Notes: generated by a model from the sequence alone, not told the origin. Positions 1 to 64,000 are shown, counted from the stretch's first letter. The stretch is DNA of 64,000 nt from Candidatus Avelusimicrobium faecicola (GCA_021636085.1 JAJWNA010000002.1:28690-92689), one strand, 5' to 3'. A program made the numbers and translations.

Positions 1-797
1 TTTTTGCCACGCTGATTGGCGCTATTGCCATGAACGGTATGCACGTTGAAGGCTTGGGCTACACGTTGCGCCAAGCGGCTTCTATCGGCATTATCGGCGG
101 GGCAGACGGCCCGACGGCTATATTCTTAACCTCGCGCCTGGCGCCCGAATTATTAGGCGCTATTGCCGTAGCGGCGTATTCCTATATGGCGTTGGTGCCG
201 ATAATCCAACCGCCCATTATGAAACTGCTGACCACGGATGCAGAACGCAAAATCAAAATGCAACAGCTTCGCCCCGTTTCCAAACGGGAAAAAATCCTGT
301 TCCCCATTGTTTTGCTTTTGCTCTGCGCGTTCTTGTTGCCGGATGCCGCGCCCTTAATCGGTGCGCTTACGTTTGGCAACCTGGTTAAAGAATCCGGCGT
401 GGCGGAACGGCTTTCCAAAACGCTTCAAAATGAGTTTTGCAACATTGTCACCATTTTGCTGGGTTTGGCCGTAGGCTCCAAATTGCAGGCTAAATTGTTC
501 CTTACACCGCAAACCTTGGGCATTTTGGTACTGGGCGTTATTGCGTTTTCCATTGCCACCGCTTCCGGCGTGTTAATGGCTAAACTGATGAACTGCTTTA
601 GCAAAACCAAAGTCAACCCGCTGATTGGTTCCGCCGGGGTGTCCGCCGTGCCTATGGCGGCCCGCGTTTCCAACAAAGTGGGGCAAGAATATGACAAGAA
701 CAACTACCTGCTTATGCACGCCATGGGGCCCAATGTGGCTGGCGTAATCGGCAGTGCGGTTGCGGCCGGTATCTTACTGGCTTTCTTGGGCAAATAG
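1..797 (+). CDS. Na+-translocating decarboxylase beta subunit (OadB/GcdB/MmdB family), 5'-truncated at window edge
   Basis: The reading frame is open back to nt 3 of the window. The motif '[43 protein letters not shown]' is typical of the beta subunit of Na+-pumping oxaloacetate/methylmalonyl-CoA decarboxylases, and the protein is polytopic. Confidence 0.8.
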
Positions 798-816
798 TTT
801 TACCCAAACGCAAAAA

Positions 817-843
817 TCCCCGCCAAACGGCGGGGATTTTTTT
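817..843 (+). terminator. rho-independent terminator after decarboxylase beta gene
   Basis: Hairpin tccccgcc-aaac-ggcgggga followed by a T7 run. Confidence 0.6.
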
Positions 844-859
844 GCCCAATCACAAAATT

Positions 860-1510
860 TTACGCGCTTATTTTTACCCCTTTCCGCGGGCACAATGGGC
901 GCAACGGGCATTGGGAGCAAAGGGGCCTGCGCGCATTACACACTTGGCGGCCGTGCAAAATAAGCGCAATCGCAATCCACCCCCAATAACGGTAGGGAAT
1001 AACCCCAGTCAAATCTTTTTCCACCTTTACCGGGTCCGTTTGGCAAGTCAAACCCAGGCGGTAGGCCAACCGCTTTACATGGGTATCCACTACAATCCCT
1101 TCCGGCTTTTTGAAATAATCCCCCAACATCACATTGGCCGTTTTGCGGGCCACCCCGCGCAGGGAAAGCAAATCCGCCATATTTTGCGGCACTTCCCCGC
1201 CGAAAACGTCACAAATGCGCCGGGAGCTTTCTATTAAGGAAAGCGCCTTGCTGTGGTAAAATCCGGCCGAGTGGATGATTTTTTCCACCGCCTGGATATC
1301 CGCCTGCGCTAACGCCTGCGGCGTGGGATACGCCGCAAACAGCGCCGGAGTAATGGTATTCACGCGCGCGTCCGTGCATTGGGCGGACAAAATAACCGCG
1401 CAAAGCAACTGCCAAGCGTTTGCATGGTGCAACGGAATAATATGTTTGGGATACAGCTTTTTTAAGGCGCGGATAAGCGGCAGCGTGTCCGGCTTGGGGT
1501 TAGCGGGCAT
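860..1510 (-). CDS. nth: endonuclease III (HhH-GPD DNA glycosylase with 4Fe-4S cluster)
   Basis: Aligns along its length with E. coli Nth (LLCAVILSAQCTD, GVARKTANVM, VDTHV). The C-terminal CX6CX2CX5C cluster is present. Start is trimmed to the internal Met (MPANPKPDT), which overlaps the upstream ABC permease stop by 11 nt. Confidence 0.85.
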   Translation of the reverse strand: MPANPKPDTLPLIRALKKLYPKHIIPLHHANAWQLLCAVILSAQCTDARVNTITPALFAAYPTPQALAQADIQAVEKIIHSAGFYHSKALSLIESSRRICDVFGGEVPQNMADLLSLRGVARKTANVMLGDYFKKPEGIVVDTHVKRLAYRLGLTCQTDPVKVEKDLTGVIPYRYWGWIAIALILHGRQVCNARRPLCSQCPLRPLCPRKGVKISA

Positions 1511-2318
1511 AACGGCTCCGCAGGCGGTTCCACGCATAAGCCGCCGCCAAAAAGGCTAAATTTACCAAAATAATGGTAGCGCCGGACGGTATATCAAACA
1601 AAAAAGATAAAAACACGCCCGCCCATACCGCCAGTACCGCCAGTACCACCGCCCACACCAACACTTGCTTAAACGTGCGCGCGAGCATCAGCGCCGCCAC
1701 CGGCGGAATAATCAACAAGGCGGAAATCAGAAAAATTCCCACCACCTTAAACGTAAGCACCACGGCGGCGGAAGTAATCAGCGTAAGCGTTAAATCCATG
1801 GCCTGCACATTAATTCCGCGCGTATGCGCAAACGGCGCATCAAACGAAGCGGACACCAAATCCCGGTAGAAAAAGGTTAAAAAGAACAGTAAAATAGCCA
1901 ACAGCACCGCGCACAAGACGGCTTCGTCCCAACCTACCGTCAAAATACTGCCGAACAGGTATCCCAGTAAATCCGTATTAAACCCGCCCGCGAGCGCCGT
2001 AATAAACAGGCCGACAGCCAACCCGGCCGCGCTGACAATCCCAATTGCCGCGTCCCCGTAAATGCGGAATTTTTCCGCCAGTTTCAAAATCCCCACGGAC
2101 GACACCATCACCACCGGGATAGATACATACACGGGAGATGCCCCCAACAAAAGCGCCGCCGCCACCCCGGTTAAACACACATGGCTCAGGCCGTCCCCAA
2201 TCAAAGAGAGCCGTTTTAAGACGAGAAACACGCCCAGTATCGCACAGATTGCCGCCGCCAAAGAGCCCGCCAGCAACCCGCGCTGCACAAAGCCATAACT
2301 TAAAAATTCACTAATCAT
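1500..2318 (-). CDS. metal (Zn/Mn) ABC transporter permease, ABC-3 family (ZnuB/MntB/TroC-like)
   Basis: Multi-TM protein with a ZnuB-like N-terminus (FLVLKRLSLIGDGLSHVCLTG). Start is trimmed to MISEFL, which overlaps the ATPase gene stop. Confidence 0.8.
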   Translation of the reverse strand: MISEFLSYGFVQRGLLAGSLAAAICAILGVFLVLKRLSLIGDGLSHVCLTGVAAALLLGASPVYVSIPVVMVSSVGILKLAEKFRIYGDAAIGIVSAAGLAVGLFITALAGGFNTDLLGYLFGSILTVGWDEAVLCAVLLAILLFFLTFFYRDLVSASFDAPFAHTRGINVQAMDLTLTLITSAAVVLTFKVVGIFLISALLIIPPVAALMLARTFKQVLVWAVVLAVLAVWAGVFLSFLFDIPSGATIILVNLAFLAAAYAWNRLRSRYAR

Positions 2319-3102
2319 GGTGCGCCTCCCCACAGCCGCCCAGCGGGCAGTGCCCCGCATTATGCAGGTGGTCTATGGTATGTTGGGCAAACGCCCCCAA
2401 CTTGGCCGCCACCGCGGACGATTGGCAAAATTCCTGTTTGGTTCCGTAAAAAACCAACTCTTTATCCACATACATAAATTTAGAGATGTATTTTCCCACC
2501 TCGCCGGTATCGTGCGTGATTAATAAAATAGTCACGCCGTGGCGGGTGTTCAATTCCCCCAATAAATTAAAAAATTCTTCCCGGCTGCCCGCATCCAACG
2601 CGGCGGACGGTTCATCCAAAATAAGCAGTTGGGGTTTGCTGACCAACGCGCGCGCCAACAATACGCGCTGTTGCTGGCCGATAGACAAATCGTGAAAAAT
2701 CCGCTTGGCATAATCCAGCGTGTTGGTTTTGCGCAGGGCCTCGTACACGTTGCGCAGGTCGGACATCCGCACCCCGCTATGCAGGCGGTTAAATTCCAAC
2801 CCCATAAAAACCACTTCTTCTACGGAAATGGGAAAACGGCTCTGCGCTACCGGGCTTTTTTGCGCCAGATAGCCTATTTTTTGCCAATCCTTAAATTGCG
2901 CAAGCGGCGTGCCGAACAGGAGGATTTTTCCTTGCCCCTTTTCCAAACCCAACAAAACTTTTAACAGCGTGGTCTTTCCGCCGCCGTTGGGGCCGATAAG
3001 CCCCACATAATCCCCGGCTTCCACCTTAAAATTAATGCCGTCCAACACCCAGGCGGATTCATACTTAAACCGCACATTTTCGGCTTCTATTACGCTTTGC
3101 AT
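2311..3102 (-). CDS. metal ABC transporter ATP-binding protein (ZnuC-like)
   Basis: Walker A GPNGGGKTT, the ABC signature LSIGQQQR, and Walker B LLILDEP. Confidence 0.85.
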   Translation of the reverse strand: MQSVIEAENVRFKYESAWVLDGINFKVEAGDYVGLIGPNGGGKTTLLKVLLGLEKGQGKILLFGTPLAQFKDWQKIGYLAQKSPVAQSRFPISVEEVVFMGLEFNRLHSGVRMSDLRNVYEALRKTNTLDYAKRIFHDLSIGQQQRVLLARALVSKPQLLILDEPSAALDAGSREEFFNLLGELNTRHGVTILLITHDTGEVGKYISKFMYVDKELVFYGTKQEFCQSSAVAAKLGAFAQHTIDHLHNAGHCPLGGCGEAHHD

Positions 3103-3992
3103 TGTAAACCCCTTGCCAAATTGGTTAAATTGCGGTGCATAAACTGCGCATAAGTGGTATGGGCCGCTACATCTTGGCGGCTGACGTGTTCCACCGTATA
3201 CAAAGGCAACACCTGCGCGCCGGTTTCCCGCGCCACCGTAGCGGCTAAATTTTGGGCAATTTCTTCTTCCGTAAACACATATTTTACGCCGCTTTGGCGC
3301 ACTTGCTTAATCACTCCGGCCAATTTGCGCACGGAATGTTCCCCGTCGTGCGAAGTGCCCGCCAGGGCCGTCAAATGCAACCGATACCGCGCGGCCAAAT
3401 TGCCAAACGCCAAATGGCCGATATGCACCATTTCGCGGGTTTGGCAAGCGGATAACACGCGGGAATATTCCGCATCCAATTCGTCCAACTCCTTCAAAAA
3501 CAGGGCCAGGCGTTCTTCAAAAAAAGCACGGTTGGCGGGGTCCTGCCCGCTCAACGCCGCACTGACGGCCCGGGCAAACGGGCGCATATTGTCAAAATCC
3601 ATCCAAATATGCGGGTCTTTGGACGGCGCCGCGCCGCTAGCCGCCTCCACCACCGCGGCACCGGGGCGGACACTAGGCAAAATATCTTTTACCCACGGCT
3701 CCAACTGCGGGGACACATATATAAATACCCCGGCCGAATGAACGGCAATAATGGTGCCGGGGGTCGGCTCAAAAGAGTGCGGCTCCGCATTGGCGGGCAA
3801 AAGCATAGACAAATTGATTTTTTCTCCCCCGATTTCCCGCGCTACCGCAAATGCCACATAGCCGGACGTGACCACCTTTAACCGGGTGTCCTGCGCCGGG
3901 GCTTGGCGGCGGGCCAGCAAGGCAATCAGCCCCGCCACTCCAACCGCCGCTATGATTAAAAGTTTGATAAAAAACGCTTTTTTGAATTTCAT
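3090..3992 (-). CDS. metal ABC transporter periplasmic substrate-binding protein (ZnuA/TroA cluster 9)
   Basis: N-terminal signal or TM segment, His-rich metal-binding fold pattern, and operon context with the permease and ATPase. Confidence 0.75.
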   Translation of the reverse strand: MKFKKAFFIKLLIIAAVGVAGLIALLARRQAPAQDTRLKVVTSGYVAFAVAREIGGEKINLSMLLPANAEPHSFEPTPGTIIAVHSAGVFIYVSPQLEPWVKDILPSVRPGAAVVEAASGAAPSKDPHIWMDFDNMRPFARAVSAALSGQDPANRAFFEERLALFLKELDELDAEYSRVLSACQTREMVHIGHLAFGNLAARYRLHLTALAGTSHDGEHSVRKLAGVIKQVRQSGVKYVFTEEEIAQNLAATVARETGAQVLPLYTVEHVSRQDVAAHTTYAQFMHRNLTNLARGLQCKA

Positions 3993-4021
3993 AAAATTAT
4001 CCTTATATATATTATACTTTT

Positions 4022-4059
4022 TTGTATACCCGTCTTTTGGGGCAGTTATTTACTATAAT
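4022..4059 (+). promoter_or_regulatory. candidate sigma70-type promoter upstream of EamA transporter
   Basis: TATAAT hexamer at 4054-4059, followed by a strong RBS (AGGAGG) 8 nt before the ATG. The -35 element is poor. Confidence 0.25.
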
Positions 4060-4084
4060 GTAAAAAATACAGGAGGAAAAATAC

Positions 4085-4972
4085 ATGAGTTATTTGTTGG
4101 CGTTTTGTTTGGCCCTTTGTTGGGGCACGGCCTTTTTGGCTTCAAAAAATATGGTGGAAGCGTTGCCGCCGTATTGGAGTACCTTTTTCCGCGTGTTAGC
4201 GGGTTTTATGTTTTTTGTTGTTTTTTACGGCGTTCAACGCAAAAACCTCAAATGCCCGGTCAAAGAATTATGGCGCCCGTGGACCATTGGTTTTTTGCTT
4301 ATTTTGTTCCCGTTTGCGGCTATTTCCTGGGGGCAACGCTTTGTGGCGCCCACGATTGGCGGCATTTTTAACGGAACCGTGCCGATATGGTCCTTTATTG
4401 CCGGGGCCATTTTGTTAAAAGGCGTGGACCGCTTTACCTGGCGCCGCGCCGCCGGGGTAAGCGTGGGGTTAGCCGGGTTATTATGCACGGTGTGGCCGTC
4501 GCTTTCCATTGGGCATGACAAATGGGCTATGTATGGTTGCGCCGCCATGCTTTTAATGGCGTGGTCTTACAGCTTGGGCAATGTGCTGACCAAAAAAATT
4601 ATGGTGGATAACCAATCCGTTTCTTTGGAAGCCAACACCTTCCACCAATATTTATTTTCTGCCGTGGTATTACTCGTGGTGGCGTTTTTTGCCGAGCCGT
4701 TCCCGGCCACCAGTGCGTTTAGCCCCAAAGTGGTTTTATCCATTTTAAGCGCGGGTATTTTCTCGTCCGCGGTGGCGTTCTTGCTGATGGTAGCCCTGAT
4801 TAAACGCTGGGGGGCCACGCGCATGGCATCCGTCACTTATTTTACGCCGGTGGTAGCCATGGGCAGTGATATTATCGCCCGCGGGCGGATGCCCTCCGGC
4901 TTGGAACTGATTGGCCTGGGTATTATTTTTGTCAGCCTGTTCCTCATCCAAAAGCCGGTAGAAGCAAAATAA
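4085..4972 (+). CDS. EamA/DMT-family transporter
   Basis: Ten predicted TM helices with two EamA-like halves, and an AGGAGG RBS. Confidence 0.75.
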   Translation: MSYLLAFCLALCWGTAFLASKNMVEALPPYWSTFFRVLAGFMFFVVFYGVQRKNLKCPVKELWRPWTIGFLLILFPFAAISWGQRFVAPTIGGIFNGTVPIWSFIAGAILLKGVDRFTWRRAAGVSVGLAGLLCTVWPSLSIGHDKWAMYGCAAMLLMAWSYSLGNVLTKKIMVDNQSVSLEANTFHQYLFSAVVLLVVAFFAEPFPATSAFSPKVVLSILSAGIFSSAVAFLLMVALIKRWGATRMASVTYFTPVVAMGSDIIARGRMPSGLELIGLGIIFVSLFLIQKPVEAK

Positions 4973-4998
4973 AACCGCTTTTTCTTACCTCAAGTAGA

Positions 4999-5028
4999 CC
5001 CCGCACACCGGCGGGGTTTACTTTTTTT
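4999..5028 (+). terminator. rho-independent terminator
   Basis: Hairpin ccccgc-acaccg-gcgggg followed by tttacttttttt. Confidence 0.6.
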
Positions 5029-5100
5029 GTTGCCTTTTGAAACCCCCGGCCGCCGCAGTGCTAAAATAATCTAAAAAGCCCTTGATAAAAACGGCTATTT

Positions 5101-5127
5101 TTGCCGGAATAAATGCTACAATATAAT
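5101..5127 (+). promoter_or_regulatory. candidate promoter for DUF4912/GH57 operon
   Basis: TTGCCG, then a 15-nt spacer, then TATAAT (5122-5127). An overlapping extended -10-like TGcTACAAT is also present. Confidence 0.3.
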
Positions 5128-5188
5128 AGCTAAAGAATATCCTGCTGATTTGATAGAGTTGATTTTCTAAAAGGGTGAGGTATTAAGT

Positions 5189-6058
5189 ATGACACAAAAT
5201 TTATCGTCTACCGCGTTTGTAAAACCCGCGGTAAAAGACGCACAAGCCGAAGTAAACATCCCGGCTTCTTACGGCAAAACGGAAAGTTTCCTGTTGCCGA
5301 AGGACCCGGCGTGGTTGTTCCTGTTTTGGGAAATTACCGCCGCTACCATAGAATGTATTAAAAGCCAATACAGCGCGGACCTGTTAAACGCCGCCAAAAC
5401 GATTATCCGTTTGTACGACGTGACCGGCGTTCCGTTTTTTGACGGCTCCAACGCGGTGCAATTTTATGATATGCCCGTTATTTTTGAAGCCCGCAGCTGG
5501 TACATCAACGCCCCCGCAACCGGGCGCAGCTATGTGGCGGATTTGGGCTTTTTAACGCCCGACGGCCGCTTTATTTTGGTTTCCCGCAGCAACCAAACGC
5601 TCCTGCCGCCCGGCAAAATATCAGACATTATTGATGATAAATGGATGATTGTGGAAGGGGACTTCCAAAAACTCTTAAAACTCTCCGGCGCGGACTACAT
5701 TGGTTTGGGCGCCAGCGAGCGGATGCAAGTGGTGGGCCAACGCTGGAAACTGACCGAGCTGACCACCTCCGGCGCACCGACCAGCTGGTCCTCTTTTGCG
5801 CTCCACACGCAAACCCCGCAAACGGACGAGGACATCTGGCTCAAGGCGGATTGTGAAATTATCATTTACGGTTCCGCCTCTAAAAATGCCACCGTTTCCA
5901 TTAACGGCCAAATTATTGAATTAAAAGAAGGCAAATTTTCTATCCGCCAACACCTGCCCGCAGGCAGCGTGGTGGACTTACCCATTAAAGCCCAAAACGC
6001 CAAAGGGGATAAAGTCCGCCAAATCAACATTAAAGCGCTACGCGAACAGGGGAAATAA
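5189..6058 (+). CDS. DUF4912 domain protein (conserved GH57 partner, function unknown)
   Basis: From memory, the N-terminal block 'YGKTESFLLPKDPAWLFLFWEI' matches the DUF4912 signature. The gene lies 3 nt upstream of the GH57 branching-enzyme gene. An AAGGGTGAGG RBS is present. Confidence 0.6.
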   Translation: MTQNLSSTAFVKPAVKDAQAEVNIPASYGKTESFLLPKDPAWLFLFWEITAATIECIKSQYSADLLNAAKTIIRLYDVTGVPFFDGSNAVQFYDMPVIFEARSWYINAPATGRSYVADLGFLTPDGRFILVSRSNQTLLPPGKISDIIDDKWMIVEGDFQKLLKLSGADYIGLGASERMQVVGQRWKLTELTTSGAPTSWSSFALHTQTPQTDEDIWLKADCEIIIYGSASKNATVSINGQIIELKEGKFSIRQHLPAGSVVDLPIKAQNAKGDKVRQINIKALREQGK

Positions 6059-6060
6059 CT

Positions 6061-7683
6061 ATGGGAGCAGAAAAAGGCTATTTAGCGCTGGTATTACACG
6101 CACACTTGCCGTTTATTAAGCACCCGGAATACCCGGACTTTTTGGAAGAAGACTGGTTTTATGAAGCCATGGTGGAAACCTACCTGCCGCTGTTAAATGT
6201 ATTTGAAAATTTACAGGCGGAAGGAACGGATTTTCGTTTAACCATGTCTTTAACTCCGCCGCTTTGCAATATGATGTCGGACCCGCTGCTTATTGAGCGT
6301 TTCCGCCATTATTTGAACCAACGCATTGAGCTTTCTTCCAAGGAAATTGAACGCACCCGCAACACCGCGTTTGAAGCCGTTGCCAAAATGTATTATGACA
6401 AATTCCGCCGCTACCAGGATTTGTTTGAAAACCGCTACCACGGGCATATTTTGGAAGGGTTTAAGAAGTTTCAAGATTTAGGCAAACTGGAAATTATTAC
6501 CTGCTGTGCCACGCACGGCTATTTGCCGCTTATGGTGCATAAAGAAAGCGTAAACGCCCAAATTAAAACCGCCGTGACGGACTACCGCAGCCGCTTTGGC
6601 CGCAGCCCGCGCGGGATTTGGCTGGCCGAATGTGCCTACAACCCGGGCGACGATAAATTCCTGCGGGAAGAAGGCATCCGCTTCTTCTTCACGGAATCGC
6701 ACGGCGTTCTGCACGGCACCCCGCGGCCCAAATACGGCATTTATGCCCCGGTATACTGCCCGCAAACGGGCGTGGCGGCTTTTGCGCGCGATATGGAATC
6801 GGCCCAACAGGTGTGGAGCGCCGAATCCGGCTACCCCGGTGACCCGCGCTACCGCGAATTTTACCGCGATTTAGGCTACGATTTGGATTACGACTACATT
6901 AAGCCTTATCTCCATTCGGACGGCGTGCGCCGCAATATCGCCATGAAATACTATAAAATTACCGGCAAAGTACCGCTGAACCAAAAACAGCCGTACAACC
7001 CGCACGAGGCGCGCGAAGTGGCCGCCCAGCACGCCGGCAATTTTATGTTCAACCGCCAAAAACAAATTGAATATTTAAGCACGCTGATTGACCGCAAGCC
7101 GCTGGTCGTTTCCATGTATGACGCGGAACTCTACGGCCACTGGTGGTACGAAGGGATAGAATTTTTGGAATTTTTATTCAAAAAACTCTATTACGACCAG
7201 ACGGATATTAAGCTCGTCACCCCCAGCGAATACTTGGCTATGTACCCGGTTAACCAAACGGTACAGCCGTCTATGTCCTCTTGGGGCGATAAAGGCTACC
7301 ACGACGTTTGGCTCAACAGCGGCAACGATTGGATTTACCGCCACTTGATTAAAGCGGCCGAACGCATGATGGAAATGGCAAACCGTTTCCCGAATGCGGA
7401 CGGACTTTTGCGCCGCGCGCTGAACCAAATGGCGCGGGAATTAATGCTGATGCAGTCTTCCGACTGGGCATTTTTAATGACCACCGGCACCGCAAAAGAA
7501 TATTCCACCAAACGCACCAAGGACCATATCAACCGTTTTAATGAGTTGTACGAACAAATTAGCGGCAACCGCATTAACGAAGCGTATGTGTATGACTTGG
7601 AACAGAAAGACTCTATCTTCCAACACATGGATTATAACGTCTATGCCAGCGCGGCGAAAGACGCCGTACTGAAAAAATACTAA
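6061..7683 (+). CDS. glycoside hydrolase family 57 1,4-alpha-glucan branching enzyme (Thermus/Thermococcus TK1436 type)
   Basis: Alignable along its length to the Thermus GH57 glycogen branching enzyme (LVLHAHLPF, CCATHGYLPL, SMYDAELYGHWWYEG, LMQSSDWAFLMTTG). Confidence 0.85.
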   Translation: MGAEKGYLALVLHAHLPFIKHPEYPDFLEEDWFYEAMVETYLPLLNVFENLQAEGTDFRLTMSLTPPLCNMMSDPLLIERFRHYLNQRIELSSKEIERTRNTAFEAVAKMYYDKFRRYQDLFENRYHGHILEGFKKFQDLGKLEIITCCATHGYLPLMVHKESVNAQIKTAVTDYRSRFGRSPRGIWLAECAYNPGDDKFLREEGIRFFFTESHGVLHGTPRPKYGIYAPVYCPQTGVAAFARDMESAQQVWSAESGYPGDPRYREFYRDLGYDLDYDYIKPYLHSDGVRRNIAMKYYKITGKVPLNQKQPYNPHEAREVAAQHAGNFMFNRQKQIEYLSTLIDRKPLVVSMYDAELYGHWWYEGIEFLEFLFKKLYYDQTDIKLVTPSEYLAMYPVNQTVQPSMSSWGDKGYHDVWLNSGNDWIYRHLIKAAERMMEMANRFPNADGLLRRALNQMARELMLMQSSDWAFLMTTGTAKEYSTKRTKDHINRFNELYEQISGNRINEAYVYDLEQKDSIFQHMDYNVYASAAKDAVLKKY

Positions 7684-7700
7684 TCAGCCGTTTGCTTTTC

Positions 7701-7732
7701 ATCCGCGGTCCGTCGGGCCGCGGATTTTTTTG
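7701..7732 (+). terminator. rho-independent terminator after GH57 gene
   Basis: Hairpin atccgcgg..gccgcggat followed by a T8 run. Confidence 0.65.
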
Positions 7733-7816
7733 TCTATCCGGGCCATTTGGGCCCAGGCCCAATTTGGGTCTAAAGACTCTGTTTTATCCGCTACCGTTTT
7801 TACTATACTAATAATA

Positions 7817-8932
7817 ATGAAAACATTAATTATTACACTACTATTGTTAGCCACTCCGTGCGCGAGTGTATTTTCCCAGGGGCTTGTAAGAACCCTGCCC
7901 AAAACGGCCAAACAAGCCGTTAAACGCTCCTATAAAAAGCAATCCCCCACCCTAAAAGCGCGGTTCAAGGCCGAACAGGTCCGGCCTGCTTATAATGCCG
8001 CCACGGCACGCCGCATTGATTTAGTCATGAAAAAAACCGCCGCTAAAGATTTGTTAGCCCGCCGCCACCTTTATAATATGGAAATGCAAAAAGTTATCCA
8101 AGCGTTGCCCAAAATACAAGCGCTGGAAAAGGCCCCCAATGCCGCCGCATTGGCCGAAGTAAAAACATGGGTGGAAAACCAGATTATCAACAAAACGCTC
8201 AAAAAGACGTTGCTAACCTTACTGGAACAAAAAAAATACGCGCAAATGGCGCAGGAATTGTCCGATTATTACGCCATTCCGTTAGACAGAGATTTACTGG
8301 CATTATCCCAAAAAAATATGCGTGAAACAGTGGTAGAAAGTGCGTTGGCCTATACCAAACGCCACCCGCACAAACCCAATTTGCCGTTGCGGGAGTTGTT
8401 AAAGTCGGAAAAAGTAAACGCCCGCACCAAAGAAAACATCCAACGCTATTTGAATAATCCGGTCATGGTCTCGCATGTGCCCTTGGGTTTCAAAACCATG
8501 GTCCGCACCGCCTACAAACAGCACTATAAAGGCGTGCGCCAAGCGGTCAACTCGCCGGAAGTGCAAGCCACGGTAATGTCTTACAATAAAACGGTAGCGG
8601 AGTTGCGCAAATTTGTAGCCAAACACCACCGCCAGCCCCGCTGGAATGCCCCGCTGGCCGAACGCCGCCTGTACAACAAATTGCAGTTAATTATAGTGCA
8701 TAACGTGACCAACTGCTTTTGTGAAGCGGAAACCGTCAAGCAGGAAATACGCGCCATTTTGGCTAAATATCCGAACCGCTCTTACGAAGAATTTTATAAA
8801 GATTATACCAACTTTGTAAAAACGTTTAAGCGCCAACCGGAACCGCTGCCTCAGCGCCCGGGTGCCTCCCCGCGCGAACAACGGCTGTATGATGAAATGG
8901 CCCGCTTTATGATAGACGGACAATTAAAATAA
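7817..8932 (+). CDS. secreted hypothetical protein (signal peptide, Lys/Arg-rich, no recognisable domain)
   Basis: Long ORF with normal codon usage. Start is trimmed to MKTLIITLLLLATPCASVFSQ, a signal peptide. Terminators bound it on both sides. Confidence 0.6.
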   Translation: MKTLIITLLLLATPCASVFSQGLVRTLPKTAKQAVKRSYKKQSPTLKARFKAEQVRPAYNAATARRIDLVMKKTAAKDLLARRHLYNMEMQKVIQALPKIQALEKAPNAAALAEVKTWVENQIINKTLKKTLLTLLEQKKYAQMAQELSDYYAIPLDRDLLALSQKNMRETVVESALAYTKRHPHKPNLPLRELLKSEKVNARTKENIQRYLNNPVMVSHVPLGFKTMVRTAYKQHYKGVRQAVNSPEVQATVMSYNKTVAELRKFVAKHHRQPRWNAPLAERRLYNKLQLIIVHNVTNCFCEAETVKQEIRAILAKYPNRSYEEFYKDYTNFVKTFKRQPEPLPQRPGASPREQRLYDEMARFMIDGQLK

Positions 8933-8952
8933 CCGTTTTACATACAACCCAA

Positions 8953-8989
8953 GGCCCGAATCGGCAACCGCCGCTCCGGGCCTTTTTTA
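8953..8989 (+). terminator. rho-independent terminator
   Basis: Stem ggcccg...cgggcc followed by tttttt. Confidence 0.5.
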
Positions 8990-9037
8990 TACATACGGCG
9001 CCCAACAAAACAACCCCTGTTAAATAACGGCAGGCAA

Positions 9038-9069
9038 AAGGCCCCCGCGTTTATAAACGCAGGGGCCTT
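9038..9069 (-). terminator. rho-independent terminator of greA (minus strand)
   Basis: Perfect 13-bp-stem hairpin aaggcccccgcgttta/taaacgcaggggcctt, followed on the minus strand by a TTTT run. Confidence 0.6.
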
Positions 9070-9086
9070 ATAAAAAACGCCGGGCT

Positions 9087-9557
9087 TTATTTGTATTCCA
9101 GTTTTACCAGTTTGTATTTTTTGGGTCCGCGCGGCAGTTCCACCGTAAAGGTTTCCCCTTGCTTTTTACCCAATACCCCGCTGGCTAACGGAGATTTAAC
9201 CGATAACAGCCCCTTATCCGGGTTGGATTCCATGGAACCCACCAGCGTATAAGTAAATTCAATATCGGCCACCAAATCTTTCAGGGTCACCGTGGCCCCA
9301 ATGCGGGCTTCACTGCGGTCCACCGCCAAATCGTCCGTAATTTCGGCATTACGCAGTTTCATTTCCAAATCATCAATACGGCGCAAGGTTTCCGCCTGTT
9401 TTTCTTTGGCGGCATGATACTCCGCGTTTTCTTTCAAATCCCCCTGGGCGGCCGCTTCTCCGATTTCGTCGGAAAGTTGCGCTTTTTGTTCTTTCAAACG
9501 TTTAATTTCGTTTACTAAATCTTCATATTTTTTACGGCTTACATAAAACTTTTCCAT
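9087..9557 (-). CDS. greA: transcription elongation factor GreA
   Basis: N-terminal coiled-coil plus C-terminal FKBP-like domain. The sequence pattern is typical of GreA (YVSRKKYEDLVNEIKRLK...GATVTLKDL...KLVK). Confidence 0.85.
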   Translation of the reverse strand: MEKFYVSRKKYEDLVNEIKRLKEQKAQLSDEIGEAAAQGDLKENAEYHAAKEKQAETLRRIDDLEMKLRNAEITDDLAVDRSEARIGATVTLKDLVADIEFTYTLVGSMESNPDKGLLSVKSPLASGVLGKKQGETFTVELPRGPKKYKLVKLEYK

Positions 9558-9601
9558 AACATCACTCCTCTTAATTAGAGTTTACAATTTATGCCTTTGC
9601 A

Positions 9602-9636
9602 TTTCAACCGCGCTATAAATTTATTATAATCGTGGT
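9602..9636 (+). promoter_or_regulatory. candidate promoter giving a leaderless transcript for the S1 protease gene
   Basis: TTTCAA, then 17 nt, then TATAAT (9625-9630). The ATG at 9637 lies 7 nt downstream of the -10 with no Shine-Dalgarno sequence. Confidence 0.3.
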
Positions 9637-10395
9637 ATGAAACACTTACCCGCTTTGCTTGCCTGCCTGTTGTTTTCTTGCGTGTGCGCGGCCAAAACGC
9701 ATGTGGAAATTGCCGAACAAAACGCCCAAAGCGTGGTGGCCGTAAATGTGGTTAAAAAAGACGGCTCCACCTTTACGGGAACGGGGTTCGTCGTCAGCCA
9801 AAACGGCCTGATTGCCACCAGCCGCCACGTTTCCGACAACGCCCTTTTTATCAACATTACCTTTAACAATGGGGCCGTATCAGACGAAGCCAAAGTGGCG
9901 GCCGAATCCCAACTGGTGGATTTAGCCTTACTCAAAATACCGGCCCAAGGGTTGCCCACCGTCACCCTGGGGGATGCGCAAACCGTTTTGCCGGGGCAAA
10001 TTATTACCGTTATCGGCAACCCGCGCCGCTTGCAAAACACGGTTTCTTCCGGCCTTATCAGCCAAGTGCGCAAAAAAGCCAACGGCGTGATTTGGCACCA
10101 AATCAGCGCGCCCATTTCCCCCAGTTCCAGCGGCAGCCCTGTGTTTAACGAGGACGGCGACGTAATTTCCGTAGCGTTTGCCAGTTTTAAGGGGGACGGC
10201 AACCAAAACTTAAACTTTGCCGTTCCCGCCAACTACCTGGCCCAACTGATAGACAAAGCCGGGTATCTGCCGCCGTTGCGCCCGCTGGCGGCCCCCGCCC
10301 CGCAAAATGCCTTTGTGCGGCATATTCAAAAATCGTGGCACATTGTAAAGGGGTGGTTTGGCCAAAACCCGGCCCCCGCCCCGGCGGAAGAATAA
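9637..10395 (+). CDS. secreted trypsin-like serine protease (S1/DegP-like catalytic domain without PDZ)
   Basis: Signal peptide present. Catalytic triad context is visible (TGTGFVV..SRHV; DLALLKI; GNPRR..SSSGSPVF). Confidence 0.75.
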   Translation: MKHLPALLACLLFSCVCAAKTHVEIAEQNAQSVVAVNVVKKDGSTFTGTGFVVSQNGLIATSRHVSDNALFINITFNNGAVSDEAKVAAESQLVDLALLKIPAQGLPTVTLGDAQTVLPGQIITVIGNPRRLQNTVSSGLISQVRKKANGVIWHQISAPISPSSSGSPVFNEDGDVISVAFASFKGDGNQNLNFAVPANYLAQLIDKAGYLPPLRPLAAPAPQNAFVRHIQKSWHIVKGWFGQNPAPAPAEE

Positions 10396-10510
10396 ATTTC
10401 CCTTGAAAAATAGCCCTTAAATGGGTAGACTATTGGTATCCACCCAGGGGGCGCTTTTTGGCGCGGCCCAAATGTTGGAGCGAATTTTTGTTTTATTTCA
10501 AGAGGAACTT

Positions 10511-12556
10511 ATGAAAAAACGCATTGGAAAAATTGTTCTAATCTCACTGGTTAGTATCGTTTTGCTGTTTTTGCTGTTGCCCTTTATGGCCCCCGGCACC
10601 GAGGCGCCGCAAGGCACTAAAAAAGCAAACCCGCAAATTTTTACGTCTAACCCGCTAACCGCTTTGGTAAACCGGATTGCCGCGGTGTTTCAAGGCAAAC
10701 AAAAACGGTTGGAACGCAAGGCCGCATTGGCCCAGGCCCAAGCAGATGCCGCCAACGCCAAATTAAACGAGCTGTACGCCTCCGCCCAAAACGCCCCGGC
10801 CGAAAGCCGTTATAGCGCCGCCGCACCCGGTACGGAAAACGGAGAAACCCCGCGCTTTAACCAGCCCAACGCCACCCAAGACGAAGACGGCAACTGGGTC
10901 CTCGTCCGCCAGACGGCCCCGGAAGGCGCCGGGCGCGGTATGCACGAAATAAACTCGGATGATGACGCTTACGAGCGCTACGTCCGCCAAGAACGCGCCG
11001 CCCGCTACACCCCTGCTTTAGCGCCCGAGTCCGACGAAGAACAATCCGCCTTCGCCCGCGTGTTTGCACCTATTAAAAATTTCTTTGGTTTTGGCAAAAC
11101 GCCGGCCCAAAAAGCCGGGGTAGGCCCGGATGCCCTGGCCTTAGCCGGAGGGGACGGGCTCGGCACCACAGACGGTAAAACCGCTTCTACTTCCGCGCGG
11201 CAGAAACCGGGCATACCTAATATTACGCTCAATACACGGCCGGCCGCAGGCGCCAAAAATGCCGCACGCGGCGGGGAATATGCGGGGCCGTTCACGTCCG
11301 CCGCCGAAATGTTTGACCCCATGGTTGCCATTGACCGCGCGACCGAGTGGGCTTTGAAAAATTCCGACGAAAGCCTTACTACCGAAGAACGCGAATCTTT
11401 GCAAGAAAAACTAAAAGCGTTCCGGGAACAAAAACGGGCCGAATTAGCCGCCATGCTGGATAAACAAGTCCAGGAAGCGGCCGGAGATGCCCCGGCTACG
11501 GACCGCCTGCCCAGCACCATCGGTTGCCGCGGGGAAAGCGGTTCCTTATACAATACCGGGGAACAAGTTTGCTCTATTTCCCATTCTATATCCGAAGACC
11601 CCTCCGCCTGGAAAGATGCCAAAGCCCTGGAGCAAAGCAAACAGGCCGGGCGCCAACAAATGATTGAAAAATTAAACTTACAGCAGTTAACCGATAAACT
11701 GCCCGAAGTAAACGTACTGGTTGTGTTAGGTAAAACGAACCATTTAATGCCGCCGGATGCCCAAGAGCAGGAGGGCAACGCCTCTACGTCCGACATGCGG
11801 GAAGTATACAACGCCCTGTTAAAAACCCAAGGGTGCGACAAAGGCGACTGCTACTGGATTCCCAACCGGGTGCAGCAATACCCGGACGTGCGCGAAGCCG
11901 TGACCGCCGCCGGGGTAAACCCGGTGGAAGACCCGCTGGATATTTACCAGAAAATTGCCCAAAAAACCTTGGAAAATTTGGATAATGAAGCGGATTTGAG
12001 CGACGAAGCCACCCTTCGTTTTATGGAAATCCAACGCAATTTGTCCGAAAAAGCCCCGGCGTATATTCCCATTACGCGCGCGCAGTTAGACGAACTGAAC
12101 GCCCGAAATGACGATAAAAACCTGTTGAACCCGCAAACGCGCAACAATAACCTGGTGTTTTATGTGCCGGACCCGCAAAACGCCCGGGACATCCGGGACG
12201 CCTTCCAGGAAAACCCGGCTTTCTTTGTGTGGGGTAAAGACGGCTCCGCTTTTGAAAGAGGAAATAACCTCACCGCCGAAGAACGCGGGCAAATTGTGCA
12301 GGAAGACTTAACCGAGCGCGTACAACAAATGGGCGCGTTCGTGCGCCAGGTAGAACAAGGGCTCCGCCAGCAAAATATTGCCGACTCCGCCCGCGCCGCC
12401 GCCGAAAAAGCCGCCGGTAAATCCACCAAAGAATTAAACCGGGCCATTAGAAGTATTAATAAATCCGCCGCCAACAAAGGTGCGGCCAAAAACGGCTCCC
12501 CAAAAACCGGGGCCAAACGCTCCGGCGCTAAAAAAAGTGCCGGCAAGCGTAAATAA
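10511..12556 (+). CDS. membrane-anchored, largely disordered hypothetical protein with a Lys-rich C-terminal tail
   Basis: Start is trimmed to MKKRIGKIVLISLVSIVLLFLLLPF (signal anchor) with an AGGAA RBS. The 681-aa product is low-complexity Ala/Gln/Glu-rich and ends ...GAKRSGAKKSAGKRK. Confidence 0.55.
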   Translation: MKKRIGKIVLISLVSIVLLFLLLPFMAPGTEAPQGTKKANPQIFTSNPLTALVNRIAAVFQGKQKRLERKAALAQAQADAANAKLNELYASAQNAPAESRYSAAAPGTENGETPRFNQPNATQDEDGNWVLVRQTAPEGAGRGMHEINSDDDAYERYVRQERAARYTPALAPESDEEQSAFARVFAPIKNFFGFGKTPAQKAGVGPDALALAGGDGLGTTDGKTASTSARQKPGIPNITLNTRPAAGAKNAARGGEYAGPFTSAAEMFDPMVAIDRATEWALKNSDESLTTEERESLQEKLKAFREQKRAELAAMLDKQVQEAAGDAPATDRLPSTIGCRGESGSLYNTGEQVCSISHSISEDPSAWKDAKALEQSKQAGRQQMIEKLNLQQLTDKLPEVNVLVVLGKTNHLMPPDAQEQEGNASTSDMREVYNALLKTQGCDKGDCYWIPNRVQQYPDVREAVTAAGVNPVEDPLDIYQKIAQKTLENLDNEADLSDEATLRFMEIQRNLSEKAPAYIPITRAQLDELNARNDDKNLLNPQTRNNNLVFYVPDPQNARDIRDAFQENPAFFVWGKDGSAFERGNNLTAEERGQIVQEDLTERVQQMGAFVRQVEQGLRQQNIADSARAAAEKAAGKSTKELNRAIRSINKSAANKGAAKNGSPKTGAKRSGAKKSAGKRK

Positions 12557-12566
12557 CTTTTGCACA

Positions 12567-12595
12567 CCGGGCCTTGCTAAAAGGCCCGGTTTTTA
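12567..12595 (+). terminator. rho-independent terminator
   Basis: ccgggcc-ttgctaaaa-ggcccgg followed by ttttt. Confidence 0.6.
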
Positions 12596-12713
12596 TACGG
12601 GCCGGGCCCCGCTAAAATTACTCCCTTAAATTAGGCTTTCCAAACACACTTAAAACGGGTATAATTTTAATAGTATGAACAGCCCTTTTGCGGGGTTTAT
12701 TTAAGGAGTTTTT

Positions 12714-13271
12714 ATGAAAAAACTGATTCCATTTTTGCTGGTATTCTGCACGCTGGTTTGTTTAGCCGGGTGCCGCGGTTCCAAAGAAGCCCCCTATGAC
12801 CGCTCCGATTATAAACAGGAATATGAACGCCTTTTCCGCCGGAATGTTTTTGCCCAGTGCGAAAACATGGGCACTTTTTATGCCACTTATTGCCTGGCCC
12901 GCCTGGACCAAAAACCGCACGGGGAAGACCCGCGCTACAAAGTGACTTTTCTGCGCGGGCCGTTAAAGGGCAAAACCGTGCTTACCCGCCGCGTAATTAC
13001 CAAAACCCTGCCGGTGGATGCGGGCCCGCTCCCCAAAGGCATGGTGGTTTTGCGCAATTTTGATAACCCGCGCAACGCCTATGATACCGAACACCTGGAC
13101 CGCTGGCACTTGGCCGTGGTACACGATACCACCCATGCGGACAAAGGCCACATTGAATTAGAATTCCCCCGGGATGCAAACGATTTTATGGCCGCACGCG
13201 AAAGCATTTATCTGCACAACATCCGCTATGTAGTAAAACCGGAAGTCAAAGATATCCGCGTTTGGTTATAA
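12714..13271 (+). CDS. lipoprotein of unknown function
   Basis: Signal peptide with lipobox LAGC, and an AAGGAG RBS. Confidence 0.6.
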   Translation: MKKLIPFLLVFCTLVCLAGCRGSKEAPYDRSDYKQEYERLFRRNVFAQCENMGTFYATYCLARLDQKPHGEDPRYKVTFLRGPLKGKTVLTRRVITKTLPVDAGPLPKGMVVLRNFDNPRNAYDTEHLDRWHLAVVHDTTHADKGHIELEFPRDANDFMAARESIYLHNIRYVVKPEVKDIRVWL

Positions 13272-13293
13272 TTTTTTATAAGGAGCCGATACT

Positions 13294-14031
13294 GTGAAAC
13301 TTAAAACTTTGTTATTTGCCTTTTTAGCCTTTTTCCCGTTGGCCGCCCAGGCCGAACAAGGCGACCCGGTTTCCATGGAAACCATGCTGTTAGACGTGCC
13401 CACCGCGGAAGTGTTGGACCGCTACCAGGCGTCCTTTACCACCCGCGCGTATTCGCACGGAACGGTTATGGAAAGCATAGATTTTGGCGTTTATCCCCGC
13501 ATTAACATCGGCATTTCCGTTGCCTCGCACGAGCTGGTGGGGGATTCGTCTTCCGTTAAAGTGCTGGACCCGGATTTTCAGGCCAAATGGAAAATTTTTG
13601 ACGGCAATTTATACATCCCCGCTATTGCCATCGGCTACGACGGCCGCCGCTATGGCTATGGCTACCAAAACCGCATTTATACCTACCCGGTAAATAAAAA
13701 TAAAGAATATATGGACGACCGCAAGGGCGGGTATTTGTCCCTCACGCGGGAAATTATTATTCCGGGTTTGGATGCCACCGCCGGGCTGAACTTTTCCGAT
13801 TTTGACTTTGACGAATTATATATGTTTACCGGTATGTCTTACACCGTTCAGGATACGGTGGGGTTAGTGGCCGAGTGGGATAACATCCGCAACGTGCGGG
13901 ACTCCCGCTTGAATATTGCCGCGCGGTTTTATTTGCACCCCTCTCTGGTGTTGGATGCCGGCGTACGGCGTATCGGCCGCGGGGACGAAAGCGAACGCAT
14001 TTTGCAAATCCGCTACGTCACCAATTTTTAA
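13294..14031 (+). CDS. outer-membrane beta-barrel protein (unknown function; GTG start)
   Basis: Signal peptide. Amphipathic beta-strand pattern and a C-terminal aromatic residue (..YVTNF), typical of outer-membrane proteins. AAGGAG RBS 6 nt before the GTG. Confidence 0.55.
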   Translation: MKLKTLLFAFLAFFPLAAQAEQGDPVSMETMLLDVPTAEVLDRYQASFTTRAYSHGTVMESIDFGVYPRINIGISVASHELVGDSSSVKVLDPDFQAKWKIFDGNLYIPAIAIGYDGRRYGYGYQNRIYTYPVNKNKEYMDDRKGGYLSLTREIIIPGLDATAGLNFSDFDFDELYMFTGMSYTVQDTVGLVAEWDNIRNVRDSRLNIAARFYLHPSLVLDAGVRRIGRGDESERILQIRYVTNF

Positions 14032-14055
14032 CATTCAGACATTGTTTTTTTAGCC

Positions 14056-14090
14056 GGCTCCGCGCCCCTGCGGCGGCGGAGCCGCTTTTA
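14056..14090 (+). terminator. weak terminator-like hairpin
   Basis: GC-rich hairpin ggctccgc...gcggagcc followed by gctttta. Confidence 0.35.
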
Positions 14091-14101
14091 TACGAGGACT
14101 T

Positions 14102-14560
14102 ATGAACCAACAATTAACGCCCAAACCCGGCGCACCGCAATTCAAAAGACGCACGATTTTTATTAAAAAATCGCTCCAGTTGCGCTATATGATGCTTATT
14201 ATTTTCAGCGTACTCATCGGCCTAGGGATTATGACCTTTGAACTTTCCGCCACGCTGGATGAAATTTTTGACCGCTACCCCGTACTCATACAACCGCTGT
14301 ATGATAATTTACTGCCTATTATGACCTCTTTTGCCTACAAACTGGCGCTTTATATTTTATGTGTGGTGGTTATTTCCGCCCTGGTATCGCACAAAATGGC
14401 CGGGCCGGTATACCGTTTTGAACAAGTGTGCAAAGCTATTGCCAAAGGGGATTATTCCCAGCGCGTGCATTTGCGCAAAGGGGACCAATTTATGGATTTG
14501 CAAGATGCCTTCAACCAAATGATGGATAAAATACAGGCGGATATGCAAAACAAAAAATAG
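14102..14560 (+). CDS. stand-alone 2TM-HAMP domain protein (no output domain)
   Basis: Two TM helices followed by a HAMP consensus (GPVYRFEQVCKAIAKGDYSQRVHLRKGDQFMDLQDAFNQMMDKI). The ORF ends 8 nt before the TolC-family gene. Confidence 0.6.
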   Translation: MNQQLTPKPGAPQFKRRTIFIKKSLQLRYMMLIIFSVLIGLGIMTFELSATLDEIFDRYPVLIQPLYDNLLPIMTSFAYKLALYILCVVVISALVSHKMAGPVYRFEQVCKAIAKGDYSQRVHLRKGDQFMDLQDAFNQMMDKIQADMQNKK

Positions 14561-14568
14561 GGGATATT

Positions 14569-15879
14569 ATGAAAAAATTACTGCTTTTAATACTGGTGTT
14601 CTGTGCCGCCCAGGCGGCATTCGCCCAAAAAGAATACGGCATTAAATTTTCCAGTTTAATTAATGATGAACTCACGCTGGAAAACGCCATCCGCCTGGGG
14701 TTGGAAAACAATACGGATTTTTTAACCGCCCGGCAAGAAATTATTATTGCCGAACAAAAAGTAAGCGAGGCTAAATTTATGTTCTTCCCGCAAGTGGCCC
14801 TGCAAGGTACGGCCACTTGGTTTCATTTGGACTACCCGATGGTACTGCCGGAATCCGTTGCCAACCGCTTTATTTTAAGTGATGACCTCATCCGCTTAAC
14901 GGACGACTCCTATAAAAACCAGTTTTACGGGGTGGGCATTACCGCCACCCAGTATTTGTATTCGGGCGGGCGGATGTCCGGCGCCTTAAAAATGGCCCGC
15001 GCCAACTTAAAACAGGCCCAAAGCAAATACGATACCGTTAAAAATGCCGTGGTATTAAACATCAAAAAGGCATTTTTCAATTTACAATACGCCCAGGAAT
15101 ACGCCCTCTTGACCGAAAAAGCCACCCAAAAAGCCACCCGGTATTACAAAAACTCCGTCTTTTCCCCCTGGGAGCGGGTGCAAGCCCGGGCCGAATGGGC
15201 CCGCTTTACGGTTGCGCAACACGCCGCCCTGCACGACCTCAAACAAGCGGAACTGGCCATGTTGGTAGCCTTAAATAAAGAGCTGAACTCCCATGTAAAA
15301 GTGGTGGGGGCGTTCAAACCCGTGCAGGTGGATTTGGATTTGCCGCACCTCAATTTATGGTCAATGGAGTTTCGCCCGGAATTAAAATCCGCCATTTATG
15401 CGTTGGAATTGGATAACCTGGCCATAGATTTAGCCCTTTCCCGCCGCTACCCGGATGTAATTTTAACCGGCAGCTATGAACAACTGGGCTATGATAATTT
15501 AGATGCGGTCAACAAACAAATTTCTTTAGCGGTGCGGTTGCCGTTTTCGTACAACATAGCCAACCAATCCGCCCAAAAAAAGGCCGAACAACGCCAAAGC
15601 ACGTTGCGCCGCTCCGCCATAGAAGATAAAATCCATGTGCAAGTGGCCCAGGCCCACGCGGCCATGACGTTTTGGCAAACGGAAGTGCTTACCCGGCAAG
15701 AAACCTTTAACGACGTTTCCGCCCAACTGACCAAAGCGGAACGGACCCCCTTATCCGGCTTGTCCCCCCTCCGCGCCGCACAGGCTTATTTGCAAACCGG
15801 CACGGATTATTACCAGGCCATTCGCAATAACTTAACCGCCAAAGCCCAACTGGAATGGGCTATCGGCAAGGATTTATAA
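14569..15879 (+). CDS. TolC-family outer membrane efflux protein
   Basis: Signal peptide. Two-repeat OEP architecture with the typical coiled-coil and beta-barrel periodicity. Confidence 0.75.
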   Translation: MKKLLLLILVFCAAQAAFAQKEYGIKFSSLINDELTLENAIRLGLENNTDFLTARQEIIIAEQKVSEAKFMFFPQVALQGTATWFHLDYPMVLPESVANRFILSDDLIRLTDDSYKNQFYGVGITATQYLYSGGRMSGALKMARANLKQAQSKYDTVKNAVVLNIKKAFFNLQYAQEYALLTEKATQKATRYYKNSVFSPWERVQARAEWARFTVAQHAALHDLKQAELAMLVALNKELNSHVKVVGAFKPVQVDLDLPHLNLWSMEFRPELKSAIYALELDNLAIDLALSRRYPDVILTGSYEQLGYDNLDAVNKQISLAVRLPFSYNIANQSAQKKAEQRQSTLRRSAIEDKIHVQVAQAHAAMTFWQTEVLTRQETFNDVSAQLTKAERTPLSGLSPLRAAQAYLQTGTDYYQAIRNNLTAKAQLEWAIGKDL

Positions 15880-16844
15880 TGCACGCAAAAAGCATTTTTC
15901 TATCCGTTTTAGGGTTTATTTTACTGCTTGTTTCCGCCCAACCGGCCCTGTCCCTCGGGCGGGAAACGGATGACGAAATTTTGCGCAATTTTTTATGGGA
16001 AAAACTCATCCAACTGCCTAAAAACAAACGCCCGCAAATCGGGGTGGCCTTGTCCGCCGGCGGCGTGCGCGGCTTTGCCCATGTGGGCGTGCTGGAAGTA
16101 TTAGACAACGCCGGCCTGCCCATAGACAGTATGGCCGGTACGTCCATGGGCTCGGTGGTGGGGGCGCTGTATAGTGCCGGGGTGCCTACCTCCAAATTAT
16201 GGGAAATCAGCCGCCACATGACGCTACAAAAAATCACGCCGGACTTAAACGTGGGCGGGCTTTTGCGCTTTTTACTGGCGCGGCAACTGCCGTCTTCCAG
16301 CAATATGGAAAATTTCTTAAACGAACAACTGGGCGAAATGCGCTTTGAAGATATGCAAATTCCCTTTTCCTGCGCGGCGATGGATGCCAAAACCGGGGAG
16401 CGCGTTTTATTCAATTCCGGGCCCTTGGCTATTGCCGTGCGCGCCAGCATGAACCTGCCCGGCATTTTTGCCCCGGTAGAATACCGCCACCGCCAACTGG
16501 TAGACGGCGCCGTGGTGGATTATCTGCCCACCGAAACCCTGCGCAGTATGGGGGCGGATTACATCATAGCCTCCGTCACGCCGCCGGATTTTTCGTCAGA
16601 TGCGCCCCAATCTATTGCCGCTTACTTTTTGCGCGTGGGGGATGTACGCGGCGCGGCGATGATAGAAGAATCCTCCAAAAAGGCCGATTTTGTAATTACC
16701 AACCGGGTGTTAAACATTTCCACCTTGGAACTAAACAAACTGCCGCAAGCGGGCGAAGTGGGGCTCAAAGCCGCCACCCTGGCATTGCCTTCCTTGCAGG
16801 AAGATTTACTCTTAAAAATGGGGCGGTATGTATATGAACCTTAA
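15879..16844 (+). CDS. patatin-like phospholipase (RssA/YchK family) with signal peptide
   Basis: GGVRG oxyanion motif, GTSMG nucleophile elbow, and DGAVVD catalytic Asp. The start overlaps the TolC stop (TAATG). Confidence 0.8.
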   Translation: MHAKSIFLSVLGFILLLVSAQPALSLGRETDDEILRNFLWEKLIQLPKNKRPQIGVALSAGGVRGFAHVGVLEVLDNAGLPIDSMAGTSMGSVVGALYSAGVPTSKLWEISRHMTLQKITPDLNVGGLLRFLLARQLPSSSNMENFLNEQLGEMRFEDMQIPFSCAAMDAKTGERVLFNSGPLAIAVRASMNLPGIFAPVEYRHRQLVDGAVVDYLPTETLRSMGADYIIASVTPPDFSSDAPQSIAAYFLRVGDVRGAAMIEESSKKADFVITNRVLNISTLELNKLPQAGEVGLKAATLALPSLQEDLLLKMGRYVYEP

Positions 16845-17820
16845 AACCGTGTGTTTGGCGCTGTTTGCGTGCTGTTTAACCGGGTGCGCCGGGCAGGCGG
16901 GGCTGCTGGGCTTTGGGGTGCTTTCCACCCAAGACCGCAACGACTACCGCCACGCACGGGATTTATTTAATGCCGGGAACTATCAGGCCGCCGTGGCCGA
17001 TTTATCCAATTACATTTACAAAACCCGCAACGTGCGCCGCCGGGAAGTGCGCGCCTACCGCCTGTTGGGGAAAAGTTATGAACATTTGGGCAATTTAAGC
17101 AGTGCGTTGGAAACGTATTTGGAAGCGTTGGAATTTCACCCGAAAGACGTGCCGCTTTTATTGGCCGCCGCCACCTTGTACAACCGCACCGGCCTGACCG
17201 ACCGCGCCATAGAACTTTACGAACGCGCCTTGCAGTTGGAACCTTCCAACCAAAATGTTTTGGCCGGATTAGGGGAAGTGTATGTAAAAACCGGGTTTTA
17301 TTCCAAAGCCCGCGGCTATTATGAAAAACTCTTTGCGCTGTATCCGCAGGCGGCCGCCGTTCACCGGGCCCGCTATGCGGCCTCGTTTTACCAGCAAAAG
17401 GATTTTGCCAACGCTTTTATTCACATTACCCTAGCGCTGGAACAAGAGCCGGAAAATGCCGATTTTTGGCTTTTAAGCGCCAAAGCACAGCGCGGGCTCA
17501 ACCGTTTAACGGCGGCCCTGAACGATTTGGACCTAGCCCTGTTATTAGCACCGGAGCGGGAAGATTTGCAAGCCTACCGGGCGTTGTGGCTCCACCAAGC
17601 CGGGCAATACGACGCCTCCGACCAAACCGCCCGCTATATATTGGCCCGCTACCCGGAAAACGAACTGGCCCGCTTTGTACTGGCCATGAATGCCAGCGCA
17701 CGCGGCCAACACGGGGAAGCCAAAAAGCATTTAGCCCAAATACGCGCCGACGACAAAGACACTTTTATCCACCGTTTTGCCCAAGCCTTGCAGAACCCTC
17801 CAGCAAAAAAGGCGCCTTAA
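16828..17820 (+). CDS. TPR-repeat lipoprotein (BamD-like?)
   Basis: Lipobox LTGCAG followed by multiple TPR units. Resemblance to BamD is weak. Confidence 0.55.
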   Translation: MYMNLKTVCLALFACCLTGCAGQAGLLGFGVLSTQDRNDYRHARDLFNAGNYQAAVADLSNYIYKTRNVRRREVRAYRLLGKSYEHLGNLSSALETYLEALEFHPKDVPLLLAAATLYNRTGLTDRAIELYERALQLEPSNQNVLAGLGEVYVKTGFYSKARGYYEKLFALYPQAAAVHRARYAASFYQQKDFANAFIHITLALEQEPENADFWLLSAKAQRGLNRLTAALNDLDLALLLAPEREDLQAYRALWLHQAGQYDASDQTARYILARYPENELARFVLAMNASARGQHGEAKKHLAQIRADDKDTFIHRFAQALQNPPAKKAP

Positions 17821-17864
17821 TTTCCCGGCCGGGGGCACATCTTCCCTTGTATAAAGCACAAAAA

Positions 17865-17892
17865 AATCCGCCTGAAATAAGGCGGATTTTTT
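17865..17892. terminator. bidirectional rho-independent terminator
   Basis: aatccgcc-tgaaataa-ggcggatt flanked by an A7 run upstream and a T6 run downstream. It lies between the convergent TPR (+) and PmbA (-) genes. Confidence 0.65.
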
Positions 17893-17908
17893 ATCAGTAA
17901 ACCTTTGT

Positions 17909-19543
17909 TTATTGCGGCTTTGCCACATACGGCGCGCGGTCCGGCTGTTCATCTCCGGCCCACAATTCCATTTCATCCACCAGTAAAGACGGCACCGTCA
18001 CGGAATGAGCCTCTAAACCGAATTTCTGAAAGGTTGTTTCATCCGTTCCGGCGGCTAAAATATCGCGCAAGGCGCGGGTGGTTAAATTGCGCGGCACCAT
18101 CCCGTACACCGGCTCTTCCCGGCCGTCTTTTACATAAATGCGGGTTAAACGCATCGCACCCGGGCCCGCCATGGTTTCCAAGCGGTAGCCGTATTCCAAA
18201 TCCAACGCTTTACAGCGGGCGATTAACTTTTGTTTCATTTCATCCGGCGTAAAAGCCTGCTCCGGCGTGATAAACAAATTGGTAATGCCTGCCCGCGGGC
18301 GTTTGTTTTCCGTCATACGCGCATGGCCGTTGCTGGCTTTGCGCGCCGCCGGCAAACTGCGGCTGAACGGCAAGTCGGTCAATTTTCCGTTTTTAACCAG
18401 TGTAATATCCTGCGCGGCAACGCCTTCCATATCCACCGGGAAATACCCCAACAGGGCCGTGCCTTTATAACTGCTTAAAAGCGGGCGGTCCGTAATGGTA
18501 AAGCCGGGCGCAAAAACACGCTGGCCCAGTTTATCCTTAAATTTGCCGGCGGTGCCGCCTCCCTCCGAATCACTAAGCAGGGCCGTGGTGTTGCTGATTT
18601 CCGGCACTAAAAGCGAACGGATAAAACCGGCCGCGGCCTGCGGGCTTAACAGCACCGGGCCCAAATACGGCTCGGCTTTCCGGGCCGGATAAACCCCATT
18701 TATAGCGGCAAACCACTGGTCTGCTTTTTCCAGCAGTTCTTCCTGCGGCGGGAAAGGCGTATCTACATAGTTAAACTCGGTTTCAAAGCGTTGCCGGTAG
18801 CCGGCTTTGTTGCGCAGTTGGGCCGTTAAATAAATACTCCGCACCGTATGCCCTAACCGCCACGCCCCGCCGTGGTTGTCCATATACCAATAGTTCAGGC
18901 GTTGCCCGGAAACCCGCGCCCGGGCCACATCCAAATAGGCGTATTTCTTCCCTAATACAGAAATTTCACGCGCCAAACGGTTCATATCTTCCGGCTTATC
19001 CAATTCGGCGGTATCTGCCGGGCCGATAAACCGGGCCGCCTTGGCCGGGGCAAAATCCTGGCCTGTTTCTTTCAGCCGTTTCTTGCGCTTATACGCTTCT
19101 TTTTGGGAAAACATTTCTAATGCTTGGCGGTATTCTTCGTCGGTTGCGCGCCAAAACCCCTCGCGGATTCCCGCGTAATTCCCGGCCGGGAAATATACCG
19201 TTGTGGGCGCGTACGCATACAACATACCCAGGGCACGCTCCGCCTGGAAATTATTGCTGTTTTCTTTGGCGTTCCCTACAATCATATTCACTACCGCGGT
19301 GCGCAACGGCTCGTTTTGCGCCGCGGTGGCCGCTATTTCCAACTCTCCCCACGCGGCTTGTGCGCGGAGCCCGGAAGATTGCGTCAATACATAAGAAGTA
19401 AAATAAGGACGCACGGAATCTTTTAATTGCAATTTTTTATGGGTGCGGGCCAGTTCATCTTTCATGGCGGAAAAGTACACATCCTGCGCCGCGCAAAAAC
19501 CGCCGCCCGCTACTACTAAAAGCAAAGTAAACAGTAATTTCAT
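17909..19543 (-). CDS. secreted PmbA/TldE-family metallopeptidase
   Basis: Signal peptide. TldD/PmbA-fold C-terminal region lacking HExxxH. Its start abuts the stop of the TldD-like gene (catTTA). Confidence 0.65.
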   Translation of the reverse strand: MKLLFTLLLVVAGGGFCAAQDVYFSAMKDELARTHKKLQLKDSVRPYFTSYVLTQSSGLRAQAAWGELEIAATAAQNEPLRTAVVNMIVGNAKENSNNFQAERALGMLYAYAPTTVYFPAGNYAGIREGFWRATDEEYRQALEMFSQKEAYKRKKRLKETGQDFAPAKAARFIGPADTAELDKPEDMNRLAREISVLGKKYAYLDVARARVSGQRLNYWYMDNHGGAWRLGHTVRSIYLTAQLRNKAGYRQRFETEFNYVDTPFPPQEELLEKADQWFAAINGVYPARKAEPYLGPVLLSPQAAAGFIRSLLVPEISNTTALLSDSEGGGTAGKFKDKLGQRVFAPGFTITDRPLLSSYKGTALLGYFPVDMEGVAAQDITLVKNGKLTDLPFSRSLPAARKASNGHARMTENKRPRAGITNLFITPEQAFTPDEMKQKLIARCKALDLEYGYRLETMAGPGAMRLTRIYVKDGREEPVYGMVPRNLTTRALRDILAAGTDETTFQKFGLEAHSVTVPSLLVDEMELWAGDEQPDRAPYVAKPQ

Positions 19544-21241
19544 TTATTTCTTCCCCTTGTGATTTTCTGTATACGGCGGGCGCAAAATGGGCGGTTTAGA
19601 AGGGCTCTTGGCCACCTTTTCCACTTCCATTTCGGCCACTAAAATACTGGGGGAAACCGCCGACACCGGCACCCAGCCGGATTCCGCCCCGCAACTGCCG
19701 TTAAAAACGGCGTAATCGTCCCCCGCCGCAATTACTTTGCTGAAACTGGCCAGCGGAGTGCCCACCAAATCCACCCCGCGCACTACTTCTTTGCGGCCGT
19801 CCGGGTACACCCGGTAGACCAGCAACGGGTTTACCTTAAAAGACTGCGGGGCCGAAGTGTCGGTCATGGTAAATCCGCCGGAAATATCTTCTATAATTAG
19901 CCCGTACGGTTTGCCCTGGCGCTTGATTTCTTCCAGCAGTTTTTGCTCTAGCTGCGCATACGGCATACTTTCTTGCGGCGTGATGACCGTATTGCCCATG
20001 CGCGCCACCACCCGGTACCCGGCGGACTTGCGCCCGTGTCCGTTGGATTTAGAAAAATTTTGGATAGGGCTGGCACTCATTAAAAAGTTTTTAAGTACGC
20101 CCTTTTCAATCAACGGCACATTTTCGGCCGGGTTGCCTTCGTCGTCAAACAGATAAAACCCCCGGAGCGGAATACCGTTAAATTCTTCCCAACGCGGGTT
20201 ATCGCTCACGCTTAAAATGGGGGATACAATTTGCGCCCCCACTTTTTTAGTGAACGTCTGCCCGAAAGTATCGCTTTTTTGGCGGTGGCCCTCCAAGCGG
20301 TGGCCTAAAATCTCGTGGAAAAACACCCCGCTCGCCCGGTTTTTTAAGATAACCGGCCCGGTAAACGGCTCCACCACCGGCGCATTTTTTAAGGCTTTTA
20401 ATTCTTGCGCCATGCGCTCTAAATCCGCCGCCATGGTTTCTTCGGTGGGGAAGTCCTCCGCTTTTACCCCGTCATAAATCATATTGCGTTCCAAATCCAT
20501 ACCGTCCGGGTTGCGGGCCTGCACGCTCAAAATATAGCGCCCGAACGCCCGGGAAGTAAAAATGCGGTTGCCCACGCTGTCAACAAAATAAGTATTAATG
20601 CGCTCCAGCCGGAAAGCAAAGGCGGCATCATCCACAAAATCATATTTTTCCCCCTGCAAAGACAGCCGTTTCAAGCGTTCCTCTATTTCGGCCCGGTTGT
20701 ATTCAAATGTTTTTTCCTCTTGGCAAAATACATTTTTTTGCGGCAAGGCAAAATCGTCCGATGTATCCATATTTTCCGCGGACACCTGTTTATTGGAAAG
20801 CACCCGGTTGTATTCCTGTTGGGCGTTTTCCACCGCCGCCTGCGTGCCCCGCCACAAAGCGTTGTGCAACGCCAAAGAATCCCGCCGGGCCAAAGGCACT
20901 TGCACGGAAACCAAATCCGTATTTGTATAAGTGCCTTTTAATTCGTGGGTATTATCGGTATGCACACTGCCCACGCGGGCGGAAATATCCACCGCGCCGG
21001 AATCGTCCGTAATGGAAAATTGCAAGGCTCCGGCCTTGGCATTGGCCTGAAAAGCGGACGTTTCATACAGTTGGTAAGACATATAATACACCGGCGGGCG
21101 CAATTTTTTAAGCGTTTTGAAATTACGCCGTAATTGGGTGGATAGCGCGGAAAGGAGCGTATCCTGTTCCGCGGGACATTCGGCGGCGGACACGACCCCG
21201 CCCCCCACACATAAAACGAGTAAAAAGAGAAGTTTTTTCAT
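19544..21241 (-). CDS. secreted TldD-family metallopeptidase
   Basis: HEILGHRLEGH zinc motif typical of TldD. Start is trimmed to MKKLLFLLVLCVGGGVVSAAE, a signal peptide. Confidence 0.7.
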   Translation of the reverse strand: MKKLLFLLVLCVGGGVVSAAECPAEQDTLLSALSTQLRRNFKTLKKLRPPVYYMSYQLYETSAFQANAKAGALQFSITDDSGAVDISARVGSVHTDNTHELKGTYTNTDLVSVQVPLARRDSLALHNALWRGTQAAVENAQQEYNRVLSNKQVSAENMDTSDDFALPQKNVFCQEEKTFEYNRAEIEERLKRLSLQGEKYDFVDDAAFAFRLERINTYFVDSVGNRIFTSRAFGRYILSVQARNPDGMDLERNMIYDGVKAEDFPTEETMAADLERMAQELKALKNAPVVEPFTGPVILKNRASGVFFHEILGHRLEGHRQKSDTFGQTFTKKVGAQIVSPILSVSDNPRWEEFNGIPLRGFYLFDDEGNPAENVPLIEKGVLKNFLMSASPIQNFSKSNGHGRKSAGYRVVARMGNTVITPQESMPYAQLEQKLLEEIKRQGKPYGLIIEDISGGFTMTDTSAPQSFKVNPLLVYRVYPDGRKEVVRGVDLVGTPLASFSKVIAAGDDYAVFNGSCGAESGWVPVSAVSPSILVAEMEVEKVAKSPSKPPILRPPYTENHKGKK

Positions 21242-21356
21242 AAATAACCTTATATTGCATTGTAGCAAAAAAGCCGGACCCCCAACGCCGCGCAAGGGGA
21301 ATTTTTTATTTAAGCCGCAACACAATTTATCCGAAAGGGCAAAATATCCAAAAAAT

Positions 21357-21419
21357 GAGGTATCCGAGGTTGCGAGGACAACGCCGGCGGGCAAAAGAAG
21401 ACGCAAAAAAAGCCGAGAA
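21357..21419. repeat. 63-bp direct repeat, copy 1 (62/63 identical to copy 2)
   Basis: gaggtatccgaggttgcgaggacaacgccggcgggcaaaagaagacgcaaaaaaagccgagaa, lying in the upstream region of the TldD/PmbA operon. Confidence 0.9.
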
Positions 21420-21566
21420 CAAGAAATAGCCCTAAACCGCCGTACATAATAACAGGCGCAAAAAACTTAAACCCATTCCACGCAACCGGCGTATTTTTTG
21501 CGAGTATTTTGGCTGTCCGGCTAGGACACAGCAACCGAGCGTATACTGTAAAAAGGGCGGCAGCCC

Positions 21567-21629
21567 GAGGTATCCGAGGTTGCGAGGACAACGCCGGCGG
21601 GCAAAAGAAGATGCAAAAAAAGCCGAGAA
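21567..21629. repeat. 63-bp direct repeat, copy 2, overlapping the 3' end of tRNA-Thr
   Basis: Same sequence as copy 1 with one mismatch. Its last 9 nt are the 3' acceptor end of the tRNA. Confidence 0.9.
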
Positions 21630-21693
21630 TGGGAGTCGAACCCACAACCTACGGTTTACAAAACCGTTGCTCTGCCAGTTGAGCTATCTCGGC
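21621..21693 (-). tRNA. tRNA-Thr (anticodon TGT)
   Basis: Cloverleaf folds by hand: acceptor GCCGAGA/TCTCGGC, anticodon stem ACGGT/ACCGT with loop TTTGTAA, T-loop TTCGACT. No encoded CCA. Confidence 0.85.
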
Positions 21694-21803
21694 GTGAATA
21701 TATTTATTTTAGCATTTTTACCGCCCCGGGCCAAACGCTTTCTGCCGTCTCCGGCAAAATTTGTATAATTTTATTATCTTAATTTTACGGAGAATTTAAT
21801 TTT

Positions 21804-22739
21804 ATGGAACCCGTCACAACTACTGTATCGGTGGCTATGTGGATTGCCTTTTGGGTAATTGTACTGGCCGCTTTATTTATTGATTTAGCCGTACTCAACA
21901 AACATCATGGGCACATTTCCATTAAAGAGGCCGCAGGCATGGTCTGTGCGTGGGTTTCTTTAGCGGTATTATTCGGCGGCGCCATTTGGCTGGTGGAAGG
22001 CCCCACGCACGCACTGGAATTTTTTACCGGGTATGTACTGGAATATTCCCTGTCCGTGGATAATATGTTTGTATTTATTATGATTTTCGGCTATTTTGCC
22101 ATCGCGCGGGATTTACAGCCCAAAGTGTTGCTCTGGGGTATTTTGGGGGCCGTAATCATGCGCTTTTTGTTCATTTTCATTGGCGTACAGCTTATTTCCG
22201 CGTTCTCGTGGACGATTTACCTGTTCGGGGCGTTGCTTATTTTTACGGCAACCAAAATGCTTTTGCAAAAAGAAGACGATAATTTTGACCCCAGCCAATC
22301 GTTCATCTTAAAAGTTTTCAAAAAAATAATGCCCATTAAAACGGACTACCACGGGGAAAACTTTTTTACTAAAGAAAACGGCAAATGGCTGGCCACCCCG
22401 CTGTTTGCCACGGTGCTGGTGATTGAAATGTCCGACCTGATTTTTGCGGTGGACTCCATCCCGGCGGTGTTATCCATTACGCAAGACACGTTTTTGGTGT
22501 ATTCGTCCAACATTTTTGCTATTATTGGTTTACGGTCTTTGTATTTTTTATTGTCCGGCATGGCCAACAAATTCCCCTACCTCAAATACGGTATTTCCGT
22601 TATTTTGTTCTTTGTAGGGGCCAAAATGTTGGTAAGCCGCGTTTTCCATGTGCCGGTGGTGGCCTCGTTAAGCGTAATTGTGGGAATTTTGGTGCTGTCT
22701 GTTTTAGCCAGCAAGGTATTTCCGCCTAAAGAAGCCTAA
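21804..22739 (+). CDS. TerC-family integral membrane protein
   Basis: Multi-TM protein with a TerC motif (SVDNMFVFIMIF). Confidence 0.75.
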   Translation: MEPVTTTVSVAMWIAFWVIVLAALFIDLAVLNKHHGHISIKEAAGMVCAWVSLAVLFGGAIWLVEGPTHALEFFTGYVLEYSLSVDNMFVFIMIFGYFAIARDLQPKVLLWGILGAVIMRFLFIFIGVQLISAFSWTIYLFGALLIFTATKMLLQKEDDNFDPSQSFILKVFKKIMPIKTDYHGENFFTKENGKWLATPLFATVLVIEMSDLIFAVDSIPAVLSITQDTFLVYSSNIFAIIGLRSLYFLLSGMANKFPYLKYGISVILFFVGAKMLVSRVFHVPVVASLSVIVGILVLSVLASKVFPPKEA

Positions 22740-22813
22740 ACGGGGTGGACAAACACGCTTGGATTTAATAAAATATAAAGACAAAATTTAATTCAGTTAT
22801 AAGGAAGGGAATT

Positions 22814-23008
22814 ATGGCGTATAAATGTGCAGTGTGTGGCAAAGCCCCGGTTTCCGGCGGCTCTTACAGCCACTCTAACATGAGAACAAAAAGAAGCTTC
22901 AAGCCCAACTTGCAAAAACAAAAAGTGATGTTGGACGGCAAAGCACAGACTGCGTATGTTTGCACCGTCTGCATCAAAAGCGGCCGTGCGACCAGACCCA
23001 CCAAATAA
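22814..23008 (+). CDS. rpmB: 50S ribosomal protein L28
   Basis: MAYKCAVCGK...RTKRSFKPNLQ, with a zinc-ribbon Cys pair. AAGGAAGGG RBS. Confidence 0.85.
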   Translation: MAYKCAVCGKAPVSGGSYSHSNMRTKRSFKPNLQKQKVMLDGKAQTAYVCTVCIKSGRATRPTK

Positions 23009-23031
23009 GTCAGCACTTTTTGCATTCAATC

Positions 23032-23063
23032 AGCCCGTGCTTTTAAGCTAGTGCGGGCTTTTT
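23032..23063 (+). terminator. rho-independent terminator after rpmB
   Basis: agcccg...cgggct followed by tttttttg. Confidence 0.5.
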
Positions 23064-25445
23064 TTGTTAAATAAGGGGCGGGAATTGATTAAATTTTCCA
23101 ACTTACAGTTGTTCGGTGCGGTGCTGTTATTGGCACAGCCCGTTTTTGCGGCACAGGCCATTGAGGAAGAAGTAGACCCCAACGGCCCGTGGATGGTTTG
23201 TGAAGTAGCCGTAGAGGGGTTGCGCAATATCTCTAAACGCACAGTCACCAAAGCAGGCAGTGCCAAAAAAGGCGCCCTGTACGAGCGCTACTCCGTATCG
23301 GAAGATATTAACGATATTTCCGCCTTAGGCAACTTTGATAAGGTGGAAGTGGATATTTCCCGCATCAAAGGCACCAAAAAAGACAAGCAGTTTTTCCAGC
23401 CGTATCCGTGCCACCGCCTGACGTATATTGTGACGGAAAAGCCTATTTTTGACCGCCTTACTTACCAGGGCCGCAAGCATTTGGGCAAAGGGGCCATTAC
23501 CCAAGCCATGACGCTTAAACTCAAGGACCCGTTCAACCAAGCCAAATTGGATGCGGACCTGGCCCGTATTCAAGCAAAATATGCCGAAAAGGGCTATGTA
23601 AACGCGCAAATTAAATACGAATTAACCCGGGTAGAAAAAGAAAACACCGTAGAAGTAAAGTTAATTATAGACGAAGGCCCCCGCACCCGCGTAGAAGCGG
23701 TCAATATCACCGGCCTTCACGAAATTCCCCTTAAAAAACTGCTTGCCAAAGCCTCCAACAAGCCGGGCAAAGTTTACAAACCGCAAAACTTACAGCGCGA
23801 TTATGTAAAAATGATGCTCTACGGCCGCAACCAAGGCTATGCCCAGTTTATGATGACGGAGCCGAAACTGGATTACAACGCGGATAAATCGTTAGTATCC
23901 GTTTCTTATGACGTCACCGAAGGCCCTAAGGTGGATTTCGGTACCACCGCGTTTGAGGGCAGTACCGTTTTTTCCGACGCGGAATTAAAAGAAAAAGTCT
24001 ATTACCGCACCGGCAAATTATACAACCAAAAAGATTTTGAAGACACCGTTTCCGCCATTCAGGAAGCCTATGCCGATAAAGGCTACCTGCAAGCCCGCGT
24101 GCAGCCCCGCTACGACGTACAAAACGGGCTGCTCAACATTTCGTTTGATATTTCCGAAGGCGGCATTTTTTACATAGATAATGTGGATGTTTCCGGCTAC
24201 GGAAAAACCAAAAAATACGTTTTTACGCGGGAGCTTTCCATTCACCCCGGGGATTTGTATGACGCGGCCAAAATACGCCGCAGCCAAACCAAAATAATGA
24301 ACCTCGGCTTTATTAATGATGTGCAAGTGGACCTCCAACCCACGGCAGACCCCCAAAAAGTGGATTTGGGCTTTAACGTGGTGGAAGGCCGCCCGGGGAT
24401 GTTCCAGGCGGGGTTAGCCATGTCCTCCATGGACGGCTTATACGGGGAAGTTTCCGTCAACCATTTGAACTTTTTGAACCGCGCGCAACGCCTTTCCCTG
24501 CGCACCATGTTCGGTAAAGAAATTTTGGATTACACCGTCAGCTGGTATACGCCGTGGATTTACGAAAAACCCACCTCTTTGGGGGTGGATGCGTTCAACA
24601 CCCGCCGCTACCGCTCTTTCGTCACGGAAAACCAAGCCTATACCGAAAAGCGCATCGGCGGCCGCGTAAAAGTAGGCCCGCGCTTTAATGATGACATCTA
24701 CCAGCTTTCATTCGGCTACTCGTTTGAAAATGTAGATATTTACGATATTGACCCCAAATACATGTACGCCCCCGGTAAAAAGCCGGGTGAATATATTGAA
24801 AAAGGCAAAACCAATATATCCACGTTCAGCGCGGATGCGGCCATTGATACCCGCGATAATATGTGGGACCCCACCCGCGGGTGGCGAAACTCCCTGGGCG
24901 TGGCGCTTGCCGGCGGGCCGATTGGCGGCGACCTGGATTTGTGGTATTTTAACGCCCGCTCCATTTTCAACCATACGGTGCTGAACATGGGGGGCAACTA
25001 CCCCATTGTGTTTGTGCTTTCCAACAAATTCGGCTCCGTACAGCCGTATGGGCGCACCAAATACGTTCCCCCTTATGAAAAATTCTTCTTGGGCGGGGCG
25101 GACACCGTCCGCGGGTATGAACGCGCGGGCGAAATCGGCCCGGCGTACGGCGGCGATATGTATTATGTAATGAACGCGGAACTGCGCTTCCCGATTGCGC
25201 GCGAAGGCCGCCGCAACATGGCCCAGTTTGCCTTCTTTTTTGATATGGGCAACTCTTGGGACCATTTTGACGATATTGACTTTAGTTTGGGACCGAACGA
25301 AAACCAATTCAAAGCCGGGGTGGGTGTAGGCTTGCGTTTTACAACCCCCGCCCTGCCGATTCGTATTGATTGGGGCTATGGTTTGAACCACGCCAAAGGG
25401 CAAGACAAATCCCACTTCTATTTCAATATGTCTAATATGATGTAA
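23064..25445 (+). CDS. bamA: outer membrane protein assembly factor BamA (Omp85)
   Basis: Signal peptide, POTRA repeats, and a C-terminal 16-strand barrel ending in an aromatic motif. Confidence 0.85.
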   Translation: MLNKGRELIKFSNLQLFGAVLLLAQPVFAAQAIEEEVDPNGPWMVCEVAVEGLRNISKRTVTKAGSAKKGALYERYSVSEDINDISALGNFDKVEVDISRIKGTKKDKQFFQPYPCHRLTYIVTEKPIFDRLTYQGRKHLGKGAITQAMTLKLKDPFNQAKLDADLARIQAKYAEKGYVNAQIKYELTRVEKENTVEVKLIIDEGPRTRVEAVNITGLHEIPLKKLLAKASNKPGKVYKPQNLQRDYVKMMLYGRNQGYAQFMMTEPKLDYNADKSLVSVSYDVTEGPKVDFGTTAFEGSTVFSDAELKEKVYYRTGKLYNQKDFEDTVSAIQEAYADKGYLQARVQPRYDVQNGLLNISFDISEGGIFYIDNVDVSGYGKTKKYVFTRELSIHPGDLYDAAKIRRSQTKIMNLGFINDVQVDLQPTADPQKVDLGFNVVEGRPGMFQAGLAMSSMDGLYGEVSVNHLNFLNRAQRLSLRTMFGKEILDYTVSWYTPWIYEKPTSLGVDAFNTRRYRSFVTENQAYTEKRIGGRVKVGPRFNDDIYQLSFGYSFENVDIYDIDPKYMYAPGKKPGEYIEKGKTNISTFSADAAIDTRDNMWDPTRGWRNSLGVALAGGPIGGDLDLWYFNARSIFNHTVLNMGGNYPIVFVLSNKFGSVQPYGRTKYVPPYEKFFLGGADTVRGYERAGEIGPAYGGDMYYVMNAELRFPIAREGRRNMAQFAFFFDMGNSWDHFDDIDFSLGPNENQFKAGVGVGLRFTTPALPIRIDWGYGLNHAKGQDKSHFYFNMSNMM

Positions 25446-25454
25446 GGACGGACT

Positions 25455-26540
25455 ATGCGTAAAATTTTTTGCCTGTTGGGTGTGTTGGTATGGGGCGGCG
25501 TATTACACGCCGCCGACCTGGATTTAACCCCCGAGGAAGCCGCGGTGGTGGCGGCCATTAAGGCAAAAAACAACACAAGCGCGCCGGACGAAACCATTAA
25601 ATTGCCGGAAACCACCAAACAGCAGGCGTTTGCGGAACACGAACAAGAATCATCCCAACCCGCGGCAGGCCCAGTGCCAAGTTCCACCGCACCGCAGATT
25701 TCTGCCGCGCCGCAGGAGCCCGCCGCTACTGCGCCGGCGCAACCGGAAATCCCATTCCAAACCCAACGGCTGGCCGTGGAACCTGTAGAGAAAAAGCCCC
25801 AACAAGCCGCACCGGATACCCCAGCGACGCCCCCCCTGTCCGTTGCCTTGCCTGCCGAACAACCTGATGCAACGGACGAGCCGGAAGATTTATCCAAATA
25901 TCAAAACAAATGCTTAACGGTAGCATTTATTGATATTGATGAAGCATTTAGCAAACACCCGCGCACGGTGGCCGTTAAGGAGCAAATCCGGCTGAAAATT
26001 TTAGCCAAAGAGCAAGAGGTGCAGAGCGCGCGCCAGATTATAGATACGCTTACGCTGGAAAACTCCCGCTTGGCGGAGCGCCTCAACCAGTTAAAACCGT
26101 TTTATGAGCGCATTGTGGTTGCCCCGCAGGAACTGGCCCCCAAAATTAAAGAAGAAGCGGACTCTTTAACCTTGGAAAACCTACTCAACCGCCTGTTATT
26201 TTCCGGGGCGGAGCTGATTACCGCCTCGCCGTTAAGCACCCCGCAGGAGTTGGACGATATTTCCGCCCGTATAGCGGCAAACCAAAAAATTATTGCAGAG
26301 CGCGGCTTTTTTATTGATAATTATAAGTATGCCACGCGCGAAGAAATTTTGAAACTGGAAGAAAAAGAAGTAAAAGCCATTTTGAAAGATATTTACACCG
26401 AAATAAAATCGTTCGCCAAAAAAAGAAACATCGGCGCCGTGGTGCGCAAAGACGAGATTTTATACGGAGAAAAGCCGGTAAACGTGACAAAAGATTTTGT
26501 AAACCGGCTGAAAAAATCCAAAAAGTACCGCAAAAAATAA
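25455..26540 (+). CDS. Skp/OmpH-family periplasmic chaperone with ~150-aa Pro/Ala/Gln-rich insertion
   Basis: Position immediately after bamA. The C-terminal ~200 aa resemble Skp (LTVAFIDIDEAFSKHP..., coiled-coil arms, ...NIGAVVRKDEILYG). The N-terminal half is low-complexity. Confidence 0.6.
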   Translation: MRKIFCLLGVLVWGGVLHAADLDLTPEEAAVVAAIKAKNNTSAPDETIKLPETTKQQAFAEHEQESSQPAAGPVPSSTAPQISAAPQEPAATAPAQPEIPFQTQRLAVEPVEKKPQQAAPDTPATPPLSVALPAEQPDATDEPEDLSKYQNKCLTVAFIDIDEAFSKHPRTVAVKEQIRLKILAKEQEVQSARQIIDTLTLENSRLAERLNQLKPFYERIVVAPQELAPKIKEEADSLTLENLLNRLLFSGAELITASPLSTPQELDDISARIAANQKIIAERGFFIDNYKYATREEILKLEEKEVKAILKDIYTEIKSFAKKRNIGAVVRKDEILYGEKPVNVTKDFVNRLKKSKKYRKK

Positions 26541-26557
26541 CGCGGCCGAGAGGGACT

Positions 26558-27631
26558 ATGAACTTAACATTAAAAGATGCCGCCCGTATCGCCCAGTGCG
26601 AACTGGCCGGAGATGAAAACCTTGTCCTGCACGAATTGTGCGCCTTGGACGACCCAAAGCCGGACGGCCTTTGCTATTTAACCCAGCTGGAAAAGCCGGA
26701 AGCCCTGGCGGACTTAAAAGCCGGTTGCGTGATTTTGCCGCTTAGCGCCAAAGGGCAAGAACTGCCCTATAAAGGGGCGGTTTTATATGCCCAAAACCCG
26801 GAATGGGCGTTTATCCTTTTGTTAAAACATATAGATTCCCAGCGCGTTAAATATACGCCGGGGATTCACCCGTCCGCCGTCATCAGCCCCAAAGCCACGT
26901 TAGGGGCCAACGTGACGGTAGGCGCCCACAGCGTGGTGGAAGACGGCGCCGTCATTGGCGATAACACCGTCATTTACCCCCAATGCTACATCGGGCAAAA
27001 TGTAAAAATCGGCAAAAACTGCCTGATTTACCCGCAAGTGGTCATCCGCGAAGACTGCATTTTGAAAGATTTTGTTATTTTGCAAGCCGGCGCTAAAATC
27101 GGCTCTGATGGCTTTGGATTTACCTTCCACGAAGGCCGCCACCAAAAAATCCCGCAAATCGGTAATGTGGTTATAGAGTCGGACGTGGAAATCCAATCCA
27201 ACACTTGTATAGACCGCGCGAAAATTTCCAGCACCACCATTGGGGCCAACACCAAAATTGATAACCTGGTGCAAATCGGCCACAATGTGCATGTGGGCAT
27301 GAGCAGTATTATGTGCGCGCAAGTGGGCGTGGCCGGCACTACCGAAATTGGCAACGGCGTTATTTTAGCCGGGCAGGTGGGGTTAGCCGGACACATGAAA
27401 ATTGGCGACCGCGTACAAGTAGGCGCCCAATCCGGCGTTGTCGGCAGTATTCCGGCCGGGCAAACCTACTTCGGCTATCCGGCCATGCCGCAAAAAGAAG
27501 CGTTCCGCCAGGTAGCTATTCTGCGCAAACTGCCGGAAATGTATACGGAATTCAAAAAACTTAAAAAACAAATGGACGAAGCCAAAAAACTGTCTTGGTT
27601 CGGCAAACTTAAAAAATGGATGGGCCAATAA
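26558..27631 (+). CDS. lpxD: UDP-3-O-acylglucosamine N-acyltransferase
   Basis: Left-handed beta-helix hexapeptide repeats, and position in the bamA-skp-lpxD cluster. Confidence 0.85.
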   Translation: MNLTLKDAARIAQCELAGDENLVLHELCALDDPKPDGLCYLTQLEKPEALADLKAGCVILPLSAKGQELPYKGAVLYAQNPEWAFILLLKHIDSQRVKYTPGIHPSAVISPKATLGANVTVGAHSVVEDGAVIGDNTVIYPQCYIGQNVKIGKNCLIYPQVVIREDCILKDFVILQAGAKIGSDGFGFTFHEGRHQKIPQIGNVVIESDVEIQSNTCIDRAKISSTTIGANTKIDNLVQIGHNVHVGMSSIMCAQVGVAGTTEIGNGVILAGQVGLAGHMKIGDRVQVGAQSGVVGSIPAGQTYFGYPAMPQKEAFRQVAILRKLPEMYTEFKKLKKQMDEAKKLSWFGKLKKWMGQ

Positions 27632-27634
27632 TTT

Positions 27635-28459
27635 ATGAGAAAAACCCTTCAAAAACCCGCTATTGTGCAGGGAATCGGTTTACACACGGGGGTTCCCTCC
27701 GTGCTGACGTTCAAACCGGCCGATAACGGCATTTCTTTCTTACGCACCGATATTCCCGGTGCCCAACCGATAGCCGCGCTGGCCGCTAATGTCAGCTCCA
27801 CCCTGCGCGGCACAAACTTGAAAAACGCCACCGCCGAAGTATGGACGGTAGAACACGTTTTATCGGCCCTGCACGCCTTGGGCGTGACGGATGCTTTGGT
27901 GGAAATGGACGGCCCGGAACCGCCGGTGACCGACGGCTCCGCCGCCGTGTATGCCAAAGAAATCCTGGCCGCCGGCTTAAAAGAGTTGGGCACAACCCGC
28001 CCGCAACTGAAAGTAAACCGCAAAATTACTTATTCCAGCGGCAATATTTCTTACAGTGCCGAACCGGCCGACAAGCTGACGTTCTCTTTTGAATACATCC
28101 ACAAGCACCCCTTGGTGGGCCGCCAAACTTTTACGGTGGATTTCACGCCGCAAGCGTACTTAAAAGAAATCGCCCCGGCACGCACCTTTGGGTTTGAAGA
28201 AGAACTGGCTTTCTTAAAACAGCACGGTTTAGCCAAAGGCGGCACATTGGAAAACGCCGTCATTATCGGCAAAGATAAATACATCAACGAACGCCGCTTC
28301 CCGGATGAATTAGTGCGCCACAAACTGCTGGATATGATAGGGGATTTAAGCCTGACCGGGCGCGACTTGCCCCCCTTAAAAATTACTTGTTCCTGCGGCG
28401 GGCACAAACACAATGTGATATTTGCTAAACTGTTATTAGACAATTCGGAGGACAAATGA
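27635..28459 (+). CDS. lpxC: UDP-3-O-acyl-N-acetylglucosamine deacetylase
   Basis: N-terminus IVQGIGLHTGVPSVLTFKPA, and the HKxxxxxGD zinc and catalytic motif near the C-terminus. Confidence 0.85.
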   Translation: MRKTLQKPAIVQGIGLHTGVPSVLTFKPADNGISFLRTDIPGAQPIAALAANVSSTLRGTNLKNATAEVWTVEHVLSALHALGVTDALVEMDGPEPPVTDGSAAVYAKEILAAGLKELGTTRPQLKVNRKITYSSGNISYSAEPADKLTFSFEYIHKHPLVGRQTFTVDFTPQAYLKEIAPARTFGFEEELAFLKQHGLAKGGTLENAVIIGKDKYINERRFPDELVRHKLLDMIGDLSLTGRDLPPLKITCSCGGHKHNVIFAKLLLDNSEDK

Positions 28460-28947
28460 GCGAAAGACGTGAAACGCTTAAAAACTACTTGACCCTTCCC
28501 GTTATTAAAACGTTGGACAAGCAAGCGATTGAACACAACATTCCCCACCGGGAGCCTTTCCTGTTGGTGGATGAAGTGCGTGTATTGGAAGAAAAAAAGA
28601 AATATATTGGAGTCCGGCGCGTCCGCGCGGACGAATACTATTTTAAGGGCCACTTCCCGCAAAAGCCCATTATGCCGGGGGTACTGGTAGTAGAAAGTAT
28701 TTCCCAGGCGTTTGGCGGCGCCATTATGGGTTATATTGCCCAGGGCGGCGGCGGTTTGCCCTTATTTTTAAGCATTGATGAGGCCAAATTCCGCGGAATG
28801 GTTGTTCCCGGCGATTTGTTGGAAATGCCCATAGAAATCATCCGCTTCGGTAAAATTTCAAAAATTTACGCGGAGGCTTATGTCAACGGCAAGCTCTGTA
28901 CGCAGGCCAGCCTGACATTCATTTTAGGAGAAACCCCCCATGCCTAA
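28456..28947 (+). CDS. fabZ: 3-hydroxyacyl-ACP dehydratase
   Basis: HREPFLLVDEV...GHFPQKPIMPGVL hot-dog fold motif. Translationally coupled to lpxC (ATGA overlap). Confidence 0.85.
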   Translation: MSERRETLKNYLTLPVIKTLDKQAIEHNIPHREPFLLVDEVRVLEEKKKYIGVRRVRADEYYFKGHFPQKPIMPGVLVVESISQAFGGAIMGYIAQGGGGLPLFLSIDEAKFRGMVVPGDLLEMPIEIIRFGKISKIYAEAYVNGKLCTQASLTFILGETPHA

Positions 28948-29740
28948 CATTCACCCCACTGCTATTATTGACCCCTCGGCCAAAATAGACCCCTCTACCC
29001 ATATTGGCCCGTATTCTATTATTGGCGCCAATGTAGTAATCGGTAAAGAAAACCAAATCGGCCCGTACTGCGTGATAGAAAATACCACCATGGGTGACAA
29101 AAACCGCATTATTGCCAGTGCCTTTATCGGCGTGGCGCCGCAAGATTTGTCTTATAAGGGCGAAGATACCCGCGTAGTCATGGGGGACGGCAACCAAATC
29201 CGGGAATGTGTCACCATTCACCGCTCCACCAAATTGGACATTCCCACCTCTATCGGCAACAACTGCCTGCTGATGGCCAACTCCCATGTGGCGCACGACT
29301 GCCACCTGGGCAACAACATTATTGTAGCCAACTGCACCGGTATTGCCGGGCATGTTATTGTGGAAGACCGGGTGGTTATGTCCGGCATGGTAGGCGTACA
29401 CCAATTTGTGCGCGTGGGCACTATGGCTATGCTTTCCGGCGGGGCCATGGTACCGCTGGATATTCCCCCCTATTGTATTGCCCAGGGAGAACGTGCCCGC
29501 TTGGTGGGCTTAAACATTGTGGGTATGCGCCGCGCCGGGCTGTCGCGCGAAACGATTATGCAAATCCGCCAGGCATTTAAGTTTTTATTCCGCAGCAACA
29601 AACGCCTGGAAGACGCCCTGGCAGAATTGGAAGCCACCCACCCTTGCAAAGAAGTGCAGCACATGATTGACTTTTGCCGCACCTCTCCGCGCGGTATTAC
29701 CGCGGCTAAACGCAAAGTCAACGAAGCCGATAATGACTAA
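28940..29740 (+). CDS. lpxA: acyl-ACP-UDP-GlcNAc O-acyltransferase
   Basis: Hexapeptide-repeat beta-helix with an LpxA-type C-terminal helical domain. Confidence 0.85.
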   Translation: MPNIHPTAIIDPSAKIDPSTHIGPYSIIGANVVIGKENQIGPYCVIENTTMGDKNRIIASAFIGVAPQDLSYKGEDTRVVMGDGNQIRECVTIHRSTKLDIPTSIGNNCLLMANSHVAHDCHLGNNIIVANCTGIAGHVIVEDRVVMSGMVGVHQFVRVGTMAMLSGGAMVPLDIPPYCIAQGERARLVGLNIVGMRRAGLSRETIMQIRQAFKFLFRSNKRLEDALAELEATHPCKEVQHMIDFCRTSPRGITAAKRKVNEADND

Positions 29741-30557
29741 TAAATTGGGAATCATCGCGGGCGAAGGCAAAATGCCCCTTTATATTGCCGCCAAAGCGGC
29801 ACAAAAGGGGTATGAGGTCTTTATTGCCGGGGTAAAAGGCAACGCCCGCGAGGATGATTTCCGCCAAATTCCTTGCGTTTTCAAGCCGTTAAGGCTCGGG
29901 CAAATGGGCGCGTGCATGGAGTTCTTCAAAGCGCACGGCGTACAGCAAATTTTAATGGCCGGGCGGGTACAGCACACGTCCATTTTTGCCAACCTTCTGC
30001 CGGATTTACGCGGGGCCAAATTTTTGGCTTCCCTTAAAAATATGGGCACCAAATACCTGCTTTCCCGCGTGATAGAGGAATTTCATAAAGAAGGGTTGGA
30101 ATTTACCCATTCTGCCCTGTTTTTGGAAGATTTTATGCCCAAACAAGGCGTTTTAAGCCGCCGCCAACCCACCGAAGACGAATTAAAAACCGTTCAATTC
30201 GGGTTAAAAATTGCCAAAGCGGTGGCGGCGCTGGATATTGGGCTTACCTGCGTGGTCAGCCAAAACGCCACGATTGCGGTGGAAGGCATGGAAGGCACCG
30301 ACCGATGTATTTTGCGGGCGGGCGAGTTATACAAAAAATCGGCCGAAAAAGACGTACCCGTAGCCGTTGTAAAAGTGGCCCGGCCGGACCAAGACGCACG
30401 GTTTGATTTGCCCGTGGTAGGCAAAGGCACGCTGGAAAGCGCCCACAAGGCGGGGTTCCATATTGTAGCCTTTGAGGCCGGCAAAACGCTCGTGTTGGAT
30501 TTGGAAGATGTTATAAAACTGGCCGATAAATACAAAATTTGTTTCCTGGCCGTATAA
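29733..30557 (+). CDS. lpxI: UDP-2,3-diacylglucosamine hydrolase LpxI (DUF1009)
   Basis: Start MTNKLGIIAGEGKMP overlaps the lpxA stop. The two-domain LpxI pattern and the lipid A cluster context support the call. Confidence 0.7.
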   Translation: MTNKLGIIAGEGKMPLYIAAKAAQKGYEVFIAGVKGNAREDDFRQIPCVFKPLRLGQMGACMEFFKAHGVQQILMAGRVQHTSIFANLLPDLRGAKFLASLKNMGTKYLLSRVIEEFHKEGLEFTHSALFLEDFMPKQGVLSRRQPTEDELKTVQFGLKIAKAVAALDIGLTCVVSQNATIAVEGMEGTDRCILRAGELYKKSAEKDVPVAVVKVARPDQDARFDLPVVGKGTLESAHKAGFHIVAFEAGKTLVLDLEDVIKLADKYKICFLAV

Positions 30558-30579
30558 AATGGGCCCGATTTGAAAAAGA

Positions 30580-30608
30580 CCCCGGTTTTGCCGGGGCCTT
30601 TTCATTTT
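30580..30608 (+). terminator. rho-independent terminator after lipid A cluster
   Basis: ccccgg-ttttg-ccgggg followed by ccttttcatttt. Confidence 0.55.
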
Positions 30609-30838
30609 ATCCGCCTTGCCGGGCCACACGGCCCACACTCCGCGCGTTTAAGCCCCCGCACTGCCCGGCCCAAAATCCCGCGCACCGGGGCCGCCATAGG
30701 GAGCGTTCCCCTGCTATAAATGGCTTTTCCCCCGCCAAGGCTTTCCAAACGTCCGTTTATTTGATAGTATTTAATAGGATACTTCCCCCTTGAAACGGGA
30801 GAAGATTTTGCCGTATTTTAATGATTAAGAGGAAAAAA

Positions 30839-31597
30839 ATGACCAAAAGAACACCCATTATTGCCGGAAACTGGAAAATGCACAACACGCTGGCGGAATC
30901 TGCCGCGTTAATCAAAGGACTTACCGAAAATTTTGAAAATAAACAAAATGCCGAAATTATTGTTGCTCCGTCTTACACCTCTTTGGCTAAAGTAGCCGAA
31001 CTTTGCAAAGGCACCGCCATTAAGGTAGCCGCCCAAGATGTGCATTGGGAAGACAAAGGCGCTTTCACGAGCGCGGTTTCCCCCGTGCAGGCCAAAGATG
31101 CCGGCGCCACCCACACCATTATCGGCCATAGCGAACGCCGCAGCGTATTTGGCGATACGGACGAAATTTTGAACAAAAAAGTAGCCGCCGCCTTGCGCCA
31201 CGGCTTAACCGTCATCTTCTGCGTAGGCGAAACTTTGGCCCAGCGCGAAGCCGGCGAAACCTTACAAGTCATTGAAGCCCAACTGAAAAACGGCTTAAAA
31301 GATTTCACCGCCGAACAATTAAAAGGCCTGATTATTGCCTACGAACCCGTTTGGGCCATCGGCACGGGCAAAACCGCCACGCCGGAACAAGCGCAGGAAG
31401 TACACGCCGCTATCCGCCAGTATTTAGCCACCGCTTACGGCAATGATTTTGCCCAAGCCACCCGCATTTTGTACGGCGGCAGCGTGAAAGATTCCAACGT
31501 GGACGAAATTATGGCTAAAGAAGACGTGGACGGCGCTTTAGTGGGCGGCCAGTCTTTAATCGCGGAAAAATTCCGCCGCATTATTAACTTTAACTAA
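30839..31597 (+). CDS. tpiA: triosephosphate isomerase
   Basis: IAGNWKMH, the catalytic loop region, and GGQSL. AAGAGG RBS. Confidence 0.9.
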
Positions 31598-31610
31598 GCC
31601 GGAGGCTTTT

Positions 31611-32255
31611 ATGAACCTTGCCAAAGTAATTGACCATACCTTATTAAAACCCACCGCTACCCGCGAACAGATTGAAACTTTATGCCGCGAAGCGGCCGAA
31701 CACGGCTTTTGCAGTGTATGCGTAAACCCATATTGGGTACCTTTAGCGGCCAAAATGCTCAAAGGCACCGGGGTTAAAACCTGCACCGTGATTGGGTTTC
31801 CGTTGGGGGCCAACGCCACTGAGGTAAAGGTTTTTGAAGCCAAAACCGCGCTGGAAAACGGCGCCGACGAATTGGATATGGTTATCAATATCGGCGCGTT
31901 AAAAAGCAAAGATTACGACACCGTCCTCCAAGACATCCGCGCCCTGCGGGCCTTGGGGGACAACTTTGTCCTAAAAGTTATCATTGAAACCAGTGAGCTG
32001 ACGGACGAAGAAAAAGTAAAAGCCTGCGAACTGGCCGCCGAGGCCAAGGCGGATTTTGTAAAAACCTCCACCGGCTTTACCAAAGGCGGGGCTACCGTGC
32101 ATGATGTGGCCTTAATGAAAAAATCCATTCCGGCCGGCATGCAGGTAAAAGCCTCGGGCGGCGTACGCACCCGGGAAGATGCCGAAGCTATGCTAGCGGC
32201 CGGCGCCACCCGTTTAGGGGCCAGTAGCGGCATTAAAATTGTAGAGGGAAAATGA
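31611..32255 (+). CDS. deoC: deoxyribose-phosphate aldolase
   Basis: [11 protein letters not shown]...CVNPYWV, and the lysine Schiff-base region VKTSTGF. Confidence 0.85.
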
Positions 32256-35200
32256 TTCAAAATTGGGATATTGTTTCTCGGATTGACCCGCAAACTAAAA
32301 GTCTGCTTTATGCGCTAGTAATAGACGGCACGGAACATGATGCCCGGCTGATTGCCAAAAAATTGGCCGGGTATGCTCAAGCTCCTACGGCCGCCGTGGC
32401 GCCGTTTGTGTATCAATTTGAATTGCCCAGCGATATGGACGAAGGGACCCTGGACAAAATCCGCACAGCCGTGACGGAAGGCATATCCCAAACCAACAAA
32501 GTAAACCAATTTGTTCCCGGCGGCGTATTGGGCGAACCCCTGTTCAACCAAGACGTGACCAAAGAGGACAAAGATTTCCCCACTTTTATTACCTTAGACC
32601 CTTCCGAAAGTTTTTTCAGCCCCTCCGGAGCCGGGGACGTGGCCAACCGCGACACCATCGGCCGCGGCTCTATTGATTTAGATGTACCCGCCGGACTTGA
32701 CCTGCAAAAACAGGTCGTCAGCACCCAATCGGAAGCGTTGCCGGAAGAACTGGCCAAATTGGCCGCCAAACACCGGCCCAACGCCGCAACTGTTCCGCCC
32801 GCTCCGGCCGAAAAAGCACCCGCCGCCGAAGTACACACGCCCCAAGTGCCCGCCGCCGCAGAGCCCGCACAAGGGCCCGCCGTTCCGGCGGCAGAAACAC
32901 CCGCGCCGGAGGTTTCGGCCCCTGCCGAAGAAAGCAACCCGATAAACGACAAAGATATGCTGATTAAGGACATGGAAGGCACATTGCTGGACCAAATGCC
33001 CTTGGACGACATTTTTGAAGCCAAAACCAAATACGATATGTTTTTGGATTTGAACGACCCGAAAGCCAATCAGCAAGCCAATGCCGGGCGGAATGCCAAA
33101 CTGGGCGACTTGGCGGACGGCAAAGACAGTTTAGAAGAAACTTTCAACATTTTTGAACAGAAAATAAAAGACGAAACCTGCTTTATGGATTTGGACGCGC
33201 AAGGCCACATTACCACGCGCGCCGCGGGAGCCGCAACGCCGGAAAAAGCACCCGCCGCGCAAGTGTCCGTTCCCCCGGCCGAAGATAAAAAGCCGGAAGA
33301 GCCCGCCGCGCAAGCCGCGGTTCCGCCCCTCCAAACCGCCCCGCAGGAGCCGTCTGCCCCGGTTTCCAAACCGCAAGCGCCGGAGGAGGATTCCTTAAAA
33401 ATACAAATCCGCGCGCCGCAACCGCAAACGGCGCAGGAAACCCCGGCCGCCGTGCAAGAGGCCCCCGGGAATGACATGTTCCGTTTAAGCAATCACGACG
33501 GCACCATTAACCCCGCGGCAAGCGGTATGCCGGATGTTGCGGCACCGCAAACGGCCCCGCAACCCAAAGAAGAAAACTCCGTGCAAATGCCGGAAGAACT
33601 GAAAATTTTGGACACGATTGCTCCGGTTGCCGGAGTCAGTGTCCGCCATTTTGATGCGACGGAACACCAACCCGCAAACCCGGATACCGATTTACCCGAA
33701 ATTACCATCCGCGAGCGGGTGGACGTATTAGAAAAAACATTCAATTTAGAAACAACCATTAATAAAGAAACGCTCCAGCGGACTTTTCAGCAAACGCTAG
33801 ATACAGAAACGCCGGAGCTGGCGCACCCGCTCCGCACCGAAACAACGGCCATGCGGGAAATGCGCGAACGCCAGGAAGCGCTGTTGCGCGAGGGCGTAGC
33901 GCCCGAAGTGCCGCAAATAGCGCCCAAAGTGCAACAGCCCGAGCCCCAGGTGCCGCAAGCCGAGCCCCAAGCACCGCAAATGGCGCAAACTGTGCCCGAC
34001 GTGCCGCAAGCCGAGCCCCAAGCACCGCAAATGCCGCAAGCCGAGCCCCAAGCACCGCAAATGGCGCAAGCTGTGCCCGAAGTGCCGCAAATAGCGCCCA
34101 AAGTGCAACAGGCCGAGCCCCAGGTGCCGCAAGCTGAAATTTCTATGCCTGCAGGCCCGGTTTTGGCTCCCGCTAAACCGGCCGATTTGCCGGATATCCC
34201 CCGGGTTCAGCCGGCGCAAAGCGTTGCCCCCGCACAGCCTGCCAAGCCGCAGGCGGCCCCAGTGGAAGCCGCCCCGGCGCAACCGGCCCCGGCCGTGCAA
34301 GAGGTGGCCCTACCGAAACACAAGACTTTTCGTATTAAATTAAAAAAACCGCTGGAGCAAACCAAAGCCCCGGCTACTGACGATTTACATTTACAAAACG
34401 ATAATAAGGCGGAATCAGTTATGCAAGAAAATAACGAAGCAAAACATACTTTTCGTATCCGGCGCAAGGAGCCGCTAACCCAGCCCCAAGCACCGTTGCA
34501 GCCTGCCGCTCCGCGGCCGGAACCTGTACAAGCACCCCAGCAGCCGCAAGTGCCGCCGATCCCGGTTCAGCCGGCCGTTCAGCCTGCACCCATGCAACAA
34601 CCTGCACCGCAACCCGCTGTGCAACCGGCGCCTGTACCACAACCGGCCCCTGCGCCGCAACCGGCCGTTCAGCCTGCGCCCGTACAGCAACCTGCTCCGG
34701 CCCCGCAACCGGCGCCTGCGCGCCCGGCCGCTTTAGGCCCCAACTCTACCGGGGCCCGGGTAGAAAAGCCCAAAACCATAGACCATTCTATTGAGCTTCC
34801 GCTTTCCGAACTTAAAAAACATAACTGGCCGCTGGAAGTGCCGCTCGTGCCTACTTATACCCTGGAAAACCTGGTTATTTCCGTCAATCGTTTTGCGCAC
34901 GCAACCACGGTTTCCGTAATTGATGCCCCCGGCAAGCTCTACAACCCGCTTGTCTTGTTCGGGCCGACGGGCACCGGCAAAACCCACTTCTTAAACGCCA
35001 TTGGGTATGCCATGAGCCAAAAACTCGGGCAGGAAAATATTTTTATGACCAACGGTGTCCGCTTGTCCCGCGGTATCCAACGCTATGTGATGGAAGGCAA
35101 TATTGATAAATTTGAAAAATTTATGGATTCCGTCAAAGTGTTGTTAATTGACGACATCCATTTAATTGCCGTCAACGAACAAAACCGCGTGCATATTTCC

Positions 35201-36016
35201 AATTTGCTTAATAAATTCTTAAAAGCGCAAAAGCAAATTGTCATTACTTCCAAATATCCGCCGGAATCCTTGGCTAAATTGGAAGAGCTGATTAATTTTA
35301 AGTTGGATTCGGGGTGGATTTCCGAATTAAAAAGTGCCCACGGCCCGGCCCATTTCAAAATTGTTAAAAAAATGTTGACCGATAACGGGATAGACTTGAC
35401 CGATAACCAGGTGGAAGCCTTTTTCGGTGCGCCGAACATCACGTTAAGCACCGTTTCGCGCAGTATCCGCCGTATTAAAGTGTTGGAACAGGTCATTTTC
35501 CCCGGGTTGGAAGGCGTGGACCGCTCCCAAGTGATGATTTTGGAAAAACTCCTGGCCACCAAAGGGGAAGACCAAAACAGCGCCATTATGAAGCATAGCC
35601 CGGATGAAATTACCTCTCTGCCGCCGTTTGGCAAAGGGGAATGGGGCCGCATTGGCTTCTTCTATCCGCAAAACAGTTCCAATATGATGAACTGGATGGT
35701 GTATGCGCTGTCCGAACGCGCCAAAGAATTGGGCATAGAAGGCAGTTTTGAAATTGCCGTCCGTTCTTCTTACGCTACGGAAAACGTCATTTCGTCCGCG
35801 TTCAAAATAGCCAACCTGTGCGACAATAAAAAGCTCAAAGGCGCGGTTATTTTGGGGCCCTCTTTACAAGTGTGTGACCCCTCTGTGCGGGAAAACTTCT
35901 ACGATATTTTAACGCACATGTTGGAAGTTATGCTCATACGCTGCGGCATTATTAATATGGAAGACGTCAGCCTGCCCAGCACTTATGTAAAGCTGATTAG
36001 CGAATTATTGAGGTAA
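32252..36016 (+). CDS. giant (1254 aa) protein: unknown N-terminal domain + ~800-aa Pro/Gln/Ala-rich repeat region + DnaA-type AAA+ domain III (no domain IV) + unknown ~190-aa C-terminal domain
   Basis: Residues ~830-1060 align motif-by-motif with DnaA domain III: [22 protein letters not shown] (Walker A), [11 protein letters not shown] (Walker B), [10 protein letters not shown] (sensor 1), and the lid region. Translationally coupled to deoC (ATGA overlap). Confidence 0.7.
33900..34135 (+). repeat. in-frame degenerate tandem DNA repeats (~39-bp and ~56-bp units) encoding PQ(A/M)EPQAPQ peptide repeats
   Basis: gaagtgccgcaaatagcgcccaaagtgcaacag(c/g)ccgagccccaggtgccgcaagc occurs at 33905 and again at 34076, with three gccgagccccaagcaccgcaaatg(g/c)cgcaa units in between. 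Confidence 0.85.
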
Positions 36017-36019
36017 ACC

Positions 36020-36469
36020 ATGAAAAAACTTTTCTTGGGCGTGTGTTGCGCTTTATGGGTATGCGCCTGCGCGGGCGGCTTAAAAACCGCCGTCAAAGAC
36101 GGCAAAATTGCCCCGCAATTTAACGATACGTTGGTGGATTCCAACTACCTGTGGGTACGCGGTTTTGGGGCGGCAAACCCCAAACATACCGGCGTTTCCC
36201 AACGCCGCATTATGAGCCGCGAAGCCGCCATCGCCCATGCGTACCAACGCGCCATAGAGGTATTGAAAGGCACCCAAGTTGATGCGGACGTGCAAATTAT
36301 AGATGCCGTCAGCCAGGGCTCCACCATTCATACCTCTGCCGACGGACTGGTACACGGTATGGAACTGGTCAATACCGAGTATTTGGAAGACGACGGTTGC
36401 ACCGTGATTATGCGTCTATCCCAAAAGCAGTTGCAACAGGCCGGGTATAACCTAAAGGAAACCAAATGA
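36020..36469 (+). CDS. lipoprotein (LPP20-like?), unknown function
   Basis: Signal peptide with lipobox VCACAG. The ORF starts 4 nt after the giant gene. Confidence 0.55.
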   Translation: MKKLFLGVCCALWVCACAGGLKTAVKDGKIAPQFNDTLVDSNYLWVRGFGAANPKHTGVSQRRIMSREAAIAHAYQRAIEVLKGTQVDADVQIIDAVSQGSTIHTSADGLVHGMELVNTEYLEDDGCTVIMRLSQKQLQQAGYNLKETK

Positions 36470-37575
36470 AAAAACTACTTTTATTAACTTTAGCCGCCGG
36501 TATATTGTGCGCCGCGTGCGGCTCTTTGCGTATCGGCCCCAAAGGGGAAGGCGAATATGTGATTGCGGAATCCCTGGTTGCGTATGACGAAAACAACCTG
36601 CGCCAGATGAAAAAAGACGGCGAACTGGAAGCCCAAAAACAAGCGGTAGAAAAAGTGGCCGGCGTATTTGTATCCGCCACCGCCACCGTGGACCAAGCCC
36701 AGTTGGTAGAGGATAAAATCACGTCCAAATCGGCCGGGTTTATCCGCCGTTTCCACACGCAAAAAGCCTACCGCAAAAACGACCAATGGTACACCCGCAT
36801 TAAAGCCATGGTGCTGGTTAAAGACATCGGGGACGTTATCCGCCAAGCCGAGGCCGACTCTTTTGCCAAAAAAACAACCATGTTAGTAGCCTCGCGCGAA
36901 GTCATCGGCGAAGAAGTTTCCGTCAAGCAAGACTGCAAACAGGCCGTCTACCGCGCCTTAAAAACACAGCCTTATGCCCTGGTAAACGGGGATAACCTGA
37001 GCCAAAATAATTTGGATAACCCCAACCAAACCATAGACAACGCCCGGCGGGAAGGGGCCCGGTTTATCATTCTGGCGGATGTAGAAGCCAAGCCGCTAAC
37101 CACCCTGGCTACGGGGCTGTCGTCGCCGTTCAAAACGTACCGCGCCAATGTAAATATGAAAGCCGTTTCCACCAAAAATTACGAGGTAGTGGCCGAGGCT
37201 TCCCAACAGTTAAGCGGCCTGGACCCCATTGAATCTATCGCCGCGCAAAAAGCCATTTCCGCCGCGTGCGAAGCCGCCGCCAAGCAGTTAACGGAGCCTA
37301 TCAATGCGGCTATCAATTCCGCCGTTAAATACAACCTGCGGGTGGAAAACGTCAACAACATTGAACGCTTGCGCCAGTTGCAAGACATTTTGAAAGAGCT
37401 GCGCGAAATTGAAGATTTCAACCTTGTAAAATATACCAATTCCGCCGCTTATTTTGAAATTTCCGCCAACATTTCCTCTGGGGAAGAGCTGGTGGCTAAA
37501 ATTTTACGCAAATACAACCAAAATTTCACGGTATCAGCGGTCACCCCGCAAGGGATTGTACTGCTGTTTATATAA
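36466..37575 (+). CDS. lipoprotein, unknown function
   Basis: Lipobox CAACGS. The start overlaps the previous stop (ATGA). Confidence 0.55.
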   Translation: MKKLLLLTLAAGILCAACGSLRIGPKGEGEYVIAESLVAYDENNLRQMKKDGELEAQKQAVEKVAGVFVSATATVDQAQLVEDKITSKSAGFIRRFHTQKAYRKNDQWYTRIKAMVLVKDIGDVIRQAEADSFAKKTTMLVASREVIGEEVSVKQDCKQAVYRALKTQPYALVNGDNLSQNNLDNPNQTIDNARREGARFIILADVEAKPLTTLATGLSSPFKTYRANVNMKAVSTKNYEVVAEASQQLSGLDPIESIAAQKAISAACEAAAKQLTEPINAAINSAVKYNLRVENVNNIERLRQLQDILKELREIEDFNLVKYTNSAAYFEISANISSGEELVAKILRKYNQNFTVSAVTPQGIVLLFI

Positions 37576-39114
37576 ATGCTTTCCAAAGTACACGCCTGCG
37601 CAATTAAAGGCATAGACGGTTTTTTAGTTTCGGTAGAGGTGGACATCGCCCCGGGGATGCCCACCTTGTCCGTGGTCGGCCTGCCGGATACGGAAGTAAA
37701 AGAAAGCAAAGAGCGTGTGATAGCCGCCCTGCGCAACAGCGGGTTTGATTTCCCCCTCAAGCGCATTACGGTTAATTTAAGCCCGGCGGAACTGCGCAAA
37801 AGCGGCACCCAGTTTGATTTGCCGATTGCCGTGGGTATTCTGGCCGCAAGCGAACAACTTTCCGAAGACGCCCGGCGCAAACTGCCCGATTTTCTGTTTG
37901 CGGGCGAACTGGCACTAGACGGCGCCTTGCGCCCTTGCGCGGGGGTGTTGCCTATGCTTATTTCCACGCGCGCGGCCGGCAAAACGGCCGTTATTCCCCC
38001 GCAAAACGTATTGGAAGGGCAAGTATCTTCCGCCCCGTTTATCACGCCGCACACGTTGCGGGAACTGGCCGATTATTTAGAGGGCAAAATCCAACGCGAA
38101 GCGGTACAAATTACCTATTTGCCGCCGGAAGAAGACACAACGCCCGACCCGTTGGATTTTTGCGAAGTGAAAGGCCAACCGCTTGCCAAACGCGCCCTGG
38201 AAATTGCCGCGGCGGGCGGGCACAACGTCTTAATGATTGGCTTGCCCGGCACCGGCAAAAGTATGCTGGCCAAACGTTTCCCCGGTATTTTGCCGCCGCT
38301 TACGGAGCAGGAAGCGTTGGAAATTACCAAAATTTATTCCATTTGCAATTTAATCGGCAAATCCCGCCTGATTACCAAGCGCCCGTTCCGGGACCCGCAC
38401 CATACCATTTCGGATGCGGCCCTTATCGGCGGCGGCTCCAACCCGCGCCCGGGGGAAGTATCCCTGGCGCACAACGGCGTTTTATTTTTAGATGAATTTG
38501 CGGAATTTTCCCGCTCCAGTTTAGAAGTCCTGCGCGAACCGCTGGAAAACGGCGTCGTGACCATTTCCCGCGCCAAAGAAAGCATTACATTCCCGGCCCG
38601 GTTTACCTTACTGGCGGCCATGAACCCCTGCCCCTGCGGCAATTTGGGCCACCCGCACAAGGCGTGTACCTGTTCCCCGGCGCAAATCAACCGCTACCAA
38701 TCGCGCATATCCGGCCCGTTATTGGACCGTATAGATTTAACCGTTAATTTGAATCCTATTAAATACGAAGATTGGAGCAAAGCGAGCGAAGGGGAAAAAT
38801 CCGCCCAAATTTTAGCCCGCGTCTTACAAGCGCGGGAGCGCCAAAAAGTGCGTTTTAAGGGCACGGCTACCACTGCCAACGCGTTTATGACGCCCGCCCA
38901 AATTAAAGCGTTTTGCCCGCTCCCGCCGGGGGCGGATGCCGTATTGGAAACCGCCATGCGCAAACTGGGGTTAAGCGCCCGCAGTTTGGATAAAATCTTA
39001 AAAACGGCCCGCACGATTGCGGATTTGGAAGGCAAAGACCACATTGAAACCCGCCACATTATTGAAGTCATGCAATACCGTCCGCTGGACCGCAAGGGGG
39101 TGGCCGACGTATGA
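37576..39114 (+). CDS. comM: Mg-chelatase-like AAA+ ATPase YifB/ComM
   Basis: N-terminal Lon-like domain, Walker A GLPGTGKSMLAKR, and the C-terminal ComM region. Confidence 0.85.
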   Translation: MLSKVHACAIKGIDGFLVSVEVDIAPGMPTLSVVGLPDTEVKESKERVIAALRNSGFDFPLKRITVNLSPAELRKSGTQFDLPIAVGILAASEQLSEDARRKLPDFLFAGELALDGALRPCAGVLPMLISTRAAGKTAVIPPQNVLEGQVSSAPFITPHTLRELADYLEGKIQREAVQITYLPPEEDTTPDPLDFCEVKGQPLAKRALEIAAAGGHNVLMIGLPGTGKSMLAKRFPGILPPLTEQEALEITKIYSICNLIGKSRLITKRPFRDPHHTISDAALIGGGSNPRPGEVSLAHNGVLFLDEFAEFSRSSLEVLREPLENGVVTISRAKESITFPARFTLLAAMNPCPCGNLGHPHKACTCSPAQINRYQSRISGPLLDRIDLTVNLNPIKYEDWSKASEGEKSAQILARVLQARERQKVRFKGTATTANAFMTPAQIKAFCPLPPGADAVLETAMRKLGLSARSLDKILKTARTIADLEGKDHIETRHIIEVMQYRPLDRKGVADV

Positions 39115-40244
39115 ACCCGCATATTTCCATAGATGAACGCCTGGCGCGCATACGCATTAACGCATTTCCGTACTTTCGGGCGGATTGGTTGGAACACCTG
39201 ATTCAGCTGTTCGGCTCCGCGCAGGAAATTTTACGCCAAGATGCCAAAACGCTGGCCGCCGAAGCCCAACTCAACCCGGAAACCGCCGCGCGGCTTTTGC
39301 AGGATGCGTTTGCCATTGACCCGCAAAAAGAATGGGACCGCACCGCGGCCCTGGGCGGGCATATTTATCTGCCGGAAGACGAAGAATACCCGGAGTGCAT
39401 TAAAAACAGTAAAGAGCCGCCGGTGGCCCTGTATGTTCTGGGCAAACTGCCGTCGGTCAATACGCCCACGGTAGGGATGGTCGGAACGCGCAAAATTACC
39501 CCTTACGGGCGGCGCGTGGCCGATAAGTTGGCTACGGAGCTGACCCGGTGCGGCATTACCATCATCAGCGGGTTGGCGCGCGGGGTAGACAGCGCTTGCC
39601 ACGCCGCGGCGGTACGGTTGCAAAAACCGACGGTTGCCGTTATCGGCACCGGGGTCGGGCGTTGTTATCCGGCCGAAAACCGCCCGCTTGCCAAAGCCAT
39701 TTTGCAATACGGCGGGGCCATTGTATCGGAACTGCCGGTAGACAGCCCGCCCAGTGCGTTTCACTTTCCGCGGCGCAACCGCATTATTGCGGCCCTTTCG
39801 CAAGCGGTGACGGTGGTAGAGGGCGAAGTAAAATCCGGCGCTTTAATTACCGCCAAACTGGCCTTGGAAATGGGCAAAGACGTACTGGCCGTCCCCGGCC
39901 CCATAGACAGCCCCCAATCCGGCGGCCCCAACCAACTGATTAAAGACGGCGCGGGGGTTGTTTCCTGCGTGCAAGATATAATAGACTATATACCGGAGCA
40001 ACTGCGTTTTGGCATTACGGATAAGCCGCTAAACGTGCAGCCGGCCGCCAAAGCGGAAGAAGCCGCCTTGGAGCCGCTGGCCAAAAAAGTGCTAGCGGTC
40101 ATCGGCCCCGGGGAAGCCAGTTTAGATGCGGTAGTGGAAGCGTTAAAAATAGATGTACCCCAGGCGGCCAATGTGCTTTTTGAACTGGAAGTAAAAGGGA
40201 TTTTAGCCTGCCGGAACGGGCTGTATTCCCGCAGCAAATTTTAA
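39111..40244 (+). CDS. dprA: DNA processing protein A (Smf)
   Basis: Rossmann-fold motif GMVGTRKITPYG...ISGLARGVDSACH. Overlaps the comM stop. Confidence 0.85.
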   Translation: MNPHISIDERLARIRINAFPYFRADWLEHLIQLFGSAQEILRQDAKTLAAEAQLNPETAARLLQDAFAIDPQKEWDRTAALGGHIYLPEDEEYPECIKNSKEPPVALYVLGKLPSVNTPTVGMVGTRKITPYGRRVADKLATELTRCGITIISGLARGVDSACHAAAVRLQKPTVAVIGTGVGRCYPAENRPLAKAILQYGGAIVSELPVDSPPSAFHFPRRNRIIAALSQAVTVVEGEVKSGALITAKLALEMGKDVLAVPGPIDSPQSGGPNQLIKDGAGVVSCVQDIIDYIPEQLRFGITDKPLNVQPAAKAEEAALEPLAKKVLAVIGPGEASLDAVVEALKIDVPQAANVLFELEVKGILACRNGLYSRSKF

Positions 40245-40266
40245 TTTATGTAAGGATGTGTGCCTT

Positions 40267-42549
40267 ATGGCGATGACGACTCGGAACGGAAAAAAATTGG
40301 TCATAGTGGAATCTCCCACCAAACAAAAGACCATCAGCAAAATTTTAGGAAACGAATATATTGTGCGCAGCTCTTTCGGGCATGTGCGGGATTTGCCCTC
40401 TAAAGATATTGGGGTGGATATTGACCACAATTTTACCCCCACTTATGTACCGGTGGAAAAGGCCAAACGCCTGCTGAAAGAACTGGAACCGTTAGCCAAA
40501 AACGCCAGCGAAATTTACCTGGCTACCGACCCTGACCGCGAGGGCGAAGCCATCGCGTGGCATTTAGTAGAATTACTCAAAATTCCGCAGGACCGCTACC
40601 AGCGTATTTATTTTCACGAAATTACCCCCACCGCTATTAAGGAATCTTTTGCCCATGCGCGCAAGATAGACTTAAATTTGGTGGATGCCCAACAGGCACG
40701 CCGCATTTTAGACCGCATTGTGGGGTACAAATTATCCCCCCTCTTGTGGAAGAAAATTACCTCCGGGCTTTCGGCCGGGCGGGTGCAATCCGTAGCGGTG
40801 CGCTTACTGGCGGAACGCGCCAAAGAAATTGCCGCATTCCAAGAAAAAGAATACTGGACCTTAAACGCCCAGTTTGAAAAGCCGAACACCGCCCCCCGCT
40901 TTTGGGCCCGCGTGTTAAAATGGAACGGCAAAAATGTGGAACAAACCACCACTTACCATTTATTTGCGGAAGATTACAAAGTAAAATCCACCGTGTTTGA
41001 TAAGCCAGAAACCCTGGCCCCGGTCAGCGCGCTCCTGCGCAAAGGGCCCAACACCGTGCTGAAAGTGGAAAAGAAAGAAGTAAAACAAAAACCAAAACCC
41101 CCTTTTATTACCAGCTCCATGCAACAGGATGCGTACAACAAACTGGGGTTTTCTTCCCAAAAAACCATGATGACCGCCCAACACCTGTACGAAGGTATAG
41201 AAATTTCCGGGCAGACCGTGGGTTTGATTACGTATATGCGTACGGACTCTTTTAACGTGTCCAAACTGTTGCAAGAACAAACCAAAAAATTTATTGCGGC
41301 TAAATACGGGCCCGATTTTGTGCCCGCCAAAGCCAACATTTATAAAAGCAAAGTAATGGGCGCACAGGAAGCGCACGAATCTATCCACCCGACGGACGTA
41401 AACCGCACGCCGCAAGCCATGAAGCCGTATTTAACAGCGGACCAGTACAAACTGTACGAACTGATTTGGTTGCGCTTTGTGGCCAGCCAAATGGCGGAAG
41501 CGGTTTTTAATACGGTGACGATTGATATTGCCGGGGAAAGTGCCGAAAAATGCGTGTTGCGCGCTACCGGCCGCACCGTTAAATTTAACGGCTATTTATC
41601 CATTTACCGCGATGACGAAGATTCTGCCTCCGGCAAGGATGACAGCGCCGCTTTACTGCCCGCCTTAACGGAGGGCGACACGCTGACCTTGGTGGAACTG
41701 TCAAGCAAAGGGCACAAAACCACGCCCCCGCCGTGCTATAACGAAGCCAGCCTGATTAAAACGCTGGAAAAACACGGTATCGGCCGCCCGTCTACCTACG
41801 CGCCTACCGTCAAAACCATTTTGGACCGCAAATACATCACCCGCCAACCCAAAACCAACAAACTGGTCGCTACGGATTTAGGCATTACCGTCACGGACAG
41901 CTTAAAAGATTATTTTAAGGAAATTATGGACCTTTCCTACACCGCTGGCGTGGAAGAACAACTGGATAAAGTGGCGGAAGGCAAAGAAGGTTGGGTGGGC
42001 CTGTTAAACAGTTTTTACGGGCCGTTCAAACAAGAGTTAGACCAAGCCGATAAAGGCATGCAACGCCCCGGCGCCAAAGAAACAGACGAAAAATGCCCCC
42101 TCTGCGGCAAAATGATGTTATTAAAACACAGCCGCTTCGGGCAGTATTTGGTTTGCAGTGGCGCGCCGGAATGTAAAGGCAAAATCAATTTAACCAGCTC
42201 CGGCGAAAAAGTACAGCCCGAAGCCACCAACGAGGTGTGCGATAAATGCGGCTCCCCCATGGTTATCCGCACCGGGCGGCGCGGCAAGTTTATGGCGTGT
42301 TCCGCGTACCCCAAATGCAAAAATACTTATTCCGTGGATGCCGAGGGGCACAAAGTGGCCTCCGCCGGGCCGATTATTACGGAAACCCTCTGCGATAAAT
42401 GCGGCAAACCCATGGTACTGAGGAGTTCCAAGCGGGGCTACTTTTTGGGTTGTTCCGGCTACCCGAAATGCAAAAACATTGTAAACATTTCGGACGAAGA
42501 AATAGCCAAAATCAAGGCGGCGCACGAACAAAAAACAGCCGCCAAGTAG
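40267..42549 (+). CDS. topA: DNA topoisomerase I with three C-terminal zinc ribbons
   Basis: TOPRIM (LVIVESPTKQ), the catalytic Tyr region, and C4 ribbons (CPLCGK..., CDKCGSPM..., CDKCGKPM...). Start is trimmed to the ATG behind an AAGGA RBS. Confidence 0.9.
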   Translation: MAMTTRNGKKLVIVESPTKQKTISKILGNEYIVRSSFGHVRDLPSKDIGVDIDHNFTPTYVPVEKAKRLLKELEPLAKNASEIYLATDPDREGEAIAWHLVELLKIPQDRYQRIYFHEITPTAIKESFAHARKIDLNLVDAQQARRILDRIVGYKLSPLLWKKITSGLSAGRVQSVAVRLLAERAKEIAAFQEKEYWTLNAQFEKPNTAPRFWARVLKWNGKNVEQTTTYHLFAEDYKVKSTVFDKPETLAPVSALLRKGPNTVLKVEKKEVKQKPKPPFITSSMQQDAYNKLGFSSQKTMMTAQHLYEGIEISGQTVGLITYMRTDSFNVSKLLQEQTKKFIAAKYGPDFVPAKANIYKSKVMGAQEAHESIHPTDVNRTPQAMKPYLTADQYKLYELIWLRFVASQMAEAVFNTVTIDIAGESAEKCVLRATGRTVKFNGYLSIYRDDEDSASGKDDSAALLPALTEGDTLTLVELSSKGHKTTPPPCYNEASLIKTLEKHGIGRPSTYAPTVKTILDRKYITRQPKTNKLVATDLGITVTDSLKDYFKEIMDLSYTAGVEEQLDKVAEGKEGWVGLLNSFYGPFKQELDQADKGMQRPGAKETDEKCPLCGKMMLLKHSRFGQYLVCSGAPECKGKINLTSSGEKVQPEATNEVCDKCGSPMVIRTGRRGKFMACSAYPKCKNTYSVDAEGHKVASAGPIITETLCDKCGKPMVLRSSKRGYFLGCSGYPKCKNIVNISDEEIAKIKAAHEQKTAAK

Positions 42550-42555
42550 GCAAGT

Positions 42556-43431
42556 ATGGATACATGGGTTCAGGCGTTTTTATTGCATTTGGAAAATAAA
42601 AACTTTTCAGCCAATACGGTTAAAAGTTATCGGGCCGATTTGCAAGAATTTACCGATTATTTATCCAAACGCAAACAAAATACGTTGGAGGCTTTTACCT
42701 CGCCCGTGATTCGCTCTTTTTTAGCCTCTTTACCGCAGGATTACGCCCGCAATACGGTTTTGCGCAAAATAGCGGCCCTGCGCAGTTTGGCGGCGTTTTT
42801 ACTGCGCCAAGGCAAACTGGCGCGCAACCCGTTCAAACTTTTACCGGCCCCTAAGCGGGAAAAGCTGTTGCCCAAATTTTTAACTTTGCCGGAAACAGAC
42901 CGCTTGATTAACACCGCCGGGAACACGCATTTTGCCGCGCGGGATAAAGCCTTGTTTGAGCTGATGTATTCCAGCGGGCTGCGCCGCAGTGAAGTGACGG
43001 GCCTGAAAATACGGGATGTGGATTTTTTTAACGGCGTGGTGCGCGTACTGGGTAAAGGCAATAAAGAGCGCCTGGTGCCGGTGACGGACGAAGCGCTTTA
43101 CGCCATAAAATATTATTTATCCACCCGGCCCAACCCGCAACCGCAGGACGCGCTTTTTTTGAACGCGCACGGCAAACCCTTAACCGGGGACGGCCTGGCG
43201 TTTATTTTTAAGAATACCGCTATTGCGGCCCATTTGGCCCGCAAAGTGACGCCGCACAGCTTGCGGCATTCGTTTGCCACCCACTTACTTAATAACGGGT
43301 GTGATTTACGCAGTTTGCAGGAAATGCTGGGGCACAAAACATTGGCGGCTACGCAAGTGTATACGCATGTTTCGCTGGATAAATTAAAAAGCGTATACCA
43401 ACACGCGCACCCCAAAAACAAGGAGAATTAA
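42556..43431 (+). CDS. tyrosine recombinase XerC/XerD family
   Basis: RHSFATHLL...LGHKTLAATQVYTHV catalytic R-H-R-Y signature. The chromosomal context favours Xer over a phage integrase. Confidence 0.75.
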   Translation: MDTWVQAFLLHLENKNFSANTVKSYRADLQEFTDYLSKRKQNTLEAFTSPVIRSFLASLPQDYARNTVLRKIAALRSLAAFLLRQGKLARNPFKLLPAPKREKLLPKFLTLPETDRLINTAGNTHFAARDKALFELMYSSGLRRSEVTGLKIRDVDFFNGVVRVLGKGNKERLVPVTDEALYAIKYYLSTRPNPQPQDALFLNAHGKPLTGDGLAFIFKNTAIAAHLARKVTPHSLRHSFATHLLNNGCDLRSLQEMLGHKTLAATQVYTHVSLDKLKSVYQHAHPKNKEN

Positions 43432-43435
43432 TTTT

Positions 43436-44401
43436 ATGATTGGTATTGGTGTAGACATCGGCGGCACCTTTGTAAAAGTGTTTGTAATGAACGAATACGG
43501 CGAGATTTTCCGTCAAGAAAAAATGGAAACCGATTACAGCAAGGGCTCCCAATTCTTTTTACAACAACTGGCGGATTACATCAACCGTATCCAACAGGAA
43601 TTTGCGGGCCAAAAAGTAGCCGTTGCCGTGGGCGCGCCGGGGGATGTGGATAACAAAAACGGTATTTTGCGCTACAACCCCAACCTTAAATTTAAGGACG
43701 TGGCCGACTGGCCCATGGCCCGTATTCTGAAAGATTTAACCGGCATTTTGCCCGCCGTAGCCAACGATGCCACCCTGGCCGCGTGGGGCGTGTACGAAAA
43801 AGAATTAAACCGCAAAGGAAACAATGTGCTGGTAGTCACCCTGGGGACCGGCGTGGGCGGCGGGTTAATTATCAACCGCGAACTCTACCAAGGCTCCAAC
43901 GGTACGGCGGGCGAAATCGGCCACACCAAAATTGCCGATACCCGCACCGGGCCTTTGTGCGGGTGCGGCGCGCACGGCTGCCTGGAGGCTTTTGTGGGCA
44001 CGATTGGCATTAAGCGCCGCGTGTGGCAAGCCGCCGAGGAACAGCCGCAATCCACCCTGGCCCAAATGGTCCGCCAAGAAAAAGATTTTAAGATTGAACT
44101 GGTTTCCCGCGCGGCCGAAAAGGGCTGCCCGGCGGCCTTAAAAGTATGGCAAGATACCGGGTTTTATTTGGGCATTGGTATAGCCAACGTGGTATTGACG
44201 TTAGATATAGACACGGTGGTTTTGACCGGGGGCGTGTCCCGCGCGGCCACTTACTTTATGCCGGCCTTAAAACAGGTATTGGAAAACCAACAAATCAAAA
44301 CGCCGTTCAAACGGCTTACACTCCTCACGTCCACGCACCCGAATATCGGCGGGATTGGGGCGGCCATGTACGCCATACACCAGGCCACTAAAAACGCATG
44401 A
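43436..44401 (+). CDS. ROK-family sugar kinase (glucokinase-like)
   Basis: GVDIGGT ATP-binding motif and ROK zinc motif GPLCGCGAHGCLE. Confidence 0.8.
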   Translation: MIGIGVDIGGTFVKVFVMNEYGEIFRQEKMETDYSKGSQFFLQQLADYINRIQQEFAGQKVAVAVGAPGDVDNKNGILRYNPNLKFKDVADWPMARILKDLTGILPAVANDATLAAWGVYEKELNRKGNNVLVVTLGTGVGGGLIINRELYQGSNGTAGEIGHTKIADTRTGPLCGCGAHGCLEAFVGTIGIKRRVWQAAEEQPQSTLAQMVRQEKDFKIELVSRAAEKGCPAALKVWQDTGFYLGIGIANVVLTLDIDTVVLTGGVSRAATYFMPALKQVLENQQIKTPFKRLTLLTSTHPNIGGIGAAMYAIHQATKNA

Positions 44402-46557
44402 AATTACATTATTTAGTTATTCTGTCAGTTCTTTGCCCGGCCCTCGCTTTTGCGCAGGACCAAAAACTGCCTGCCCCGCCCGGGCAGGACGGATTTATTT
44501 ATTTTACGGCCGACAACGCCAGTGTGGACCCTGTTTCCAAAAAAGTAAACTTAAAAGGAAATGTGGTTATTACGCAGGAAACAAAAGACAAAAAACACCG
44601 CGTAGTGACGGGGGAAGATATTACGCTGGACCAGGCCAAAACGCAAATTTCCTCCGCGGGAACTATGACGGTAAAAACGGCGGACGCCACGTTGACCGGG
44701 CAGGATATGTCCGTCAATTACACCACCAAAGATTTTACCGCCCACAACATAGCCACGCAGTACCCGCCCTTGCGCGTGATTAACGCCAAAGAAATTTCTT
44801 CCAAAAATGGTAAAGAAGTCCTGCGCGGGGCCACCCTTACTTGCTGTGACAAGCCGGACCCGCACTACACGCTTTCCGTCGGCAAGTTGTCTGTTTCGCC
44901 CGAAAAGCGCGTTTTCGGCACCAATGCCGTTATGCGTTTGGACGGTTGGCCGGTACTATATGTGCCGGTATTTTGGCGCTCGCTAGAATCCCAAAAACCG
45001 TTTACCACCCATGTAGATTTTACCCAAAGTAAAAAAATCGGTTTCGGCGTATTAACGTCCACCGTGTTTGACCCTGTTTTGGGTTTCCGCCCCAAGTTAA
45101 ATTTGGATTATTACACCAAATCCGGCGTGGGTATAGGTACGGAACTGATGGCCGTGACCACCCCCACCCTGCAAGGTACCGGGGAATTTTACTACATTCA
45201 CGATAACGCCAGCCCGGTGGAACTGGGCAAAGAAGAAACCAACCGTTGGGGCGTGCGCGGCGGCTACTGGTGGGAAATGGCGGACTCGTCCGACCACTTA
45301 AATAACGAACACGGCGCCCTGTACCAGTTGCAAACGCAATTCCGTATGGTGTCCGACCCGTACTTTAACGACTCGTTCTTCCGCGGCAACCCATATATTT
45401 TTATGCCGGACCAGCAAACCAACTTTTCCGTTTCCCGCCAAACGCGGCGTTCCACCCTGCGCGTGAGCTATGACCAGCAGGATATTTACGATTGGAACAA
45501 AATGAAGTTTATTGCCCAAACCCGCACCCTGCCGGAAATAAAATATATGCTCCACCCGGTTAATTTACTGGGGCTTTCCCACCGGGTAGAAGCCAGCCTT
45601 GATAATACTTCCTATATGGAAGAATCGTTCCGCCGCTCCGGGAACGCCCGTTGGACGGCCGAAAAAGCCGTCCGTTTGGCGCGGGGATTCACATTCACCC
45701 CCTCTGTATTTTACGACCAAACCGTCACCTTTGCGGACCCGCAATACGAATCCAAAGATTCGTGGGTGGGCAGAATCGGCACGGACTTAAACGTACAGAC
45801 CGAAACACTCCTGGGCACGACGGACTTTGGCTACCGCTACACCAAACGCCTTTCCACTAATACGGTGACCACGGACCAGCACTCTTTAGACCGGGGCGAA
45901 GAACGCAATAAAATTTATCTGTCCAATTACTACCGCCCCTCGTTTAACACCTATGTCCGTTTTGAAACCGGGTTCAATTTAGCCAATACCACCACCAACT
46001 TGCAAACCGGGGTACAGCGGGAACTGGGCTGGGAACACCTCAAATCCCGCGTGGAGCCGTTATTACTGGAGGGCGGCTACAATTCCCCCAACGGCAACTT
46101 CCGCTTTTTTGTGCTGGATATTTATGATTTGCAAGAAAAAAACCAGGCGTTCATTACCCAGTTGGACTTTATTTATAAGCGCCAGATTATCGGCTTTGGG
46201 CTCAATAATTTTGCCAATCACGAAGATATTGCCTCCCAATACCGCACCTATTCGGACCGCTATACGTTTACTACCTCGCTGGGTATCCGCCCCAATAACC
46301 CCAACTGGTTTATTGACGGCGGGTTTGATTTCCAAATCCAGGACAAAAGTTTTACCGGGTTTAACAAAATGTTGCGCGTTTCCCGCACGTTCCACGATGC
46401 CCGCCTGGAACTGACCGTGCGTGACCGCAACCAAAACCTGTCGTTTGCGTTCCGCGTAAACGTGTTATGCGGTGGCGACCCGCGCAAACAACGCGCCCTG
46501 CCGGAAGACCAATACTGGTATCCGTGGCGCAGTGAAAATGATTTAAGGGATATGTAA
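44398..46557 (+). CDS. lptD: LPS-assembly protein LptD (OstA)
   Basis: Signal peptide, OstA/LptA-like N-terminal jellyroll, CC pair (TLTCCDKPDP), and a large C-terminal barrel. Overlaps the ROK kinase stop. Confidence 0.8.
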   Translation: MKLHYLVILSVLCPALAFAQDQKLPAPPGQDGFIYFTADNASVDPVSKKVNLKGNVVITQETKDKKHRVVTGEDITLDQAKTQISSAGTMTVKTADATLTGQDMSVNYTTKDFTAHNIATQYPPLRVINAKEISSKNGKEVLRGATLTCCDKPDPHYTLSVGKLSVSPEKRVFGTNAVMRLDGWPVLYVPVFWRSLESQKPFTTHVDFTQSKKIGFGVLTSTVFDPVLGFRPKLNLDYYTKSGVGIGTELMAVTTPTLQGTGEFYYIHDNASPVELGKEETNRWGVRGGYWWEMADSSDHLNNEHGALYQLQTQFRMVSDPYFNDSFFRGNPYIFMPDQQTNFSVSRQTRRSTLRVSYDQQDIYDWNKMKFIAQTRTLPEIKYMLHPVNLLGLSHRVEASLDNTSYMEESFRRSGNARWTAEKAVRLARGFTFTPSVFYDQTVTFADPQYESKDSWVGRIGTDLNVQTETLLGTTDFGYRYTKRLSTNTVTTDQHSLDRGEERNKIYLSNYYRPSFNTYVRFETGFNLANTTTNLQTGVQRELGWEHLKSRVEPLLLEGGYNSPNGNFRFFVLDIYDLQEKNQAFITQLDFIYKRQIIGFGLNNFANHEDIASQYRTYSDRYTFTTSLGIRPNNPNWFIDGGFDFQIQDKSFTGFNKMLRVSRTFHDARLELTVRDRNQNLSFAFRVNVLCGGDPRKQRALPEDQYWYPWRSENDLRDM

Positions 46558-46572
46558 GGAGAAAAATAAAAA

Positions 46573-47142
46573 ATGGCGAACCCGCTTATTTACCATAAAC
46601 AAGGTTGGATAGAAGTTATTTGCGGTTGTATGTTTTCCGGCAAGACGGAAGAACTCATCCGCCGCGTACGCACGGCACTGATTGCCAAGCAAAAAGTGCA
46701 GTTGTTTAATTCCAAGATAGATACCCGCTACGGCATAGACAGCATTACCAGCCACAACCAAAACAAAGTGGCCGCCACCTGTGTTAAATCCTCGGCCGAT
46801 ATTTTACCGTTGGTAGATAAAGACACGCAAGTAATAGCCATAGACGAAGTAAACTTTTTTGATAAAGGCATTGTGGAAGTGTGCGAAAAACTGGCCAAAG
46901 CCGGCAAACGCGTGATTGTAGCCGGGTTGGATACCGATTTCCGCGCCGAACCTTTTGAAGTGACCGCTACCCTAATGGCCAAGGCGGAATATGTGACCAA
47001 AAACCTGGCGGTTTGCACCAAATGCGGCAACCCGGCCAGCTTCAGCCAGCGTATCAGCAAAGATAAAAAGCGCATTGTAGTCGGCACGACAGACGCCTAC
47101 CAAGCACGTTGCCGCCGCTGTTTCAAAAAACCGCGCAAATAG
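46573..47142 (+). CDS. tdk: thymidine kinase
   Basis: P-loop [15 protein letters not shown] and a C-terminal zinc ribbon (CTKCG...CRRC). Confidence 0.9.
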
Positions 47143-47174
47143 CGTTTTTTAGGTTGCTATTCGTCTTTTTATTT

Positions 47175-47201
47175 ATATCCCGCCCGCGCGGGATATTTTT
47201 A
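47175..47201 (+). terminator. rho-independent terminator after tdk
   Basis: atatcccgc-ccgc-gcgggatat followed by ttttt. The gcgggatatttttattt unit recurs once immediately downstream. Confidence 0.6.
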
Positions 47202-47285
47202 TTTGCGGGATATTTTTATTTATGGCATAAATCCGTAAAAAAAGTATAATAAAAAAGTATTCATATCTAAATTAAGGAGATTTTG

Positions 47286-48170
47286 ATGCAAAACGTTTAT
47301 GCTTCTTTTTGGCGGCGTTTAGTCGCTTTTATTATAGACAGTATTGTCATTTCTTTCCCGACCATGCTTCTTTCGGGTGTGGTTGCGGCCCTGTTTATGC
47401 CAAAATTCTTAGGCGCTATGGAGGCGGAGCCCTCGCCGGAAACCATTTCCGCCATGTTTTCCGCATACGGCTTTGTGATGGTAATTAATTTGGTATCGGC
47501 CTTGTTTTTTTGGCTCTACTATGCGTTTATGGAAAGCAGTGCCAAACAGGCTACTTTAGGCAAAATGGCCATGGGCATTAAAGTAGTGGATGAAAACGGC
47601 CAACGCATTAGCTTTGCGCGCGCCACCGGGCGTACTTTTGCCAAAATTATTTCTTACACTATTTTGTATTTTGGCTTTTTTATGGCGGCATTTACCAAAA
47701 AACGCCAAGCCCTGCATGATTTAATCGCCACCACCTATGTAGTGAACGCGGGCTACCAGCCGGACGGCCAACCCTTGCCGCAGGAAAAATTCCGCCCCGG
47801 GTGCTTAATTTTGACCCTTTTAGCTATTTTGACCCCCCTTGTATTGTGGTTTGCTTTAATGGGGTGGATAATAACCACCGGATTAAAAGAAGCGAATACT
47901 GCCACCAGAAACCCCCACCAGATGGTGGCCGAACAAATGAAAGCATTAGCCGCCCAAAACACCCAAACGGAACCTGTTGAACTGGACGGGTTTACGATTA
48001 CCACGCAAGAAGACGGCGTATATGCCACCCCGGCCAATACCCTCACGGAATTCAAACTTTTTATTCCCTATGGGGGCACGGACGTTTGCTGTCAACCGGA
48101 CGAAGACGAGGATGACGAGAAATTGAACTCTTGCACCTTATTTGCAAAAGGCTTTCCTGTTTGCAAATAA
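47286..48170 (+). CDS. RDD-family membrane protein with extra C-terminal TM/Cys-rich region
   Basis: WRRLVAFIIDSIV RDD motif and an AAGGAGA RBS. Confidence 0.65.
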   Translation: MQNVYASFWRRLVAFIIDSIVISFPTMLLSGVVAALFMPKFLGAMEAEPSPETISAMFSAYGFVMVINLVSALFFWLYYAFMESSAKQATLGKMAMGIKVVDENGQRISFARATGRTFAKIISYTILYFGFFMAAFTKKRQALHDLIATTYVVNAGYQPDGQPLPQEKFRPGCLILTLLAILTPLVLWFALMGWIITTGLKEANTATRNPHQMVAEQMKALAAQNTQTEPVELDGFTITTQEDGVYATPANTLTEFKLFIPYGGTDVCCQPDEDEDDEKLNSCTLFAKGFPVCK

Positions 48171-48186
48171 AATAACTTGTTTTACG

Positions 48187-48218
48187 CGGGGCCCTTTTAT
48201 AAAAGGGCCCCTTTTTTA
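48187..48218 (+). terminator. rho-independent terminator (perfect 12-bp palindrome)
   Basis: ggggcccttttat/ataaaagggcccc followed by tttttt. Confidence 0.65.
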
Positions 48219-48230
48219 TGGGTAGCAAAA

Positions 48231-48318
48231 GGCAAGTTGCGGTTTTCTTGTAAGTGCCGCGTACGCCACCGCGCGAACACCGTGAGCGTTGTACGCCAGC
48301 GCACAAAAAACCGCAAAT
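48231..48318. repeat. 88-bp hairpin-forming intergenic repeat, copy 1
   Basis: ggcaagTTGCGGTTTTcttgtaagtgccgcgtacgccaccgcgcgaacaccgtgagcgttgtacgccagcgcacaAAAAACCGCAAat, with 10-bp terminal inverted repeats. Confidence 0.9.
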
Positions 48319-48449
48319 CCCGGAAAAGCAAATGCTGATAGGAAAGATTTTTACAGACAGGCGTTGTTTGGTTATTTTCCCGCCCCAAGCGGCGGCTTAA
48401 AACAGCGCGCAATACGCCGGGCCTGGCCCCAATTATTTTACGTTTTTCA

Positions 48450-48537
48450 GGCAAGTTGCGGTTTTCTTGTAAGTGCCGCGTACGCCACCGCGCGAACACC
48501 GTGAGCGTTGTACGCTAACGCACAAAAAACCGCAAAT
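48450..48537. repeat. 88-bp hairpin-forming intergenic repeat, copy 2 (2 mismatches vs copy 1)
   Basis: Direct repeat of copy 1, 219 bp away, lying between the convergent RDD and pcrA genes. Confidence 0.9.
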
Positions 48538-48573
48538 TGCCCAAAAACGGAAAATCCCAACAGACCAACCCAG

Positions 48574-51033
48574 TTATAGTATTTCTAGGGGAGCGAATTT
48601 GAGCATAAAGGTCCTCCGCACCCCATTTCCAAACACCACGGTCACTTTGGCGCTTTCGCCGGAGCCGGCAATCTGCACGATTTTGCCTTGCCCGAAAACG
48701 CCGTGTTTCACGAGGCCGCCGACGGCCACGCCGTCCGCATTTTTTTGTGCGGGCGCGGCAGGGGCGGGCTTGTTAAAAGCCGGAGCCGAAGAAGCCGGGC
48801 GGGAATACAAACTGCCTAGGCCCGAAGAGCCACGCGGGGACGTATAGTCCAAATCGTCGTTGTCTTCAATTTCGTAGCCGTGGCTGTCGTATTTCTTTTG
48901 GAAACGGCTGGCGGCGGCGTAGCCTTCAAAATCGTTCCCGCGGCCGGAGCCGAAGTTGTTGCGGCCTTTCCAATAGCCGTTGCCGTAATGTCCGCCGGAG
49001 TACCCGCCGGACGAGGTACCGCCGTATACGCCAAAACGGCCTTTATAATCGGTATACCGCGGTTGTTGGGCAAGGCGTTCTTCGCGTTCGCTTTCGTCCA
49101 ACAAGCCACACTCGTACAAAAAGCGGGACGGCACGTTGGTATGGGTCTGCCCGAATTTGCGGCGGCTTTGCGCATACGTCATGTAGAGTTTTTCGCGCGC
49201 GCGGGTCATGGCTACATAACACAGGCGGCGCTCTTCTTCCAACTCATCTTCGTCGTCTTTGGCAATCGGGAACAACCCTTCTTCCATGCCCGTCACAAAC
49301 ACGTTGTTAAATTCCAACCCTTTGGCTAAGTGTACCGTCATCAGCGTGACGGCTCCGCCCTCTCCGGCGGCGGAATTATCTTCGCCGGATAAAAGGGAAA
49401 TTTCCTGTAAAAAGTCGGATACGGACGGCTCTTTTTCCCCTTTTTGGCACCGTTCTTCATATTCTTTGACGGCGTTGACTAACGCATCCAAGTTCTGCAA
49501 GCGGCTTTCGGCTTCCGGGTCTTTTTCCATTTCCGCACGCACAGCGGCCAAATAGCCGGATTCCTGCAAAATTTTATTAAAAATATCCGCCGGGGCGGTC
49601 AGCAGCATATCCTGCCGCCAACCGTCAAACAGTTTAGCCAAATTCAGCGCGGCTTTGCACGCGACGGAACTAAGCCCCCCCACATACGGGGCTTGGCGCA
49701 AGGCTTCATACAGCGGGATTTGTTTTTCCTCCGCGTATGCGCTCAAACGGTCCTGCGCCACTTTGCCCAGGCCGCGCGTGGGCGTATTGATAATGCGCAG
49801 TAAACTCACGTTATCGGCCGGGTTGATTAAAATGCGGGCATAGCACAAAATATCTTTAATTTCTTTACGGTCATAGAAGCGCAACGTACCAATCAGGCGG
49901 TACGGGATTTGGTAGCGGCGGAACGAGTCTTCAAAACTGCGGCTCTGGGCGTTGGTGCGGTAAAATACGGCAATATCTTTCAGGCTGGCGCCGTCTTCTT
50001 CCACCAACTGCCGGATATGCTGGCTGACCCAGCGGGCTTCTTCGCCCTCCGTCAGCAGTTCGCGCACTTCTATCGGGTCGCCGGAGGCTTTATCCGTAAA
50101 CAAGCTCTTTTCTTTGCGTTTTTTGTTTTTGGTAATCAGCTTGTTGGAGGCTTCCAAAATTACTTTGGTGGAGCGGTAATTTTGCTCCAATGTAATGGTT
50201 TTGGCGTCCTTAAAATCTTTTTCAAATTCCAAAATGTTGCGGATGTTGGCCCCACGCCAAGAATAAATGCTCTGGTCCGGGTCCCCCACCACACACAATT
50301 TGCGGTGTTTGGCGGCCAACATGCGGGTAATCATATATTGGGTATGGTTGGTGTCCTGGTATTCGTCCACCAGTACATATTGGAAAAGGTCTTGGTAATA
50401 ATTTTTGATGTCCTCATGGTCACGCAACAGCTCCACGGTTTTAACCAACAAATCCCCAAAGTCCAGCGCGCCGGCGGCTTTTAGGCGTTGTTCGTATTTT
50501 TTATACACTTCCGCCGCGCGGATTTTATAATCCAGGCCCGAGGCGGTGGCGGATTGCATCATGGTATCGGGCGAAACCAGGTCATCTTTGGCGCGGGAAA
50601 TGAGCGAAACAATTTGGTTGATTTCCTTTTTGGGGTCTTTAATACCCATTTGCTCTAAAATCAGGCTGACTACCTTTTTTTGGTCGCTGTCATCATAAAT
50701 GGCAAAATCGCGCGTGAGGCCCAATTTTTCGGCGTGTTGGCGGAGCATTCTAACGCCCATGGAGTGAAACGTATGTATCCACACGCGGCGCCCCGCGCCC
50801 GGCTCCAGGGCCTCCACACGCTCGCGCATTTCCTGCGCGGCTTTGTTGGTAAATGTGACCGCCAAAATGCGCGACGGATTATAGCCGTCTTCAATCAGTT
50901 TGGCAATTTTGGTGGTAAGGGTTTTGGTTTTACCCGTGCCGGCACCGGCTACAATCAGGCAGGGCCCGCCGTCATAATTTACAGCTTCCAACTGTTGGGG
51001 ATTTAAGGATTTAAGAGAATCTTGTAAAGTCAT
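48574..51033 (-). CDS. ATP-dependent DNA helicase PcrA/UvrD with Gly/Tyr-rich low-complexity segment before a C-terminal Tudor-like domain
   Basis: Helicase motifs I (GAGTGKTKTL), II (VDEYQDTN) and the remaining SF1 motifs. The C-terminus GGTSSGGYSGGHYGNGYW... is followed by GGLVKHGVFGQGKIVQI. Confidence 0.85.
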   Translation of the reverse strand: MTLQDSLKSLNPQQLEAVNYDGGPCLIVAGAGTGKTKTLTTKIAKLIEDGYNPSRILAVTFTNKAAQEMRERVEALEPGAGRRVWIHTFHSMGVRMLRQHAEKLGLTRDFAIYDDSDQKKVVSLILEQMGIKDPKKEINQIVSLISRAKDDLVSPDTMMQSATASGLDYKIRAAEVYKKYEQRLKAAGALDFGDLLVKTVELLRDHEDIKNYYQDLFQYVLVDEYQDTNHTQYMITRMLAAKHRKLCVVGDPDQSIYSWRGANIRNILEFEKDFKDAKTITLEQNYRSTKVILEASNKLITKNKKRKEKSLFTDKASGDPIEVRELLTEGEEARWVSQHIRQLVEEDGASLKDIAVFYRTNAQSRSFEDSFRRYQIPYRLIGTLRFYDRKEIKDILCYARILINPADNVSLLRIINTPTRGLGKVAQDRLSAYAEEKQIPLYEALRQAPYVGGLSSVACKAALNLAKLFDGWRQDMLLTAPADIFNKILQESGYLAAVRAEMEKDPEAESRLQNLDALVNAVKEYEERCQKGEKEPSVSDFLQEISLLSGEDNSAAGEGGAVTLMTVHLAKGLEFNNVFVTGMEEGLFPIAKDDEDELEEERRLCYVAMTRAREKLYMTYAQSRRKFGQTHTNVPSRFLYECGLLDESEREERLAQQPRYTDYKGRFGVYGGTSSGGYSGGHYGNGYWKGRNNFGSGRGNDFEGYAAASRFQKKYDSHGYEIEDNDDLDYTSPRGSSGLGSLYSRPASSAPAFNKPAPAAPAQKNADGVAVGGLVKHGVFGQGKIVQIAGSGESAKVTVVFGNGVRRTFMLKFAPLEIL

Positions 51034-51097
51034 TTTTACTTCCTAAACAGACAAAATGGGGCGGCCCGAATAAATGCCGCCCTTTCTAAAGGAGCCG

Positions 51098-52318
51098 CTA
51101 TTTCAGTTCCATTTGCACCAGCGTTTCTATATGTTCGCTATGCGGGAAGAAATCAAACGCTTCCACCCCTACCAGGTTGTAGTATTGGGTGAAAGTTTTT
51201 AACTCGTTAGCCAGCGTGACGGGGTTGCAGGAAATATAAAGCACGTTTTTCACGCCGGACTCAGCCACCGCTTTAACCGCTTTGGGGTGCATACCGCCGC
51301 GGGGCGGGTCCAAAATAATCAGCGCGTCCTTTTTTTCAATGGGTTGCTGTTTTACAAAATCTTCCACGCGGGAGCAGAAAAACTGCACATTTTTTACCCC
51401 GTTGATTTTGGCATTTTCCAACCCGTTGTAAATAGCCGGGGCCACGCTTTCCACGCAAATACTTTTTTGGCACAAATCCGCACAGGAAAGGCTGAAACTG
51501 CCGGCCCCGCCGTATAAATCATAAATCATTTTAGGGGCGATTTTTTTAACCAGGCCGCGCACGCGGGAATACATCTTTTGCGCCGTTTTGGTGTTGGTTT
51601 GAAAGAACGACTGCGGGGATAACTTAAACAACACTTCCCGCTCCGTCTTTCCGGCCCCGTCCGTCAGCAGGATTTTTTCCACAAAAGAGTCCTGCCCTTT
51701 TAATACTTTCAGGCTTTCCGGCGCGGCGGTATCAGCCAGGCCGTTGTTGACGGCAGACATAATGTTAAACGTGGGAAACACGCTTTCCACCGCCGCCACA
51801 AAAGTTTTTTCGTTAAAATCGTTCGTCACAAACAGCACGACCATCCCTTCGCCGGTGTTTTTGCCCTCGCGCACCATTAAATGGCGCAAAACGCCGGTAT
51901 GCTTGCGTTGGTCGTAATACTCCAACCCTTCCGCCGCGGCCCAGGCGCGCACCGCTTTTAATAACGGGATAAGTTTTTCGTTAAACAAAAAACATTCTTC
52001 AATATCAACGGCCCTATCCCATTTGCCTTTTAACTTAAACCCCAGGGCTTGTTCAAACACCAGGGGACGCGTTTTGTTGGCCGGGTCTTTTTTATTGTAG
52101 TTAGGGTCCCATTTTACCTGGTGGCAAAACCCCAATTCCACTTTATTGCGGAAGTACACCGGGTTATCCGTCAGCGTGACGGGAATTTCCGCCGTCCAAA
52201 ACGGTTGCAACAATTCCGCCAGTTTCGCGCGTTTGCGGGCCACTTGCTCCGTATACGGCAAGTCCAGTAAGGCGCAGCCGCCACATTCCTTAAAATGTTT
52301 ACACGTTAATTTACACAT
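51098..52318 (-). CDS. class I SAM-dependent RNA m5U methyltransferase (RlmC/RlmD/TrmA family) with N-terminal 4-Cys cluster
   Basis: N-terminal CX5CGGC motif and a C-terminal MTase fold (DLYGGAGSF, ILDPPRGG). Confidence 0.7.
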   Translation of the reverse strand: MCKLTCKHFKECGGCALLDLPYTEQVARKRAKLAELLQPFWTAEIPVTLTDNPVYFRNKVELGFCHQVKWDPNYNKKDPANKTRPLVFEQALGFKLKGKWDRAVDIEECFLFNEKLIPLLKAVRAWAAAEGLEYYDQRKHTGVLRHLMVREGKNTGEGMVVLFVTNDFNEKTFVAAVESVFPTFNIMSAVNNGLADTAAPESLKVLKGQDSFVEKILLTDGAGKTEREVLFKLSPQSFFQTNTKTAQKMYSRVRGLVKKIAPKMIYDLYGGAGSFSLSCADLCQKSICVESVAPAIYNGLENAKINGVKNVQFFCSRVEDFVKQQPIEKKDALIILDPPRGGMHPKAVKAVAESGVKNVLYISCNPVTLANELKTFTQYYNLVGVEAFDFFPHSEHIETLVQMELK

Positions 52319-53384
52319 TGAGCTTAAACAGGCAGACGTCGCCGTCCTTTACAATATAGTCCTTCCCTTCGGAGCGCACCAGGCCGTGTTCTTTGAGGGC
52401 CTTTTCGCTCCCGTACTTCATTAAATCGTCAAAAGTGTATACTTCGGCGCGGATAAAGCCTTTTTCAAAATCACTGTGGATTTTGCCCGCCGCCTGCGGA
52501 GCCGTACACCCTACCGGAATCAGCCAACTGCGCACTTCCACTTCGCTCCCGGCGGTAAAATAAGTACACAGGTGCAAGAGTTTCATACCCTCGCGCACGA
52601 TTTTTTCCAGGCCCGTATAATCACTGCCGGTTTCTTCCAAAAAGGCGTGTTTTTCTTCGTCGGAAAATTCCGCAATTTCCGCTTCAAACTTCACGCAAAG
52701 CTCCACAAACCCGGCGCCGGTTTCCTGCGCGTATTTGGCCACCTTTTCGGCATTGGCTACGTTGCGTTTTTCGGAATTGTTCCCCACATACAGTACCGGT
52801 TTGGCGGTTAAAAATTGGTATTCTTTCAGCTGTTCCGGCTCCAACCCCAAGGCCGCCACCGGCTTGCCGTTTTCCAGCGCCTCTTTAATGGATTTCATGG
52901 TTTCATAGGCTGCCACGGCATCTTTTTTGCCGCTTTTGGCGTTGGAGGCCAAGCGGTCGCAAATTTTGGAGGCCGTTTCCAAATCCGCCAGCATCAGCTC
53001 CGTATTGATAATTTCAATATCGCGCAGCGGGTCCACGGAGTTCATCACGTGCGTGACGTTTTCGTCTTCAAACAAGCGCACCACATGGATAACGGCGTCC
53101 ACCTCGCGGATGTTGGCCAAAAACTTATTGCCCAAGCCTTCCCCTTTGCTGGCCCCTTTTACAATACCGGCAATATCCACAAATTTAATAAAAGCGGCTG
53201 TTTTTTTAGGCGGATTAAACAGCTTAAACAACGCATCTAACCGTTTATCCGGAATCGGCACAATCCCCACGTTGGGTTCAATGGTGCAAAACGGATAGTT
53301 GCTTGCTTCCGCCCCGGCTTGCGTCAGCGCGTTAAACAAAGTGGATTTGCCTACGTTGGGCAGACCTACGATACCAATTTCCAT
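52311..53384 (-). CDS. ychF: ribosome-binding ATPase YchF
   Basis: GIVGLPNVGKSTLFNALT and the C-terminal TGS domain, 357 aa. Confidence 0.9.
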   Translation of the reverse strand: MEIGIVGLPNVGKSTLFNALTQAGAEASNYPFCTIEPNVGIVPIPDKRLDALFKLFNPPKKTAAFIKFVDIAGIVKGASKGEGLGNKFLANIREVDAVIHVVRLFEDENVTHVMNSVDPLRDIEIINTELMLADLETASKICDRLASNAKSGKKDAVAAYETMKSIKEALENGKPVAALGLEPEQLKEYQFLTAKPVLYVGNNSEKRNVANAEKVAKYAQETGAGFVELCVKFEAEIAEFSDEEKHAFLEETGSDYTGLEKIVREGMKLLHLCTYFTAGSEVEVRSWLIPVGCTAPQAAGKIHSDFEKGFIRAEVYTFDDLMKYGSEKALKEHGLVRSEGKDYIVKDGDVCLFKLNV

Positions 53385-53506
53385 GTAAAATCTCCTTCAG
53401 GACAAATTTGCATATATAGGTATATTTTAGCATTTAACGCGCCAGCAAACCACGCCAAACCCTAAAACTATTTTGTATACTAAATAAAACAGTTTGCGGA
53501 GGACAC

Positions 53507-54145
53507 ATGCGTAAATTTTTATCTGTTCTGTTTTGCGGCACTTTACTGGCCGCACTTACCGGTTGCGGGGATAACGGCCTGTTCAAGCCGTTGCGGGAAC
53601 TTTCCGATAAATTAGCCCCCACGGCCGCCCAGAAAGCCATTGACCGCCAAAAAGCCGCCAGCGGCATTTCCGACGAAAGTTTCCTAAAAGTAGTGGCTAC
53701 CCAACCGCCGGAAGCTATTATCGCCATGCTTAATAAAGGGGCCGACCCGAACGCCCGGGATGCCCAGGGCCAAAGCGCTTTAGCCCTGTATTTGCAAACC
53801 AAATACCCGGATGCCGATACGGTGGATGCGTTCCTGCGGGCCGGGGCCGACGTAAACGCGCTGAACAGCAAGGGCGCCCCGCTGATTGCCAACGCCTGCG
53901 CCATCAGCCCGCGGCTTACGCAAATTTTACTGGCACACGGCGCTAAGGTGGACAGCGTTTACCCCAACGGCATGACCCCGCTGATGTACTGCGCCATTGC
54001 CGCCAACACGCCGGAAGCCGTACAGCTTTTAATACAAGCCGGGGCGGATACCGCGTATCAGGCGCCGAACGGTTGGACGGCTTACACGGTGGCCCAGCAA
54101 TACAACCGCAACCCGGCCGTTGCGCAAGTATTAGCTGCCTATTAA
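53507..54145 (+). CDS. ankyrin-repeat lipoprotein
   Basis: Lipobox LTGCGD, four or more ANK repeats (GADPNARDAQGQSAL..., GADVNALNSKGAPL...), and a GGAGG RBS. Confidence 0.75.
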   Translation: MRKFLSVLFCGTLLAALTGCGDNGLFKPLRELSDKLAPTAAQKAIDRQKAASGISDESFLKVVATQPPEAIIAMLNKGADPNARDAQGQSALALYLQTKYPDADTVDAFLRAGADVNALNSKGAPLIANACAISPRLTQILLAHGAKVDSVYPNGMTPLMYCAIAANTPEAVQLLIQAGADTAYQAPNGWTAYTVAQQYNRNPAVAQVLAAY

Positions 54146-54167
54146 GAAGCCTTTTTACCACAAACGC

Positions 54168-54197
54168 AAAACCCGCGCTCTAGGCGCGGGTTTTTTC
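54168..54197. terminator. bidirectional rho-independent terminator
   Basis: aaaacccgcgc-tctag-gcgcgggtttttt. It serves the ankyrin gene (+) and tRNA-Glu (-). Confidence 0.7.
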
Positions 54198-54205
54198 AAA
54201 TCGCA

Positions 54206-54279
54206 CGTCCCGTACGAGATTCGAACTCGTGGTCTCCGCCTTGAGAGGGCGGCGTCCTAGACCGCTAGACGAACGGGAC
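54206..54279 (-). tRNA. tRNA-Glu (anticodon CTC)
   Basis: Close to the E. coli tRNA-Glu scaffold (GTCCCnTTCGTCTAG...GGTTCGAATC). Anticodon loop CTCTCAA. Confidence 0.85.
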
Positions 54280-54426
54280 AACAGTTTTATTATATCATAT
54301 TGGACTAACCCATAAAAGGGTGCCGCAGTATATCCGCAAAAGGTTTATTTTTTATATAATTTTATACACACGGGTATTTTTATAATATCCGGCAATCCGG
54401 GGGAAACCCCTTATCAAGAGGAAACT

Positions 54427-55491
54427 ATGGAACTAGCCCTTTGGCAGACAGTGCTGTTGTCTTTGCTTATTGTTGTAGTGCTTTTTTTGCCGCTGACTAT
54501 TCACAAAGTAGAAGAAAATTTGGAAGCCTTCTTATTTTGCTGCGGTTTATTTGCCGTCACGGTGTCTAAAACGTGGAGCGGGCACCTGGTGCTTACCGCG
54601 CTGGAAGACCCCATTAAAATTACGGTAGCCGTTTTTGTAGCCGGCTTGCTGTTCCGCTATTTTAATAAACAACTGCAAAAACTGACACAAAAAGCCGTAT
54701 CCTTTATCGGTTTACGGGCCACGCTGTTTTTGATTGTATTTATTTTGGGGATGACCTCCAGTTTAATTACCGCCATTATCGCGGCACTTATTTTGTCCGA
54801 AGTGGTTATGATGCTCCCCCTCAACCGGGAAGGCCGTACCCGCATGGTGGTATTTACCTGTTATTCTATCGGTTTGGGCGCGGTGCTTACCTCTATCGGC
54901 GAGCCGTTGGGCACAGTGGTACTTTCCAAACTTTCCGGCGAGCCCCACAATGCGGATTTTTGGTTCTTAATTGAACATTTGGGTTGGTACATTTTGGGCG
55001 GCGTGGTGGTGATGTCCCTATTGGCCAGCTCCATCCGCGCGGACACCATTAAACACGCCCCCGGCGTAAAGGAAGAAGCCTCCGCCGCGGATGAACACTC
55101 CGTTAAGAGTATTGCCGTACGGGCCGGGAAAATTTACCTGTTTGTGATGGCGCTTGTATTTTTGGGCGACGGCTTAAAACCGTTGGCCGAAATTACCATC
55201 AAAAAATTGTCCGCCTCTTTCCTGTATTGGATTAATATGCTCTCCGCCGTGTTGGATAACGCCACCTTGGCCGCTATTGAGGTGACGCCGGACATCCACA
55301 CGCGGGAACTTACCTTCCTGCTGATGAGTTTGATTATTTCCGGCGGCATGCTGATTCCGGGCAACATTCCCAACATTATTTGTGCCTCCAAACTGGGCAT
55401 TAAAAGTAAAGATTGGGCCAAACACGCCTTGGGTATTGGCGGGGCTTTATTAATTGCCTACTTTATTATTTTGAGCGCGGTAGTTAAATAA
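54427..55491 (+). CDS. polytopic integral membrane protein of unknown function
   Basis: About ten hydrophobic helices and normal codon usage. No motif recognised. Confidence 0.5.
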   Translation: MELALWQTVLLSLLIVVVLFLPLTIHKVEENLEAFLFCCGLFAVTVSKTWSGHLVLTALEDPIKITVAVFVAGLLFRYFNKQLQKLTQKAVSFIGLRATLFLIVFILGMTSSLITAIIAALILSEVVMMLPLNREGRTRMVVFTCYSIGLGAVLTSIGEPLGTVVLSKLSGEPHNADFWFLIEHLGWYILGGVVVMSLLASSIRADTIKHAPGVKEEASAADEHSVKSIAVRAGKIYLFVMALVFLGDGLKPLAEITIKKLSASFLYWINMLSAVLDNATLAAIEVTPDIHTRELTFLLMSLIISGGMLIPGNIPNIICASKLGIKSKDWAKHALGIGGALLIAYFIILSAVVK

Positions 55492-55623
55492 ACCGCCGCT
55501 TGCTTGCTTTGCCGCACGCCTGAACGGGGCGTGCGGTTTTTTATTCTAACTACTTTTTGTGCAGACACCGGCGCTATTTTTTATATAATTTATTTATATA
55601 TATACAACCAGGGAGAGGGATTA

Positions 55624-58179
55624 ATGAAAATTCATTCTTTTAACGTACAGCCCAATTTGCCGGAAAGCATTAAATTTCTGGAAGAATTGGCTAATGATAT
55701 GTGGTTCACTTGGAATTGGCAGGCCATTTTGCTTTTTGTACAAGTAGACCCCAAACTTTGGACGGCCTCCAAACGCAACCCCAAATGGTTTTTGGGCTGC
55801 GTACCGCAAAAACGCTTTGAAGAACTCAGCAAAGACCCGGAATTTGTAGCCAACGTCAACCGGGTGAAAGAAGCCTATTACCAATACAAAAAAAATCCGC
55901 AAACGTGGTACCAGCAAAACCGCCGCGAAAACGGCAACCTGCTGACCGCGTATTTTTCCATGGAATACGGCATTGGCGAAGGCTTGCCGATTTATTCCGG
56001 CGGCCTGGGGATGTTGGCGGGCGACCATATTAAATCCGCCAGCGATATGGGCATGCCCATTATCGGCGTAGGTTTATTTTACAAACAAGGTTATGTGCGC
56101 CAAGTATTAAACCGCGAAGGCTGGCAAAACGAAGAATACCCGGATAACGACTGGGCCCACATGCCGGTTGAACGCGTGCAAGACAAAAACGGTAAAGATA
56201 TTACCGTGGATATTGAATTGGGGCAAGAACATGTAAAAGCCTGCATTTGGCGCGTACCCGTGGGGCGCACTTCGCTGTACTTATTGGATACCAACTTGCA
56301 GGAAAACACCCCGGCCCAACGCTTAATTACCGAAAAACTCTACGGCGGTGACCGCGAAAACCGCATCCGCCAGGAAGTAGTATTGGGTATCGGCGGCGTG
56401 AAAGCCTTGGCCGCGATGGGCATTAAACCCACCGTTTACCATATTAACGAAGGCCACAGCGCGTTTTTACTTTTCCAACGCATTATTGAAATTATGCAAG
56501 AAAAACACCTGTCTTTTGCCCAAGCACGCGAAATCGTCTGGGCCAGCTCGGTGTTTACCACGCACACCCCGGTTATTGCCGGCAACGAACATTTTGACCC
56601 CATGCTCGTGCGCAAATATATGGAATCTTACGCCGGCAAAATGGGCATTACCTGGGAAGAATTTTTGAATTTAGGCAAGGAATTACCCTCCTCCTCCACT
56701 TACTGCATGACGGTAGTGGCCTTGCGCTTAACGGCGTTTGCCAACGGCGTAGCCAAACTGCACGGCAAAGTAAGCCGGGAAATGTGGCAAAACCTCTGGC
56801 CTACCTTGCCCGTGGGCGAAGTGCCGATAACCAGCATTACCAACGGTATTCACAGCGCGTCCTGGATTTCCCACGAACTCAACGAACTGTACCGCAAATA
56901 CCTGTTCAATAACGACCAAATGGGCGAAATTGACGCCTCGGACACCAAAGCCTGGGATAAATTGGACGACATCCCCAATGCCGAACTTTGGCGCGTACAC
57001 ACGATTCGCAAGGAAAAACTGATTGATATGGCCCGCGGCCGCCTGCGCCGCCAACTCACCCGTCAAGGGTTAGACGTTATGACCGTCAACAAAGCGGGCA
57101 AAGTGCTTAAAAAAGACGTTTTAACCATTGGTTTTGCGCGCCGCTTTGCTACTTACAAACGCGCCACCTTGCTGTTTAAGAATTTGGACCGCCTGGACAA
57201 AATCGTCAACAATCCGCAACGCCCGGTGCAGTTCATTTTTGCGGGTAAAGCCCACCCGGCCGATACCCAGGGCAAAGAATTTATCAAAACCATTGTAAAT
57301 ATCGCCCAGAACGACCCGCGCTTCAAAAACAAAATTGTATTTGTGGAAGACTACAATATGAACACCGCCCGCTACATGGTGCAAGGGGTAGATGTGTGGC
57401 TCAACAACCCGCGCCGCCCCATGGAAGCCAGCGGCACGAGCGGTATGAAGGCAGCCTTAAACGGGGCGCTGACCCTGTCTATTTTAGACGGTTGGTGGGA
57501 TGAAGTGGGCCCGTGCGAATTTGGTTGGTCTATCGGCGGGGCGGAAAAATACGCCTCCGAGGCCGAACAAGACGCGGTGGAATCCGACGCGCTTTACAAC
57601 TTAATTGAGCAAGATATTGCCCCCGCGTATTACGCCAAAGGGGAAGACGGCATTTCTCTGCCGTGGCTCTCTTTAATGAAAGACTCCGTCAAACATATTG
57701 CGCCGTTCTTTAACACCAACCGCATGGTTAAAGAATATTACGAGCGCTTTTATGTGCCGGCCAACAACGCCGGGGCCGTATTGGCACAGGACGGCAAAGC
57801 CGCCCAAGTGGCCGATTGGCGCAAGAAAATTGCCGATAACTGGTACCGCGTAAACGTGGTGGATATTACCCCCAAACTGGAAACGCCTATTTTAATGGGC
57901 GATAAAGTGGCGTTCAAGGCCCGCGTTTTCTTGGGCAACCTGACCCCGGAAGACATCCAGGTGGAACTGTATTTAGGCCAACGCGGCTCTTTGGGTGACA
58001 TCGTTAAAGAAGACGCCGTGGATATGACCTGCACCGGCAAAGAAGGGGACGCTTATATTTACGAAGTGCAAGTTTCCCCCGTCAACAGCGGCCGCCAGGA
58101 CTATGCCCTGCGCGTTTTGCCCGCCAACAAAGATATTCCCAACGTGCTTACGCCGCTCTTTATCCGCTGGGAAGACTAA
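55624..58179 (+). CDS. glgP: alpha-glucan phosphorylase (GT35, DUF3417-type GlgP)
   Basis: Start is trimmed to MKIHSFNVQPNLPESIKFLEELANDMWFTWNW (DUF3417 N-terminus) behind an AGGGAGAGGGA RBS. The PLP-Lys region matches (GTSGMKAALNGALTLS). Confidence 0.8.
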   Translation: MKIHSFNVQPNLPESIKFLEELANDMWFTWNWQAILLFVQVDPKLWTASKRNPKWFLGCVPQKRFEELSKDPEFVANVNRVKEAYYQYKKNPQTWYQQNRRENGNLLTAYFSMEYGIGEGLPIYSGGLGMLAGDHIKSASDMGMPIIGVGLFYKQGYVRQVLNREGWQNEEYPDNDWAHMPVERVQDKNGKDITVDIELGQEHVKACIWRVPVGRTSLYLLDTNLQENTPAQRLITEKLYGGDRENRIRQEVVLGIGGVKALAAMGIKPTVYHINEGHSAFLLFQRIIEIMQEKHLSFAQAREIVWASSVFTTHTPVIAGNEHFDPMLVRKYMESYAGKMGITWEEFLNLGKELPSSSTYCMTVVALRLTAFANGVAKLHGKVSREMWQNLWPTLPVGEVPITSITNGIHSASWISHELNELYRKYLFNNDQMGEIDASDTKAWDKLDDIPNAELWRVHTIRKEKLIDMARGRLRRQLTRQGLDVMTVNKAGKVLKKDVLTIGFARRFATYKRATLLFKNLDRLDKIVNNPQRPVQFIFAGKAHPADTQGKEFIKTIVNIAQNDPRFKNKIVFVEDYNMNTARYMVQGVDVWLNNPRRPMEASGTSGMKAALNGALTLSILDGWWDEVGPCEFGWSIGGAEKYASEAEQDAVESDALYNLIEQDIAPAYYAKGEDGISLPWLSLMKDSVKHIAPFFNTNRMVKEYYERFYVPANNAGAVLAQDGKAAQVADWRKKIADNWYRVNVVDITPKLETPILMGDKVAFKARVFLGNLTPEDIQVELYLGQRGSLGDIVKEDAVDMTCTGKEGDAYIYEVQVSPVNSGRQDYALRVLPANKDIPNVLTPLFIRWED

Positions 58180-58197
58180 CCGAACCCTTATAAAAAA

Positions 58198-58238
58198 GGC
58201 CGGAACGATATGCAAATATCTTCCGGCCTTTTGTTTGG
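58198..58238 (+). terminator. rho-independent terminator after glgP
   Basis: aggccggaa...ttccggcct stem followed by tttgtttg. Confidence 0.6.
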
Positions 58239-58250
58239 AGTATGCAAACT

Positions 58251-58706
58251 ATGCTCAATATTGTACTTGTCAACCCGGAAATCCCCTTTAATACCGGCAA
58301 TATCGGCCGCTCCTGCGTGGCCACCGGCACCATGTTGCACCTGGTAGGAAAACTGGGTTTTAAGATAGAATCTAAAGAAATCCGCCGCTCCGGCCTGGAT
58401 TATTGGCCCAACCTCAACTACCGCCGCTATGCGGATTGGGAGGAATTTTTAGCCGTGAATCATCCGCAAGAAGAAAACTTATTCTTCCTTTCCACCAAAG
58501 GCACCAAAAGCTATTGGGATGCCCGCTTTGAAGATAACAGCTACCTGGTTTTCGGGGCGGAGTCTTGCGGGCTGCCGAAAGACTTTTACACACGCTACAA
58601 AGACCGCCTGTATACTATCCCCATGACGGGCCCGGTGCGCTCGCTAAATTTATCGTCTTCGGCGGCGGTGGTTTTATTTGAAGCGTTGCGCCAAAACCGC
58701 AAATAA
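58251..58706 (+). CDS. trmL: tRNA (cytidine/uridine-2'-O)-methyltransferase TrmL (SpoU/TrmH family)
   Basis: MLNIVLVNPEIPFNTGNIGR matches the TrmL N-terminus. SPOUT knot motifs are present. Confidence 0.8.
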   Translation: MLNIVLVNPEIPFNTGNIGRSCVATGTMLHLVGKLGFKIESKEIRRSGLDYWPNLNYRRYADWEEFLAVNHPQEENLFFLSTKGTKSYWDARFEDNSYLVFGAESCGLPKDFYTRYKDRLYTIPMTGPVRSLNLSSSAAVVLFEALRQNRK

Positions 58707-58733
58707 GTTTTCAGTAGTTAGCACATAATAAAA

Positions 58734-58763
58734 ACCCGCCTGCAACATACAGGCGGGTCTTTT
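58734..58763. terminator. bidirectional terminator between trmL and pilin-like gene
   Basis: acccgcctg-caacata-caggcgggt flanked by A and T runs. Confidence 0.6.
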
Positions 58764-58783
58764 ACAATAAGCCAAACAAAAGA

Positions 58784-59218
58784 TTAGGCGCCCCAGCCAA
58801 TGGCATCACAAAGGCGGGTGCCTTCTTCGGTCGCTCCGGTTTTGGGTTGGCACTCGCGGCCCACCACTTGGCCGTCTTCAATAATAATATTCAAATTATA
58901 CCCTTTGTCGGTCCGTTGCACTTGCAGTTTTACATGTGAGTTGGTGGACTCCGCCGCAACTACTTGAGGCTCTGTAAAATAATTGGAGTGCGCTTTATCC
59001 ATGCCTCTTCCCAAAAAGTCAGCCAAATTGGCATAAGAGCCCTCTTGCATCATATAATATCCGTTGGCTTGGTCGGCGGCCAAAGTTAAATCGGTAATCC
59101 CCTCCTGTGCGCGGGCTTTTTCCATAGCGGTTTTATATTTGGGTACACTTGCCACCACCAATAAAGAAACAATAATCATCACAACCAATAACTCAATTAA
59201 CGTAAAACCTTTTTGCAT
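58784..59218 (-). CDS. prepilin-type N-terminal cleavage/methylation domain protein (type IV pilin / T2SS pseudopilin-like)
   Basis: MQKGFTLIELLVVMIIVSLL class III signal peptide followed by a small globular domain. Confidence 0.8.
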   Translation of the reverse strand: MQKGFTLIELLVVMIIVSLLVVASVPKYKTAMEKARAQEGITDLTLAADQANGYYMMQEGSYANLADFLGRGMDKAHSNYFTEPQVVAAESTNSHVKLQVQRTDKGYNLNIIIEDGQVVGRECQPKTGATEEGTRLCDAIGWGA

Positions 59219-59316
59219 AAAAACCTCCGTATTTTAGGGGGTCATAAAAAACCCTTCTTGTTATAGTATAATTCTTTTTGGCCCTGTTGCCACTTATTTT
59301 TTATAAAATAACCCTA

Positions 59317-60549
59317 ATGAACGCAAAAAAACTGTTTTGGCTCCTCTTTTTACTCAACCTGTTTAACTATATAGACAGGCAAGTTTTGTTTTCCGTTTTT
59401 CCCCTCTTGCAGGCGGATTTACACATTACAGACACCCAACTGGGCACCCTGGCCAGCGTATTTATGCTGGTGTATATGCTGTATGCCCCGCTGGTGGGCT
59501 ACTTTGCGGACCGCACCCAACGCCAAAAATGGATTGGCGCCAGCGCGCTTATTTGGAGCGCCGCCACTATGGCTTGCGCTTGGGTGAAAAATTACGCCGC
59601 CCTACTGGCCGCCCGCGGGCTCATTGGCGTGGGCGAAGCCGGATTTACCACCATCGCCCAGCCGTTTTTGGCGGAGAACTTTCCCAAAGAAAAACGCGCC
59701 ACCTTACTAGCCTATTTTGCGTTAGCTTTGCCCATAGGCAGTGCGTTGGGCTATTTGGCCGGAGGAGTGATTGGCCAGCACTGGGGTTGGAGAGCGGCCT
59801 TTATGCTGGTGGGCGTGCCGGGCCTGTTTTTGGGGTTGCTGGCGCTGACCCAAATAAAAGACACGTTCCGCCTGGCCCAAGCCCCGCGGGATAGGGCGCG
59901 CCGGGTGGATTATTTGATATTACTGCGCAACAAAGCGTTTATTTTTTTATGTTTGGCGCATGCCATGGGCACTTTTGCATTGGGCGGATTTTCCGCGTGG
60001 TTGCCCACTTATTTCCACCGTTTTTGGGGTTTTTCGGTTTCGCGGGCGGGGTTGGTTTTTGGCGCCATGGTGGTAGTGTGCGGGGCGTTGGGCACATTTT
60101 TTGGGGGCAAACTGGCGGATAAACTCTTAAAAAAGACCCATTTAGCGTATTTTATTACTATTTTTGCTAGTTTTTTACTGGCCTTTCCGTTTGCGGCAGG
60201 AGCCGTATTTTGCGCGAAACTGCTTCCGGCACTGCTCTTGTTGGCCGGAGGAATTGTGTGCATTTTCCTGCCCATGGGGCCCATCAGTGCGGCCCTGGTG
60301 GCGCTGACCCGCACGCGGGTACGCTCCATGGCGTTTGCGGTAAATATTTTTATTATTCACGCGCTGGGGGACGCTGTTTCCCCGGTGCTGTTAGGCAAGG
60401 CGTCGGATATTTGGGGCTTAAAAACGGCCATTTTGTTTTGTTCGTTCGCCGTGCTTCCGGCCTGTTTGTTTACGCTCTGCTCCGCTTGGTTCGCCCGCAA
60501 AAGCGGCCGCCTGCGCGAGTATTTAACCCCCAAAACGGAAACAAAATAA
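59317..60549 (+). CDS. MFS transporter
   Basis: Twelve TM helices and an MFS loop 2-3 motif (GYFADRTQRQK). Confidence 0.75.
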   Translation: MNAKKLFWLLFLLNLFNYIDRQVLFSVFPLLQADLHITDTQLGTLASVFMLVYMLYAPLVGYFADRTQRQKWIGASALIWSAATMACAWVKNYAALLAARGLIGVGEAGFTTIAQPFLAENFPKEKRATLLAYFALALPIGSALGYLAGGVIGQHWGWRAAFMLVGVPGLFLGLLALTQIKDTFRLAQAPRDRARRVDYLILLRNKAFIFLCLAHAMGTFALGGFSAWLPTYFHRFWGFSVSRAGLVFGAMVVVCGALGTFFGGKLADKLLKKTHLAYFITIFASFLLAFPFAAGAVFCAKLLPALLLLAGGIVCIFLPMGPISAALVALTRTRVRSMAFAVNIFIIHALGDAVSPVLLGKASDIWGLKTAILFCSFAVLPACLFTLCSAWFARKSGRLREYLTPKTETK

Positions 60550-60550
60550 T

Positions 60551-60584
60551 AAAAAACGCGGGGAAACCGTTTCGTTCCCCCGCG
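60551..60584 (-). terminator. terminator of GH57 gene (minus strand)
   Basis: cgcgggg...ccccgcg hairpin followed on the minus strand by TTTTTT. Confidence 0.5.
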
Positions 60585-60606
60585 CCGTAAATATCAAACG
60601 CCGGTG

Positions 60607-62976
60607 CTAAAGCGCAATTTGCAACTTGCGCGCCAAGGCTTTCAGCACATCTTTGGTGGCTTTTTCCTTGCCTAAGCCTTTCAAGGCCAGGAAAACAAAC
60701 TCCTGCGCGCGGGTAATATCCGGCGTAAAGCCGAAGATTTCCATATAATTCATAAACTCCACCACTTTCATAGCGGCGGCACTGTCCGACGGGTTGCGCG
60801 CAAACGCAAACGCAAGCAGGGTCAGTTTTTCGCTCACCACCCGGGTTAAATCCGCATTAGCCACATTTAAGCCCAAGGTTTTTACGTCTTCCATTAATTC
60901 TTCTATGGCGTTTACGTCCAATTCTTTCGCGCGGAACTCCGCCTTTAAGTCACTCGTCAGCACAAAGTCGGCCACCGTTAAAAACGGCGCCGGCAGGGGC
61001 GTGCCGATATATTGCAAACCGCGCACCACCGGGTATTGTTCTTCAAAAATTTGGGTGAATTTTTTGTCCGTGTCTTCGTACACTTTATCCAACACCAAAT
61101 CAATTACCTTGCGCTGTACATCCTTAAATAAATCCGTCAGCGCGTACACCGTGCCGAACCGCTTGCGGATAAGTTGCGCACATTCGTCATAACGGCCCTT
61201 TTCAAAAGCGGTTTTTAAGGAAGCAAACAGCGCCTCTTTATCGGCCGGCACATTTGCCGCCGCGCACAAAAACGCCGTGGCCCCTTGCTGTAAAACGGCA
61301 AACGCAAAACGGCGTACTTCCAACGTGACGGCGGAAGAAAGTTTCATTTCCCCATAATACAAATGGTTGGCGGGAGCGCTTAACAAGACCGGCTTAAAAT
61401 CTTCCACCCGGCAATCATAGGCTTGTTGCGGGTTTTGGGTTTTATCCGTCAGCACCGCCACCGCGTGCTGGGCGGCTACTTTTTCAAGCGGCATTTTTTG
61501 CGGCAACACAAAGCGCGTGTAAACCACCGCTCCGTTTTTCAAATCCCGGATATTGCTGGGGGCCGCTTCCAAACGCTTGATAAATTCCGGCTCCAAATCC
61601 ACGCCGCTCATGCGTTTATTTAACTCCGCCGCCCGCGCCGCGTACTGCATAATTTGCACGGTTTCAATCCCGCTGATTTCGTCAAAAAACCAACCGCAGC
61701 TCGTGTACATCAGCATAGCAAAGCGTTGCATTTCCAGCAGGCAGAGCGCGCCGGAACGGTCATTCCAGGCTTTCTCTGTGGCGTGGCGCAGGAAAAAGCG
61801 GTGTTGGGCATCCAAACTGCGGTCCAAAACTAATTCAATATATTCGTCACGCGCCTGCCACGGGTCCTTAAAATACTGGGCGCCCACCGTGTTAAATGTT
61901 TTAACCATTTCGTCGCGGAGCCAGTCCAAGGCTTCGCGCAAAGGCTTACGCCATTTTTGGTGCCAACCGCTGTGCATGCCGGAGTTGCAACCGCAATCGG
62001 CCCGCCAACGCTCCACCCCGTGAAAACAACTCCACGACGTATTTTCAAAAATCTGCGCTTCATATTGGGGCGGATTTTTGGCTAAAAACTCCCCGTAAAC
62101 CGTCACTTGCACATCTGTTTTTTCTTCCACATATTTTAAGCAGTAGGCCAGGGCCATATCGGCAAATTTTTGGTGGTGGCCGTATGTTTCGCCGTCGGTG
62201 GCTATGTGCATCAGTTGCGCTTCTTCGCCGGAGTTATAAGTGCTTAACAACCGCCCGGCAAAAGTTTCCCCGCTTTTTAACGTGTCCGAAAAAGCAATCC
62301 CCTGGGAAATCGGCCCGTCGTAAAAGAACAGGGCTATTTTGCGCCCGCTGGGCAGTTGGCACTGGTACGCCCGCTTGGGGTCCACCCGGCCGCCGGAAAC
62401 ATCCTGCCACTGCGTTTGGCCGATAGGGCGCACGCGCGCGCATTGGCCCGGCGCTAAAATTACAAATTTCATGCCACATTCTGCCAATACTTCCAGCGTT
62501 TGCGTATTGCAGGCGGTTTCGGCCAACCACAAGGCTTCCGGCTCCCGCCCAAAGCGTTTCTTAAAATCGGCAATACCCCAACGCACTTGGGTATATTTGT
62601 CCCGCTCGTTGGCTAACGGTAAAATCATGTGGTTATACGCCTGGGCAATCGCGCTGCCGTGGCCGGAAAAATTTTCCCGGCTGAGTTTATCGGCCTCCAA
62701 AATGGCCCGGTATACTTCCGGCTCTTTGCGCTCCATCCAGGATAAAAGCGTCGGCCCGAAGTTAAAGCTGATACGGGCGTAGTTATTAATTAAATCGGTT
62801 AATTGTTGTTTGCCGTCTAAAACGCGCGCCAACGCATTGGGCGCGTAGCACTCCGCGCAAATGCGGGAGTTCCAATCGTGGTACGGGGCGGCGCTGTCTT
62901 GGATTTCTATTTCGTCCAGCCAGGCGTTCTCCCGCGGGGGTTGGTAAAAATGTCCGTGTATGCAAAGATATTTCAT
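60607..62976 (-). CDS. glycoside hydrolase family 57 protein (alpha-amylase/alpha-glucanotransferase-like) with DUF3536-type C-terminal region
   Basis: N-terminus MKYLCIHGHFYQPPREN, the GH57 catalytic core, and ~790 aa in total. Start is trimmed to the ATG at 62976. Confidence 0.75.
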   Translation of the reverse strand: MKYLCIHGHFYQPPRENAWLDEIEIQDSAAPYHDWNSRICAECYAPNALARVLDGKQQLTDLINNYARISFNFGPTLLSWMERKEPEVYRAILEADKLSRENFSGHGSAIAQAYNHMILPLANERDKYTQVRWGIADFKKRFGREPEALWLAETACNTQTLEVLAECGMKFVILAPGQCARVRPIGQTQWQDVSGGRVDPKRAYQCQLPSGRKIALFFYDGPISQGIAFSDTLKSGETFAGRLLSTYNSGEEAQLMHIATDGETYGHHQKFADMALAYCLKYVEEKTDVQVTVYGEFLAKNPPQYEAQIFENTSWSCFHGVERWRADCGCNSGMHSGWHQKWRKPLREALDWLRDEMVKTFNTVGAQYFKDPWQARDEYIELVLDRSLDAQHRFFLRHATEKAWNDRSGALCLLEMQRFAMLMYTSCGWFFDEISGIETVQIMQYAARAAELNKRMSGVDLEPEFIKRLEAAPSNIRDLKNGAVVYTRFVLPQKMPLEKVAAQHAVAVLTDKTQNPQQAYDCRVEDFKPVLLSAPANHLYYGEMKLSSAVTLEVRRFAFAVLQQGATAFLCAAANVPADKEALFASLKTAFEKGRYDECAQLIRKRFGTVYALTDLFKDVQRKVIDLVLDKVYEDTDKKFTQIFEEQYPVVRGLQYIGTPLPAPFLTVADFVLTSDLKAEFRAKELDVNAIEELMEDVKTLGLNVANADLTRVVSEKLTLLAFAFARNPSDSAAAMKVVEFMNYMEIFGFTPDITRAQEFVFLALKGLGKEKATKDVLKALARKLQIAL

Positions 62977-63111
62977 ATATATATTTATAGCAATTAATGC
63001 TAGAATATGCACAGGAAGTGCTTTCCCGCCGTAGAAACCCTTGATTATTGACGGACGGCGGTTATACTAAAAGTAGGGAGTAGTAATTCCCATTATCGCC
63101 GAGGTGCGCTT

Positions 63112-64000
63112 ATGAAAAAAACATTTATTTTGGATACAAACGTCTTGCTGCATGATGTAAACTGCCTGCACGCCTTTGAGGATAACGCCATCATTATCCC
63201 CATGGCCGTGATTGAAGAACTGGATAATTTCAAAAGCGAAGGAGATACCCGCGGGAAGAACGCCCGCATGGTATCGCGCGCGCTGGACGAAATGCGCAAG
63301 CTGGGGCACTTGAACGAAGGCGTCACACTGGGCGGCGGAGGCACCTTAAAAATTGAATTGGACAAACCCAACATTTTGCCGCAGTCTTTGTCCTTCAATA
63401 AGGCGGATAATTCTATTTTGAATATTGCCTACACGCTGGCTAAAAAAGAGGGCGCTTATAAAAAAGACCACGCCCCGGTAATTGTGGTGACCAAAGATAT
63501 TAATATGCGCCTGAAAGCCGAAGCCCTGGGCCTGGACGCGCAAGACTACACCACCGATAAAGTAAATGTGGACGAGCTGTATACCGGCATGGCGGAAATG
63601 GAAGTTTCTTCCGAGCAAATTGACGAATTTTACCGCCACAAAAAACTGCCCATTCAAGACGGTTTATATTTCCCGAACGAATTTATTATTCTAAAGGCCA
63701 ACGACGGCAGTAAAAAGTCGGCCATGGGGCGCGTGGCCAACAACGGCGAACTTTGTATCCGGCCGCTATCCTCGCAAGAGCCTGTGGCCTGGGGCATTAA
63801 ACCCCTCAATAAAGAACAGCGCTTTGCCATGGAATTACTGCTGGACGACAGCTTGGATATTGTCACCCTGGTAGGCACCGCCGGCACCGGTAAAACCTTA
63901 ATTACGCTGGCCACCGGCTTGCAGCGCACCATGGACGAAAACGCCTACCGCCGCCTGGTGGTGTGCCGCTCCATTGTGCCGGTGGGGAAAGACTTGGGTT
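63112..64000 (+). CDS. PIN-domain + PhoH-like ATPase (YlaK/PhoH2 family), 3'-truncated at window edge
   Basis: N-terminal PIN (ILDTNVLLHD...IIPMAVIEELD) followed by the PhoH Walker A region VTLVGTAGTGKTLITLA. The ORF is open to the last base of the window. Confidence 0.8.
   Translation, partial: MKKTFILDTNVLLHDVNCLHAFEDNAIIIPMAVIEELDNFKSEGDTRGKNARMVSRALDEMRKLGHLNEGVTLGGGGTLKIELDKPNILPQSLSFNKADNSILNIAYTLAKKEGAYKKDHAPVIVVTKDINMRLKAEALGLDAQDYTTDKVNVDELYTGMAEMEVSSEQIDEFYRHKKLPIQDGLYFPNEFIILKANDGSKKSAMGRVANNGELCIRPLSSQEPVAWGIKPLNKEQRFAMELLLDDSLDIVTLVGTAGTGKTLITLATGLQRTMDENAYRRLVVCRSIVPVGKDLG

Follow-up and report, generated by a model that had tools for sequence, protein, structure and literature searches.

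The window, a 64,000-nt stretch of DNA from Candidatus Avelusimicrobium faecicola, contains a gene for a 1254-aa protein that belongs to a family of DnaA-derived proteins, and all family members carrying an organism name are from the bacterial phylum Elusimicrobiota. We tentatively propose, at a probability of about 0.3, that the protein may serve as a tether or adaptor, gated by ATP, which would cap or titrate DnaA. The open reading frame (ORF), which comprises 1254 aa plus a stop codon in the ORF list and translation, was found as an earlier sequence-only reading of this DNA had described it. The gene and the parts of its product are as follows.

32252..36016, + strand: whole gene, encoding an N-terminal domain (NTD), a linker, a DnaA-type AAA+ module and a predicted α/β C-terminal domain (CTD)
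32252..32626, + strand: NTD, residues 1-125 (jackhmmer, alignment)
32627..34762, + strand: low-complexity linker (composition)
34763..35530, + strand: conserved lead-in (residues 838-865) and DnaA-type AAA+ module with lid (846-1093), from Pfam, NCBIfam and PDB matches, the family consensus and a joint alignment with canonical DnaA
35507..36013, + strand: C-terminal region, residues 1086-1254, with a lead-in helix and a four-stranded β-α-β-α-β-α-β-α domain (core 1131-1254)

The 1254-aa protein is real and not an assembly artefact. Its exact sequence is present in public collections, close full-length variants (1187-1271 aa, 86-97% identity) occur in >100 independent assemblies, and full-length orthologs of 858-1206 aa are encoded by one uninterrupted ORF in 73 of 76 species-level genomes, including that of the cultured isolate E. 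simillimum Sma112, where the gene lies on a 1.9-Mb contig. The single ORF in 73/76 species and the invariant synteny show that the gene is vertically inherited. A rival reading, raised for assembly by the sequence-only reading, is that assembly or gene calling had fused separate genes across the repeat region. On a related metagenome scaffold (L003), the gene is split into two ORFs, and the 53-bp spacer between them is AT-rich and contains stop codons; in addition, the repeat copy number is not constant between assemblies. However, the full-length proteins in all these assemblies and species, and the confinement of length variation among close variants to ~100 residues, refute such a fusion for practical purposes and leave it a negligible probability. 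The split in L003 places NTD-plus-linker and AAA-plus-CTD on two adjacent ORFs in one lineage, consistent with two modules working together.

The family was delimited with a 434-aa C-terminal query (residues 821-1254). About 110 representatives (50% clustering) match query positions ~35-432 of 434, and members score 310-551 bits against the family profile, compared with at most 260 bits for anything else. Members range from ~400 to 2568 aa and share a four-part layout, in which an NTD of ~80-125 aa and a linker of variable length precede the AAA+ module, and an α/β CTD of ~125 aa follows it. The 1254-aa protein fits this family, matching end-to-end over the AAA+ module plus CTD and carrying the NTD at its N-terminus. 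Of the giant protein first described, the four-part layout is thus real, but the giant size is not a defining trait, because members start at ~400 aa. The architecture had also been called undescribed, and no description of the family was found in the literature searched, while databases hold generic names only. The next-best matches to the family profile (240-260 bits), ahead of canonical DnaA, are tandem double DnaA-AAA+ proteins (~480-700 aa, e.g. in Gemmatimonadaceae), whose second module keeps the RLrsRF arginines and which lack the NTD, linker and CTD. A canonical dnaA operon and DciA have been reported for E. minutum, so the gene studied here is probably an extra paralog and not the initiator; Elusimicrobiota are reported to use DciA and to be without DnaC/DnaI.

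Profile and structure-database matches assign residues ~846-1093 to a DnaA-type AAA+ module. Pfam Bac_DnaA (PF00308) matches residues 867-1022 with an E-value of 1.4e-30 and 107.1 bits (cut-off 23) over profile positions 3-159 of 162. The NCBIfam DnaA profile TIGR00362 matches with an E-value of 4.7e-39 over profile positions 99-295 of 437, and its 134.7 bits are below the equivalog cut-off of 343.9. The best solved relatives in the PDB are domain III of the B. subtilis and Aquifex DnaA proteins (E 3e-26 to 2e-24). These searches place residues 846-1055 in the DnaA/Hda clade and not with generic IstB/RuvB proteins, in agreement with the sequence-only reading, which had put DnaA domain III at residues ~830-1060. 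That the domain IV helix-turn-helix, which binds DnaA boxes in DnaA, is absent also holds, as neither Bac_DnaA_C (PF08299, domain IV) nor DnaA_N has a Pfam match in the protein at E<=1. PADLOC gives a weak AAA+-level match to mad8 (1.1e-7) and no defence-system match for the gene's neighbours.

We compared the protein with other members of this AAA+ clade. Hda and HdaA are likewise DnaA-clade AAA+ paralogs that lack the DNA-binding domain IV and coexist with canonical DnaA. Hda, a regulatory inactivator of DnaA, is a protein of ~230-250 aa that consists of domain III only. It requires an Arg finger of its own, which stimulates hydrolysis of the ATP bound to DnaA, and a β-clamp-binding motif at its N-terminus. 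In contrast, the 1254-aa protein has three extra regions and has lost the Arg finger; it contains no strict match to a β-clamp-binding motif (QL[SP]LPL type), and the single loose match (residue 1093) is conserved in 1/74 orthologs. The Hda profile TIGR03420 (E 1.7e-13) reaches 50.6 bits, where its cut-off is 194.8; for NF006571 (Hda/HdaA), the score is 29 bits and the cut-off 297. The absence of both the Arg finger and the β-clamp-binding motif argues against an Hda-like mechanism. DnaC, DnaI and IstB, which are helicase loaders and IS21 helper ATPases of the initiator clade, belong to the same AAA+ clade and give weak matches: the AAA+ block scores 34.9 bits with IstB_IS21 (Pfam, E 1.5e-8) and 49.3 bits with NF038214 (cut-off 200), its IS21 helper match has an E-value of 4.9e-13, and Aquifex DnaC matches with an E-value of 2.7e-3. 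These scores are far below the DnaA match, and the protein is without a helicase-binding N-terminal domain. The identity of an IstB/DnaC helper ATPase is rejected on the difference between IstB_IS21 and Bac_DnaA and on the NF038214 score.

Residues were then counted in aligned columns of 95 family representatives and 23 canonical DnaA proteins. The nucleotide-binding core of the AAA+ module is kept in full. Both box VII arginines, the sensor-2 Arg and the DnaA ssDNA-contact residues are lost, with an Arg still at the R285 column in about one-fifth of members, and the dsDNA-binding domain IV is lost as well. The motifs are located as follows.

34961..34987, + strand: Walker A, residues 904-912 with K910; coordinates verified, Lys in 94/95 representatives
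35141..35155, + strand: Walker B LLIDD, residues 964-968 with D967 and D968; Asp in 95/95 and 94/95 representatives
35279..35317, + strand: box VII equivalent, residues 1010-1022, in which L1013 and K1017 align with R281 and R285 of E. coli
35435..35491, + strand: lid segment at the place of DnaA sensor-2; RELEG motif absent

The Walker A and Walker B motifs pointed out in the sequence-only reading are present at verified positions, as is a 12-residue segment at residues 993-1004. In common with DnaA domain III, the family has the NRFAHAA...PG..YNPL lead-in, Walker A GxxGxGKTH, Walker B LLIDD, the KQIVxTS strand and the lid. The NRFAHAA...YNPL lead-in and the KQIVxTSxYPP strand are DnaA-specific features, and the initiator-specific-motif segment is as long as in DnaA, with no insertions or deletions. 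The replacement of the box VII Arg finger and the sensor-2 Arg, first noticed in this single protein, extends to the whole family. Arg occupies the R281 column in 0/95 and the column of R285, the Arg finger, in 21/95 representatives, compared with 23/23 canonical DnaA proteins at both; the sensor-2 R334 column, S1066 in the window protein, has Arg in 0/95, whereas canonical DnaA keeps R334 in 23/23. The columns of K243 and of the hydrophobic V211, which like those of the arginines are counted among the oligomerisation and DNA-contact positions, hold polar or small residues family-wide, whereas canonical DnaA keeps both (23/23), and the QEEFFHTFN motif is also replaced. An Arg at +4 from the R334 column (R1070 in the window protein; 56/95) or at +8 (R1074; 80/95) might substitute for the sensor-2 Arg and so preserve its function.

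In the mechanism that we propose, the AAA+ module would bind ATP as a switch, and alone it would neither form a DnaA-type filament nor hold DNA in the manner of DnaA. Because its P-loop face is still DnaA-like, it could accept the Arg finger of the canonical initiator. Since the module would also give no Arg to the next subunit, we propose a heterotypic cap or decoy, which would end or titrate DnaA oligomers. The NTD would attach the protein to a partner with a fixed place in the cell, with the long Pro-rich linker as a flexible tether, and the C-terminal pocket may bind a further ligand or peptide motif. Tethered proteins of the FtsK and ZipA type combine an anchor, a Pro/Gln-rich linker and a working domain. 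The small terminal docking domain, long Pro/Gln-rich flexible linker and C-terminal working module proposed here would resemble them by analogy only, as the 1254-aa protein has no membrane anchor, an AAA+ and not a RecA-like ATPase, and no sequence relationship to them; no transmembrane segment or signal peptide was found in it.

The box VII face of the family is strongly conserved in its own pattern (LEE..F..GW..ELK), which suggests a family-specific interface and not a dead surface. This conservation and the Arg at the R285 column in ~1/5 of members count against the capping of DnaA.

The sequence-only reading had offered a replication-initiation regulator, a DnaA titrator or scaffold, or co-option for another ATP-dependent process as possible functions. 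The gene context provides no support for a role in replication. The adjoining genes in the window are as follows.

31611..32255, + strand: deoC (Pfam DeoC), whose stop codon overlaps the start of the gene by 4 nt (ATGA)
36020..37575, + strand: two signal-peptide/Cys proteins of 149 aa and 369 aa (translations), with an ATGA overlap between them

The order downstream is the two signal-peptide/Cys proteins, which have no Pfam match, followed by comM, dprA and topA. The context is thus as the sequence-only reading had stated it: not beside dnaN, coupled to deoC, and followed by two lipoproteins and comM-dprA. The synteny is invariant in Elusimicrobiaceae, where the NTD match begins 641 nt past the deoC match in nearly all loci with both. 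The gene also lies directly downstream of deoC in locus L004. Homologs of both signal-peptide/Cys proteins are found downstream of the gene in ~80 Elusimicrobiaceae loci and in loci L001, L002, L086 and L087, and these lipoprotein-like neighbours are kept even in distant lineages. The window contains neither dnaA nor dnaN. GC skew falls steadily across it with no origin-like turn, which counts against the capping of DnaA. The conserved neighbours across loci are tpiA/deoC, the two secreted lipoprotein-like proteins, comM-dprA, a GAF histidine kinase and PilB/PilT-type ATPases, and the lack of a replication gene among them counts against the capping of DnaA.

These neighbours point to a possible but unlikely alternative, in which co-option has turned the DnaA-type module into an ATP-gated scaffold that serves an envelope-associated, pilus or DNA-uptake process unrelated to replication initiation. 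It is favoured by homologs of the same two secreted lipoprotein-like proteins, which adjoin the gene even in lineages that share only 25-35% identity, by a GAF histidine kinase with GNA1162-like and CsgG-like lipoproteins often following the gene, by adjoining PilB/PilT-type ATPases or a pilM-to-secretin cluster, and by the position of the gene upstream of comM-dprA or beside recO. Overlapping stop and start codons join genes in the window, and the gene start is overlapped in three lineages by a partner ORF, which encodes a Pro-rich linker and a C-terminal domain that may be related. However, the lipoproteins are exported, while the 1254-aa protein is without a signal peptide or membrane segment; no neighbour class is universal, and gene order conserved within a phylum can be historical and not functional. 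The adjacency of dprA to topA and of comM to dprA is common in bacteria generally, which also counts against co-option.

Both terminal domains are real and conserved, and sequence searches of Pfam and the PDB gave no match for either; the sequence-only reading had described an unknown N-terminal domain and, in place of domain IV, an unrelated C-terminal one. The NTD stands at the N-terminus of 124 non-close family members (jackhmmer), and its family-wide core, ~residues 1-80, begins MIxxW with an invariant W5. DnaA domain I (PF11638) has no Pfam match in the protein, and the NTD profile is without similarity to the domain I profile (hhalign probability 0.2%), which counts against the capping of DnaA. 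The CTD is confidently predicted to fold as a compact α/β domain, and it has a conserved pocket. Its conserved residues (P1139, Y1174, F1184, C1190, G1202, P1203, F1216 and H1222), none of which is Lys, Arg or Gln, lie along the C-terminal edge of the β-sheet, where α/β domains, including MID and other Rossmann-like domains, usually bind their ligands.

The position of these residues and the comM, dprA or recO genes that adjoin the gene in several lineages would fit a CTD that has the role of the MID domain in Argonaute, binding either a nucleotide or a nucleic-acid end with a 5'-phosphate, and would make the protein an ATP-dependent DNA-end or ssDNA processing factor, for example in transformation or recombination. 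We consider this improbable. Foldseek ranks Argonaute MID and lumazine synthases equally, with weak E-values of at least 8e-4 and TM-scores near 0.5. The CTD has no sequence similarity to any PDB chain, nor to MID of Argonaute/PIWI and the wider class of four-stranded parallel α/β domains (lumazine synthase, MoaB/MogA). In addition, no conserved Lys, Arg or Gln fits the 5'-phosphate-binding Tyr-Lys-Gln-Lys set of MID, which is absent from the CTD, and the residues by which DnaA contacts ssDNA are lost. Neither PIWI nor PAZ is encoded nearby, and Pfam detects PIWI neither in the protein nor in the products of adjoining genes.

A broader reading, which we regard as doubtful, is a previously unrecognised, phylum-wide control of a core DNA transaction. 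In it, a DnaA mimic that binds ATP but can neither polymerise nor hold DNA would be tethered by a disordered linker of evolutionarily elastic length, and a MID-like pocket would recognise a nucleotide, a nucleic-acid end or a peptide signal. If true, the family would be a new class of initiator-clade AAA+ regulator whose mode of action differs from those of Hda and DnaC; alternatively, it would provide the first clear example of a DnaA module recruited to a task outside replication.

The linker contains the following features.

32936..33226, + strand: conserved island, residues 229-325, including a 28-residue and a 10-residue stretch (73 Elusimicrobiaceae orthologs)
33689..33811, + strand: conserved island, residues 480-520, DLPEITIR...KTFNLETT (ortholog alignment)
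33922..34137, + strand: tandem-repeat array with periods of 21, 30 and 51 nt (Tandem Repeats Finder)
34433..34471, + strand: conserved basic island, residues 728-740 (ortholog alignment and direct reading)
34607..34713, + strand: second, shorter tandem array with periods of 18 and 48 nt, QPAPxP units (Tandem Repeats Finder)

The linker is intrinsically disordered, and its most notable residues are Pro (16.5%), Ala (16.3%), Gln (10.6%) and Glu (8.2%). It had been taken for ~750 aa of tandem repeats, which is not borne out: the middle ~720 aa are mostly low-complexity sequence of this composition with conserved islands, and true tandem repeats, found by Tandem Repeats Finder only in the two arrays, make up only ~100 residues. 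Linker length is hypervariable between species and strains, as seen in the sizes of the orthologs (858-1206 aa) and strain variants (1187-1271 aa), and ranges from <100 to >2000 residues across the family. The first array is the hot spot of within-species length variation, with the indels of 120 close variants lying within residues 551-650. Four [KE]TF[NR][IL] motifs occur in the linker, at residues ~296, 495, 691 and 732, one of them in the basic island. The long linker with its conserved islands and motifs, its free length, the within-species variation in repeat copy number, and the linker-plus-α/β-domain design shared by the partner ORF of other lineages would suit a multivalent hub or condensate scaffold, in which short linker motifs would be bound by the protein's own or a partner's folded domains and ATP would tune the assembly. 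This is distinctly unlikely, as its basis is composition alone, the motif repeats are short, and the homology of the partner domain is not significant (probability 11-32%). The island at residues 229-325 is also found at the split locus L003, where the upstream of the two ORFs encodes it.

An ORF of 1254 aa is present exactly where the sequence-only reading had placed it, and it lies among the following features:

32252..36016, + strand: DnaA-like gene, 1254-aa ORF (translation)
upstream, overlapping the start codon of the DnaA-like gene (ATGA): deoC
36020-37575, downstream of the DnaA-like gene: lipo149 and lipo369, encoding signal-peptide/Cys proteins of 149 and 369 aa with no Pfam match

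Profile searches place the AAA+ block of the encoded protein (the window protein; residues ~846-1055) in the DnaA clade, as proposed from its DnaA motifs, all of which were found in the sequence. In the Pfam search, Bac_DnaA is matched at profile positions 3-159 of 162 (E 1.4e-30, 107 bits), while IstB_IS21 (1.5e-8) is weaker; generic AAA gives 5e-7. Among solved structures, DnaA domain III of B. subtilis and of Aquifex comes closest (3e-26 to 2e-24), and DnaC and IstB chains score near 3e-3. The NCBIfam DnaA profile TIGR00362 (E 4.7e-39) is matched only at positions 99-295 of 437 and scores 134.7 bits, below its cut-off of 343.9; the Hda profile gives a weaker E of 1.7e-13. Neither DnaA_N nor Bac_DnaA_C is matched by the window protein in the Pfam search, the latter in agreement with the proposed absence of domain IV. 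The window protein belongs to the Bac_DnaA domain superfamily and falls outside DnaA proper, Hda and DnaC/IstB; its membership in a defence system is unsupported. The literature searches returned no description of the protein family to which it belongs, in line with the earlier remark that no described protein of such architecture was known. HdaB is distinct, being a relative of DnaA domain IV. Database labels for the family are "DnaA/Hda family protein", "ATP-binding protein" and "hypothetical protein", and also the wrong labels "chromosomal replication initiator protein" and "ZapE".

The possibility that the giant ORF is an assembly or gene-fusion artefact, which the sequence-only reading had allowed for, is not borne out. 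The full-length protein occurs in more than 100 independent assemblies (86-97% identity, 1187-1271 aa), and the exact window sequence also occurs in public collections. Species-representative genomes were scanned with an AAA+-CTD alignment (CTD, C-terminal domain), and the best 80 loci are all from Elusimicrobiaceae. Both ends are present at 76 of these loci, and 73 of the 76 have a single unbroken ORF of 858-1206 aa that spans the N-terminal domain (NTD) through to the C-terminus; two of the exceptions are truncated by contig ends. The cultured isolate Elusimicrobium simillimum Sma112 carries a ~1229-aa version. Within the species of the window, indels are found only at residues ~551-650 and, to a lesser extent, at 776-800, and identity elsewhere is 89-100%. 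These spots coincide with the arrays detected by Tandem Repeats Finder:

33922-34137, + strand: tandem array
34607-34713, + strand: tandem array

The as-assembled copy number of the repeat at 33922-34137 differs among strains of the same species, because of either genuine variation or collapsed repeats in the assemblies. The listed protein variants measure 1187-1271 aa, and cluster members reach 1307 aa.

Residues of the AAA+ module were counted in a joint alignment of 95 family representatives and 23 canonical DnaAs, with columns in E. coli DnaA numbering. The Walker A Lys is kept in 94/95 family members and the Walker B Asp-Asp in 95/95 and 94/95; the NRFAHAA...YNPL lead-in, the KQIVxTSxYPP strand and a segment equal in length to the initiator-specific motif are also kept. 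Arg is found in 0/95 members at the R281 column and in 0/95 at the sensor-2 R334 column, and the R285 arginine-finger column is a mixture of K, R, S and Q (Arg in 21/95; K1017 in the window protein). The replacement of the Arg finger and sensor-2 Arg noticed in the window protein is thus a family-wide pattern. K243, the hydrophobic residue at V211 and D269 are likewise replaced, and each of the lost residues is present in 23/23 canonical DnaAs. Arg occurs at +4 (56/95) and +8 (80/95) from the sensor-2 column and might substitute for the sensor-2 Arg. The nucleotide-binding core is therefore intact, and the trans-acting arginines, the sensor-2 Arg, the ssDNA-contact residues and domain IV are lost. 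We infer that the module is an ATP-binding switch that would be unable to form DnaA-type filaments alone or to hold DNA as DnaA does. Our preferred model, with a probability of roughly 0.3, is that the protein serves as a tethered cap or decoy for DnaA oligomers: its DnaA-like P-loop face would accept the arginine finger of DnaA, and, being unable to recruit the next subunit, it would cap the oligomer. Conservation of the box VII face follows a family-specific pattern, which argues against this model. Hda depends on an arginine finger of its own and on a motif that binds the clamp; the former is replaced and no β-clamp-binding motif was found in the window protein, which disfavours an Hda-like mechanism.

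The CTD was predicted by AlphaFold2 from a 30-sequence alignment with pLDDT 92.7 and pTM 0.86 (a single-sequence model of residues 821-1254 gave pLDDT 35). The model shows a lead-in helix followed by a four-stranded β-α-β-α-β-α-β-α domain, and its most conserved residues, P1139, Y1174 and G1202-P1203, lie at the C-terminal ends of strands β1-β3, where α/β domains of this kind usually bind their ligands. Foldseek returned lumazine synthases and Argonautes interleaved, with weak E-values and TM-scores near 0.5, and no Lys, Arg or Gln matching the 5'-phosphate pocket of the Argonaute MID domain is conserved in the CTD. We therefore call the CTD MID-like in fold only. An end-binding or nucleotide-binding role of MID type in DNA processing would suit the conserved pocket, and, with the MID residues missing, we consider it distinctly unlikely. 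A degenerate second AAA+ module was rejected (hhalign probability 0.6% against an AAA+ profile). A 99.2% match to the second module of tandem-AAA proteins was due to one misclassified family member, P0244, and the CTD is not found in genuine tandem-AAA proteins (E>1).

The NTD, residues 1 to ~80-125, begins with MIxxW, in which W5 is invariant. It has no relative by Pfam or PDB sequence search, as expected of the unknown domain reported there, and a divergent DnaA domain I was rejected at the sequence level (hhalign probability 0.2%). The linker, residues 126 to ~840, is rich in Pro, Ala, Gln and Glu. It had been described as ~750 aa of Pro/Gln/Ala-rich tandem repeats; the composition holds, but true arrays are restricted to two short stretches, and alignment of 73 orthologs reveals strongly conserved islands (229-325, 480-520, 728-740 and 838-865) with hypervariable, Pro-rich stretches in between. 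The linker also contains four copies of a [KE]TF[NR][IL] motif. The protein combines a conserved NTD, an elastic linker that carries conserved motifs and a folded CTD whose pocket is conserved. Such a linker would also fit a multivalent hub, which seems unlikely to us.

An exhaustive search with residues 821-1254 of the window protein returned ~110 cluster representatives aligning end to end with the AAA+ module and CTD, with identity down to ~25% and lengths of ~400-2568 aa. A family profile built from 22 diverse members scores members at 310-551 bits with full coverage, tandem double-AAA proteins at 240-260 bits and canonical DnaA at <=200. Every organism-named member, the most divergent included, is from Elusimicrobia/Elusimicrobiota. 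By iterative search, 124 non-close members begin with the NTD, among them short proteins of 536-557 aa, so the defining layout is NTD, variable linker, DnaA-type AAA+ and CTD. Between members, the linker ranges from <100 to >2000 residues around the fixed domains. The giant architecture is real in the window protein but does not define the family; its size is one end of a length continuum.

At L003:6385-9491, on a metagenome scaffold from Elusimicrobiaceae, two ORFs take the place of the single gene: one of 520 aa covers the NTD and linker, and one of 496 aa covers the AAA+ module and CTD, with 53 bp of AT-rich sequence between them. The 496-aa product occurs on 4 contigs and there are several other ~495-aa products (P0322-P0326), so the split may be real in one clade. 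In three non-Elusimicrobiaceae lineages, the stop codon of an unannotated partner ORF (396-606 aa) overlaps the start of the DnaA-like gene:

L001:6171-7991: partner ORF
L002:6352-8004: partner ORF
L086:6814-8004: partner ORF

In the product of the partner ORF, a helix at the N-terminus (ESIDEILSDLNGLLNKMP) and a linker rich in Pro, Glu and Ala precede a conserved α/β domain of ~125 aa at the C-terminus. This domain aligns with the CTD in register but not significantly (hhalign E 2e-4 to 7e-4, probability 11-32%), which is only suggestive of homology, and the ORF product may be either a partner or a paralog of the CTD. No support emerged for linker island 235-266 being derived from the N-terminal motif of the partner ORF (E ~0.015, probability 2-3%). 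A separate group of ~480-700 aa carries two tandem DnaA-type AAA+ modules (P0195, P0196, P0210, P0213, P0220, P0224, P0230 and others; P0351-P0353). Their second module retains DnaA-like RLrsRF arginines and a QEElFhlFn motif, local scans found no domain IV match, and one is named as Gemmatimonadaceae. In the giant tandem-module relatives P0178 (1876 aa) and P0191 (1990 aa), the modules are ~1400 residues apart.

Elusimicrobiaceae loci share the order tpiA-deoC-gene-lipo149-lipo369-comM-dprA-topA with essentially no variation, and the overlap with deoC is retained. The synteny singled out for survey in the sequence-only reading holds in this group, but seven further contigs from other lineages show a mosaic context. 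L004 and L087 have deoC or tpiA upstream, and L086 has one of them within 4 kb; comM-dprA is found in L001 and L002, and recO in L085. The lipoprotein homologs lie downstream as follows:

L086:11991-13584: lipo149 and lipo369 homologs
L001:11631-12728: lipo369 homolog
L002:11736-12854: lipo369 homolog
L087:7026-8126: lipo369 homolog

This adjacency persists across lineages even though identity of the DnaA-like gene drops to 25-35%. In L001, L002 and L086 the homologs precede GNA1162-like and CsgG/LpoB-like lipoproteins, which come after a GAF histidine kinase, and PilB/PilT-type ATPases or a pilus cluster occur in L004, L085 and L086. An envelope, pilus or DNA-uptake scaffold would be in keeping with these neighbours and is a tentative possibility; the window protein has no membrane segment. 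No replication gene recurs in the neighbourhoods examined, and this silence of the gene context on replication counts against the cap or decoy model. L026 and L034, which show the complete Elusimicrobiaceae gene order and encode proteins 78-79% identical to the window protein, are titled 'Muribaculaceae bacterium' and 'uncultured Spirochaetes bacterium'; their source genomes are probably mis-binned or mislabelled.

A study of DciA places E. minutum dciA within or beside a dnaA-dnaN-recF-gyrB-gyrA operon, and its supplement lists no DnaC, no DnaI and one DciA (Emin_0004) for strain Pei191. The Emin_0004 tag would fit a canonical dnaA at the start of the E. minutum genome numbering. By name look-up, none of the named canonical DnaA matches is Elusimicrobial. 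From E. minutum, rather than from the genome of the window organism, the DnaA-like gene would be a paralog and not the initiator. DnaA-clade AAA+ proteins form a small, well-studied set (DnaA, Hda, DnaC/DnaI, IstB and Orc/Cdc6), and to our knowledge all couple ATP to assembly on DNA via an arginine finger. Here, a phylum-wide paralog has discarded the assembly and DNA-contact residues, preserved the ATP site and gained two domains without sequence relatives, a combination that would surprise a replication specialist and makes the family a natural experiment in the repurposing of an initiator module. The linker adds extreme length evolution around fixed domains, with apparent copy-number change within a species. 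We know of nothing on the control of replication initiation in Elusimicrobiota; if the family acts on DnaA, it would represent a new mechanism of such control, and if it does not, the range of uses of the DnaA fold would be wider. The window protein is as yet tied to no long-standing question. The cultured species E. minutum and E. simillimum both carry the gene, which puts it within reach of experiments.

In the window, the deoC overlap, the two signal-peptide/Cys proteins and comM-dprA are as first described, and neither dnaA nor dnaN lies within the 64 kb. lipo369 is followed by comM, dprA, topA and xerC, most junctions in this run overlap or abut, and an envelope-biogenesis run (bamA-skp-lpxD-lpxC-fabZ-lpxA-lpxI) lies upstream. 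Scans for promoters and terminators yielded no more sites than expected by chance, and a single pair is suggestive: a strong terminator-like hairpin follows lpxI (30580-30596) and a promoter-like site lies just ahead of tpiA (30790-30819). This pair suggests that one transcription unit begins at tpiA and takes in deoC, the DnaA-like gene, the two lipoprotein genes, comM and dprA. GC skew is negative and cumulative skew falls steadily over 1-64000, though most genes are on the + strand, with no origin-like or terminus-like turning point in the window. Other features observed are:

7730-8932, + strand: large ORF (400 aa), no Pfam match at E<=1e-5
10421-12556, + strand: large ORF (711 aa), no Pfam match at E<=1e-5
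17909-21406, - strand: adjacent PmbA/TldD-type metallopeptidase genes (544 and 620 aa), Pfam match in the C-terminal domain only
21621-21693: tRNA-Thr, adjoining the PmbA/TldD-type pair
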